Below are positions 1-64,000 of a DNA stretch of 64,000 nt, piece after piece. Both the position numbers and the translations under genes were made by a program. The DNA comes from Alphaproteobacteria bacterium. GTDB taxonomy: Bacteria; Pseudomonadota; Alphaproteobacteria; MPNO01; UBA830. The notes beneath the pieces were generated by a model that saw nothing but the letters and a program-made list of their open reading frames with translations, was not told the DNA's origin and did no database searches. Numbering within the stretch: the first letter of the stretch is position 1; every line of letters begins with the position of its first letter. Where the stretch lies: positions 128,001 through 192,000 of the forward strand of contig OZ219791.1 in assembly GCA_964291215.2 (NCBI GenBank), in the 5' to 3' direction.

Positions 1-14903: not shown

Positions 14904-17782
14904 TCACGATGATCCCACGCTGCTAATCCGGCGATGACTGGCGAGATTTTTACAGTTTGCGTCGCGCTGCAATCGTGCCGCCAAGGCTCGATGGGACCTT
15001 CTCGGCACAAAAATTACGATCAAGGAGGCGATCTGTGATGAGCCGAGCCCCAACGCATTCGGATTTCGCGTCTCCGAATCAGGTAAGCGTTCGTTCGTGC
15101 GGTGAGGTGTTGTTGTTTTCGTCCGTTTGACGGGCTTTTGTCAGGGAGTTCCAGCGTCACCCGGAGCGGTTTCGTGCACCGGGATGCGCGGTGAGGGGCA
15201 CTGGCGCCATGCCGTGTTTTCCGCATTGGTTGCGGTTTTGTCCCGGCGCTGCGGAGGAGGAACTGAGCGCCATTCTGTGCCGGTTGCAGGGTTCAGCGAT
15301 TGAGGGTCCGCTTCCAGTCCTTGCGGAGCGGGCCAGATGTCCTTCTTCGGCTTCTGTCATGTCGGTCGTGGCGGCCGCTGGTTGTTCCGACGCGGCCGGC
15401 AGACGCCGCGGCGCGGGACCTCGACCAAGGTTTGGCAGGGCACGGGCGGGGTGTTGCAGCGCGCGGTCCATGCGGCGGTCGAGAAGCAGCGGCTCGCCGC
15501 ATGGTAGCGCATTTGCGGCGCCGCCAGGCGCCGAGGTAGTGTCAGCGGGCGGAGCTCGTCGAGAGTCTTCGGGGCGGCGGTGTGATCAGCTTCGGGGCTG
15601 GCGGCGGCAGAAGGCGCGGGCGATGGGGTTCGCTCCGTGATCGTCGCAGCAGCCGCATCTCCGCGACCATGAAGTCGCACCCGTGGCAGCGGCACTCGAC
15701 CTCGCCGCTTACGGCGGCGCCGCGAATCTCCGCCGCCTCTCCGGGCTCACGGAAACCAGGGCGACAGATCGCCGGGCCGCCGTTCTCCGCGCAGGCGCCA
15801 GCGCAGAACGTCGAGGCCGCTCCTCTCGACCGTGCCGTGTACATGACAGCCGTCCATGCTGTCGGAACCGAAGCCGGGTTTCCGCCCGGGCCCCTGACAG
15901 CCCTTTCCCCGAAATTGTTGTCCATGGTCGACGAACACGCGATGGTTGAGCGCAGCGGCCTGCCTTCCGGCGCCGCTTTCGGAAGCCTCGGCGCTTCCGC
16001 AAACAGCGACCGCAGTCTCCAGCGCCGCCTGCGCGGCCTCGAACGCCGCCGGAAGCAAGGCAGTCGAGCCGTGTTCAGGCGGCAGATCTCCGCGATCGAT
16101 CCATTCCCACCCCTCCAGCTGCGGCCGGCGCAGTCCGGAAAGTCGCGTCGACAATGCGCCCGGCAACAGCACAGGATGATGAAGGGCCACAGGCGCGCCA
16201 GCTTCTTGCAGGCGCCGTAGCGGCCGCAGACATGGGGGCCGTCCGCGAACAGCTTCGCCGCGACCTCGGCGCTGCGCGAGGGAGAGAACCGCGTCACGGC
16301 TGACCGATGTCTGGAGCCAGGCGCGACTTCCGGACCTCCCTCGGGGCCTGGATGCATCGGCATGGCGCAAACCCCGGTGCGCGAGGATCGCGTCCCGAAG
16401 CGGCTCGAACAGGGGCAGCATCTGGCTCGCTGGCCAGCGTTCCCGGCGAAAGCCCCTGGACGCGGCGCGCATGCACGCGCTCGTGCAGCACATGCGTCCA
16501 CACCCGAAGGCGGTGCCGGGAAACAGCCGCCACCGGTGAACCGGGGCAGTCACAGCCCCGGCGGACAATCCGCCGCTTTTGATCTCGATGATCCTGGTGC
16601 GAACCGTTGGCAACGCAGCACAAGCAGGCGTCCTCCGCCACCTCCAGCCGCCCTCCACCTCCTCGAGCGCCGGCGGCGGCCAGGAGTGCCGTGCTGCTGG
16701 CCGCGCTTCGATGACGCCCGCGGCCTCTTCTCGCTCTTGCGCCCGTACGACCTGTTCGAACGAAGCTTGTCGTTCTCCGACCCGACCCTTCAGAACCTTC
16801 ATCGCGGTCTTCAGGCCGGCATTCTCCATGCGCAGCGACACCACCGTCGACCGCTTCCGCGCGCCGGCCTCGGCAAGAAGCTGGCCCGGACGCGCAACCT
16901 CCTGCTTCAGCGCAAGAGACTGCTTCGCCGTCCGCCGAATTTCCCTGACCTCCGCACGGGCAGCTGCCAGCTTCTCGCGGTTGCTCTCGAAAATCGCCTT
17001 CAGGGAATTCGCGCGGCCCCTCCACCTCCTGCAAGCGCAGCTCCTCACAGCGCCCCTCCGCCGCCTCGGCTCGAATACGCTCGCGATCGTACAGGGACTT
17101 CCAGGTGGCCGAATCACGACACGACGACTGCGGCATGTCGCCAGCGGCGTCCGCACCCGATGATGACACGAAATCCTCGATGCACATGACCATGCACGAC
17201 CTGGTGGCACCGCCAAAAAAATTTACCAGTGCCCTTCTTCGAATTACCAAAACAAACCTCGGTGCAGATCGTCATCACCGCATGAACGAACGCTTACGAT
17301 TGCACTGGACGAACTGCTGGATGCGCTGCCGAAGAAGGGAAAGCCTGGTCGGGCGGACCGGGAAGCTGACTCGACGTTCCGGAAGATGCGCCGACAGCAT
17401 CCGGCCGTGGAGTCGGCGATCAACAATCTTGAGCAACGCGGCATGGACCGGGTCCTGTGGGGCGGACGGCTTTGCGCGGATGGTGGCGCTGCCCATGGTC
17501 GCCTTCAATGTCCACCGCCTGCTGTTGCACGGACGAGCCCGACGACGAAAACGCGCCGCCTGACGGCGGCGTCCCTCTACCCCACCCACCCGCCGGGAGC
17601 GGGAACGAAGCCGCTCGCCCAGCTTCTCGGCTGGAAGAGCCCTGATACCGCCGCGAATCAGCAGGAATCCTTCCGAAAACGGAGCGGGACCCGGAAGGGC
17701 GATCAAACCAGAAATTTCGCTGGAATCTCAGCCAAAACGGTCATTTCCGCGCGGGCACGAATTAGCATGGGATCGTCGTGGG
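14904..17782 (+). mobile_element. IS5/ISNCY-like element split and partly deleted by an IS66
   Basis: C-terminal RRQHPAVESAINNLEQRG..GFARMVAL at 17386-17560; inverted ends cacgatgatcccacgct / agcatgggatcgtcgtggg. Confidence 0.6.
15083..17297 (-). mobile_element. IS66-family element (type 2), degraded
   Basis: Perfect inverted ends gtaagcgttcgttc; CWAH-RRDF-like and MDNNFGERAVRGP motifs. Confidence 0.8.
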
Positions 17783-17790
17783 CCGCCGTG

Positions 17791-19439
17791 CAGGGCTATT
17801 CTGTTGTCGTCCCAGCGATCGGCGCATGCTGATTTTGGTCCGGGCATTCCGTTTTCGCCGTGGCAGTGTGCCGGCATGGTGACGCTTGCGACCCCGGATT
17901 CCCTCCTTCGCGAGGTGACGGTGCGCACGTGAGCACCGGCTCGGGGACCGCCTGGTCAAGGAGCATCACTACCTGCGGTTTCACGGCATCAAGGGTCTGC
18001 GCCATGTCGCCCTGCACGGCGAGACCTGGGTGGTCGGCTGGCGGCGCGTTCAAGCTTGCTGCACCGCTGGATCGCTGCGGAGCAGCAGTGCCTGCACGCG
18101 AACAATTCCCGGTTCGTTGGGGGGATGCCGAACCTGGCGTCCCGCGTGCTCGGCCTGAGCCTTCGACGGCTGGACATCGAGGCCGCGCGTTCCTCGCGGA
18201 GACGGTCGTCGAGCGCTTCGCCGGAACCTGCTATCGCGCGGCGAACTGGCGCTCGCTTGACGCTCGGTCGCGAGCGGCTCCGCGCGCTTCCGTCACCACG
18301 GCCAGGAGATCTTCATGTACGAACTGGGGCCGCCGGGACGCGATCCCGGAGAGCGCAGCACGACAGTGCCGGGCCTCGGCTGCGCAGCCTGTGCCCGGGC
18401 GAGGTGTGCCGCAAGCGCTATCCGCTGAGAACCATTCTCGCGGCTCGCCGGCTACCGCGGCGTGACCGCATTCGCCGCCCTCCAGGAACAGCTTTTGCGG
18501 CGGTGAACTCGTTCTTCAACCCGAAGCGCTGCACCGCACCCACACCTTCCACACCATCCTCGCCGACCTGCCGCCCGACCCTGCCCTGTGGACGGCCCGG
18601 CAGCAGACACGACGGCAAGGACATCCGCGGCGCCTCCAGCCGACGGCGGATGATGGGGTCGAGCCCGGCATGGTTCTCGGCCAGGCGAAGAGCAACGAGA
18701 TCCCCCTCGCCAGCAGCATCAACGTCACCGGCTGCATCGTCACCATGGACGCGATGCACGCTCAGCACGAGCGGCGGCTTCTCGAGCGCCGCATGTCGTC
18801 ACGGCGATCAGAAATAACCAGGAGACCATGCTCGACGACCTCAAGGCCATCGACTTCGAGGGCTCGTTCGAAACCCTCGACAAGGGCGCATCGAGCGCCG
18901 CCGCCGTGGTCGACATCTCCGGCGCCGAGCGGGACCGCTGCGCTGCTCTCCACGGTCGCCGCCATCCGCATCGAGCGCGAGATCTGCAAGACCAAAGAGA
19001 GCAGCGTCGAGACCACCTGGTGCCTCACCTCGCTCGGCCCCGAACGCCCCGAGATGCTTCTGGCGCGCGGGTCATGGAAAATCGACTCCGCCACGTACGC
19101 GATTTCACCTGCGACGAAGACCGCTGCAGGGTGCGCCGCGCAACCTCTTGACAAACGCCGCCATCCTGCGCTGCGGCGGACACTTCATGCCCGAGGCCAA
19201 CCGGCACTACGCCGCCCGGGATGCGCGCCATCCTCATCCCGCAGATAAACCTTCGCCCCTGACCCCGCGCCACAAGCCGGGAACGCGCCGGCGCAACAGG
19301 ACAGCTCTGCTCGAACACTCGAAAAAGCGTGCCCGGCCTGATGCACCAGCCACTGAAACCGGCCCACAGTGAACCCGGGGTGCCATGCCAGGTCCCTGTC
19401 ACATCAGCAATCCACAGGCCCGACAAAAGAATGGTTCTG
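17791..19439 (+). mobile_element. ISAs1-family element with N-terminal DUF4338-like domain, degraded
   Basis: ANNSRF..PNLASRVLGLSLRRL..FAGTCYRAANW, then DGKDIRG, KSNEIP, IVTMDAMHAQ and ENRL.HVRDFTCDEDRCRVR; ends cagggctattct / agaatggttctg. Confidence 0.75.
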
Positions 19440-19556
19440 GACCGCCGTGCCCGCGCCTGCCATCGGCCGGCGAATTCCGCTACACTGGCGCCGTGCGCCG
19501 CCGCCCGCCCGCGAAGGGTCTCCGGGCCGCGGCGGCGCCGGGAGGACAGGATCACG

Positions 19557-21043
<1,487 letters not shown>

Positions 21044-21047
<4 letters not shown>

Positions 21048-21240
21048 TGTTATGTCAGCAATGATATGTCGTACATTTGGTGCTAGACTGTCCGTCCATT
21101 CGGGATGGAGGTCGGAGTATGAAACGCTACGTGGTGACCCTGGACGAACGGGCAGAACTTTCGGAGATCAAGGGCTCGCACCTGTCGCAAAAGGTAATCA
21201 ACGCCCTGCTTAACTGCGACGAGGGCGCGTTCAATGAATG
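21044..21240 (+). mobile_element. IS630 type B, 5' fragment truncated by IS30
   Basis: Identical left end and MKRYVVTL start. Confidence 0.85.
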
Positions 21241-23439
21241 CCCCACTTCCAGTCTGAAGTGCAACACCCGGCCCTCATCGCAGTGAGGGCGTAGCCCGAA
21301 CGGAGATGAGGGCCGGGTGTTGCGCAAATCTTTCCCCTCTGCCCCTCTCGATTCCGCCTGGAAACAGCTTCAGTTCCTTCAACATCGAGCTTATGCAACG
21401 CCTTTGTCGGCTTCAAGCCACTATTCCGCCGTCGCGCGGCATGGACCCTGCTGCACGTTGCGGCTACGGAACGCAGATGGTCAGGGCGGTTTCACTTCAA
21501 GATTACCTCCGTCGGCGATCCCGGGACTTTCCGAGTGTTGAGCCGCACCTTCTGAACATCTTCGTTGCATGTCGCGCGAAAGTCCGTGCCCTTCGGGAAG
21601 TACTCCCGCACCAGGCCGTTGGTGTGCTCATTCAAGCCGCGCTCCCAGGAATGGAAAGGCGAAGAAGAAATCTGCGTCAAGTGCGACACGCCTGTGGTCT
21701 GCGAACTCCTTGCCGTTGTGATTGTGTGGACCAATAGCGCACCAGAGCCGAGCAGGCGGATCATACCAACCGTGTCTTTCTGTCCACCCAGCAAGGTGTA
21801 TTTCGTGGCACGAGCGACACGACAGCTCCACTGTGAGCTTTGCCGATGATGGCTCCCAGTCGCCGATCCGTTCCTTTGCCTCCGCAGGGCGCTCGGAAAT
21901 GTCCACCCGGCCGGAATGGCATTTGCCCTTCCAGTTCGGCTTCTTGCCGCGCCGCCGAAGCTTCTTCCACAAGGCGCCCCCAGCTCTCCGATCTTCATGA
22001 ATGCGATCATGGATCCGTTGCCGACCCACGGCCCTCCAGTCGAAAACGGCCGCTGCTCGGGGCCCTCCCGCAGCTTTTTCTGAGCTTCAGCCCGAGGCGT
22101 CAACCGCCAGGGTAACTGCTCACCCCCTGGTTCCGGCTTGATGTCGGGGTAGAGTAACGAACGGGTTTTCATGGAGATTTGACACTGCAGGCCGATTCGT
22201 TTAGTGGTGGTCATCGAGAACGATGGGGACCGCCAGTGGGCTACTTTGGATCGAAGGCGACGAGCGGACTGTGCCAGCTGCTTCCGGGGCTCCAGCCCCC
22301 GCATGATCTGTATGTGGAAATGCATCCGGGAGGCGGCGCGCTGATGAAGCGCAAGGCCGGGCGGGGGAGTACCGGAAGATGCCGCCGGGCGAGCGCCAGG
22401 CGATGCTCGCGGCGAGGCCGGGTGATGGCGACGGGCGGCGCGCGAGAAGTTCGAAGCGACCAAGGCGCTGCCGGCAAGGTGTCGGAAGAGGCCGTCATCC
22501 GCGTCCTCGTCATCCTGCTCGACATCCTCATCGTCGTCCTTCTGGAGAAGACCACGCACGAGCCGGAACTCCGGTCTGCCGCCGTCACAGACGGACAAGA
22601 GCGTGCCGGGAGCAAGGGCCCGAAGCCGAACCGGCAGATGGGCGACAACCTGCCATCGTCGAGGAGACGGTCGCGGCCTGCGACGCCTGCGGCGCCGACG
22701 GCCCCGTCGAGCGCCGCACGACATCGTGTTCGAGGTCGCGCCGCGTCGATGCCGAGGAATGCCCGAAGTGCAAGGCCCGGTTCCCCGACAACATCCCGTG
22801 CAGTACGGCATCCAGGCCCTCGTCCCTGCTGGTCGCCCGGATGCTGTCCCTGCGCCGTCGCGCTCGTGCAGGCGATATCAAGCTCTCCGAGGCCTCGGCC
22901 ATGCTTTCACGATGCGTCATGGGAGGAGGCCGCCGTGGCGCACCTCCTGCAACGCCCGATGTCGACGATTTCGGATCAACGGCAAGTGGCTCCATGTCGT
23001 CGGGACGTGCAAGTTCCCGCACCGCAAGCAAGAGATCGGCCCGTGCTACAAGGGCGTCCTGGGCCTCGTACATGGCAGTGTAGCCACCAGCGGCAGCGAC
23101 CTGCTGCGCGAACTGACCTTTGTCGTCGAGGCTGCCGCGCGACTGATGAAGAGCCTGCTCCCTGCCACAAGGTCAACAAGAGCGCATCCAGGACCCTGAA
23201 CGAGGCCGGGCGCTACCGCACCATCAGGGCGCCAGGGAACTGCCCGACATCCCGCCAAAAGGAAAACGCATCGCAAACGCGCACAACCTGCACGAACGTC
23301 TCGTGAAACACGAAAACCTGCGCTTCACAGACGACCATCGCGGTAGGGAACCGGGTTACCCCCCGCACAGAACCAGACGTGCGCTGTTCGCATCCGGCTC
23401 CTCCCCTGACGACAAGGCGCTGGTTTGGCCACGGATGCT

Positions 23440-24520
23440 GGCTCAGTGGGCAGCGGCGAGGGTGTCTATGTCCCCGGTGAAGTCCTTTTGGGAGCGTCGC
23501 CGAAGGGCACGCAGCTGTTTGCATTGGTGTATGAACTTCTGCAGGCTGCTTCCCGGAACGGCGTAGTAGCAGCCGTTGATAACTCACCACTTGGCCGTTT
23601 CGTGCCGGTTATCGTGCCACCGCCTGCGCAAGGCCTCCTTGATCCGCCGCAGGGTGCCCGTTTGCGAGATGGACCGACCCTGAACCTGCCTTTCCTCGTC
23701 TGTTCGCAGAAGTGCGTCATGCCGAGGAAGTCGAACGTCTTGCCCTGCCTACGCTTCCGGCGGTTCGCTCTGGCAAACCGACCGAACTCGATGATTTTCC
23801 GGGTGCAGTTCAAGTGGGCCAGTCTCTCCCCAAGGTCTCAGCGCCGCGCGTCGCTCAGATGCTGAAAGCCGCACACGAAGTCGTCCGCATAATGATCGTG
23901 TCGCCTCCAGCCATCCGCTTGCGCCAATGGTTCTGGAACCAGTCGTACGTAGTGCAGGTAGACGTTCGCAAGGCATGGCGCCGCCCCTTGCGGTGTTCCC
24001 TTGCCAGTCGGTCCCTTCCATGACGCCGGCGTCACTTGATGATCAGACCCCCCGATCCGTTTCCCGAGCATCGCGACCAGATGGTCGCGGTCGAGATTGT
24101 CGAAGAACCCACGGGCGTCAACGATCCAGTTGACCTTCCGCCGTTCCACCGTGACGGCGCATGATGCGCCCCGGCCGGAAGCCGTAACTAAACCCGAGGA
24201 ACTCCGTCTCGCGGCACCAGAATCACACCGCCCGCTGAAGAATCTTGTCCGAGGCAAGCGGTCGTTGCCCTCCATCCTCCTTGGGTATGTAAACCCCGGA
24301 GGCGCCCGGTACGCACCCCTGTGCACACGGGCGTGCAGGCAGTTCCACACCCTCCGCGTACGCTTGCCACACAACGCCCCGCCGCCGCGTCCTTCCTCAA
24401 GGAATGGAACGCATCGTGCAGAACGTCGACCGTCACGTGGTGGAGTAAAGACGCTCTTCCGGGTTCCTCTTCGCTACCTGCGTTCAGCCGCCTGTGACCC
24501 CCGCTTCTGCGCGCGGCGCG
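23440..24520 (-). pseudogene. ltrA: Group II intron reverse transcriptase/maturase, frameshifted (approximate bounds)
   Basis: LLHHVT, GTPQG..PCLANVYLHYV, YADDFV and TFDFLGMTH motifs spread across frames. Confidence 0.8.
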
Positions 24521-24826
24521 GGCTTTGGCCAACCGCATTGCCCTTCCCTCCAACAACTCCGCAGGCTCCGAAGAACCCTTGTTCGCCGCCTTCAGCGGTA
24601 CTATGGCCGAATCTGACTTCTCGTTCATCATCGGTTTACGGATTAGTTCCTTTCCTCTGCGGCCCCTCCACGACAGAGGGGCAAGACCTCCCAGGTCCCT
24701 GCTTCGGCCATGGTTCTCGGACCCCGCGGAGCCCCCGTTCGCCTCACCAACGCGGCTCGTGGGGTGTTGCCCACTCGGACGACCTCGGCACTCCGGTTTC
24801 AAAGCATCTCGTGGCTCAATAGCCTG

Positions 24827-25677
24827 GTCGGGTAGGCCACTGGCGCGCGCATCCTTAGGCGAAGGCTTTATCCGTCACCGCTCTTTCGATTGCGGGCGGG
24901 TTCGCAGAATCGCCATAGACCACGTTTCCAGCAGCCCCCCTAAAATTCCGTACGTCCGGTTTTCCCGGTTCAAGCATCAGGCACCCACTTGGAGTTCGGT
25001 GCGAAGCCTTCCCACGCCATAGTCAAGGCTGACCCAACCATACCCACGGCATCTCCGAGCGTTTGCTCCGTCCTTCGGCCTTGCAGTCTGTCGGTCGGTG
25101 CCGGTCTCTGCGTACCGGCTTGACCTGCCGCATAGGCTACCTGAGCCCTGAGGTCCTCGCTCGGGACGGGTTGTGTTGTCCCGCCCCTTAGGCGACCTCA
25201 TCCGCCAGTCAGGAGGACTCCGCGTCCTTTCCCGTCTCCCGGTTATAGACGCGGTCCTTGACGGGTCTCTTCATCCTGTCTGTCCTCCTCACCTTCCGGT
25301 CTTTCACTGCTGATCTGTCCCGAATTGCCGCCGTCTGTACCCCGGGGAACCCGATGCGTGTTCCTCAGTTCTTCCGCATCGACACTGGCCATCGGGTAGC
25401 AAGCAGACCCTTGGCGTTCACCGTCTATCCCACAAATCAGCTTCGTGTGGGTGGGGAATTTCGGGGCTTCGTCCAATCGTTCGCTTTCGCTACGGCCCTC
25501 CGGTTTGCTCGCCGCCCTGGCTGACCGGACCGGCTGGACACTGCGTTCCAGCCAGCCCACGACGGCTTTCTACGTCCCAGCTCGCTGATCCAGGGTCGCC
25601 CCTGAACCAATGCTACGGCGCCAAACTGAGAATTGCGGGACTTTCACCCGCAAGATCAGCAGCTAGACTCGCTGCAC
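24827..25677 (-). mobile_element. ORF-less group II intron (about 851 nt) nested in domain I of the RT intron
   Basis: 5' GTGCAG; domain V-like CCGGGAAAACCGGACGTACGGAATTTTAGGGGGG; long domain VI ending CCTACCCGAC; absent from the other RT intron copies. Confidence 0.8.
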
Positions 25678-25802
25678 GCCTGCCGCTCCCCAACGCTTCG
25701 CCTGGCGCCTCACGACGCATGGTTCACGGAGAAAGTGGTGGTTAGCCTCTCTTCCTACCGGGACTTGCACCCGGCCACATTCCACCAGTTTGCCTGGCGC
25801 AC

Positions 25803-27444
25803 ATCGCGGTAGGGAACCGGGTTACCCCGGTCCCCCCGCACAGAACCGGACGTGCGCTGTTCGCATCCGGCTCCTCCCCTGACGACAAGGCGCTGATTTG
25901 GCCACGGGTGGCGGATGCTGGCTCAGTGGGCAGCGGTGAGGGTGTCTACGTCCCCGGTGAAGTCCTTTTGGGAGCGTCGCCGAAGGGCACGCAGCTGTTT
26001 GCATTGGTGTATGAACTTCTGCAGGCTGCTTCCTGGAACGGCGTAGTAGCAGCCGTTGATAACTCACCACTTGGCCGTTTCGTGCCGGTTATCGTGCCAC
26101 CGCCTGCGCAAGGCCTCCTTGATCCGCCGCAGGGTGCCCGTTTGCGAGATGGACCGACCCTGAACCTGCCTTTCCTCGTCTGTTCGCAGAAGTGCGTCAT
26201 GCCGAGGAAGTCGAACGTCTTGCCCTGCTTCCGGCGGTTTGCTCTGGCAAACCGACCGAACTCGATGATTTTCCGGGTGCAGTTCAAGTGGGCCAGTCTC
26301 TCCCCAAGGTCTCGGAGAAAGCGCCGCGCGTCGCCCAGATGCTGAAAGCCGCACACGAAGTCATCCGCATAATGATCGTGTCGCCTCCAGCCATCCGCTT
26401 GCGCCAGTGGTTCTGGAACCAGTCGTACGTAGTGCAGGTAGACGTTCGCAAGGCATGGCGATACAATCGCCCCTTGCGGTGTTCCCTTGCCAGTCGGTCC
26501 CTTCCATGACGCCGGCGTTCAGCCACTTGATGATCAGACCCCCCGATCCGTTTCCCGAGCATCGCGACCAGGTGGTCGCGGTCGAGATTGTCGAAGAACC
26601 CACGGGCGTCAACGATCCAGTTGACCTTCCGCCGTTCCACCGTGACGGCATCGAGCGCATGATGCGCCCCGGCCGGAAGCCGTAACTAAACCCGAGGAAC
26701 TCCGTCTCGCGGCACCAGAATCACACCGCCCGCTGAAGAATCTTGTCCGAGGCAAGCGGTCGTTGCCCTCCATCCTCCTTGGGTATGTAAACCCCGGAGG
26801 CGCCCGGTACGCACCCCTGTGCACACGGGCGTGCAGGTCAACCAGTTCCACACCCTCCGCATACGCTTGCCACACAACGCCGTCCACGCCCGCCGCCGCG
26901 TCCTTCCTCAAGGAATGGAACGCATCGTGCAGAGCGTCGACCGTCACGTGGTGGAGTAAAGACGCTCTTCCGGGTTCCTCTTCGCTACCTGCGTTCAGCC
27001 ACCTGTGACCCCCGCTTCTGCGCGCGGCGCGGGCTTTGGCCAACCGCATTGCCCTTCCCTCCAGCAACTCCGCAGGCTCCGAAGAACCCTTGTTCGCCGC
27101 CTTCAACGGTACTATGGCCGAATCTGACTTCTCGTTCATCATCGGTTTACGGATTAGTTCCTTTCCTCTGCGGCCCCTCCACGACAGAGGGGCAAGACCT
27201 CCCAGGTCCCTGCTTCGGCCATGGTTCTCGGACCCCGCGGAGCCCCCGTTCGCCTCACCAACGCGGCTCGTTGCCTTCGGCCACGACCTCGGCACTCCGG
27301 TTTCAAAGCATCTCGTGGCTCAATAGCCTGCCGCTCCCCAACGCTTCGCCTGGCGCCTCACGACGCATGGTTCACGGAGAAAGTGGTGGTTAGCCTCTCT
27401 CGGGACTTGCACCCGGCAACATTCCACCAGTTTGCCTGGCGCAC
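25803..27444 (-). mobile_element. Group II intron (RT-encoding), copy 2
   Basis: Complete ends abutting copies 1 and 3; RT motifs. Confidence 0.9.
25925..27030 (-). pseudogene. ltrA: Group II intron RT/maturase, frameshifted (approximate bounds)
   Basis: KDAAAGVDGVVWQAY, KVNWIVDA-GFFD and IIEFGRFA motifs. Confidence 0.8.
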
Positions 27445-29105
27445 ATTGCGGTAGGGAACCGGGTTACCCCCCGCACAGAACCGGACGTGCGCTGTTCGCT
27501 CCTCCCCTGACGACAAGGCGCTGGTTTGGCCACGGGTGGCGGATGCTGGCTCAGTGGGCAGCGGCGAGGGTGTCTATGTCCCCGGTGAAGTCCTTTTGGG
27601 AGCGTCGCCGAAGGGCACGCAGCCGTTTGCATTGGTGTATGAACCCCTGCAGGGATTGACTGCTTCCCGGGACGGCGTAGTAGCAGCCGTTGATGACTCA
27701 CCACTTGGCCGTTTCGTGCCGGTTGTCGTGCCATCGCATGCGCAAGGCCCCCTTGATCCGCCGCAGGGTGCCCGTTTGCGAGACGGTTTGCGACCGACCC
27801 TGAACCTGCCTTTCCTCGTCTGTTCGCAGAAGTGCGTCATGCCGAGGAAGTCGAACGTCTTGCCCTGCTTCCGGCGGTTCGCTCTGGCAAACCGACCGAA
27901 CTCGATGATTGTCCGGGTGCAGTTCAAGTGGGCCAGCCTCTCCCCAAGGTCCCGGAGAAAGCGCTGCGCATCGCCCAGATGCTGAAAGCCGCACACGAAG
28001 TCGTCCGCATAATGATCGTGTCGCCTCCAGCCATCCGCTTGCGCCAGTGGTTCTGGAACCAGTCGCACGTAGTGCAGGTAAACGTTCGCGAGGCAGGGCG
28101 ATACAATCGCCCCCTGCGGTGTTCCCTTGCCCGTATCCGACCAGTCGGTCCCTTCCATGACGCCGGCGTTTAGCCACTTGATGATCAGACCCCCCGATCC
28201 GTTTCCCGAGCATCGCAATCAGGTGGTCGCGGTCGAGATTGTCGAAGAACCCGCGGGCGTCAACGATCCAGTTGACCTTCCGCCGTTCCACCGTGACGGC
28301 GTCGAGCGCGTGATGCGCCCCGGCCGGAAACCGTAACTAAACCCGAGGAACTCCGTTTCGTAGAGCGGCACCAGAATCACACTGCCCGCTGAAGAATTTT
28401 GTCCGAGGCAAGCGGTCGTTGCCCTCCATCCTCCTTGGGTATGTAAACCCTGGAGGCGCCCGGTACGCACCCCTGTGCACACGGGCGTGCAGGCAGTTCC
28501 ACACCCTCCGCATACGCTTGCCACACAACGCCCCGCCGCCGCGTCCTTCCTCAAGGAATGGAACGCGTCGTGCAGAGCGTCGACCGTCACGTGGTGGAGT
28601 AAAGACGCTCTTCCGGGTTCCTCTTCGCTACCTGCGTTCAGCCGCCTGTGACCCCCGCTTCTGCGCGCGGCGCGGGCCAACCGCATTGCCCTTGGCCTTC
28701 CCTCCAGCAACTCCGCAGGCTCCGAAGAACCCTTGTTCGCCGCCTTCAACGGTACTATGGCCGGATCTGACTTCTCGTTCATCATCGGTTTATGGAATAG
28801 TTCCTTTCCTCTGCGGCCCCTCCACGACAGAGGGGCGATTGAAAGACCTCCCAGGTCCCTGCTTCGGCCATGGTTCTCGGACCCCGCGGAGCCCCCCTCA
28901 CCAACGCGGCTCGCGGGGTGTTGCCCACTTGGACGACCTCGGCACTCCGGTTTCAAAGCATCTCGTGGCTCAATAGCCCGGCCTGCCGCTCCCCAACGCT
29001 TCGCCTGACGCCTCACGACGCATGGTTCACGGAGAAAGTGGTGGTTAGCCTCTCTTCCTGCCGGGACTTGCACCCGGCAACATTCCACCAGTTAGCCTGG
29101 CGCAC
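27445..29105 (-). mobile_element. Group II intron (RT-encoding), copy 3, adjacent to the 5' exon
   Basis: Complete ends; nearly identical to 43714-45375. Confidence 0.9.
27555..28670 (-). pseudogene. ltrA: Group II intron RT/maturase, frameshifted (approximate bounds)
   Basis: YETEFLGFSYGFRPGR, GTPQGAIVSPCLANVYLHYV and YADD motifs. Confidence 0.8.
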
Positions 29106-29676
29106 CCAACGTCAACTTCACCAACAATGCCGGAGAACAGAAGATCAGGATGGCAAAGGTCAAGGTGTCCGGATGCTTCCGCTCCACGCAAAAGCATGGT
29201 GCCGGGGCTCAAGCTACCTCACCTCCATGGCCGCACTCGGCTACAATCATCACGTCGCCACCCGGATCGCCCTCGACGGAAAAGTCGCAGACATCATCAA
29301 CGAGCACTACGACCAATCAGAACCCAACTAGGGGTGAGTAGATACCCGCCAGGAAACAGACGAGGCGGCCCTGCGGCGCGTTTCTGCCATCCTTTGCGCC
29401 TGCTTGTGACGGTAACCCCGTCCCCCGGTGTTGCGCTTGATCTCCCGGAAAATTGTTGATCGGCCCAGCTGCCGAGCAATCGCACCTTGTGAAAGACCGC
29501 TTTTCTGCCTCAATCTGGCATCGCTCTTCGTAGGTGACGGTAGCCTTTGGACATGAACAAGCTCCCTCCATCTTGTACAGGAACTCTCGCCGCTGCTGGA
29601 CAGCTCCGCAACATCATGCGTCTAAAAACACATGGCCACAGCCCATCATGTGTTGCACTTCACTATGGAACGGGGG

Positions 29677-29766
29677 TGTAAAAAAATCTCCCGCACCAAC
29701 CCGCAACCCCGCAAAGCCCAGGTACTGTCTTGAAAAATCAGACAGAATTTAGCGTAAGACTATCCT
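29677..29766 (-). mobile_element. Left-end fragment of an ISAs1-type element
   Basis: Reverse complement matches 59608-59695 (cttacgctaaattctg..gatttttcaag). Confidence 0.6.
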
Positions 29767-30149
29767 GCCGCCAGGCCGAAATGCGCCTCCCAGCGCCGCC
29801 GCGCGCGCATGATGTCGAGGAAGCGCCGGATGTTGGCGGCCGCCGCCGGCGTCCCCGCCAGCACCTGTTCGAAATGCCGCCGCGCCAGGCTGTCCTCCTC
29901 CTTCAGGAAGAAGGCGTGTGCGAGTTCGAGACGCACCCGCACCAGTTCCGAGCGGTCCACCAAGATGGCCCGGAACGCCGCAATCGCCTCGTCGAGCTTC
30001 CCGTCGCGGGCATCCCGGTCCGCGGCGGCCTGCGCGGCGGCAAGCGCCTCCATGCCCGCCCGGAACCGCGGGCCGGTCGCGTCCTGGCCGTGGGCCGCGG
30101 CGGCGAACAGGCACAGCCCGGCGGCAATGACGAGAGCGGGTATGCGCAT
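29760..30149 (-). pseudogene. Slam/DUF560-like TPR outer-membrane protein, N-terminal fragment
   Basis: Signal peptide, EAIAAFRAILVDRSELVRVRLELAHAFFL TPR repeat and IRRFL..RARRRW; cut by an IS end where the barrel begins. Confidence 0.7.
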
Positions 30150-30202
30150 GAAAACCCCTGTCCGTGCAAGGGGAACCTCCGGCCGCCCGGAGGGCGCCGG
30201 AG

Positions 30203-30239
30203 GAAAGAAGGCCCCGGCCGCGCGAAGCGGCCGGGGCCT
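30203..30239 (-). terminator. Rho-independent terminator between the lipoprotein and Slam genes
   Basis: AGGCCCCGGCCGC..GCGGCCGGGGCCT stem followed by TCTTT on the minus strand. Confidence 0.65.
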
Positions 30240-30262
30240 GAACGCCGATGCTCGGGAGCAGG

Positions 30263-32002
30263 CTACTCTGCCGGCGCCTGTATCCTCGTCGAAAATCCGC
30301 CGGTGGCGCTCCCGTCCACGAAGTGGGCGATGAAGGTGCCTATCATGCCGGCCGGGCGGCCAGGGCCGCCCTGGTGGAAGGCTCCAGCCTGCCAACTGCC
30401 GGGCTTGTCGAAGGCGGTGCTGCCGCTGGAACCCGTGGCCAGGCCTTCGACATCGAAGCTGTCGTGCGCGCCCTCCGCGAGCTTGACGCTCCAGTTCTCG
30501 TTGACGGCATTCCCCTTGAAGTTGTCGATCTTGCCTCCCATTTTACGGGCGCCTTCCTCCCCGAACTTGGCGTTGAGCGTCACATCCGCCGTGAACCGTG
30601 CGGACTTCTGCCCCGTGTGCTCGCCGGCGTTGTAGAGCTTCAGCGCCGACAGGCCTAAGGCTTCGCCCTTGTAGGTGGCGGTGGCGGGCAGATTGGAGTT
30701 CACGCCTAAATCCCCGCGCTCGGGGGCAGGGCTGTCTGCGATGACATGGACCCTGGTTCTGGCGGTGTCATCTCCAGCCAGCCAGTACCCGTAGCGGGCA
30801 TATTCACTCCACTGCGTGTAGTGGGAGTTCCTCGGCGTTATCCAGTAGTAGCGATAGTGGCCCGCGTAGCTATCGTCGAATTCGTCGGCCGCCTTGAAGA
30901 ACAGCTTGCCGGTCAGCTTGCCGCCCGGGGCAGAGCATGTGCCCTGGCAATACAGCGTCCCCTTGACCCCCTTGTAATACTGGTCCCCGGAGATGTCGGT
31001 GGGATACGTCGTCAGGACCGTTCCATCCGAGCCGGTGAGTGAGGACAGGGGCATCCCGGCAAGGGGCAGGACATCGACATCCATGTTGTCGGTGCCGAAG
31101 GCCTTCTTCACGAGCATCCCATCCTTGGCGGCAATCTGCTCCCAGGTCATGACGCCGGCCGGGAGTTCGCCGTCGTCATACTTGTGATAGAACAGGGATC
31201 TCCGATCGGCGTTATCCCCGGTGGCGATGACCTTCGTCGGCGGAGTACTGCTGGCTGTTTTGAAGAGATTTGACGGCCTTTGAATCCACATAGCCGTGGA
31301 TTGGCCATCGTAACCGCCGGTGCGGGTCGAGCCGGAACGAGCTGTGGCCTCAGGCGACAAGGCAGCAAGCATCCGCCTCGCGGGCCTTGTTGAATCAAGG
31401 TTGTTGAAGCCAGCGGTGGTAGCGAGGGTTTCGCCGGCGCGGTCCTTGATTTCCGCCTCGGTATCGACCCTCGAGAAATAGTCTCCGATCGTGCCGGCCC
31501 CGGTCAGGGTCTTCTCGATGGCCTTGATCTCCGCTTTCACTGTTTCGACCTGACCCATGACCACCTTCTTCTGCGCCGCAAGGCCGGTCGTGCCGGCCGG
31601 CAGGGCGTTCAGGTCCGTCTGCGCCTTCTCGGCCGCCGTCAGCGCCGTCTTGGCGTCCGCCAGCGCCTTGTCGGCCGCCGCCTTCGCGGCCGCCACGAGC
31701 GCGGCGTTGGTCCGGACCACCGAGCTGTCGCCGCCTGTATAGTAGAGTTGCCGAGCGAATTGGGGCGGCTCGACCGCCTTCTTGACCGCGGCCAGCTGAT
31801 CTTCCGCTGTCTTCCTGGCCGTCATCGCCGCCGTCTCGGCTGCCGCGGCGGCGTCGTAGGCCGCCTGCGCCTTCTGGGCGTCCGTCATCTCCATCTGCTG
31901 GTTGCCCATCGCGACCGGCTTCTTCGACCCGCCACCGCAGCCCGCGAGCGCCAGACCCGCAGCGGCCAGCGCCGCCAAGGTCACATATTTCATAATTCCC
32001 AT
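30263..32002 (-). CDS. Surface lipoprotein with C-terminal TbpB-like beta-barrel
   Basis: Lipobox LALAG-C; Ala/Lys-rich helical N-terminus; C-terminal ATYKG..FTADVTLNAKFG..GKIDNF..GTFIAHF..GGF pattern; AGGAG upstream. Confidence 0.8.
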   Translation of the reverse strand: MGIMKYVTLAALAAAGLALAGCGGGSKKPVAMGNQQMEMTDAQKAQAAYDAAAAAETAAMTARKTAEDQLAAVKKAVEPPQFARQLYYTGGDSSVVRTNAALVAAAKAAADKALADAKTALTAAEKAQTDLNALPAGTTGLAAQKKVVMGQVETVKAEIKAIEKTLTGAGTIGDYFSRVDTEAEIKDRAGETLATTAGFNNLDSTRPARRMLAALSPEATARSGSTRTGGYDGQSTAMWIQRPSNLFKTASSTPPTKVIATGDNADRRSLFYHKYDDGELPAGVMTWEQIAAKDGMLVKKAFGTDNMDVDVLPLAGMPLSSLTGSDGTVLTTYPTDISGDQYYKGVKGTLYCQGTCSAPGGKLTGKLFFKAADEFDDSYAGHYRYYWITPRNSHYTQWSEYARYGYWLAGDDTARTRVHVIADSPAPERGDLGVNSNLPATATYKGEALGLSALKLYNAGEHTGQKSARFTADVTLNAKFGEEGARKMGGKIDNFKGNAVNENWSVKLAEGAHDSFDVEGLATGSSGSTAFDKPGSWQAGAFHQGGPGRPAGMIGTFIAHFVDGSATGGFSTRIQAPAE

Positions 32003-32016
32003 CGAACTTTTCTCCT

Positions 32017-32040
32017 CCCCCGTTCCATAGTGAAGTGGGG
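32017..32040 (+). repeat. 24-bp fused-end scar of an IS30 element
   Basis: cccccgttccatagtgaagtgggg is the left end joined to the right end through shared GAAGTG, flanked by cct direct repeats. Confidence 0.7.
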
Positions 32041-32790
32041 CCTTAGGTTGTGGACGATTACGCAACCTGATGTCTGGAAATTGTCGTGAATCTCTCAGTC
32101 ATCGAGCTGTTCATTTGATGTATGCCTTGGTTTCGGTTTCCCACCCCCGTTCCATAGTGAAGTGCAACACATGATGGGCTGTGACCATGTGTTTTTAGAC
32201 GATGGATGAGGAGGGCGGGTGTCAGAACCCGCCGGGGGGGGGGGGGGCTTGCCATGGAGTGGCTTCCGACGCAGCGCGGGCGTGAACCATCCCGCTCCAT
32301 AGGCTTGAATGCCAGGGAACGAATGCTCGCCGAGGGCCGTGCGACCCCGGTTGTCTGAGGTGAAAGAGCTTCGGTCCTGAAGAACGGCACCCGACGGCGT
32401 GGCGTGAGCCGCCGTGTTCCCGTCGAAGCAGGTCAGGGAAGTGGTGCGCCTGCGTAGCCGGCTCCCTGACCGAGAGGTTCGCGCTCAGGCGACGGGATAT
32501 CTTCCCAAGCTCATCCGCCGATACAGTCCAGCGTCCGAAATCGGGGGGGGGGGGGGGGGGGGGGGGTACGAAGGTCGCGCGCGCGCGTGAGGCACTCACG
32601 TTGTAGCCGAACGACCACGGCAGTCCGCGCATCACAACATCCCCTGATGTCTCGGTCATGCCTTCAACCTCCCGTACAACAGGTTTGCGGCCACATGCGC
32701 CGACCACAATCCTGCCATATCGCATGTACGTATAGCTCGCACAGCAGCCGAGTGCAACCCCGTCATGTGGGAACGCACGGCGATCCCACG

Positions 32791-33334
32791 CTAGTAGTAC
32801 ACCGGCATTGTATTGATGGTTTTTGTGGGTAGTATTTTCGTGTCGGCGTTCGTTGGAATCCGGACAGTGCCGATACGGGCAAGATGCCGAACAGGCAGGC
32901 AGCCCCATGCGCAGGTCCGGACAACGGGCATGCCCGCAGGTCTTTGGGGCAATGACAGGAGCGGCGCATATGGCCAACTCTCAGGGCAGGAAACTCTACC
33001 GGGTGACCCTTTCGGCGCAGGAGCGCCGGGATCTGAAGGCGATGGCACCGGGGCTGCCTGGCGCCGGGCACAGGTCCTGATGCTGAGGGGGCGCTTGTCG
33101 ATGCCGACATTGCGCTGGGCATCGGCACGGCGACGGTCGAGCGCTTGCGCAAGCGCTGCGGGGGCTGGACGCCGCCCGCAAGGAGCAGGTGAACCGCCGG
33201 CCAAAACGGGGGCGATGGAGGCGAAGCTGGTCTCGTCCCCGCCCGAGGGCTGTGGACGCTGCTCGCCGGCCGTCTGGTGGAGATCGTCGAGCGCATTTCG
33301 GAAGAAACGGTCAGGAAGACGCTAAAAAAAGAGG
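32791..33334 (+). mobile_element. IS630 type A, 5' half
   Basis: Matches 5735-6330; cut by IS30. Confidence 0.85.
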
Positions 33335-34499
33335 CCCCCGTTCCATAGTGAAGTGCAACACATGATGGGCTGTGGCCATGTGTTTTTAGACGCATGATGT
33401 TGCGGAGCTGTCCAGCAGCGGCGAAAGTTCCTGTACAAGATGGAGGGAGCTTGTTCATGTCCAAAGGCTACCGTCACCTACGAAGAGCGATGCCAGATTG
33501 AGGCAGAAAAGCGGTCAAGGTACGATTGCTCGGCAGCTGGGCCGATCAACAATTTTCCGGGAGATCAAGCGCAACACCGGGGGACGGGGTTACCGTCACA
33601 AGCAGGCGCAAAGGATGGCAGAAACGCAGGGCAGCTTCGTCTGTTTCCTGGCGGTTGACGCCTCGGGTTGAAGCTCAGAAAAAGCTGCGGGAGGGCCCCG
33701 AGCAGCGGCCGTTTTCGACTGGAAGGCCGTGAACGGATCCATGATCGCCGAAGATCGGAGAGCTGGGGGCGTCTTGAAGCTTCGGCGGCGCGGCAAGAAG
33801 CCGAACTGGAAGGGCGGATGCCATTCTGGCCGGGTGGACATTTCCGAGCGCCCTGCGGAGGCAAAGGAACGGATCGGCGACTGGGAGCCATCATCGGCAA
33901 AGCTCACAGTGGAGCTGTCGTGTCGCTCGTGCCACGAAATACACCTTGCCGGGTGGACAGAAAGACCCGGTCGGTTCGGTCATGATGCTCGGCTCTGGTG
34001 CGCTATTGGTCCACACAATCACAACGGCAAAGAGTTCGCAGACCACAGGCGTGTCGCACTTGACGCAGATTTCTTCTTCGCCTTTCCATTCCTGGGAGCG
34101 CGGCTTGAATGAGCACACCAACGGCCTGGTGCGGGAGTACTTCCCGAAGGGCACGGACTTTCGCGCGACATGCAACGAAGATGTTCAGAAGGTGCGGCTC
34201 AACACTCGGAAAGTCCTGGGATCGCCGACGGAGGTAATCTTGAAGTGAAACCGCCCTGACCATCTGCGTTCCAAAGCCGCAACGTGCAGCAGGGTCCATG
34301 CCGCGCGACGGCGAAATAGTGGCTTGAAGCCGACAAAGGCGTTGCATAAGCTCGATGTTGAAGGAACTGAAGCTGTTCCCAGGCGGAATCGAGAGGGGCA
34401 GAGAGGAAAAATTTGCGCAACACCCGGCCCTCATCTCCGTTCGGGCTACGACCTCACTGCGATGAGGGCCGGGTGTTGCACTTCAGACTGGAAGTGGGG
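33335..34499 (+). mobile_element. IS30-family element, uninterrupted but frameshifted
   Basis: Both ends present; NEHTNGLVREYFPKG motif. Confidence 0.88.
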
Positions 34500-34764
34500 C
34501 CATTTTTCGTCGATGAGGACCGCGGTTAAGAGGCGCTCCAACGAGGCGAGGTTCAGAAAGACCCTGACTTTGGAGGTGCGCCGCTTGAGCTCTTGCTGGA
34601 TCGGCCGCTCGATACCGTTCGAGGTTCGCATGCGCTTGTGGTGAGCATCGGGCAAGGTGAAGACAGCGAGCCCCGCATTCTTTTCCAGCCAGAAAGCCCG
34701 GATACTTGTCGCTGGCCGCGAGGGCGCCCAGTTCAGCCTCGGCGGTTTGGAGTGAGGACGCATT

Positions 34765-35868
34765 CTAGTGTCTTGTCATTCATAAAATGTCGGATAAAAA
34801 CGTTTGAGTTTCACGCGGGCATCGTCGGTGGTGAACTGCCAATCCACCTTGGCCTGGATGCGGTCGCCTGCCAGGCGGCAACTTCCCGGCGTAGCACCTC
34901 GATGCAGTCGATGCGGCGGTTCAGGCGGATCATGACGTTGAGTTCCACCACGTTCAGCCAACTGCCGTGCTTGGGGGTGTAGACGAACTCGAAGCGGTCC
35001 CACAAGGCCTCGTCCGGCGGGTAGGCCTCATAGAAGGCGCCGGGGAGTGTTGAGATTGTCCATCACCAGGGTGATGGTGGTGGCGTCCTGGTAGCGCCCG
35101 GCGATGTCGGCCAGGAACTGCGCCCAGTCGATCTTGCGCTCGGTTACCTTGGTCATGCGCTTGCCGGCCAGGGGTTCCGTGAAGACGTTGCAGGTGCCGC
35201 AACGTCGATACTCGTAGTCGTTACGTCCGTCCCGGCGCCATGGCGATCGGTTGCCGTGTCTCGCCGGTCGGGGCGTTTCGTCCATGCAGACCACGGGGAA
35301 AGCGGCGGGGCGGCGATCGAGCACCTTCGCTGCGGCGAAGTCGGCGTTCCCTTGAGGAGGAATCACCCACCCGCTGCCATGGCTTGAGGCAGTTTTTTTT
35401 AGAACACGCCGCACCGTCTCGTGTGACACGGTGTAACCAAGCTCGACAACGCGGTCGGCCAGCAGCCGCAACGACCATTGCGCGTAACCCTCAGGCGGTT
35501 CACCACAACTCAGGGCCACGCGCCTCGAAGACGCCGTCGGCTTTTCGCATATAGGTAGGACGGCGCCGGCCACCCAATGCCGCCTCCAACCCCTCGAAAC
35601 GCTTTTTCACCCGGTCTACTTTGCGCATGCTGATGCGCAGAATCTCGGCAATGACCTTCCCGGTCATCTGGCATTCATTGAACGCGCCCTCGTCGCAGTT
35701 AAGCAGGGCGTTGATTACCTTTTGCGACAGGTGCGAGCCCTTGATCTCCGAAAGTTCTGCCCGTTCGTCCAGGGTCACCACGTAGCGTTTCATACTCCGA
35801 CCTCCATCCCGAATGGACGGACAGTCTAGCACCAAATGTACGACATATCATTGCTGACATAACACTAG
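34765..35868 (-). mobile_element. IS630 type B
   Basis: Full copy between CTAG sites. Confidence 0.9.
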
Positions 35869-37033
35869 TAGCTTTGCATTATTGTATTGATAGATATAGT
35901 GACTTCAGTTTCGTCCGGGCATCCTTCCTCGTGAAACGCCAGTCGACAGTGACATCGGCCGCATTGCGCCGTTCTACCCATGCTGCCGTCTCCCGCCGCA
36001 TGGTGTCACGGTCGGGAATGCGTCGCCGAAGGCACTGCCGCGACAGCGCACCGATCTCGATCTCGGCCATGTTGAGCCAGCTTCCATGCTTCGGCGTATA
36101 GCGAAACTCGAACCGCTTTCGTACCCGCCTCCTCGGGCTCGAAGGCTTCATACAGTGACTGTGCGTGTTCAGATTGTCCAGCACGATCTTCTTGTCGGGG
36201 AAATGGTCGTCGGCAAGCTCCCGGATGAAGTGCGTCCAGTCCCGCGGCGGTCGGTGACTTTCACCGTGCGCCAGTTCTCGTTGGGCGCAAAGGCCAGGAA
36301 GAGGTTGGCCGTGCCGTTGCGCTCATATTCATAGTCGACCACCTCCGGCTGACCGGGGGGTTCCTTCGTCTGCTGCCGGCTGGTCTCAGCACCTCGCCCC
36401 CGGCGAAGTCCCGCTGACAAATGTCAAGCACATCCTTCGCCACGAACTGTGCGCTCCGGTGCGGTGGAATGCACCAGTTCAGCCACCGCTTGATCTCTTT
36501 TTTTAGCGTCTTCCTGACCGTCTCTTCCGAAATGCGCTCGACGATCTCCACCAGACGGCCGGCGAGCAGCGTCCACAGCCCTCGGGCGGGGACGAGACCA
36601 GCTTCGCCTCCATCGCCCCGTCCAGCCGTTTCGGCCGACGGTTCACCTGCTCCTTGCGGCTGAGGGCGGCCTCCAGCCCCTCCAGGACGCAGCGCAAGCG
36701 ATCGACCGTCGCCGTGCCCAGCGCAATGTCGGCATCGACAAGCGCCCCTCAGCATCAGGACCTGTGCCCGGCGCCCCCGGTGCCCGATCGCCTTCAGATC
36801 CCGGCGCTTCTGCGCCGAAAGGGTCACCCGGTAGAGCTTCCTGCCCTGAGAGTTGGCCACGCTCCTGTCATTGCGCCGAAGACCTGCGGGCATGCCCGTT
36901 GTTCGGATCTGCGCATGGGGCTGCCTGCCCGTTCGGCATCTTGCCCGTATCGGCACTGCCCGGATTCCAACGAACGCCGACACAGGAATACTACCCACCG
37001 AAAACCATCAATACAATGTCGGTCGACTACTAG
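35865..37033 (-). mobile_element. IS630 type A
   Basis: Full copy between CTAG sites; followed by an IS66-like end ggggcgagcagttac at 37034-37048. Confidence 0.9.
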
Positions 37034-37139
37034 GGGGCGAGCAGTTACACACAATCAACGATTTTCCCGGTTTTTGCTTGACAACGTAGCCGCGCGATGA
37101 TACGATATACCATGATGCTTGGAATTGGATGGCCTAGGC

Positions 37140-37520
37140 CATGAACACGCTCGCGATGCACCCTCCTGAAGCCGTCCGGATCGGAACCTCAAAGAGACCT
37201 GCAGGCGGCGTGAGCCGCGCGACCGTGCAGCGGGCGGTGAAGAAGCTCCGGAACCGGCCTCCGCATGATCTACGAACTGCCAGACAACGCACGCAAACTC
37301 GGCCCAGAAGCATCACCCTGATTGGAAGAAATCAAAGCCGAGGTCAGGATGTCTGAAGTTCGGCTTCTTGCCGCGCCTCACGCCGTCGTTACGGAACGCG
37401 CTCGCAGATATCGGCCTTGCCGCGGTGGTCGTCATCTATCCGGACCAGCGACGCCATCCGCTTTCGGACCGGATCGAAGCGGTGCCGTTGTCGACGCTCG
37501 CCAAGGCGAGCAGCTGTTCG
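37140..37520 (+). pseudogene. Remnant of a DUF4143-type AAA+ ATPase
   Basis: C-terminal PRLTPSLRNALADIGL..VVIYP..RHPLSDRIEAVPL pattern; most of the gene is missing. Confidence 0.5.
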
Positions 37521-37616
37521 CACAGGCCGGGACGGGTTCGGGCCCGCGGGCGGCAGCATGTCGCCTTCCTTGAGGGGACAGGACCGGTCCACCCGCCGTG
37601 ATCCAGGACAGCGTGC

Positions 37617-38537
37617 CTACTGCTGATCCTGTTCCGGCGGCACCGGCGGGACATGCTGTCCGGCATCGATGACGCCGCGCCTGATTTCGCGGGTGCGGCG
37701 GAAGAACGTCTCCAGAGTCTCCCCATCGCCGACCCGGATCGCCCGCTGCAATATCGCGAGATCTTCCCACAGCCGGCCGAGCATCTCGAGCACCGCTTCC
37801 CGGTTGGCAAGGAAGACATCTCGCCACATGATCGGATCCGACCCGGCTATCCGCGTAAAGTCACGGAAACCCGACGCCGAATACTTGATCACCTCGCTCT
37901 TGATGTGATCTTCGAGGTCGTTGGCTGTGCCGACGATCGTGTAGGCGATGAGGTGCGGCAGGTGGGACGTGATGGCCAACACCTGATCGTGGTGTTCCGG
38001 GTCGAGGACATCTATGTGGCTTCCGGCGCGGCGCCAGAATTCCGCCACCCGTTCGACGGCTGCCGGATCGCACCCGGGCTGCGGCGTGATCAGGAACCAG
38101 CGGTCCTCGAACAACGTCTCGAAGCCGGCTTCCGGTCCCGACATCTCGGTGCCCGCGATCGGGTGGCCCGGCACGAAATGCACGTCGGACGGCAGACGTG
38201 ACAGCACATCGTCCAGGATGGCCGCCTTCACCGAACCGACATCCGTGACGATGGCGCCCGACTTCAGCGCCGGCGCAATGCGGTCGGCGATCGCGGCATA
38301 GGTCGAGACCGGGGTGCAGATCATGACGAGATCGGCGTCCCGCGCAGCGGCTGCGGGATTCGCGGAGATCTCGTCGGCGAGCCCGAGCTCGCGGACGGTT
38401 TCGAGCGTCGCTTCGGTGCGGGCACAGGCGACGATTGTGCCGGCCAGCCCGTCGCGGCGCATGATCCGCGCCACCGACGAGCCGATCAGCCCGATTCCGA
38501 TCAGGGCCACCCGGTCGAACAGGGGGGCGCCGTTCAT
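37617..38537 (-). CDS. tyrA: Prephenate/arogenate (cyclohexadienyl) dehydrogenase
   Basis: GIGLIGSS, TDVGSVK, HPIAGTE.SGP, HDQVLAITSHLPH and GFRDFTRIA.SDP.MWRD motifs. Confidence 0.93.
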   Translation of the reverse strand: MNGAPLFDRVALIGIGLIGSSVARIMRRDGLAGTIVACARTEATLETVRELGLADEISANPAAAARDADLVMICTPVSTYAAIADRIAPALKSGAIVTDVGSVKAAILDDVLSRLPSDVHFVPGHPIAGTEMSGPEAGFETLFEDRWFLITPQPGCDPAAVERVAEFWRRAGSHIDVLDPEHHDQVLAITSHLPHLIAYTIVGTANDLEDHIKSEVIKYSASGFRDFTRIAGSDPIMWRDVFLANREAVLEMLGRLWEDLAILQRAIRVGDGETLETFFRRTREIRRGVIDAGQHVPPVPPEQDQQ

Positions 38538-39628
38538 GACGGCTCCATGAACTCGGCTATCGCTTCCGCCGTCATCCGCATCTCCTCCTCAAGGCCGATT
38601 GTAATGCGGACGCCGTCGGGGATGCCGGCGCCGGCCGCGCTGCGGGGAATGATGCCGCGGGTCTTGAGGAACGCGATCGCTTTGGCCGCCGTGCGCCCGC
38701 CGCCACGGGGGAAGCGTCCAAGCACGAAATTCCCCGTGCTCGGCACCACCAAGACTCCGGCTTCATCCAGCCGCTCCGAGAGCCACGGCAACCATGCGGT
38801 GTTGTGATCGCGCGATCTGGTGACGAACTCGACATCGTTGACTGCCGCGATGCCGGCCGCCTGGGCCGCCACGTTGATGTTGAACGGCGAGCGTACGCGG
38901 TTGAGGACATCGACGATCGAGGGCGGGCAGTAGGCCCAGCCCAGGCGCGCGCCGCCGAGGGCGTAAATCTTGGAAAACGTCCTGGTCATGACCACGTTGT
39001 CGCCGGCATCCACGAGGCCGGTTCCAGGCGAATAGTCGTTGCGCGTGACATATTCGGCGTAGGCCGCATCGATGACGAGAAGGATGTCCGCGCGCAGGCC
39101 GGCGCGCAGCCGGGCCACCTCGTCGGCTGAAATGCAGGTGCCGGTCGGATTGTTCGGGTTGGCGACATACACCATCCGGGTGCGTTCCGTCATCCTGTCG
39201 AGCAGCGCATCGACGTCGAGCGTGTAATCGGTCTCGGCCACCTTGACCGGCGTCGCGCCGGCGGACAGCGCGATCAGCGGATACATGACGAATGCATGTT
39301 CGCCGAACATGATCTCATCGCCGGGGCCGGCATAGGCGCGCGCCAGCAGCGTGAGCAGCTCGTCGGATCCGGCGCCGGCGACGATCCGGTCGACATCGAG
39401 ACCGTATCGCGCCGCGATCGCCTCGCGCAACGCCGTCGAATCGCCATCCGGATACCGGTGGGCCTCTGCGGCCGTCGATCGATAGGCTTCAACGGCAAGT
39501 GGACTCGGGCCGAGCGCGCCCTCGTTCGCGGACAGCTTGATCAGCCTCTCCTCGCCCGCGATCTCAGATTCGCCAGGCACGTACGGGCTGATTTCCATGA
39601 TTCCGGGACGCGGAACGGGAACGGACAT
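38534..39628 (-). CDS. hisC: Histidinol-phosphate aminotransferase
   Basis: IKLSANE, RYPD, ANPNNPTG, DAAYAEY and RTFSKIYALGGARLG motifs. Confidence 0.95.
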   Translation of the reverse strand: MSVPVPRPGIMEISPYVPGESEIAGEERLIKLSANEGALGPSPLAVEAYRSTAAEAHRYPDGDSTALREAIAARYGLDVDRIVAGAGSDELLTLLARAYAGPGDEIMFGEHAFVMYPLIALSAGATPVKVAETDYTLDVDALLDRMTERTRMVYVANPNNPTGTCISADEVARLRAGLRADILLVIDAAYAEYVTRNDYSPGTGLVDAGDNVVMTRTFSKIYALGGARLGWAYCPPSIVDVLNRVRSPFNINVAAQAAGIAAVNDVEFVTRSRDHNTAWLPWLSERLDEAGVLVVPSTGNFVLGRFPRGGGRTAAKAIAFLKTRGIIPRSAAGAGIPDGVRITIGLEEEMRMTAEAIAEFMEPS

Positions 39629-40491
39629 CACGCATTGCTCCTGTTTACCGGCGCCGGCAGCGCCAGCGGCGCGGGCCACACGCCAAGGTGATCGATGGCT
39701 TTCGCAGGCTCTCCGCCAGCGCGGACGAGGCTGCCAAGACGTTCATCGCCGGACGGAACAAAGCCCGCAAATTCAACGAAATACCGCCCGGGGCCGGATG
39801 TCGTGCCGGACTCCCGCACCTCCAGCAGAGTCAGCCCGGCCGAGGTTGTTGCCGCCTCGATCTCCCCGCGTCCGGTCCCCGGTCCGGTATGCAGCGCGAT
39901 CAAGCTACGATCATCACCGCTCTCCTCCGGGGCGATTGTTGCGACGCAAAAGATGCGGCCGCCCGCATGCGCCGTCCGCACGAACGGAAGCTCCGCGCAT
40001 ATAGCCACCCCCGGGTTCCCGCTATCAGCGAGCAGATCCCACCAGCCCGCGTCCCCGCCGGGCTCCGGTCCGGGGAGAACGCCGACCGCCGCCGACCCGT
40101 CCTCCACCGTATCGAGCACCGCCCGACTCGCGCCGAACTCCTCGACCGCTGCGTCGCAGCCGAAGTGGTTACGCGCGGCCTCGCGGCCCGTCCGGTCGCC
40201 CGCCGGCGCATAGACCGCGATGCTGAAATCACCCTGCAGCCGCGTCATTGCCGAGACTATTTCCCGCCATATCTGCGCCACGACTCGCGGCGGAAACACG
40301 CCCTGGTGACGTTCCAACAGGCGACGCAGCACCCGGGCCTCGCGCGCGGGCCGCCAAGCCAGGCCGCTCCCCTTGGCCTGCAGTACTTCGTCCGCGATCA
40401 CGGCGCGACGCATCAGCAGATCATGCATCGCAGCGTCTATATCGTCGATCTGCCGCCGCAGCACTCCGAGCGGCGTGTCAACTTCCATCAT
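39628..40491 (-). CDS. Chorismate mutase (PheA-like, alphaproteobacterial type)
   Basis: LRRQIDDIDAAMHDLLMRRA..RPAREARVLRRL..IWREIVS; translationally coupled to hisC. Confidence 0.88.
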   Translation of the reverse strand: MMEVDTPLGVLRRQIDDIDAAMHDLLMRRAVIADEVLQAKGSGLAWRPAREARVLRRLLERHQGVFPPRVVAQIWREIVSAMTRLQGDFSIAVYAPAGDRTGREAARNHFGCDAAVEEFGASRAVLDTVEDGSAAVGVLPGPEPGGDAGWWDLLADSGNPGVAICAELPFVRTAHAGGRIFCVATIAPEESGDDRSLIALHTGPGTGRGEIEAATTSAGLTLLEVRESGTTSGPGRYFVEFAGFVPSGDERLGSLVRAGGEPAKAIDHLGVWPAPLALPAPVNRSNA

Positions 40492-40608
40492 GACTGGATT
40501 TACTCTTGACAACCCGGCCGTTTTACGACGAAACTGGGGCCGTAACCAGCTTTCGCGGCCATATGTAGCCGCGCGAACTCGCAAACGCAAGGATTTCAGC
40601 GGCGAACG

Positions 40609-40806
40609 CGCGATAACCCCACGCTGCCAATCCTAGCGACAACCGATGAGACTTTTCAGTCTGCGTCGCGCTGCAATCGTGCCGCCAAGGCTCGATGGAG
40701 CCTTCTCGGCGCGAAAAAATTCCGATCAAGGAGGCAATCTGTGATGACGCGACCCCCGACGCATTCGGATTTCGCGTCTCCGAATAAGCATGGGATCATC
40801 GTGGGG
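40609..40806 (+). mobile_element. MITE-like internal deletion derivative of the ISNCY-like element
   Basis: Left about 175 bp matches 14904-15080 and is joined directly to the right end agcatgggatcatcgtggg. Confidence 0.6.
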
Positions 40807-40917
40807 TCTTGGCCGCGAGGTCCTTCAGGAACAGCGCGTTCATGGCGCCCTTGAGCCAGACGTGCAACTCGTTGATCTCGCCTTCCGACAGGGTGACGAT
40901 CATCACACCCACGAAGC
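40807..40917 (-). pseudogene. Large serine recombinase fragment
   Basis: Translates as FVGVMIVTLSEGEINELHVWLKGAMNALFLKDLAAK. Confidence 0.6.
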
Positions 40918-42030
40918 GTAAGCGTTCGTTCATGCGGTGATGACGATCTGCGCTGAGGTTTGTTTTGGTGATTCGGAGAAGGGGGCTGTAAATTTCTTTG
41001 GCGGTGCCATCAGGTCGTGCATGGTCATGTGCATCGAGGATTTCGTGTCATCATCGGGTGCGGACGCTGCTGGCGACGTGCCGCAGTCGTCGTGTCGTGA
41101 TTCGGCCACCTGGAAGTCCCTGTACGATCGCGAGTGTATTCGAGCCGAGGCTGCGGAGGGTCGCTGTGAGGAGCTGCGCTTGCAGGAGGTGGAGGAGCGC
41201 AGCCGCGCGAATTCCCTGAAGGCGATTTTCGAGAGCAATCGCGAGAAGCTGGCAGCTGCCCGTGCGGAGGTCAGGGAAGTTCGGCGGACGGCGAAGCAGT
41301 CTCTTGCGCTGAAGCAGGAAGTTGCGCGTCCGAGCCAGTTTCTTGCCGAGGCCGGCGCGCGGAAGCGGTCGACGGTGGTGTCGCTGCGCATGGAGAATGC
41401 CGGCCTGAAGACCGCGATGAAGGTTCTGAAGGGTCGGGTCGGAGAACGACAAGCTTCGTTCGAACAGGTCGTACGGGCGCAAGAGCGAGAAGAGGCCGCG
41501 GGCGTCATCGAAGCGCAGCCAGCAGCGCGGCACTCCTGGCCGCGGCCGGCGCTCGAGGAGGTGGAGGAGCGGCCGGAGGTGGCGGAGGACGCCTGCTCGT
41601 GCTGCGTTGCCAACGGTTCGCACCAAGATCATCGAGATCAAAAGCGGCGGATTGTCCGCCGGGGCTGTGACTGCCCCGGTTCACCGAGCGAGGCGGCTGT
41701 TTCACGGCACCGCATTCGGGTGTGGACGCATGTGCTGCACGAGCGCGTGCATGCGGCCCTTGCGTCGCGGCTGACCGACCGGGGGCTTTCGCCGGGAACG
41801 CTGGCCAGCGAGCCGGATGCTGCCCCTGTTCGGGACGCGATCCTCGCGCACCGGGGTCTGCGCCATGCCGATGCATCCGGGCCCCGAGGGAGGTCCGGAA
41901 GTCGCGCCTGGCTCCGGACATCGGTCAGCCGTGACGCGGCCCTCTTCCACCCCTCAGCGCCGAGGTCACGGCGAAGCTGTTCGCGGACGCCCCCATGTAT
42001 CCGGTCTGCGACCGCTACGGCGCCTGCAAG
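40918..42030 (+). mobile_element. IS66 type 2, left part
   Basis: Reverse-complement match to 16200-17297; end gtaagcgttcgttc. Confidence 0.85.
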
Positions 42031-42049
42031 AAGCCAGGGTGATCCCACG

Positions 42050-42238
42050 CTGGATATGGCCCTCCCTAGAGTATCCATAACAACAAGGGTATAGCGGTCG
42101 ATACGACCAAGTAAACTGTCAATGAGCTCATTTACCCTCTCCTTCGGTGTACTGATCCGTGGTACAGGATCTATAAACAGAATGTCATCAACCTTGGACC
42201 CGTGGTACTGTTCCCAGGCAAGCAGGCGTTTCCCCATA
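42050..42238 (-). pseudogene. Fragment of a RepA/AAA_25-like helicase
   Basis: GKRLLAWEQYH...LVVMDTLGRA with a Walker-B-like motif; lower GC than the flanks. Confidence 0.4.
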
Positions 42239-43713
42239 CCCCCGTTCCATAGTGAAGTGCAACACATGATGGGCTGTGGCCATGTGTTTTTAGACGCATG
42301 ATGTTGCGGAGCGGTAGCGGCGAGAGTTCCTGTACAAGATGAAGGGAGCTTGTTCATGTCCAAAGGCTACCGCCACCGTAACTGCTCACCCCCTGGCTCC
42401 GGCTTGATGTCGGGGTAGGCAACGAACGGGTTTTCGTGGAGATTTGACACTGCATGCCGATTCGCTTAGTGGTGGTCATCGAGAACGACGGGGACCGCCA
42501 GTGGGCTACTTTGGATCGAAGGCGACGAGCGGGCTGTGCCAGCTACTTCCGGGGCTCCAGCCTCCGCATGATCTGTATGTGGAAACGCATCTCGGAGGCG
42601 GCGCGCTGATGAAGCGCAAGGCCGGGTGATGGCGACGGTCAACGCGGCGCGCGAGGAGTTCGAAGCGGCCAAGACTGCGGCGCTGCCGGCAAGGTGCCGA
42701 AAGAGGCCGTGATCCGCGTCTTCGTCATCCTGCTCGACATCATCATCGTCGTCCTTCTGGAGAAGACCACGCACGAGCCGGAACTCCGGTCTGCCGCCGT
42801 CACAGACGGACAAGAGCGTGCCGGGAGCAACGGCCCGAAGCCGAACCGGCAGATGGGCGACAACCTGCGCAAGACCATCGTCGAGGAAACGGTCGCGGCC
42901 TGCGACGCCTGCGGCGCCGACGGCCCCGTCGATCGGGAGCGCCGCACGACATCGTGTTCGAGGTCGTCGAGCGCCGCGCCGAGATCAAGGAATGTCCGAA
43001 GTGCAAGGCCCGGGGCCGGTTCCCCGACAACATCCCGTGCAGTACGGCATCGGCATTCAGGTCCTCGTCATCAACCTGCTGGTCGCCCAGATGCTGTCCC
43101 TGCGCCGTCGCGTTCGTGCAGGCGATCTCCGGCATCAAGCTCTCCGAGGCAACCTGCCTCAGCTATGCTTTCACGATGCGCTCGTGTCATGGGAGGAGGC
43201 CGCCGTGGCGCACCTCCTGCAACGCCCAGCCCTGCATGTCGACGAGACCGGATTTCGGATCAACAGTAAGTGGCTCCATGTCGTGGGACCCTGACGTGCA
43301 AGTTCCCGCACCGCAAGCGCGGCCGGGAGGCAAGAGATCGGCATCATCCCGCGCTACAAGGGCGTCCTGGTCCACGACTGCTGGGCCTCGTACATGGGCT
43401 ATGACCAGTGTAGCCACCAGCTGTGCGGCAGCCACCTGCTGCGCGAACTGACCTTTGTCGTCGAGGCTACCGCTGGGCGCGGCTGATGAAGAGCCTGCTC
43501 CGCGAGGTCTGCCACAAGGTCAACAAGAGCGCATCCAAGACCCTGAACGACGCCGGGCGCAAGCGCTACCGCACCATCAGGGCGCCAGGGAACTGCCCGA
43601 TATCCTGCCGCCGCCAAAAGGAAAACGTGGACGCATAGCAAAGTCCGACGCGCACAACCTGCACGAACGTCTTGTGAAACACGAAAAGTCAGTCCTGCGC
43701 TTCACAGACGACC

Positions 43714-45375
43714 ATTGCGGTAGGGAACCGGGTTACCCCCCGCACAGAACCGGACGTGCGCTGTTCGCTCCTCCCCTGACGACAAGGCGCTGGTTTGGCC
43801 ACGGGTGGCGGATGCTGGCTCAGTGGGCAGCGGCGAGGGTGTCTATGTCCCCGGTGAAGTCCTTTTGGGAGCGTCGCCGAAGGGCACGCAGCCGTTTGCA
43901 TTGGTGTATGAACCCCTGCAGGGATTGACTGCTTCCCGGGACGGCGTAGTAGCAGCCGTTGATGACTCACCACTTGGCCGTTTCGTGCCGGTTGTCGTGC
44001 CATCGCATGCGCAAGGCCCCCTTGATCCGCCGCAGGGTGCCCGTTTGCGAGACGGTTTGCGACCGACCCTGAACCTGCCTTTCCTCGTCTGTTCGCAGAA
44101 GTGCGTCATGCCGAGGAAGTCGAACGTCTTGCCCTGCTTCCGGCGGTTCGCTCTGGCAAACCGACCGAACTCGATGATTGTCCGGGTGCAGTTCAAGTGG
44201 GCCAGCCTCTCCCCAAGGTCCCGGAGAAAGCGCTGCGCATCGCCCAGATGCTGAAAGCCGCACACGAAGTCGTCCGCATAATGATCGTGTCGCCTCCAGC
44301 CATCCGCTTGCGCCAGTGGTTCTGGAACCAGTCGCACGTAGTGCAGGTAAACGTTCGCGAGGCAGGGCGATACAATCGCCCCCTGCGGTGTTCCCTTGCC
44401 CGTATCCGACCAGTCGGTCCCTTCCATGACGCCGGCGTTTAGCCACTTGATGATCAGACCCCCCGATCCGTTTCCCGAGCATCGCAATCAGGTGGTCGCG
44501 GTCGAGATTGTCGAAGAACCCGCGGGCGTCAACGATCCAGTTGACCTTCCGCCGTTCCACCGTGACGGCGTCGAGCGCGTGATGCGCCCCGGCCGGAAAC
44601 CGTAACTAAACCCGAGGAACTCCGTTTCGTAGAGCGGCACCAGAATCACACTGCCCGCTGAAGAATCTTGTCCGAGGCAAGCGGTCGTTGCCCTCCATCC
44701 TCCTTGGGTATGTAAACCCTGGAGGCGCCCGGTACGCACCCCTGTGCACACGGGCGTGCAGGTCAACCAGTTCCACACCCTCCGCATACGCTTGCCACAC
44801 AACGCCGTCCACGCCCGCCGCCGCGTCCTTCCTCAAGGAATGGAACGCATCGTGCAGAGCGTCGACCGTCACGTGGTGGAGTAAAGACGCTCTTCCGGGT
44901 TCCTCTTCGCTACCTGCGTTCAGCCGCCTGTGACCCCCGCTTCTGCGCGCGGCGCGGGCCAACCGCATTGCCCTTCCCTCCAGCAACTCCGCAGGCTCCG
45001 AAGAACCCTTGTTCGCCGCCTTCAACGGTACTATGGCCGGATCTGACTTCTCGTTCATCATCGGTTTATGGAATAGTTCCTTTCCTCTGCGGCCCCTCCA
45101 CGACAGAGGGGCAAGACCTCCCAGGTCCCTGCTTCGGCCATGGTTCTCGGACCCCGCGGAGCCCCCCTCACCAACGCGGCTCGCGGGGTGTTGCCCACTT
45201 GGACGACCTCGGCACTCCGGTTTCAAAGCATCTCGTGGCTCAATAGCCCGGCCTGCCGCTCCCCAACGCTTCGCCTGACGCCTCACGACGCATGGTTCAC
45301 GGAGAAAGTGGTGGTTAGCCTCTCTTCCTGCCGGGACTTGCACCCGGCAACATTCCACCAGTTAGCCTGGCGCAC
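43714..45375 (-). mobile_element. Group II intron (RT-encoding), single copy
   Basis: GTGCG..AAT ends at the same tnpC site gacgacc|ccaacg. Confidence 0.9.
43825..44955 (-). pseudogene. ltrA: Group II intron RT/maturase, frameshifted (approximate bounds)
   Basis: AAGVDG, FLGFSYGFRPGR, GTPQG and YADD motifs. Confidence 0.8.
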
Positions 45376-46876
45376 CCAACGTCAACTTCACCAACAATGC
45401 CGGAGAACAGAAGATCAGGATGGCAAAGGTCAAGGTGTCCGGATGCTTCCGCTCCACGCAAAAGCATGGTGCCGGGGCTCAAGCTACCTCACCTCCATGG
45501 CCGCACTCGGCTACAATCATCACGTCGCCACCCGGATCGCCCTCGACGGAAAAGTCGCAGACATCATCAACGAGCACTACGACCAATCAGAACCCAACAA
45601 GGGGTGAGTAGATACCCGCCACCTACGAAAAGCGATGCCAGATTGAGGCAGAAAAGCGGTCTTTCACAAGGTGTGATTGCTCGGCAGCTGGGCCGATCAA
45701 CAATTTTCCGGGAGATCAGGCGCAACACCGGGGGACGGGGTTACCGTCACAAGCAGGCGCAAAGGATGGCAGAAACGCAGGGCAGCCTCGTCTGTTTCCT
45801 GGCGGTTGACGCCTCGGGTTGAAGCTCAGAAAAAGCTGCGGGAGGGCCCCGAGCAGCGGCCGTTTTCGACTGGAAGGCCGTGAACGGATCCATGATCGCT
45901 GAAGATCGGAGAGCCGGGGGCGTCTTGTGGAAGAAGCTTCGGCGGCGCGGCAAGAAGCCGAACTGGAAGGGCGGAGGCCATTCCGGCGGGTGGACATTTC
46001 CGAGCGCCCTGCGGAGGCAAAGGAACGGGTCGGCTACCGGGAGCCATTATCGGCAAAGCTCACAGTGGAGCTGTCGTGTCGCTCGTGCCACGAAATACGC
46101 CTTGCCGGGTGGACAGAAAGACACGGTCGGTTCGGTCATGATCCGCCTGCTCGGCTCTGGTGCGCTATTGGTCCACACAATCACAACGGCAAGGAGTTCG
46201 CAGACCACAGGCGTGTCGCACTTGACGCAGATTTCTTCTTCGCCTTTCCATTCCCGGGAGCGCGGCTTGAATGAGCACACCAACGGCCTGGTGCGGGAGT
46301 ACTTCCCGAAGGGCACGGACTTTCGCGCGACATGCAACGAAGATGTTCAGAAGGTGCGGCTCAACACTCGGAAAGTCCTAGGATCGCCGACGGAGGTAAT
46401 CTTGAAGTGAAACCGCCCTGACCATCTGCGTTCCGAAGCCGCAACGTGCAGCAGGGTCCATGCCGCGCTACGACGAAATAGTGGCTTGAAGCCGACAAAG
46501 GCGTTGCATAAGCTCGATGTTGAAGGAACTGAAGCTGTTCCCGGGCGGAATTGAGAGGGGCAGAGGGGGAAAATTTGCGCAGCATCCGGCCCTCATCTCC
46601 GTTCGGGCTACGCCCTCACTGCGATGAGGGCCTGATGTTGCACTTCAGACTGGAAGTGGGGACCAAAAAAATCAAACGATTTTATATTTTTCCGCAGGCA
46701 CGAATTAGCATGGGAGCGTCGTGGGAGAGCAGATTCGCCCCTGCGATTCGGCATTGTCAAACCTTCGAGTTTGAGGTTTTCCTGCGCGAAATCATACGCT
46801 TGTCCCCTACAGGCATCCCCAGGGCGCACACGCGTTCCCTGTGGCATAATCGAAAAAACGCGATTCCGCATCGTCG

Positions 46877-47305
46877 TCATCGTGTTCTGGCATAGTCGGT
46901 CAGCGTCATCACGGACTGGCCATGCTCGGTCGGGGCCAAGGTGTTCGCGAATCGAAGGTCCGCAGTCAGCATGACCGCGCCGATGCGATGCGCGAGCGCG
47001 AGATAGACGCAATCGTAGATCGAACGATCGAGCGCTAGCGCCAGACGCACCGCATCGGCGGAGACGGTCTCGTCGGCGCCCCAGCGCACGGGCATGTCCG
47101 GCACGTTGGCCAGCAGGATGCCCGCGGCGCGGCGTTCTATCTCGCCCGCCCGCGCCTTGCGCCACAGCGCATTGGCGACTTCGGAGGCCATCAGGCGCGG
47201 CGCGTGCAGCTCCTCGCCGCTCGTCACCAGCTCCTGCGCAACGTCAGCATCATCTTCGACGACCAGCCGCTTGACCGCCACGCTCGCATCGACGACGAAG
47301 TGCAT
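46877..47305 (-). CDS. vapC: Type II toxin-antitoxin system PIN-domain toxin
   Basis: VVDASVAVK, APRLMASEVANALW and SIYDCVYLALA..LTAD.RF motifs. Confidence 0.9.
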   Translation of the reverse strand: MHFVVDASVAVKRLVVEDDADVAQELVTSGEELHAPRLMASEVANALWRKARAGEIERRAAGILLANVPDMPVRWGADETVSADAVRLALALDRSIYDCVYLALAHRIGAVMLTADLRFANTLAPTEHGQSVMTLTDYARTR

Positions 47306-47565
47306 CAGAAGTTATCGCGGTGACCGTGGTCGCGGTCCTCGCGGATCAGTACTTCCGCCGGCGTGTGCCTGCGCCCTTCGGTCAGGGGACGCAGTCGTTT
47401 CATGGCCTCCCCGAACGCGGCGCGCTTCGCCGCCATGTCGTCGTCGGCGGCGCATTCCAGTACATGACGCACCTCGCCCTCCAAGGAGCGGTTGTTCAGG
47501 ACGGCGCGCCGCTTGAGTCGATCCACCACATCGTCGTCGAGTTGTCTCACGTTGATCGTCGCCAT
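47305..47565 (-). CDS. FitA-like ribbon-helix-helix antitoxin
   Basis: MATINVRQLDDDVVDRLKRRAVLNNRSLEGEVRHVL; stop overlaps the vapC start. Confidence 0.88.
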   Translation of the reverse strand: MATINVRQLDDDVVDRLKRRAVLNNRSLEGEVRHVLECAADDDMAAKRAAFGEAMKRLRPLTEGRRHTPAEVLIREDRDHGHRDNF

Positions 47566-47633
47566 CGGTTTATCTCCGAATATGCCATCATATTGATGGC
47601 GCTTCGTCGCGGCATTTGCAAGCCTGTGGGATG

Positions 47634-47955
47634 CAGGACCATTCTTTTGTCGGGCCTGTGGATTGCTGATGTGACAGGGACCTGGCATGGTTGAGGCACC
47701 TTGGGTTCACTGTGGGCCGGTTTCAGTGGCTGGTGCATCAGGCCGGGCACGCTTTTTCGAGTGTTCGAGCAGAGCTGTCCTGTTGCGTCGGCGCGTTCCC
47801 GGCTTGTGGCGCGGGGTCAGGAGCGAAGGTTTGTCTGCGGGATGAGGATGGCGTCGAGCGCGTCCCGGGCGCGGGCGGCGTAGTGCCGGTTGGCTTCGGG
47901 CATATGGCTGAAGTGTCCGCCGCAGCGCACGATGGCAGCGTTTGTCAAGAGGTTG
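47634..47955 (-). mobile_element. Right-end fragment of the ISAs1/DUF4338 element
   Basis: Reverse-complement match to 19140-19439. Confidence 0.75.
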
Positions 47956-49721
47956 CGCGGCAGGACCATTCTGTTGTCGCGATCGGCGGCGGACAACCGT
48001 GCCAGAGTGGCCGTTCTTGAAGTTGGTGGCACCGTCTCAAGGTCGGAACCGGCATATCAACAACGAAATCCGCCCCCGAATGGACCTCCAGATCTACCTA
48101 CAACGCCCCCTCGTCGGACGAAACCGGACAAAAGAAGAGCCCTGGGTTGCGCGGCCAAGGTGATCCCATGCTTGTTGATGTGATGTGATCGGAGTCCTGA
48201 TCGCGGCGCAGGTCGACGCGTTCGAGTCTGCGATTTTGAGATTTGCTGACTTCTGATGCGCTGTTGCGGCGCGGGGCGCGATTGGTCGGCTGCGGTGTAT
48301 CCGGGGCGAGCGAGAGGCCTGCCGGGTTTGGTTGCCGGGCTCGAAAGCTTGCGGTTTCTGTCGGAGAGAGAGCAGGGTGATCTTACCCCAAGTTGGCATT
48401 TTTTTGCGTCAGTTGGAGCCAAAATTTATGCGGCTGCCTCACTTAGTATATCATATGTTGGTGTTTTTTTATATTGCCTACTATATTTTTGATTGCGTGT
48501 CCGGGAGGGTCGGTGTAGTGTCGGGATATTGCCAATTCGCTCGACCCCGCCGCCAAACCCGGTATATCTGGAGCCTCGTCAACACAAAAGCCTCCAGACA
48601 ACATGTTCATCAGGGCAACCAAAACCCGCAGCACCGCAGACGGCAAGCCCGTCCACAGCCCGTGCTTTCTCAACGTATCGGCGACAAGGTCAGGCAGCGC
48701 ACCCTGCCTCGCCACCGACTATCCGATGGCGCGCAAGAACTGGAAGGAGGTTGCCGCCGAAGCGCTACTCCACGGCCACCCGCCGCTGTTCGAAGCCGCG
48801 TGCAGGCCGCAGGACATCGTCAACAGGGGCCCGGAGGTTCCGCGCCGACGCTCCGGAGGAAGACGCACGCAAATTGCGACCGTCAACCTCGACAGCCTCG
48901 AGAACCCGCGCCCGGTCGGCTGCCTGTGCCTCGAGACGCGATCTCGGCTTCACGACCTCGCGAGTGCGCTGATCGTCGCCAGGATGATCCGCCAGCGAGC
49001 GCTGGCTGCGCGATGACAGCGCGGCCGCGGAGCTTCTGGAGCGCAAGGCGCGCAAGACGCTGTACCGCATCGGCGACCTGCGTCACCGGGCCGCCAGGAG
49101 CTGTTCAACCGCGAGCGCGCGCTGCATCCCCGATACCATCGCCTTTTACGACCTGTTCACGGCCGCGCCGACGGCAAGCTTCCCCGCTTCGGGCGCTCGA
49201 AGCGCAACGATTGCCCCACGCTTGCGCGGCGCGGGCTTTCCGCGCAGTTGCGAGGTCTTGCGGGGCAACGTGAGCGAATCGGGCACGGATGCGCTGCTGA
49301 GGCTGGAGGCGGGCCCGGCGGCAAAGCCGACGACAGTCATGGACGCCGGCACCGAGGCGAACATCGCGTGGCTGGGCGAGCACGGCTACGGCTGAATCGC
49401 GGGCGGCGCCGCCCGAGGGTGGGCCCGAGGCTGATCACCAACCACGAAGTGCAGGCGCCTTGCCAGCGAGGATGGCGCGGCGTGGTCAGCGAGAGCAGGA
49501 AGAGGGCCGAGGACGCCATTCCTGGCCGCAGGGCTTCGAGACGGCAAAGCTCCACCTCTGGGCCAAGGGCCGGCGCCGCGACAAGGTGCCGGAAAGCGGT
49601 CTCGAGCAGCGCTTCTCCACCGTCGCCCGGCACTGCGAGATCACCGTCGAGAAGGCCGGCGCAACGGCCGTGCGCTTCAGCCACAGACGACAAGACAACG
49701 CGGGCGCCTGCGCACCAGCGA

Positions 49722-52007
49722 CCGGGAGACCGTCCTTATATGACTAGTGTTATGTCAGCAATGATATGTCGTACATTTGGTGCTAGACTGTCCATCCATT
49801 CGGGATGGAGGTCGGAGTATGAAACGCTACGTGGTGACCCTGGACGAGGCGGAACGGAAAGAACTTTCGGAGATCACGACCAAGGGCTCGCACCTGTCGC
49901 AAAAGGTAATCAACGCCCTGATCCTGCTTAACTGCGACGAGGGCGCGTTCAATGAATGCCAGATGACCGGGAAGGTCATTGCCGAGATTCTGCGCATCAG
50001 CATGCGCAAAGTAGACCGGGTGAAAAAGCGTTTCGTTGAAGAGGGGTTGGAGGCGGCATTGGGTGGCCGGCAAGGACGCCGTCCTACCTACATGCGAAAA
50101 GCCGACGGCGTCTTCGAGGCGCGCTTGGTGGCCCTGAGTTGTGGTGAACCGCCCGAGGGTTACGCGCAATGGTCGTTGCGGCTGCTGGCCGACCGCGTTG
50201 TTGAGCTTGGTTACACCGTGTCACACGAGACGGTGCGGCGTGTTCTAAAAAAAACTGCATCAAGCCATGGCAGCGGGTTGGGTGGGTAATTCCTCCTCAA
50301 GGGAATGCCGACTTCGCCGCGGCGATGGAGAAGGTGCTCGATGTCTATCGCCGTCCCTATGATGCCGCCTTCCCCGTGGTCTGCATGGACGAAACGCCCC
50401 GACCGGCGAGACACGGCAACCGATCGCCATGGCGCCGGGACGGGCGTAACGACTACGAGTATCGACGTTGCGGTACCTGCAACGTCTTCATGGAACCCCT
50501 GGCCGGCAAGCGCATGACCAAGGTAACCGAGCGCAAGATCGACTGGGCGCAGTTCCTGGCTGACATCGCCGAGCGCTACCAGGATGCTACCACCATCACC
50601 CTGGTGATGGACAATCTCAACACTCCCCGGCGCCTTCTATGAGGCCTACCCGCCGGACGAGGCCTTGTGGGACCGCTTCGAGTTCGTCTACACCCCCAAG
50701 CACGGCAGTTGGCTGAACGTGGTCGAACTCAACGTCATGATCCGCCAGTGCCTGAACCGCCGCATCGACTGCATCGAGGTGCTACGCCGGGAAGTTGCCG
50801 CTTGGCAGGCCTCCCGCGACCGCATTCAGGCCAAGGTGGATTGGTAGTTCACCACCGACGATGCCCGCGTGAAACTCAAACGTCTTTATCCGACATTTGA
50901 TGAATGACAAGACACTAGGTTTTGTCCCCTTGATGATGAAATCATCCACAGCAGTTGGGGGCGGGAAAATGTGGATAACCTCGACTATGGGAGAGCTATG
51001 GTTGCAAAGAGATTCCGCTCCCCTGTGTGAGAACGTACAGGGGAGCGGGGATCAAACGATCTCCGCGGAGATTGCCGTTCCGTCCTTGGCTTTATAGAGC
51101 CGTTCCCGAGCGTGGCAACCTCCTTTGGCGTCCCTTGCGTCCTGAATGGATGCTTGGGTTTGAACCGTATCATCATAAGGCGAGGAACGATGGTCAAGGT
51201 AGTAGCAGGGGTCAGCCAGTCTGGACATCTGGGGCGTCGTTTTACGAACGACGCCACGGGCACGTGGCTTCGCAGCCTCGAGGTAACCCGTGTGGTGGGC
51301 GACAGGCCGCTATCACCGCAAGGTTCACCAGTGTCTTCATGACCGGGGCTTCGAGGTTGTCCTGCCCGTTGAGGGCTTCGCCAAGGCTTTGGGCCAACCG
51401 CGTTGACGCGTTGATGCTGGCCAAGATCGGCACGGTGCGATCTCGAGCCTGTGGCTCCTCAGGAAGCCTTCCTCAACTGCCTGGGGGATCTCCTGGCGCC
51501 GCGCTTGTCGACATGCGGACCAAGTTGAGGCAAGTGGCAGATGAGGTGGATGGCGAGACCGTCACAAGGGCTTCGGCGGCCGATCTCGATGACCGCATTG
51601 CCGGCGCGGCGATCAAAGCGGTGATCGCCGGTGATCCCGAGCAGAGGTACCCTGACCTCGATCCCCGGTCCAGTGACCGCCGCAGCCCTTCTTTGTTGGA
51701 TGCCCGAACTCGGCAGTCTCGACCGTCGTCAGGCGGCAGCCTTGATCGGGGTGGCGCCGATGGCCAACGACAGTGGCCACGGTGCTCGGCATATCCGAGG
51801 CGGGCGCCGGAGGCCACGTGATCTCCTGGCCGCGACCTCGGCAGCACGCTTCAACGCGGATCTGGTGTTCGAACGCCACAAGACCGCCGGCAAGGCCCAC
51901 AAAGTCGCCATTGTCGCCGTGATGCGCAAGCTCTGGCGAACACCTTGCTGCGACAGCAGCGTTGCTGGTCGACCGAAGCACCGGTGAGTGAGCGAAGGAG
52001 ACACGGC
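49722..52007 (+). mobile_element. IS110-family element (degraded CDS about 51190-51987) with a long 5' non-coding region
   Basis: DRVDA-like, LTSIPG..TAAALL..MPELG, AALIGVAP..DSG, RHIRGGR and KVAIVAVMRKL motifs; boundaries approximate. Confidence 0.7.
49744..50918 (+). mobile_element. IS630 type B
   Basis: Full copy between CTAG sites. Confidence 0.9.
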
Positions 52008-52729
52008 CCTCACCCCTGCCGAGAGCGCGATCGGGACTGTATCGACAGTCTCCCTACTACGACACGACTTGGGGAGAATGTCTGCAGATCATCGTCGAGG
52101 CCGACATCGAGGAGATCGAACCGCCTTGGGACACCTGGAACCCGGACGGTCACGTGCCCGGGGGCGGCAAGGTAGCCGCGTTCACGTGACCAATGGACGG
52201 CAACCCGCCGCCGGGACCACAAGCTTCATGTCGCCTCGCTCGCAGGGCAAATCCCACACCGCTTGTGGACAACCACAGAAAATATCACCGCAGACACCCG
52301 CAAAAACCTTGCCAAGAAACATGGATGCTCGGGACATGGATCACGGATATCGAGGCCACCTTCCGTTCATTGAAATCCGAGCCCGGATTGCGCCCGGCCA
52401 GCGCATCGCCGCTCACCTGTTGATCGCCGTGCTCGCCACGGTGCATCTGATCCCCGCGCGGGGCATCCACAAGTGCTGGACATCAATCCGCGAGAGCATC
52501 TGGATCAGGGTCACCACGCGCCTGCGCGCATTGATCGTCAACCGACAGGACACGCACCGCCGAGGTTGCCGAAATCTCCTCGGCGGCTGGTGTCGAACCC
52601 GCCGCACGAGGAGCCGCCTCGCAAGCTGACAGAATTCAACGGAATGTAGTGCCATGTTGAAATCGGCCGACAAAAAATCGCGCAACGTGAGAAAAATTCC
52701 AGGCCGCAAAAAGTGCCAACTTGGGTTTA

Positions 52730-52996
52730 GCTCCTAAGGACTGGAAACGGACCCTCAATCGCTGAATCCTGCAACCGACAACCAGCACAGGATGGCGCTC
52801 AGCTCCTACTCCGCAGCGCCGGGACAAAACCGCAACCAATGCGGAAAACACGGCATGTCGCCAGTGTCCGCCAACCTCACCGCGCATCCCCGCCCAGCGG
52901 TGCACGAAACCACTCCGGATGACGCTGGAACTCCCTGACAAAAGCCCGTCAAACGGACAAAAACAACAACACTTCACCGCACGAACGAACGCTTAC
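52730..52996 (+). mobile_element. IS66 type 2 right-end fragment
   Basis: Reverse-complement similarity to 15083-15330; ends gaacgaacgcttac. Confidence 0.75.
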
Positions 52997-53244
52997 CAAA
53001 ATCTAGCGTGGGAAAGTCCTAGCTTAACCCTAACCTGTTTCCGGAAAGGCAACGGCTTAATTCCTCCTGGCTTTCGGACCGCTCAAGCCACTCTCCTGCA
53101 TAGAATGCGTCCGCCATGAACGCGTTTGTCGGCGCTGAAAGAAGCGTGTCCGGCAATGTGACAAGATCCCGCTGGAAACGATGGGACGCTGTCGGACCCT
53201 GATATATACTCTCGTCGCTGCCGACAGCGGGGGAAGTTGCCCTC

Positions 53245-54041
53245 ATGGCGAGGAGATGGAAAAGGAAGCGGCGGGCCAAAGGAAAAAACGCCATCCCGAA
53301 GGCCTCCTCGTCTAGCGCGATCCCCCGCATCACCCTCGTGGATTTCCTCCGCGGCGCAGCCCTGCTCGGCATGACCGTCTTCCATTTCGTCTATGACCTC
53401 GAGTTTTTCGGCCGAAGGAACGCGGCTACTCGGAGCAGCTCCATTGGTGGACGCTCGCCATCATCGTTGCCGGCAGCTTTCTCTTTCTCACCGGCGCGAG
53501 CCTTTATCTCGCGCACAACGACGGAATCCGGTGGAAACCCTGGATACGGCGCCTCGCAATCATCGTGCTTGCCGCGCTCGCGATCACCGTCGTGACCCGG
53601 TTCGTGACGCCGGACAACTACATCTTCTTCGGCATCCTGCATATGATCGCGGTTGCTAGCGTCGCCGGGCTCGTATTTCTCCAGGCTCCATGATGGTCGG
53701 CCGTGGCATGCGCGGTCGCGATTTTCGCGGTCGATCAGGCCATTGCGCCGGAGTGGCTGAACGCATCCGCCCTGAGTTGGCTTGGCCTCGGAAGCGTCGC
53801 GCCCGTGGCCAGCGATTTCCGCCCGGTGTTTCCTTGGCTCGCGCCGGCCCTTCTCGGGATAGGAGCGGCGAAGCTGTGCCACCCGTCAGGCTGACTGCAG
53901 GTTCTGGCAACGCCGGAGCTCAAGGGAAGATCCGCAAACGCCGTGCGCTTCATCGGCCGCCACAGCCTCGTTTACTACCTGCTTCATCAGCCAGTGCTCC
54001 TCGCCCTTTTCTGGGCATCGCCCAAGCTTGTGGGGCGCTGA
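53245..54041 (+). pseudogene. DUF1624 membrane protein (heparan-alpha-glucosaminide acetyltransferase-like), frameshifted
   Basis: RITLVDFLRGAALLGM.VFHFVYDL, IFFGILH, DFRPVFPW and FIGRHSL.YYLLHQP lie in different frames. Confidence 0.75.
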
Positions 54042-54293
54042 TCCGCGTTTCTCGCCGGTGTCGCGGTCTGCGCCGCGTCCCTGCGTTCGCTCAGCAAGGA
54101 ACGCCTTGTCATCGCGTTTTCTCCTTGACGAGTCGACCACTGTCGGAAGGCAAGCGTAAGAGCCCCTTCATGCGAACTGTGCGTCACATCCTCACAAAAT
54201 CCCGTACACCCGCAAACATTCCCGGTTTGACATGGCGGCGCTACGCCCATAGCAATTCCGCGGTTCCGGGAGCGGCAGCAAGGCAGGTTCCGA

Positions 54294-55469
54294 ATGGCGA
54301 ACGAGACGGCAACGGCATCCCCAGCCGGCGCGGCACCGGCAGTGACCGCCGGTTGCGCCGAGCTGGCGCGAGCCCGTCCGATGGCGCTCGATTCGGGCGA
54401 GGAGATCGGTCCGTTCGAGGTTGCCTACACGACTGTCGGCGGTCTCAATGCCGACAGATCTAATGCCATCCTCGTATGCCATGCCCTGACCGGCGACCAG
54501 CATGTCTACGGCACCCATCCGGTGACGGGCCGGCCTGGATGGTGGGAGGAGATGGTCGGACCCGGCAGGCCGCTCGACACCGACCGCTACTTCATCGTCT
54601 GCGCCAACGTTCTGGGCGGCTGCATGGGATCAGCAGGACCGAACGGTACCAACCCCGCGACCGGAAGCATCTGGGGCCTCGATTTTCCCGTCATCACGGT
54701 CGGCGACATGGTGCGGGCGCAGGCCCTGCTGCTCGATGAGCTCGGAATCGACCAGCTTTTCTGCGCGATTGGCGGTTCAATGGGGGCGATGCAGGCCCTC
54801 GAGTGGGCCGCAAGCCACCGCGACCGCGTGTTCTCGGTCGTCCCGGTGGCGGGGGCCGCGCGCCACTCGGCGCAGAACATCGCCTTTCACGAGGTCGGGC
54901 GTCAAGCCATCATGGCCGATCCCGAATGGCATGGCGGCACCTATCACGGCAAGGGCGTGGTGCCCCGACGCGGTCTCTCGGTCGCGCGCATGGCGGCGCA
55001 TATCACCTACCTGTCAGAGGTCGCGCTGCACCGCAAGTTCGGACGCCGGCTGCAGGCGCGCGACGCGCTCAGTTTCGGTTTCGATGCCGACTTCCAGGTC
55101 GAAAGCTACCTGCGCCACCAGGGCAGCACGTTCGTCGACAGGTTCGACGCCAACTCATACCTCTACATCACCCGGGCAATGGACTATTTCGACCTGGCGG
55201 CAAACCACGACGGCAGGCTCGCCAGCGTCTTCCAGGGCACGCCGGTGCGGTTCTGCCTGATCTCATTCACCAGCGACTGGCTCTTTCCGACCGCCGAAAG
55301 CCGGGAGATCGTGCGCGCGCTGAACGCGGCGGCGGCCAATGTGAGCTTCGTCGAGATCGAGACCGACAAGGGCCACGACGCGTTCCTCCTCGACGAGCCG
55401 GAATTCCATGCCACCGTCACCGGCTTCCTCGAAGGCGCCGCCGAGCACCGGGGGCTCCCCGTCCGATGA
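54294..55469 (+). CDS. metX: Homoserine O-acetyltransferase
   Basis: CHALTGD, GGSMG nucleophile elbow, RFDANSYLY and GHDAFL motifs. Confidence 0.95.
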
Positions 55470-56119
55470 ACGGAAACCCGGGCTCGGCGGGATCCGCAGC
55501 CCCGGCGCCGGGCCGGCCGATGCGCCCTGACTTGGCGCTGATAGCCGACATGATCACGCCGGAGAGCCGCGTTCTGGACATCGGCTGCGGCGACGGAGCG
55601 CTGCTCGATCACCTCGTGCACAGCAAGGGCGTGGATGGCCGTGGCATAGAACTGAGCCAAGCCGGCGTCAACGCCTGCGTCGCCCACGGACTTTCGGTCA
55701 TCCAAGGGGACGCCGACACCGATCTCGCCCAGTATCCGGACCGCGCCTTTGACTACGCGGTACTGTCGCACACGCTTCAGGTAACCCGGAATCCGAAGAG
55801 CGTGGTTTCCCACCTCGTCCGCATCGGAACCCACGCTGTCGTGTCGTTCACCAATTTCGGTCATTGGCGCTTCCGGCTCGATCTCCTACTTCAGGGCCGC
55901 ATGCCGGCAGTGAGCGCCAGCGGCGACAACTGGTACGACACGGCGAATATCCACCTGTGCACGATCCGCGACTTTGCCGAGATGTGCGGTGAACTCGAAC
56001 TCACCGTCAATCGCGCCGTTTCGCTGTCGCGCTCCGGCCTGACCCGGGAACTGAACGGAATCGGCGCGAGCGCAAACATGCGGAGCGAGGAGGCGATCTT
56101 CCTGCTGACGAAACGCTGA
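55466..56119 (+). CDS. metW: Methionine biosynthesis protein MetW
   Basis: [22 protein letters not shown] and [14 protein letters not shown] motifs; ATGA overlap with metX. Confidence 0.92.
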
Positions 56120-56942
56120 CGCTCGGCCCTGTCACACGGCCCGGCCGGCGCCGCGATTCACAGCTTCGGACACTGTCCGCGGGGCTTCCACCGAATCTGC
56201 CACGCGGCGCCGAACCGTGCTCGGTGCCGCCGACGATTCTCGCGTAGCGGCGCCTGCGGAGATCGCGCCCGGCGCCAGCGAGGGTCCCGGCATAGATCTG
56301 CTTCTCGGCCTCGACGAAAAGCAATCCGCCAAAGGCGCGGAACCAGCGCCGCCCGATCTCCTCAAGCGCCGGCGCCGAGCGGAGAATTATCCGTGACCGG
56401 CTGGGTGGCATGTAGAGGCCGATCGCCGGCGGCGACGGCACGAACAGGTTCTCGCGCAGCAGCCGTCCCAGCTGTCCCGGCGTGTAGGGATGCCCGTGAC
56501 CGAAGGGCGTGTGATCCAGCCGCGCCCAGATACCGCGACGGTTGGGCACCAGCAGGAGCACCCGGCCGCCATCGGCCAGGATCCTCCAGACCTCGCGCAG
56601 CAGGCCGCGGAGATTCTCCGAGCATTCGAGTGCATGTACCAGTACCACCCGGTCCATCGAGACATCGGGAAGCGGCAGCTGTTCTTCCGGCACCAGCGCC
56701 GCAGCATTGCGGCCTGAAGCCGGCCACCGGATCACGCCTTGGCGGGCCGGCATCAGCGCGACCGCTCTCTGGGCTTCCTCGACATACGGCGCGAGATAGG
56801 GAAGGGCGTATCCGATGCCGACCACGTTCATGCCTGAAAGGTCCGGCCACATGGCGCGAATCTGCCGCCGCACGACACGGCGCGCCGCGCGGCCTGCAGG
56901 AGACGCGTAAAAGTCACGCAGATCAACGACATCATTGTACAT
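56007..56942 (-). CDS. Class I SAM-dependent methyltransferase (YafS-like), divergent from gloB
   Basis: MYNDVVDLRDFY, LPLPD.S.DRVVLVHALE and VPNRRG.WAR..TPFGHGHPY motifs; 3' end uncertain. Confidence 0.85.
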   Translation of the reverse strand: MYNDVVDLRDFYASPAGRAARRVVRRQIRAMWPDLSGMNVVGIGYALPYLAPYVEEAQRAVALMPARQGVIRWPASGRNAAALVPEEQLPLPDVSMDRVVLVHALECSENLRGLLREVWRILADGGRVLLLVPNRRGIWARLDHTPFGHGHPYTPGQLGRLLRENLFVPSPPAIGLYMPPSRSRIILRSAPALEEIGRRWFRAFGGLLFVEAEKQIYAGTLAGAGRDLRRRRYARIVGGTEHGSAPRGRFGGSPADSVRSCESRRRPGRVTGPSVSVSSAGRSPPRSACLRSRRFRSVPGSGRSATAKRRD

Positions 56943-57071
56943 TCGCTGAATATGCGCCATCGCGGGCGATGAGGAAAGCGTTACCCGCGGCGCACAGGAA
57001 CTGGCATCGAGCCGGCGATTTTGATAGCTTGCGCGGCCAACCGGAAACCGCCCCACGCTGGAGGTCAACCC

Positions 57072-57842
57072 ATGTCGACACTGGAAATCCATCAGATCCC
57101 GACACGATCCGACAACTATGTCTATCTGCTGCGGGAGAGCTCCTCGGGCAACGCTGCCGTCGTCGATCCGTCGGACGCGGACCCCGTTCTCGACACGCTC
57201 GAGATGTTCGGATGGAACCTGACCCATGTGCTGGCGACCCACCACCACGACGACCACATCGGCGGTGTTCCGAAGATCAAGGAGGCGACGGGCTGCATCG
57301 TGGTGGGGCCGAAGGCAGACCGCGAACGGATTCCGATGATCGACATCGAGGTTGCGGACGGCGACATCTACCGGCTCTACGAGGCGGAGGCCAAGGTCTG
57401 GGATGTGCCGGGCCACACGCGTGGCCACATCGCCTACTGGTTCGCGGAAAGCCGCGCGCTGTTCTGTGGCGACACGCTGTTCGCGCTCGGCTGCGGCCGA
57501 GTGTTCGAGGGCACCCACCAGCAGATGTACGACTCGATCTCCAAGTTCGCCGAGGTCCCGGACGAGACGTGGGTTTACTGTGCCCACGAATACACCATGT
57601 CGAACGCCCGGTTCGCGCTCCATGTCGATCCCGACAACGCCGCCCTCAAAGGCTATGCCTGCCAGATCGAGCGCAGGCGGGAGGCGGGCGTCTCCACGGT
57701 GCCGTCACTAATGGGCCTTGAGCGCCGCACCAACCCGTTCCTGCGAGCCGACGACGCGGCGTTCGCCGCGGCGCTTGGTATGGCCGACAAGACCCCGGTC
57801 GAGGTCTTCGCCGAGGTGCGGACGCGCAAGGACACCTTCTGA
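57072..57842 (+). CDS. gloB: Hydroxyacylglutathione hydrolase
   Basis: THHHDDHIGG, PGHT.GH, FCGDTLF..GCGR, CAHEYT and TNPFLR motifs. Confidence 0.95.
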   Translation: MSTLEIHQIPTRSDNYVYLLRESSSGNAAVVDPSDADPVLDTLEMFGWNLTHVLATHHHDDHIGGVPKIKEATGCIVVGPKADRERIPMIDIEVADGDIYRLYEAEAKVWDVPGHTRGHIAYWFAESRALFCGDTLFALGCGRVFEGTHQQMYDSISKFAEVPDETWVYCAHEYTMSNARFALHVDPDNAALKGYACQIERRREAGVSTVPSLMGLERRTNPFLRADDAAFAAALGMADKTPVEVFAEVRTRKDTF

Positions 57843-57881
57843 ACCGGCCTTCCGGTTCGCCACCGAACGAGGACATTAGAG

Positions 57882-58499
57882 ATGAAGCTGCGCTGGTCGC
57901 CAACCTCGCCCTTTGCCCGCAAGGTCATGGTCATGATCAGGGAAAAGGGCATCGAGAGCTCCCTCATGCTCGAAAAATCCAATCCGCTCAGCCGCGAGGA
58001 TCGCGCGGCGACGCCCAACCCGCTGGGCAAGATCCCCTGCCTCGTCACCGACGACGGCGAGGCGCTCTATGACTCTTCGGTCATCCTCCAGTATCTCGAC
58101 GCGGTCTGCGACGGTCCAGAACTGCTCGCGCCGGACGGCCCGGCGCGCTGGACGGCGCTGCGCCGCGAGGCTCTTGCCAACGGCATGATCGAGGCCATGG
58201 TCGCATGTTTCGTCGAAAGCCTCCGCAAGCCCGAACGGCAGTCCGCCGGCTGGCTTGCGCACAACAGGTCGGTGACCCTGAATGCTGCCGCGGCGCTCGA
58301 ACCGGAAGCCACGGACCTCGCCGGCAGGGTCGATATCGGCACGATCTCGGTCGCGGTCGCTCTCGCCTATGCCGACCACGCGTTCGCGGACGAGGACTGG
58401 CGTTCCGCCAGCCCGGAACTCGCCCGCTGGTTCGAAGGCTTCAACGCGCGCCCGTCGATGAAGGAAACCGTCCTGGTCGACGTCCGGGACTTCAGCTGA
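57882..58499 (+). CDS. Glutathione S-transferase family protein
   Basis: SPFARKV and NPLGKIPCL..LYDSSVI motifs. Confidence 0.9.
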   Translation: MKLRWSPTSPFARKVMVMIREKGIESSLMLEKSNPLSREDRAATPNPLGKIPCLVTDDGEALYDSSVILQYLDAVCDGPELLAPDGPARWTALRREALANGMIEAMVACFVESLRKPERQSAGWLAHNRSVTLNAAAALEPEATDLAGRVDIGTISVAVALAYADHAFADEDWRSASPELARWFEGFNARPSMKETVLVDVRDFS

Positions 58500-58597
58500 T
58501 CTGGAGCCGCGGGATCAGGTCCGCAATCCCGCCGCACTGAAGGCCGGGCCTTCCCGCTTGCAGAACGGGCCGGATCCGGGCGCCCGTGCCGTCGCCG

Positions 58598-59600
58598 TCA
58601 GCCGTATCCCGGCGGCTGCACAAAGCGCCGCCAAGCGTGTTCGAGGAGCCGGGCGAACCGGATGCAGCCGAGATCGCCATATTGCTGGCCGATGATCTGG
58701 ATGCCGAGCGGAAGCCCTTCGTCCCCGAGACCGATCGGCGCGACCGAGGCAGGCAGGTAGGCGAGGTTCGCGTAGCCCGCCAGCGAAATCTGGTTCATGA
58801 AGGGCAGCATCTCGCCGTCGACCGATGTCCGGCGCTCATAAGGCGGGGTGTGGTCGTGGCGGATCGCCGCCGAGACCGTCACCGGCGCCAGCATCAGGTC
58901 GCAGCGCCCAAAGAACTCGTGCCATATCCAGCGGATCCGTTGACGCGCCTCGTCGTGGCGCAGCCAGTCGCGGTGCGACAGGGTCACGCCGTGCAGACGG
59001 CGCGCCGGCTTGCTGCCGTCCCCGGCGGCAAGCTGGCCGAGCGCCCCGAAATTGCCGGCGAATTCGTCGTCCGTCTGATGACCCGATGTCGCCGCCCGGA
59101 GCAGGATATCGAAGAGGCGGTGGGAATTGGCCGCGTCGAACGCGGGGCGGATGCCGATCCTCACCTTCACCCCGTTGCGGCGGAGAAAGCGGGCAAGTTC
59201 CTCGTGAAGGCGCCGGATCTCGTGCGCCGAGGGAACGGTTTCGTCCTCTAGGAGGAGAGAAACCCTGTAGTCCTCGAGGTTCCGGCCGCGCGGCGCCGGC
59301 AGGCGGAGCCGGAGTCCCGCCGCATCGATCTCGTCGGGACCGCCTATCACCGAGAGCATTAGCGAAAGGTCATCAGCGCTGCGCGCCAGCGGTCCGATCA
59401 CAAACATGTCCAAAGGCGCCAGGTTGCCGTCAAGCGCATGTCCATTGGTCGGGCATATGCCCATGATCAGCTTGTGCCCAAAGAGCCCGCACCAGGCGGC
59501 GGGGTTGCAGATGGAGCCTGCAATATCGCTTCCGAGCTCGAGCGCGGTGAAGCCGGCAGCAAGCGCCGCCGGACGAGCCACCCGGGGCTCGGGCGGGATC
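58598..59600 (-). pseudogene. Amidase, 5'-truncated by an ISAs1 element
   Basis: PGGSSGG and ELGSDIAGSI.NPA..CG.FGHK amidase signature; GLPLG.QI; N-terminus missing. Confidence 0.8.
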
Positions 59601-59607
59601 CCACGGG

Positions 59608-61212
59608 CAGGGCAATCTTACGCTAAATTCTGGTCGATTTTTCAAGGCAGTCCCTGGGTTTTGCGGGGGCGCGGGTTGATGCGGGAGATTTTTTGCAGTT
59701 TTCGCTGGCTTTCCTGCACTGGAGTTGTCATGGTGAGGGGATGTCGATTCACAAGCACATCGCGTCCTGTCTGATTCACGTCGCAGCTCCGGAAGGGTCT
59801 ATCCGAGGTTCGCGAAGCCTGAGGAGCGTCCGCTGCGTTGATGGACGACTATCTCGGGTTTCGCCGTCTGGCGGGGCTGCGCCATATTGCGTTCTTCAGG
59901 GGGCAGTGGTGGCGTGACGGGGCCTTCAAGTGCCGCGACCAGTGGCTGGAAGCCGGAGCAGCAGTGGCTTGATCTGACAACACGCGACTGCTTGCGGCGC
60001 CGGGAACGTTTCCGAACCTTGCCTCCTTCTTTCTTGCGACGCGGCGTCTGGCCGACGACTGGGCCTACGGCCACCAGGTGGCGGAGACGTTCTGCGATCC
60101 GGCGCGTTTTGCGGGCACAAGGCGGCGGGCTGGCGTGCCAGAGGGGGTTGCCCGCGGGCGCTGCACCGATCCCCATGGCAAGGAGATTTTCGTTGTGCGG
60201 CGCGGCGGCTGCTGTCGCAGGCGCTGCCGGGCGCCGCCTGCCTCCTCGCTCCCCGGGGTTCTGAGGTAATGCGTTCGCTGCACGACGAGCTGCGGCGATC
60301 GAGGACTTCCGCCGCGCAGGAAGCACACGGTGTGCTCACGTTCTCGCCGAGCTTGCGAATATGAAAGGCTGTCTCGCAGTTTGCGCGGTCGCTGTCCCGG
60401 GACGAGTTCGAGGCCGTCGGCGGAACCCGAGGACGGGGCTGCGCGAGTCGCCCTCCAGGGCGACCCCCCACCGGGTCGTCCGGTCGATCGACCCCGAGGC
60501 GCTCGAGGATGTGCTCGGCCGCGGGCTCGCCCGGGCGCTTGCCGCCGACGGCAAGCGCATCCGCGGCGCCAACCGCGACCACGAGACCGTGGCCCTCACG
60601 CCTCCGGCGCACCCTTCGCGCTGTTGAACTTCGACGACGGCGAGCTGGCGGCCACCTCCTCGAGCGCACCGATGTCCGCGGCAAGGTGATCACCCGCGCT
60701 GCACACGACGCCCAAGACGGCGATGCTGATCACCCGGCGCTGCGGCACAGACCACGTCTTCCCGGTCAAGGGCGCCCGAAACCTTCGACGGCATCGACTG
60801 GGAGACAGATGCCAGCGGCCGCTTCAAGGAAGAGTAAGGCCTACGGACGCCTCGAGCAGCGCTCGATACGTGCCGCTCGAGGACCTGATCAACTACCCCG
60901 GCAGATCGCCCGCATGCTACCGCAAGCCGCCGGGAAAGAGCGCCAGCGGCGCAGCGAGCGGCAACGACTGCACCGGTACATCAGCTCGATGCGCAACACG
61001 CGTCGCCAGAGGAACTGCTGCGGCCGCGGGCTGTGGAAAACATGAACCACCGAGACTGCGTCTTCGGCGAAGACGCCTGCCTGACCCGCAAACCGCGCCA
61101 GCCTCGACAACATCGCGCTCGCGGTGATCTTCGCCAACCGACGCGAGAGCCTCGCCGAAACACGGCGGCGGCTCGACCGCCGGGAAGCCGTCGCAGCTCT
61201 GACTCGGCCCTG
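59608..61212 (+). mobile_element. Second ISAs1-family element with DUF4338-like N-terminus, degraded
   Basis: PNLASFFL, AETFCDPARFAGT, DGKRIRGA, GRLEQRSI and ENMNHRDCVFGED motifs; caggg / ccctg ends. Confidence 0.7.
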
Positions 61213-61393
61213 AGCACAATGGTGTCCGGCCGATTCCCGGACGCCGTCCACAACCCGCCTACATCCCGAAAACAACCCGCCCACGCGCCGATAACGCCGC
61301 CGGCAGCGACCGCGTACGGCCCAAAGCCAGAAAACCTGATAAGAATGCGGAAATTCATGCTCCGTTCAGCGGTCATTCAAGACATCGACCACA

Positions 61394-62361
61394 GCGTGGG
61401 AAAGTCTTGAGGCTTGGGCTGATGATGATGGGCGGCAGCGGAGACGTTCTTCGGCAAGCTCGGCGCCATGACGCCGTCTGTGAGCACCTTGCAGCGCCTG
61501 ACCATGCAGGAGCACCGGGAAAGTCTCGGCCCCCTGGATGACATCCGGGAAGCGGAGGACATCCCGCAGGATGCAGTCACCGCCTCGCTGGACGGTGTCA
61601 TGGTGGCGCTGCGGGCCGGCGAGGGCGGCCGTTCCGAAGCCTGCTGGCGCCGCGAGGCGGCCTGTGGCACGGCCTCCTTCCACGACACCGACGGTGAGCG
61701 CCTGAAGACCGTCTATCTCGGCCGCATGCCCGAGGGCCGAAAGCACACGCTGAAGGCGCAGCTCGCAAACGAGGTCGAGCAGGCGGAGACGTCCCGATAT
61801 CGGGATCAGCGCCGACGCCGCTGCCGACAACTGGACCTTCCTCAGGGGTCTCAAGCCCGAAACCGAGGTGATCGACTTGCCTGCGAGCATCTGCGCGTGA
61901 CGGCCGACCATGCAGCGGCGCCCCACTGGTTCGAGAAATACCGCGAGATCCTGCGTCACGATCCCCGCGGCATCGACAGGGTTGATCCGGGCGCTGCGCC
62001 ACCTTCGCGACACTGCGGCGCCAACGGGCCGATGTCGACAGGGAACTGTCCTTCTTCCGCAAGCATCGCCACCGAATGCGCTACCACGCGCTGAAGCAAC
62101 CGGCTCGGGAATTGTCGAGGCGGCAAACAAGACCCTCGTCACACAGCGCATGAAACGCTCCGGCATGCGCTGGCGCATCGTCGGCGGACAATCACCTTCC
62201 GCGCCCTGCTCAAATCCGGCCGCTTCGAAAGCGCGTGGACGGCCATGATCGGTGCAGACGGCGCACCAGCCAACGACAACATCAGCCCAAATCACACCCC
62301 GGCACTGTGAGATGAACAAATGGTACTGAGCCTGCAACTGTGCCATACGAGTCTCTCACCC
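61394..62361 (+). mobile_element. ISKra4/UPF0236-like element, degraded
   Basis: SLDGVMV, YLGRMPE and GSGIVEAANKTLVTQRMKRSGMRW motifs. Confidence 0.65.
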
Positions 62362-62362
62362 G

Positions 62363-62883
62363 ATCGGCGAGACACGGCAACCGATCGCCATGGCGCCAGG
62401 ACGGTCAGCGCGTGACGACTACGAGTATCGACGTTGCGGCACCTGCAATGTCTTCACGGAACCCCTGGCCGGCAAGCGCATGACCAAGGTGACCGAGCAC
62501 AAGACCAGGATCGACCGGGCGCAGCTCCTGGCCGACATCGCCGGGCGCTATCAGGACGCCACCACCATCACCCTGGTGATGGACAATCTCAACACTTCCC
62601 GGCGCCCTCTACGAGGCCTACCCGCCGGACGAGGCCCTGTGGGACCGCTTCGAGTTCGTCTACACCCCCAAGCACGGCAGTTGGCTGAACGTGGTCGAAC
62701 TCAACGTCATGATCCGCCAGTGTCTGAACCGCCGCATCGACTGCATCGAGGTGCTACGCCGGGAAGTCGCCGCCTGGCAGGCGACCGCATTCAGGCCAAG
62801 GTGGATTGGCAGTTCACCACCGACGATGCCCGCGTGAAACTCAAACGTCTCTATTCGACATTTGATGAATGACAGGACACTAG
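62363..62883 (+). mobile_element. IS630 type B, 3' half
   Basis: Matches 7635-8157; ends at CTAG. Confidence 0.85.
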
Positions 62884-63100
62884 GTAGTCGCGAGCCATCA
62901 CCACATCCGCGACGCCACCTTCCGCGAAGACGACTCCATGCTCCGAACGCGCCCGCAAACAACGCGATCACCCTCGCAATCGCCGTCATCATCCACAACA
63001 AGCGCAAGCTGCCCAAACCCTTCAACAGCTTCGTCGACACCACCATGGCGACAAGCGCAAGCAGGTCCTGCACGCAATCACAAGACCCGGCTGACCGCAG
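62884..63100 (+). pseudogene. ISAs1-like transposase C-terminal fragment
   Basis: HHIRDATFREDDSMLRT motif. Confidence 0.5.
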
Positions 63101-63243
63101 CGCTTCTGCCGGGGCTTCGCAAACGGCGGTCTGCCCCAATGCGCCGCGGCGCGTACGGCGGAGCTGGATTCCGGCTTTTTGACAGGCCCCGTGGAACATG
63201 GCAAACGGCAGCCGAACACCACAACGAACCATGGAGACCAGAT

Positions 63244-63546
63244 TTGGGAAAACCGGAATGGGGGAAAAAGCGGACATGCCAAGGTTGCGGGGCCCGCTAC
63301 TATGACATGCTGCGCAATCCGGCCATATGCCCGAAATGCGGAACCGAAGCGAATGCCCCGGGTTCGGCGAAACCGCAGCGCAGCCGCCCCGCGGCGGCGA
63401 CCGAAACGGCGCCTCCGAAGGCCGAGACCGCCTCGGCCGGCGGCTTCACCGATGAAGCCGTCGAACTGGAAGAGGTCGATGACACGCTGGAAGACGACAT
63501 CGGCCTCAATGGAGAAGACGGCGACGCGGCCGATCTTCCCGCCTAG
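63244..63546 (+). CDS. TIGR02300 / FYDLN-acid family protein (TTG start)
   Basis: KPEWGKKRTC..CGARYYDM...AICPKCG plus an acidic tail; GGAGA upstream; precedes tRNA-Ala. Confidence 0.85.
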   Translation: MGKPEWGKKRTCQGCGARYYDMLRNPAICPKCGTEANAPGSAKPQRSRPAAATETAPPKAETASAGGFTDEAVELEEVDDTLEDDIGLNGEDGDAADLPA

Positions 63547-63613
63547 CGCGGACACTTCGCGCCCCTGCCGGCCCCCGCCGCCCGGGAGGGGCGCACACGG
63601 GACGGGATTCAGC

Positions 63614-63642
63614 TTGCAATGGACAGCAGCGGCAGCTAGAAT
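63614..63642 (+). promoter_or_regulatory. Sigma70-like promoter for tRNA-Ala
   Basis: TTGCAA, 17 bp spacer, TAGAAT. Confidence 0.6.
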
Positions 63643-63693
63643 GTCTTTTCCACGATTTCAGGCGGGGATCCCGGTCCGCACCGGACCCGCGAC

Positions 63694-63769
<76 letters not shown>

Positions 63770-63916
63770 GTCATCCGAAAGGCTCGGCCGCAGCGGCCGG
63801 GCCTTTCCCGTTTCGGGGCCGGCGCGCCTCGCCGCCCGGCCGTAGGCGCACGATAGGGGCCGCGCACCCGCCCGCCGGCCCGTCGACAGCGGCCTGCACA
63901 AAAGGACCGAAGAGAG

Positions 63917-64000
63917 ATGGCGAAACTGATCGAGGTCCTGAACGATCTCGTGGTGGCCAACCGGATTCTGGCGAAGGAAGGGGTCGTCGACGCTTTCGGG
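63917..64000 (+). CDS. Class II aldolase/adducin family protein, partial
   Basis: LNDLVVANRILAKEGVVDAFG N-terminal pattern. Confidence 0.7.
   Translation, partial: MAKLIEVLNDLVVANRILAKEGVVDAFG

Follow-up and report, generated by a model that had tools for sequence, protein, structure and literature searches.

How three group II introns came to lie head to tail at one homing site, in which order they arrived, and whether such an array could splice are the questions raised by an IS66 element in the window (the whole stretch of 64,000 nucleotides, or 64 kb, analyzed here). We consider it probable that three copies, antisense to the transposase and now decayed, were stacked by repeated homing on the upstream side of a site rebuilt by each insertion, and that 5-7-nt deletions and DNA-level exchange followed.

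Anatomy of the array and class of the introns

The three copies (c1, c2, and c3) follow one another without a spacer, with seamless joints at 25802/25803 (c2 to c1) and 27444/27445 (c3 to c2), and are oriented antisense to the IS66 transposase frame. The host was identified as IS66 from its terminal inverted repeats, its 8-bp duplication, and the DDE_Tnp_IS66 domain (PF03050), which was matched on sister copies, in the opposite orientation to the intron (e.g., C2:133387-133569 and C2:171178-171471); an 80-aa piece of the array-bearing copy, in another frame, had no Pfam match. The target duplication, CCGCCAGG, flanks the element on both sides (22104-22111 and 29346-29353, plus strand). The left part of IS66 (22112-23336, plus strand) contains a decayed transposase frame and forms the 3' exon on the intron strand, where IBS3 is G (23336, read on the minus strand). 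The right part (29106-29345, plus strand) forms the 5' exon, whose minus strand carries IBS1 (about 29106-29112) and IBS2 (29115-29119). The earlier note had the IS66 site split by the array at these coordinates, which were confirmed, the 8-bp duplication matching across it.

All three copies lie on the minus strand, and their deletions were counted against a 1873-nt union reference. Copy c1 (23337-25802; subfamily A3, 39 deletions) is downstream and contains EBS2 (24805-24801), EBS1 (24778-24773), EBS3 (C, 24719), a YADD motif (23891-23880), domain V (about 23401-23371), and the branch A (23344). The middle copy, c2 (25803-27444; subfamily A2, 34 deletions), has lost EBS1, carries one T-type base near its 5' end, and retains EBS3 (C, 27230) and intact domains V and VI. 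Copy c3 (27445-29105; subfamily T1, 33 deletions) adjoins the 5' exon and contains EBS2 (28959-28955), EBS1 (28932-28927), and EBS3 (C, 28879), while the 5' arm of its domain V is deleted. Three full copies had been claimed; the seamless arrangement was upheld, but with 33-39 deletions each the copies are not full. They do differ in sequence as claimed, by 38/1285 (c3-c2), 39/1252 (c3-c1), and 16/1259 (c2-c1) substitutions, and much of the difference consists of indels.

It is very unlikely that the array is an assembly artefact in which one repeat was unrolled into tandem copies. More than 50 intron copies in the genome could invite such an error, and no record spanning the array was found in the public runs (three DNA runs of one study), which differ from the window at many positions and probably derive from relatives and not from the source. 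In X1 and X2, pieces of 57-59 nt span the c2-c1 joint with 0-2 mismatches; as they have 26-33 letters per side, below 31 on one side, they were not counted as bridging. The copies, however, fall into different subfamilies and are set apart by 1.3-3% substitutions and 15-23 deletions, the target duplications match across the array, and copy numbers follow a biological strand bias.

The length of c1 (2466 nt) includes an ORF-less inner group II intron of 851 nt (24827-25677, minus strand), inserted after nt 125 of c1 to give a twintron, so the interval holds four introns. Neither this inner intron nor the antisense orientation had been noticed in the earlier note. The inner element has its own intron ends and no target duplication, and its EBS1 and EBS2 change along with the target (variants B1 and B2). 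Relatives of the inner intron score 63.6-64.2 bits on RF02003 and have 7 nt of domain V that are absent here and in all 12 inner-intron copies with a whole domain V region; with this loss, the inner intron is not predicted to splice. A plasmid search with it gave no match. The window also contains the 5' part of a second array (doublet G000:C2:128779-123815), namely the start of an outer intron (1-779, minus strand) with an ORF-less inner intron (654-16, minus strand) in which a second inner intron is nested from position 15. Elsewhere in the genome, nesting reaches up to two levels.

The outer introns belong to subgroup IIB by their ends (5' GUGYG and 3' AY) and by the bulged A of domain VI. 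Both EBS1 and EBS2 are complementary to the 5' exon, the EBS1-IBS1 pairing requiring a bulge at -5. In 8/8 plasmid homologues, which between them show all four bases, the base in the EBS3 column is the partner of the first base of the 3' exon (L010 and L011 with their 3' ends set in one register); covariation in these homologues covers the IIB pairings EBS1-IBS1, EBS2-IBS2, and single-base EBS3-IBS3. Domain I pieces folded alone gave no informative result (z -1.05). The domain V hairpin with its AGC triad is present in c2 (43.4 bits) and c1 (37.9 bits, under the gathering score of 40); c3, which had no Rfam domain V match, lacks 7 nt of it. The reverse transcriptase (RT) domain RVT_1 was detected in the least-eroded genomic copy (E 2.3e-23), and YADD is present, but the RT ORF is frameshifted in all window copies. 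The RT, compared through a 497-aa homologue frame (L007), was 49% identical (233 bits) to the disrupted pRmeGR4b RT, equated by elimination with that of S.me.I4, a class E intron (PMC5894124). It was 34% identical (147 bits) to a 419-aa RT taken as RmInt1 and 31% to a listed class D protein. The intron is thus likely to be class E, its RT being closer to the single class E comparator than to class D. It has no endonuclease domain, as the ORF stops just before domain V, and the plasmid homologues are named RT/maturase.

Homing at occupied sites

EBS3 is C in 51 of 52 genomic copies, including c1, c2, and c3, and the sole copy with U precedes A (C1-702423, interrupted and mispaired, was dropped from 53 paired copies). 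An EBS3 unable to pair with G, a finding that the earlier note had named as refuting its proposal, was not what covariation located. As C is the Watson-Crick partner of the first G of both exon and intron, all three RNA pairings remain available at an occupied site. Each insertion would leave the 5'-exon binding sites in place, the first base of the intron would supply a new G as the predicted partner of the EBS3 cytosine, and each later copy would insert upstream of those already present, probably on the lagging-strand template of replication forks and before the copies decayed. Deletions of 5-7 nt would then have inactivated the copies, and exchange among repeats would have reshuffled them. 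Stacking on the downstream side was rejected: the intron 3' end does not resemble IBS1 or match EBS1, so stacking is possible upstream only.

Among 190 target sites in the genome, 144, 41, 3, and 2 sites carried zero, one, two, and three copies, respectively, close to the Poisson expectation (143.8, 40.1, 5.6, and 0.6). This near-Poisson occupancy, the EBS3 cytosine, and the mixed-subfamily joints favor the proposal that an occupied site stays a target. When only sites in the favored orientation were considered, five were multi-copy against 10.6 expected (p 0.048), which may mean that an occupied site is a less good target or that arrays collapse. The intron sense lay on the G-rich strand at 40/46 occupied and 50/144 empty sites (Fisher p 2.6e-10; strand assigned from GC skew, not from a mapped origin), the preference described for endonuclease-less introns (PMC4615759).

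Eight seamless intron-intron joints were identified at six loci genome-wide. They unite different subfamilies (defined from a SNP table and distances), with younger subfamilies mostly upstream. The joints are not independent, as they share sequences: the c3-c2 joint recurs twice at C2:1320039, and the c2-c1 joint mirrors that of a doublet 25 kb away, leaving about five origins. No joint of the outer intron was found in 40 relatives searched.

Joints of this kind could also arise with no second homing, from intron circles or concatemers (a cDNA circle entering a resident copy) or from replication slippage. Recombination is evident in the mosaic copy at C2+1323325, the shared joint sequences, and the flank common to c3 and the lone copy described below (c4), and the triplet at C2:1320039 has near-identical copies. 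These routes, however, join the ends of one molecule, whereas a T-type 3' end is followed by an A-type start at all four joints with a T-type end and at 0/7 lone copies with that end. The array members are not reciprocal mosaics, and all six arrays are in the homing-favored orientation. We therefore regard an origin without re-homing as unlikely. For the triplet itself, three separate homings here and the fusion of two doublets that already existed are about equally probable.

Erosion, exchange, and loss of splicing

For the preferred reading of repeated upstream homing, the upstream copies should be the younger ones. The earlier note had proposed a time-ordered array, and the order was only partly borne out: the upstream copy was less eroded in four of six arrays, one triplet was tied, and one doublet was slightly reversed (39 deletions upstream, 36 downstream). 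Deletion load tracks within-subfamily divergence (0.24%, 0.28%, 0.46%, and 0.78% for 29, 29, 33, and 56 deletions, respectively). A strict stack of three homings here, with c3 arriving last from a seed at the lone copy c4 (43714-45375, minus strand; in a second IS66 at 42378-45615 with its own 8-bp duplication) and no later exchange, fits the order T1, A2, A3 and the deletion counts of 33, 34, and 39, of which those of c3 and c2 differ by only one. Copy c3 is nearly identical to c4, as had been noted (2 substitutions in 1388 compared positions), and both share subfamily T1, most deletions, and a dead domain V lacking 7 nt. Their common flank, though, is identical at 239/240 bases, including an exon variant present at only 2/190 sites, which together with the dead domain V points to DNA-level copying, and the near identity does not support a recent homing of c3. 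Their deletion sets differ at 3/60 sites, where about 14 differences would be expected between young copies of independent origin, and the 5' start of c2 is the same hybrid as in the copies at C2:1321682 and 1323325. A strict stack is accordingly a poor candidate, less probable than the circle or slippage routes.

The note had further suggested that the array could splice sequentially. A working array, spliced either in last-in, first-out order or as a single composite intron, is logically possible for intact copies: the exit of c3 would return IBS1 and IBS2 to c2, and c2 keeps domains V and VI. However, c3 would have to leave first, and 7 nt are missing from the 5' arm of its domain V; c2 has no EBS1; and in c1 the EBS1 hairpin has lost its 3' arm and a part of domain VI is gone. 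The RT ORFs of c3, c2, and c1 carry 13, 13, and 18 frame-shifting deletions, respectively. EBS1 is deleted in 42/52 genomic copies, only 1/52 keeps the EBS1 hairpin and domains V and VI, and no intact RT of the outer-intron family was found in the genome. With each copy lacking an essential element and no intact RT, sequential splicing today is unsupported, and from its sequence no array copy is likely to be able to splice now. Given the antisense orientation of the intron, exon ligation would also not yield a restored transposase mRNA. A working array is hardly tenable, and the array is a fossil, not a ratchet-splicing unit.

The deletions are part of a genome-wide pattern. Indels of 5-7 nt account for 2382 of 4223 distinct indels in the repeats of the genome, and a second genome of the genus carries the same mark. 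Deletions of this size recur at identical positions after insertion, as with the domain V loss in the inner introns, which occupy different homing sites, and about 27 deletions accompany 1-3 substitutions. A reading that we consider less likely than not is that the lineage has a repeat-eroding process that cuts 5-7-nt pieces at fixed positions from inserted mobile elements, far faster than substitutions accumulate and up to fixation across all copies. Such a process would be a bacterial counterpart of repeat-induced mutation, and the intron arrays would be dated stacks from which its rate could be read. It would most likely combine a lineage-wide supply of 5-7-nt deletions with deletion-biased loop repair when repeat copies pair. 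A mismatch endonuclease was rejected as the origin (25/57 deleted segments polymorphic versus a control mean of 21.7; no NucS match), as was Ku end-joining (no Ku match in a genome 99% complete); MutS is present. There was a weak local TC/RTCGAY bias at the deletions, with no restriction-type motif at a fixed distance within 40 nt and no enrichment of hairpin context. If true, this would be an undescribed bacterial route to disable transposons and introns genome-wide, and the similarity of repeat copies in such genomes would not date mobility.

Relation to known tandem introns

RmInt2 of Sinorhizobium meliloti (class D, 2014) gave a head-to-tail homing product attributed to pairing of EBS3 with the first G of the intron (PMC4615759). 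Like the array intron, it is an endonuclease-less IIB intron that homes into IS elements with a lagging-strand bias. As described there, its EBS3 is U (wobble) and the product came from a plasmid assay, whereas here EBS3 is C, giving the same pair as at the empty site, and the arrays occur naturally, reach three copies, and mix subfamilies. For EcKTE56.groEL (IIB1, 2025), a new copy entered the junction of the 5' exon and the first copy in 4.2% of full-length events (PMC12584367). The seamless joint is common to both systems, but that intron is CL1-type, lies in a housekeeping gene, uses a U-G wobble, and was over-expressed, while the present array is class E-like, antisense in IS66, and made of fossil copies. 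An inner group II intron, as in c1, occurs in the Methanosarcina nests (PMC4424553) and in Trichodesmium Tr.e.I7/I8 (PMC4649490); unlike the twintrons described there, the inner intron of c1 is ORF-less, both partners are decayed, and no host gene depends on splicing. Fungal mitochondrial side-by-side group I twintrons and trintrons have exon-free joints as here, and ratchet splicing has been proposed for them (PMC8393795), but they are organellar group I introns in expressed genes.

A scan of GTDB genomes for the 19-nt joint pattern gave 113 matches, of which 39 were real intron-intron joints (41 loci passed the domain V filter; L091 and L157 were dropped on inspection). Head-to-tail class E-like introns (L083, L084, L095, L103, L120, L134, and others) carry the same joint pattern, L084 being a triplet of ORF-less copies. 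The pairs at L083, L095, L103, L120, L134, and L156 are 99-100% identical over 1.9-2.0 kb, whereas the copies of the present genome (G000) are eroded and mixed. At two joints (L106 and L135) the upstream intron has EBS3 = G, so pairing with G is not strictly required.

Tandem re-homing as a mechanism was already published in 2014 and again in 2025, and joints of this kind are common in nature; our census usefully confirms the mechanism and does not add a new one. In those two laboratory systems tandem re-homing was a side product (PMC4615759, PMC12584367). The census of 190 natural sites indicates that, with C as EBS3, occupancy protects a site little or not at all, and that arrays grow at the 5' exon in an order then blurred by recombination.

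Anatomy of the triplet and its nested introns

The seamless stack of three group II introns reported in the earlier note proved to be real: c3 (29105-27445), c2 (27444-25803), and c1 (25802-23337) are copies of the same intron on the minus strand, joined end to end with zero spacer inside an IS66 element (22112-29345) with an identical 8-bp duplication at both ends. The assembly (G000) comprises 6.15 Mb in two contigs, C1 and C2, and is 99% complete; the window corresponds to C2:128001-192000. As the transposase frame is continuous across the empty target site on the plus strand and PF03050 matches in sister IS66 copies face the opposite way to the intron, the intron is antisense to the transposase. 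Both intron-bearing IS66 copies (22104-29353 and 42370-45623) sit within another repeat family, which has matches at 33335-34499 and 45616-46661. The window also contains the assembly's sole rRNA operon with tRNAs (9406-14554), intact by Rfam score.

c1 is longer than the other copies because an 851-nt ORF-less group II intron (24827-25677), hereafter the inner intron, was inserted after its nt 125. At least 12 further copies of the inner intron were found in the genome, in two variants differing in the exon binding sites EBS1/EBS2; it appears to home into the outer intron (the triplet's family) and into its own domain IV, among other targets. G195, G314, and metagenome loci L216-L221 contain relatives. 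Wherever a copy spans the entire domain V region (12 copies), one and the same 7-nt stretch is missing, which the metagenomic relatives retain; as these 12 occupy different matched homing sites, the loss post-dates insertion. Six nucleotides right after the insertion point are absent at four loci (window 25677/24826, C2:126933, C2:94960, and C1:1655922), and uninterrupted copies carry the same allele, which would mean either that the inner intron homed into targets that had lost the 6 nt beforehand or that the deletion recurred with no homology on the left side. Window 1-779 belongs to a doublet (G000:C2:128779-123815) with three levels of nesting: inside its upstream copy is an inner intron, which in turn houses another inner intron. 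In addition, a third group II intron (1919 nt) is nested in an outer-intron copy at G000:C1:94852-96771.

Intron class and recognition of occupied sites

The RVT_1 domain encoded by the least-eroded genomic copy was about 58-64% identical to plasmid RT/maturases. The outer-intron RT shared 49% identity with a disrupted RT on pRmeGR4b and 34% and 31% with two class D proteins. The former was taken, by elimination, as S.me.I4, described as a class E intron (PMC5894124); these pairwise RT identities, with one class E comparator, make class E likely for the outer intron. A sister family, ~81% identical, targets non-IS66 sites with 3' exons beginning with A (G000:C2:331134, 757594, 3116396, 3330825, and others).

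An alignment of domain I that included eight plasmid homologues placed EBS1, EBS2, and EBS3; in all eight, the EBS3 base pairs with the one that opens the 3' exon, and all four bases occur. The proposal that an occupied site remains a target depended on an EBS3 able to pair with G, and EBS3 was C in 51 of 52 outer-intron copies of G000; the refuting outcome named in the earlier note, an EBS3 unable to pair with G, thus did not arise. The sole EBS3 = U copy (G000:C1:1655625) has a different target, whose 3' exon begins with A; it lies within another outer-family copy, itself split by an IS. An occupied site presents IBS1, IBS2, and IBS3, the matching exon sequences, identical to those of an empty site, and it also agrees with the common exon at positions +4, +5, and +7. 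For EBS1 to pair with IBS1, one base would have to bulge out at -5, where the variable third position of a codon lies.

Head-to-tail products of RmInt2 (PMC4615759) and EcKTE56.groEL (PMC12584367) have been ascribed to pairing of an EBS3 U with the intron's first G, whereas EBS3 of the outer intron is C. A literature search for natural arrays, which took in few subscription papers, yielded no bacterial group II case beyond these two. In GTDB, the exact 19-nt joint pattern gave 113 matches, 39 of them genuine intron-intron joints, and natural head-to-tail arrays are common in genome data. EBS3 was C or U in all 12 same-intron arrays in which it was readable (two were unreadable), several representing one intron in related genomes, and G in two upstream introns at joints. 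In several Acidobacteriota genomes (L084, L095, L100, L138, and L156), one intron with EBS3 = C makes up doublets and a triplet, in both full-length and ORF-deleted versions. The window triplet is a fossil example of this published, widespread behaviour.

Target-site census and origin of the joints

Of 190 target sites in G000, 144 were empty, 41 single, 3 double, and 2 triple, against Poisson expectations of 143.8, 40.1, 5.6, and 0.6; these figures are rough, as sites are partly non-independent. In a sixth array, the 5' exon has been lost. The intron sense lay on the G-rich strand at 40/46 occupied vs 50/144 empty sites (p 2.6e-10), which we read, assigning the strand by GC skew, as insertion into the template of the lagging strand, a preference reported for introns that lack an endonuclease (PMC4615759). 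In the favoured orientation alone, five multi-copy sites were observed vs 10.6 expected (p 0.048); re-homing at about half rate, or array collapse, may account for the deficit.

Subfamilies were defined by substitutions, and divergence within them was higher as deletion load rose. An intron circle or slippage could also have made the joints; either would link the ends of one molecule, yet a T-type 3' end is followed by an A-type start at 4/4 joints having such an end (c3 is T-type; c2 and c1 are A-type), compared with an A-type start in 0/7 lone copies with a T-type 3' end. Re-homing therefore fits better. The c3|c2 joint sequence was found twice more, at C2:1320039, and the c2|c1 joint mirrors a doublet 25 kb away, leaving about five independent joint origins once recurring joints are allowed for.

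The origin proposed for the triplet was mostly supported. Upstream-to-downstream deletion counts of 33/34/39 in the triplet fit a stacking of new arrivals at the 5' exon, but one doublet is reversed (39/36); the other arrays gave 30/54, 35/35/35, and 48/58, and the surviving part of the sixth gave 2 upstream vs 6 downstream. The near-identity of c3 to the lone copy c4 (43714-45375) held, but probably not as a sign of recent homing: their flanks have 239/240 bases in common, they alone among the 190 sites carry an exon variant, and their deletion states differ at 3/60 where about 14 differences were expected. Domain V is partly missing in both, so neither could have homed in this state, and copying at the DNA level is the best reading of their likeness.

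Erosion by 5-7-nt deletions

The 52 near-complete outer-intron copies contained 2200 deletions of 105 kinds at recurring positions, 1830 of them of 5-7 nt. EBS1 was lost in 42 copies and the domain V 5' arm in 37; only one retained the EBS1 hairpin, domain V, and domain VI together. Among G000 ORFs of at least 150 aa, the best 30 matches to the family's RT included no intact one. Sequential splicing of the array, as earlier suggested, is conceivable for intact copies only, c1-c3 having lost essential parts. One copy (L001, G000:C2:3402931-3404765) had only 6 deletions and was only 1-3 substitutions from near-identical sisters with 32-35.

Across all G000 repeats, 2382 of 4223 distinct indels were of 5-7 nt; numbers rise abruptly between 4 nt (69 indels) and 5 nt (507), and the peak is echoed at 11-13 and 18. 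Within the outer intron, 29/63 recurrent deletion sites were affected in at least some members of each of the four subfamilies compared. Microhomology of at least 3 nt was enriched at the 5-7-nt indels (776 vs 176 of 2382), and 621 had none. At IS66 loci of G002, a second genome of the same genus, 103/115 indels were of this size (30 of 34 matches). Contigs from three public runs held both 6-nt deletion and intact alleles, which argues against an assembler artefact. In contrast to the eroded family, a young IS66 family (G000:C1:331901-333600 and 11 other loci; open 463-aa frames) was untouched, its 12 copies having 0-3 gap bases. In 190 kb of single-copy DNA compared with G001, 15/87 indels were of 5-7 nt, G000 being the missing side in all 15; the density was about 0.08 per kb, whereas the intron has about 22 per kb, so a genome-wide bias that selection filters may be at work. 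Loops of at least 5 nt are ignored by MutS. Literature searches found nothing on a 5-7-nt deletion process; our favoured guess combines a source of such deletions acting across the lineage with deletion-biased repair when repeats pair. Beyond the published tandem behaviour, part of the interest of this genome lies in the census of 190 sites and in this unexplained deletion process.

Follow-up and report, generated by a model that had tools for sequence, protein, structure and literature searches.

What is an 851-nt insert that carries no reverse transcriptase (RT) gene and lies inside domain I of an RT group II intron, how did it get there, and can such a pair still splice? These questions are raised by a locus in a 64,000-nt stretch of DNA (G000:C2:128001-192000; hereafter the window, to which all bare coordinates refer) from the alphaproteobacterial genome G000, which comprises 6.15 Mb and was scored 99% complete. 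A sequence-only reading had proposed a non-autonomous, class F-like intron that parasitises the RT intron, the latter being able to fold only after removal of the inner one. We consider it probable, with some room for doubt, that the insert belongs to a widespread family of ORF-less group IIB introns, that it likely entered its host by reverse splicing, probably with an RT acting in trans, and that it has since likely become inactive.

The insert and its site in the host intron

The insert runs from 25677 to 24827 on the minus strand, as do all intron parts given below, with exact coordinates; it starts with GTGCAG and ends with CCTACCCGAC. Its longest stop-free frame is 121 aa and it contains no RT. 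It interrupts the RT intron 25802→23337 after its first 125 nt, leaving a 5' part (25678..25802) and a 3' part (23337..24826) in which the RT ORF is broken and the domain V arm intact. Over the whole host we counted 36 gaps, no intact ORF and a longest stop-free frame of 253 aa. Insert and host are precisely nested in the same orientation, as in a twintron.

Upstream of this host stand two more tandem RT intron copies (25803..29105, that is, 25803-27444 and 27445-29105), so that 23337-29105 holds three copies head to tail; both have an empty site, as does a further copy at 43714..45375. The site is occupied again in the 5' part of an RT intron copy at 655..779, confirming the pattern first described for these copies. 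There, a second inner intron of the same subfamily (A) is represented by its positions 1-650 (16..654), with a 6-nt deletion in its EBS1 hairpin. It is interrupted at its position 650 by a member of subfamily B (EBS1 GCUGAC), which starts at window position 15 (1..15) and leaves the window (C2:128015-127134). The locus at the window start is thus a triple nest, with B inside A inside the RT intron. Genome-wide, one 5' flank is common to about 38 of the 49 RT intron copies, and six copies follow another copy. The shared flank is presumably IS-like.

Compared with the copy at 27330, the insert junction mimics a 5-nt duplication. That copy has an 11-nt deletion, and the undeleted target allele (3' flank of C2:1641435; union of 49 copies) reads GTGGGC beyond the site, so there is no target duplication, as had been proposed; the apparent one was rejected as an effect of deletions in neighbouring copies.

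Elsewhere, at 9242-14554 and 37617-40590, the window contains an rRNA operon and three ORFs amid repeat DNA. The operon gives full-length Rfam matches and no second copy of it was found; the ORFs give near-full Pfam matches to chorismate mutase, aminotransferase and prephenate dehydrogenase. Among sampled 20-mers of G000, 27% were repeated.

Fold and classification

The insert is an ORF-less group IIB intron. An RNAalifold consensus of 24 chosen homologs, 22 of them from outside G000, forms a six-domain wheel with compensatory change in 93 of 207 predicted pairs. A 219-pair structure, extended by gamma-gamma', by the base of domain V and by two long-range pairings (alpha and beta positions), has 98% of its cells paired and 97 pairs changed on both sides. 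Shuffled controls gave 52 ± 3.5 such pairs, with 0/500 reaching the real value, and slid partners gave 15-30; the fold was derived from the same alignment, and the test thereby favours it.

The window copy (24827..25677) belongs to subfamily A and differs from an intact 888-nt relative by six deletions of 6-7 nt. Its 5' end (25672..25677) is GUGCAG, with G1, G3, C4, A5 and G6 invariant in 24/24 homologs. The family consensus GYGCAG thus departs from group IIB GUGYG, position 5 being A throughout, and the suggestion of a non-canonical terminus holds. Domain I (25297..25671) has covarying long-range pairings at the positions where alpha and beta are expected in IIB introns. Domain II (25204..25296) is followed by the J2/3 linker GGAU (25200..25203), whose initial G could pair with the C that ends the intron; this gamma-gamma' pair is G-C in 24/24 homologs and, being invariant, gives no covariation. 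Domain III occupies 25150..25199 and domain IV 24972..25148; the latter is structured, about 180 nt long and without an ORF. Domain VI (24827..24940) is long, as had been noted; its bulged A lies at 24833 (7 nt before the 3' end), and it terminates in AC. The unpaired A at -7, the 3' AC and the gamma-gamma' pair, together with the six domains, are those of group IIB.

Domain V is the exception. The hairpin that had been called domain V-like is there as a remnant (24942..24971) but is incomplete, 7 nt being missing between 24969 and 24968. In the family as such, domain V has the AGC triad in the 22 non-G000 rows and an atypical extra AA on the 3' strand.

Covariance models gave a corresponding picture. 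RF02003, a domain I-IV model with a gathering score of 49, matched intact copies mostly at 50-69 bits (one at 46.6), with 61-68 bits for the intact relatives of the insert. On the insert itself it was the sole Rfam model to match and scored 28.7 bits (E 2.4e-4), in domain I and below gathering. The domain V-VI model RF00029 matched neither the window copy, nor an intact copy even at E ≤ 10, nor the other family copies scanned. In the Rfam check put forward with the sequence-only reading, the support for a group II intron comes from the intact relatives.

EBS-IBS pairing and target choice

The loop GCUUGC (25399..25404, in hairpin 25388-25415) had been put forward as EBS1 on the basis of a stem-loop at 25394-25410, and an unbiased column scan of 52 copies bears this out. 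This loop was the best complement of exon positions -1 to -5 (Watson-Crick in 39-47 of 48-52 copies), and a second loop, EBS2, was matched to -9 to -15. In the window, EBS1 faces IBS1 (GCAGGC, 25678..25683) and EBS2 (UUCCCCA, 25452..25458) faces IBS2 (UGGGGAG, 25686..25692), both in domain I of the host. A second column complementing exon -1 was set aside as a likely clade coincidence. For EBS3 a candidate C (25337) was picked by inspection; by inspection, too, it complements the first 3' exon base in six subfamilies from two genomes, and the 52-copy scan gave no clear column.

The subfamilies differ in the two loops, and each loop pair fits its own 5' exon. For seven EBS1/EBS2 variants and 15 distinct sites in G000 and the genome G041, the targeting score was 147.5, against 105.8 ± 8.0 when variant labels were permuted, and 0/100,000 permutations did as well; the copies counted are related rather than independent, which somewhat overstates the significance. 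The own subfamily was the best fit at 11/15 sites, another subfamily being equal or better at the remaining 4, one of which is the displaced copy of a tandem. The EBS1-IBS1 and EBS2-IBS2 pairings of a group IIB intron are thus present, and the family changes its target by altering its EBS loops.

These observations also decide whether the insert might be an IS or MITE that resembles an intron. The element is multicopy and non-coding, sits in an IS-rich genome and escapes RF00029, all of which such a reading could use. The ends and flanks of 20 insertions show neither terminal inverted repeats nor target duplication, and the element has a covarying six-domain fold with a bulged A and RF02003 scores above gathering. 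The EBS-IBS covariation refutes this identity, which we regard as wrong to near certainty.

Distribution and nesting

The family, about 880 nt long, was found in four Alphaproteobacteria genomes (G000, G041, G196 and G315) and 60 metagenome loci. By BLAST, G000 has 20 5' ends and 13 3' ends. In one G000 copy (C2:94960-97377; L007, L186), domain V contains an IS-like insertion of about 1.6 kb with an 8-nt duplication. G315 and G196 have full-length ORF-less copies at 80% and 76% identity, the sole full-length matches among 400 other genomes of the class, which gave 3 additional short matches. A first metagenome pattern had no matches; a 36-nt pattern gave 62 matches in the 60 loci, 8 with too little upstream DNA. 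Of the other 54, 52 were co-linear with the ~880-nt element, four of these with a 150-nt insertion; one was interrupted in domain V and one partly similar. At L133, L161, L169 and L172 the EBS1 loop of the family copy holds a 150-nt insertion. Across 31 distinct full-length sequences identity is 71-100% (median 78%), and the ORF-less form is conserved.

G041, the one genome matched in a pattern scan, carries intact copies of 888 nt. Six of these are identical and are nested in sibling copies immediately past domain V (L014:721-2495 and sister loci, at the domain V/VI junction). The nested copies' own version of that target differs by one base. Self-avoidance, by which G041 subfamily E would carry a changed copy of its own target, was considered weak, the variant occurring in other copies as well. 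A second, conventional ORF-less family in G041 (L189, G041:C2:4103400-4104700, and about 13 similar places) is an internal-deletion derivative of a resident G041 RT intron.

Nesting is a frequent habit of the family and not an obligate one. In G000, 12/20 5' ends lie inside group II introns: seven at the RT intron's domain I site that is also occupied in the window, three at a second RT intron site and two in another family copy, with eight elsewhere. The second site we take, by its motif, to be the start of domain III. Parasitism of the RT intron, as had been suggested, is accordingly common (10/20 G000 sites) but not a rule, and most G196 sites are not in introns. In the metagenomes, 33 full-length copies have 26 distinct 5' flanks, of which nine (L134, L141, L142, L149, L158, L168, L173, L183 and L185) show host-intron evidence, defined as an Rfam domain I-IV hit or an in-sense RT; five further flanks, short or unscanned, have a domain III-type motif on both sides, and the rest have none. 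At L149 the copy lies about 128 nt into a host-type domain I, near the site seen in the window, with a different EBS1.

L149 is also a chimera: at L149:2121-3280 the 5' part of a host-type intron is followed by the ORF-less intron and then by the terminal domains V-VI of an RT intron from another class; the two hosts look fused, as though two nested copies had recombined. Reciprocal nesting occurs as well, G000 having the RT intron inserted into ORF-less copies at four positions (C2:1604293-1610785, C1:2335067, C1:1752440).

Lineage and search for a cognate RT

Insert and host are of different lineages, as had been proposed. In Rfam the host matches RF02005 and RF00029, and the insert family RF02003; a family model of domains V-VI gave RF02003-type RT introns 33-62 bits, with host-type introns reaching 21-22 bits or being missed. 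The nearest RF02003-type RT introns are presumed to be of class F (g2-g4). The ranking leans towards another lineage nearer to class F, but the term class F-like would denote no more than an RNA resemblance (RF02003 and the 33-62 bits of the domain V-VI model), the class proper being defined by RT phylogeny, as set out in PMC3552965, and no RT-bearing member was found.

The RT-bearing relative that had been anticipated was sought in genomes, metagenomes, viral contigs, plasmids and phages, and none was found. Full-length family copies of G000, G041, G196 and G315 contain no RT, and none lay between the 5' end and domain V in any of the 54 metagenome matches with enough upstream DNA, a search whose pattern was built from ORF-less copies and would miss RT-bearing kin with another domain V/VI junction. 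No such form occurred in any of 40 relatives, among the 400 other genomes of the class (the two full-length matches being ORF-less) or, by pattern, in any of 400 other genomes of the phylum; plasmids, phages and viral contigs were blank or at chance level. The domain V-VI model found only the 13 family copies in G000 and only family copies in G041, with weak hits in 2 of 150 class genomes.

Resident RTs were of the host type. In G000, all 89 RT clusters were the host intron or had its G041 relative as best match, save three short fragments, whose best match was a query carrying a read-through tail. In G041 the 16 full-length RT loci were all host-type (TIGR04416 positive), and one truncated RT belonged to another family. 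Every full-length RT locus of G000 and G041 is thus host-type, yet G041 holds six identical nested copies. Identical, recent copies in company with no cognate RT point to mobilisation by a non-cognate RT. A cognate helper that was lost or left unassembled is possible, since G196 holds RT introns of the nearer RF02003 type and G041 the truncated RT.

Alternatively, the family might simply have arisen by ORF deletion from a class F/g-type RT intron and be mobilised by its own cognate RT, one that was lost, unassembled or unsampled. RF02003 and the long domain VI are common to such introns, which the family model scores at up to 62 bits, and the route has been described for Thermosynechococcus elongatus in PMC2882425. 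Set against this, no intron with a cognate RT from which the family could derive by ORF deletion was found in G000 or G041, BLAST similarity to the compared RT loci outside family copies extended over only 69 nt at 74%, the ORF-less form has been kept over the 31 diverged sequences, and no search returned an RT-bearing form. We judge such an origin unlikely.

Deletions and decay

The window copy has lost the 7 nt of domain V and five other segments of 6-7 nt. The domain V gap removes the G and C of the AGC triad, which the family has and this copy lacks, together with the lower helix's 5' strand. What is left of the domain does not fold (z +0.4, against -2.0 for an intact copy). The same gap is present in all 12 uninterrupted G000 copies, the window copy included, and in a 13th that also has the IS-like insertion. 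The host family is no better preserved: among 49 full-length RT intron copies none has a complete ORF (longest frame 386 aa), and 30/49 share a 7-nt domain V deletion.

Such losses are general in G000. Every repeat family tested has recurrent deletions of 5-7 nt (mode 6) at the same sites in many copies, with roughly one site in every 28 nt of the RT intron and 263 sites recurring at least 3 times. In the window they are also seen at 1021-2160, 2290-3540 and 22600-23330, and the G041 copies are clean. Deletions form mosaic combinations across the substitution tree, 3/48 being explained by a single step compared with 69/107 substitutions, from which the tree itself was built. Deletion sites show no clear motif, only a mild microhomology excess. 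CRISPR self-targeting was rejected as the cause, 0/111 spacers matching intron sequences beyond chance; the CRISPR-like arrays of G000 lie at C1:574322-581180 and C2:2068553-2069543 (96 and 17 repeats of 36 nt). The recurrent deletions could reflect a repeat-inactivating process.

These data bear on whether the twintron may be active, the inner intron splicing first and restoring the host, with the domain V gap of the inner intron arising from errors of assembly or polishing in repeats. That gap is seen solely in the G000 assembly. In two related public runs, X1 and X2, the missing 7 nt are covered to full depth, X3 has them at 8,767 of 20,416, and no such deletion appears among the public-run indels listed. 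An identical deletion in all uninterrupted copies of three subfamilies is odd, and in the DNA tested the deletions occur in repeats only, in a genome scored as nearly complete. What speaks against an artefact is that several of the same junctions are found in independent public contigs of related strains, both in the host intron (24521, 25863 and 27247; X1-X3) and in inner introns (the first two deletions and an 18-nt set; X1), so the deletion process is real in this lineage; in addition, substitutions follow the tree and deletions recur across it. An empty-site joint in run X2 was rejected as a splicing product and is a DNA allele. We therefore give an active twintron a small probability. The idea that the inner intron splices out and lets the host fold is not expected to hold for this copy, with the triad missing, five more deletions and the host ORF broken. 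The window inner intron is likely inactive and, given its domain V deletion and the shredded RT gene of its host, the twintron is probably a fossil.

EBS1 suggests an order of events. Subfamily A targets fit the intact EBS1, which only 1/10 subfamily-A copies of G000, the window copy, retains, the other 9/10 lacking it today; insertion therefore most likely preceded decay.

Discussion

We favour a history in which the inner intron would have entered domain I of the RT intron by reverse splicing guided by EBS-IBS pairing, a form of retrohoming, with the RT probably supplied in trans by an unrelated resident intron. Afterwards 7 nt of domain V would have been lost and, with them, probably its activity. 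Several subfamilies recognise conserved stretches in other group II ribozymes or in sibling copies, and such targets would be a renewable landing site that is co-transcribed with an RT gene.

A bolder version can be entertained, to which we give slightly less than even weight: the family may be a stand-alone lineage without any RT-bearing member, a satellite of unrelated RT introns that has reprogrammed its EBS loops to conserved cores (domains I, III and V) and siblings and borrows non-cognate RTs, ORF-less introns then being far commoner than thought. If this is true, surveys based on RF00029 would miss the lineage. One published pipeline demands RF00029 above 24 bits (PMC8919778, as the filter is given there) and probably misses the family copies; filters differ. 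If a non-cognate RT does mobilise the family, it would offer a natural model for a shared splicing and mobility protein serving many protein-less introns, and the intact G041 copies make this directly testable. The window copy, as a probable fossil, is of interest chiefly for having led to the family.

Twintrons, nesting in domain I and ORF-less introns mobilised in trans have been published before. A parent-less, multicopy ORF-less lineage with such ends was not found in the literature searched; Simon et al. 2008, Dai & Zimmerly 2003 or the Zimmerly database might list a member. ORF-free circularly permuted introns are also known (PMC8637638, in the part consulted). According to the account in PMC4424553, ORF-less bacterial introns are rare, and nearly all have a close RT-bearing relative next to them, the exception being those whose domain V differs from known ones. 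Our family fits this exception, with an atypical domain V, no RF00029 match and no cognate RT found, yet recent spread.

Four known systems come closest. In Methanosarcina acetivorans, repeated site-specific homing has stacked as many as five introns, and the M.a.I5 / UA.I3 / P.l.I2 / B.th.I3 lineage is specialised on a conserved intron motif (PMC4424553, PMC2504315). As described there, that lineage has its own RT and targets the RT catalytic motif, whereas the present family is without RT and targets RNA-structure motifs. The Tery_4732 twintron of Trichodesmium erythraeum (PMC4649490) likewise has a IIB intron inside domain I of a host from a different subgroup; its inner domain V is called atypical, and sequential splicing was shown. 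According to that report, both of its introns carry ORFs and interrupt a gene; our inner intron is ORF-less, the usual 5' flank of its host is one shared repeated site, and both introns are damaged. C.te.I1 of Clostridium tetani, as treated in PMC4424553, resembles the family as an ORF-less bacterial group II intron with no related RT in its genome; that account calls it the only exception known and a splicing element within a gene, whereas the present family is multicopy and retargeted. TeI3/TeI4 of Thermosynechococcus elongatus, as presented in PMC2882425, share with our family multicopy ORF-less introns, diverged EBS families, the homing of one of these into RT introns and mobilisation, probable in our case, by an RT in trans. 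TeI3 is an ORF deletion of the resident TeI4 and inserts in domain IV. The present inner intron is of a different RNA lineage from its host and belongs to a family in which no RT-bearing form was found, and the insertions of that family, spread over several genomes and metagenomes, fall in ribozyme domains I and III and in siblings.
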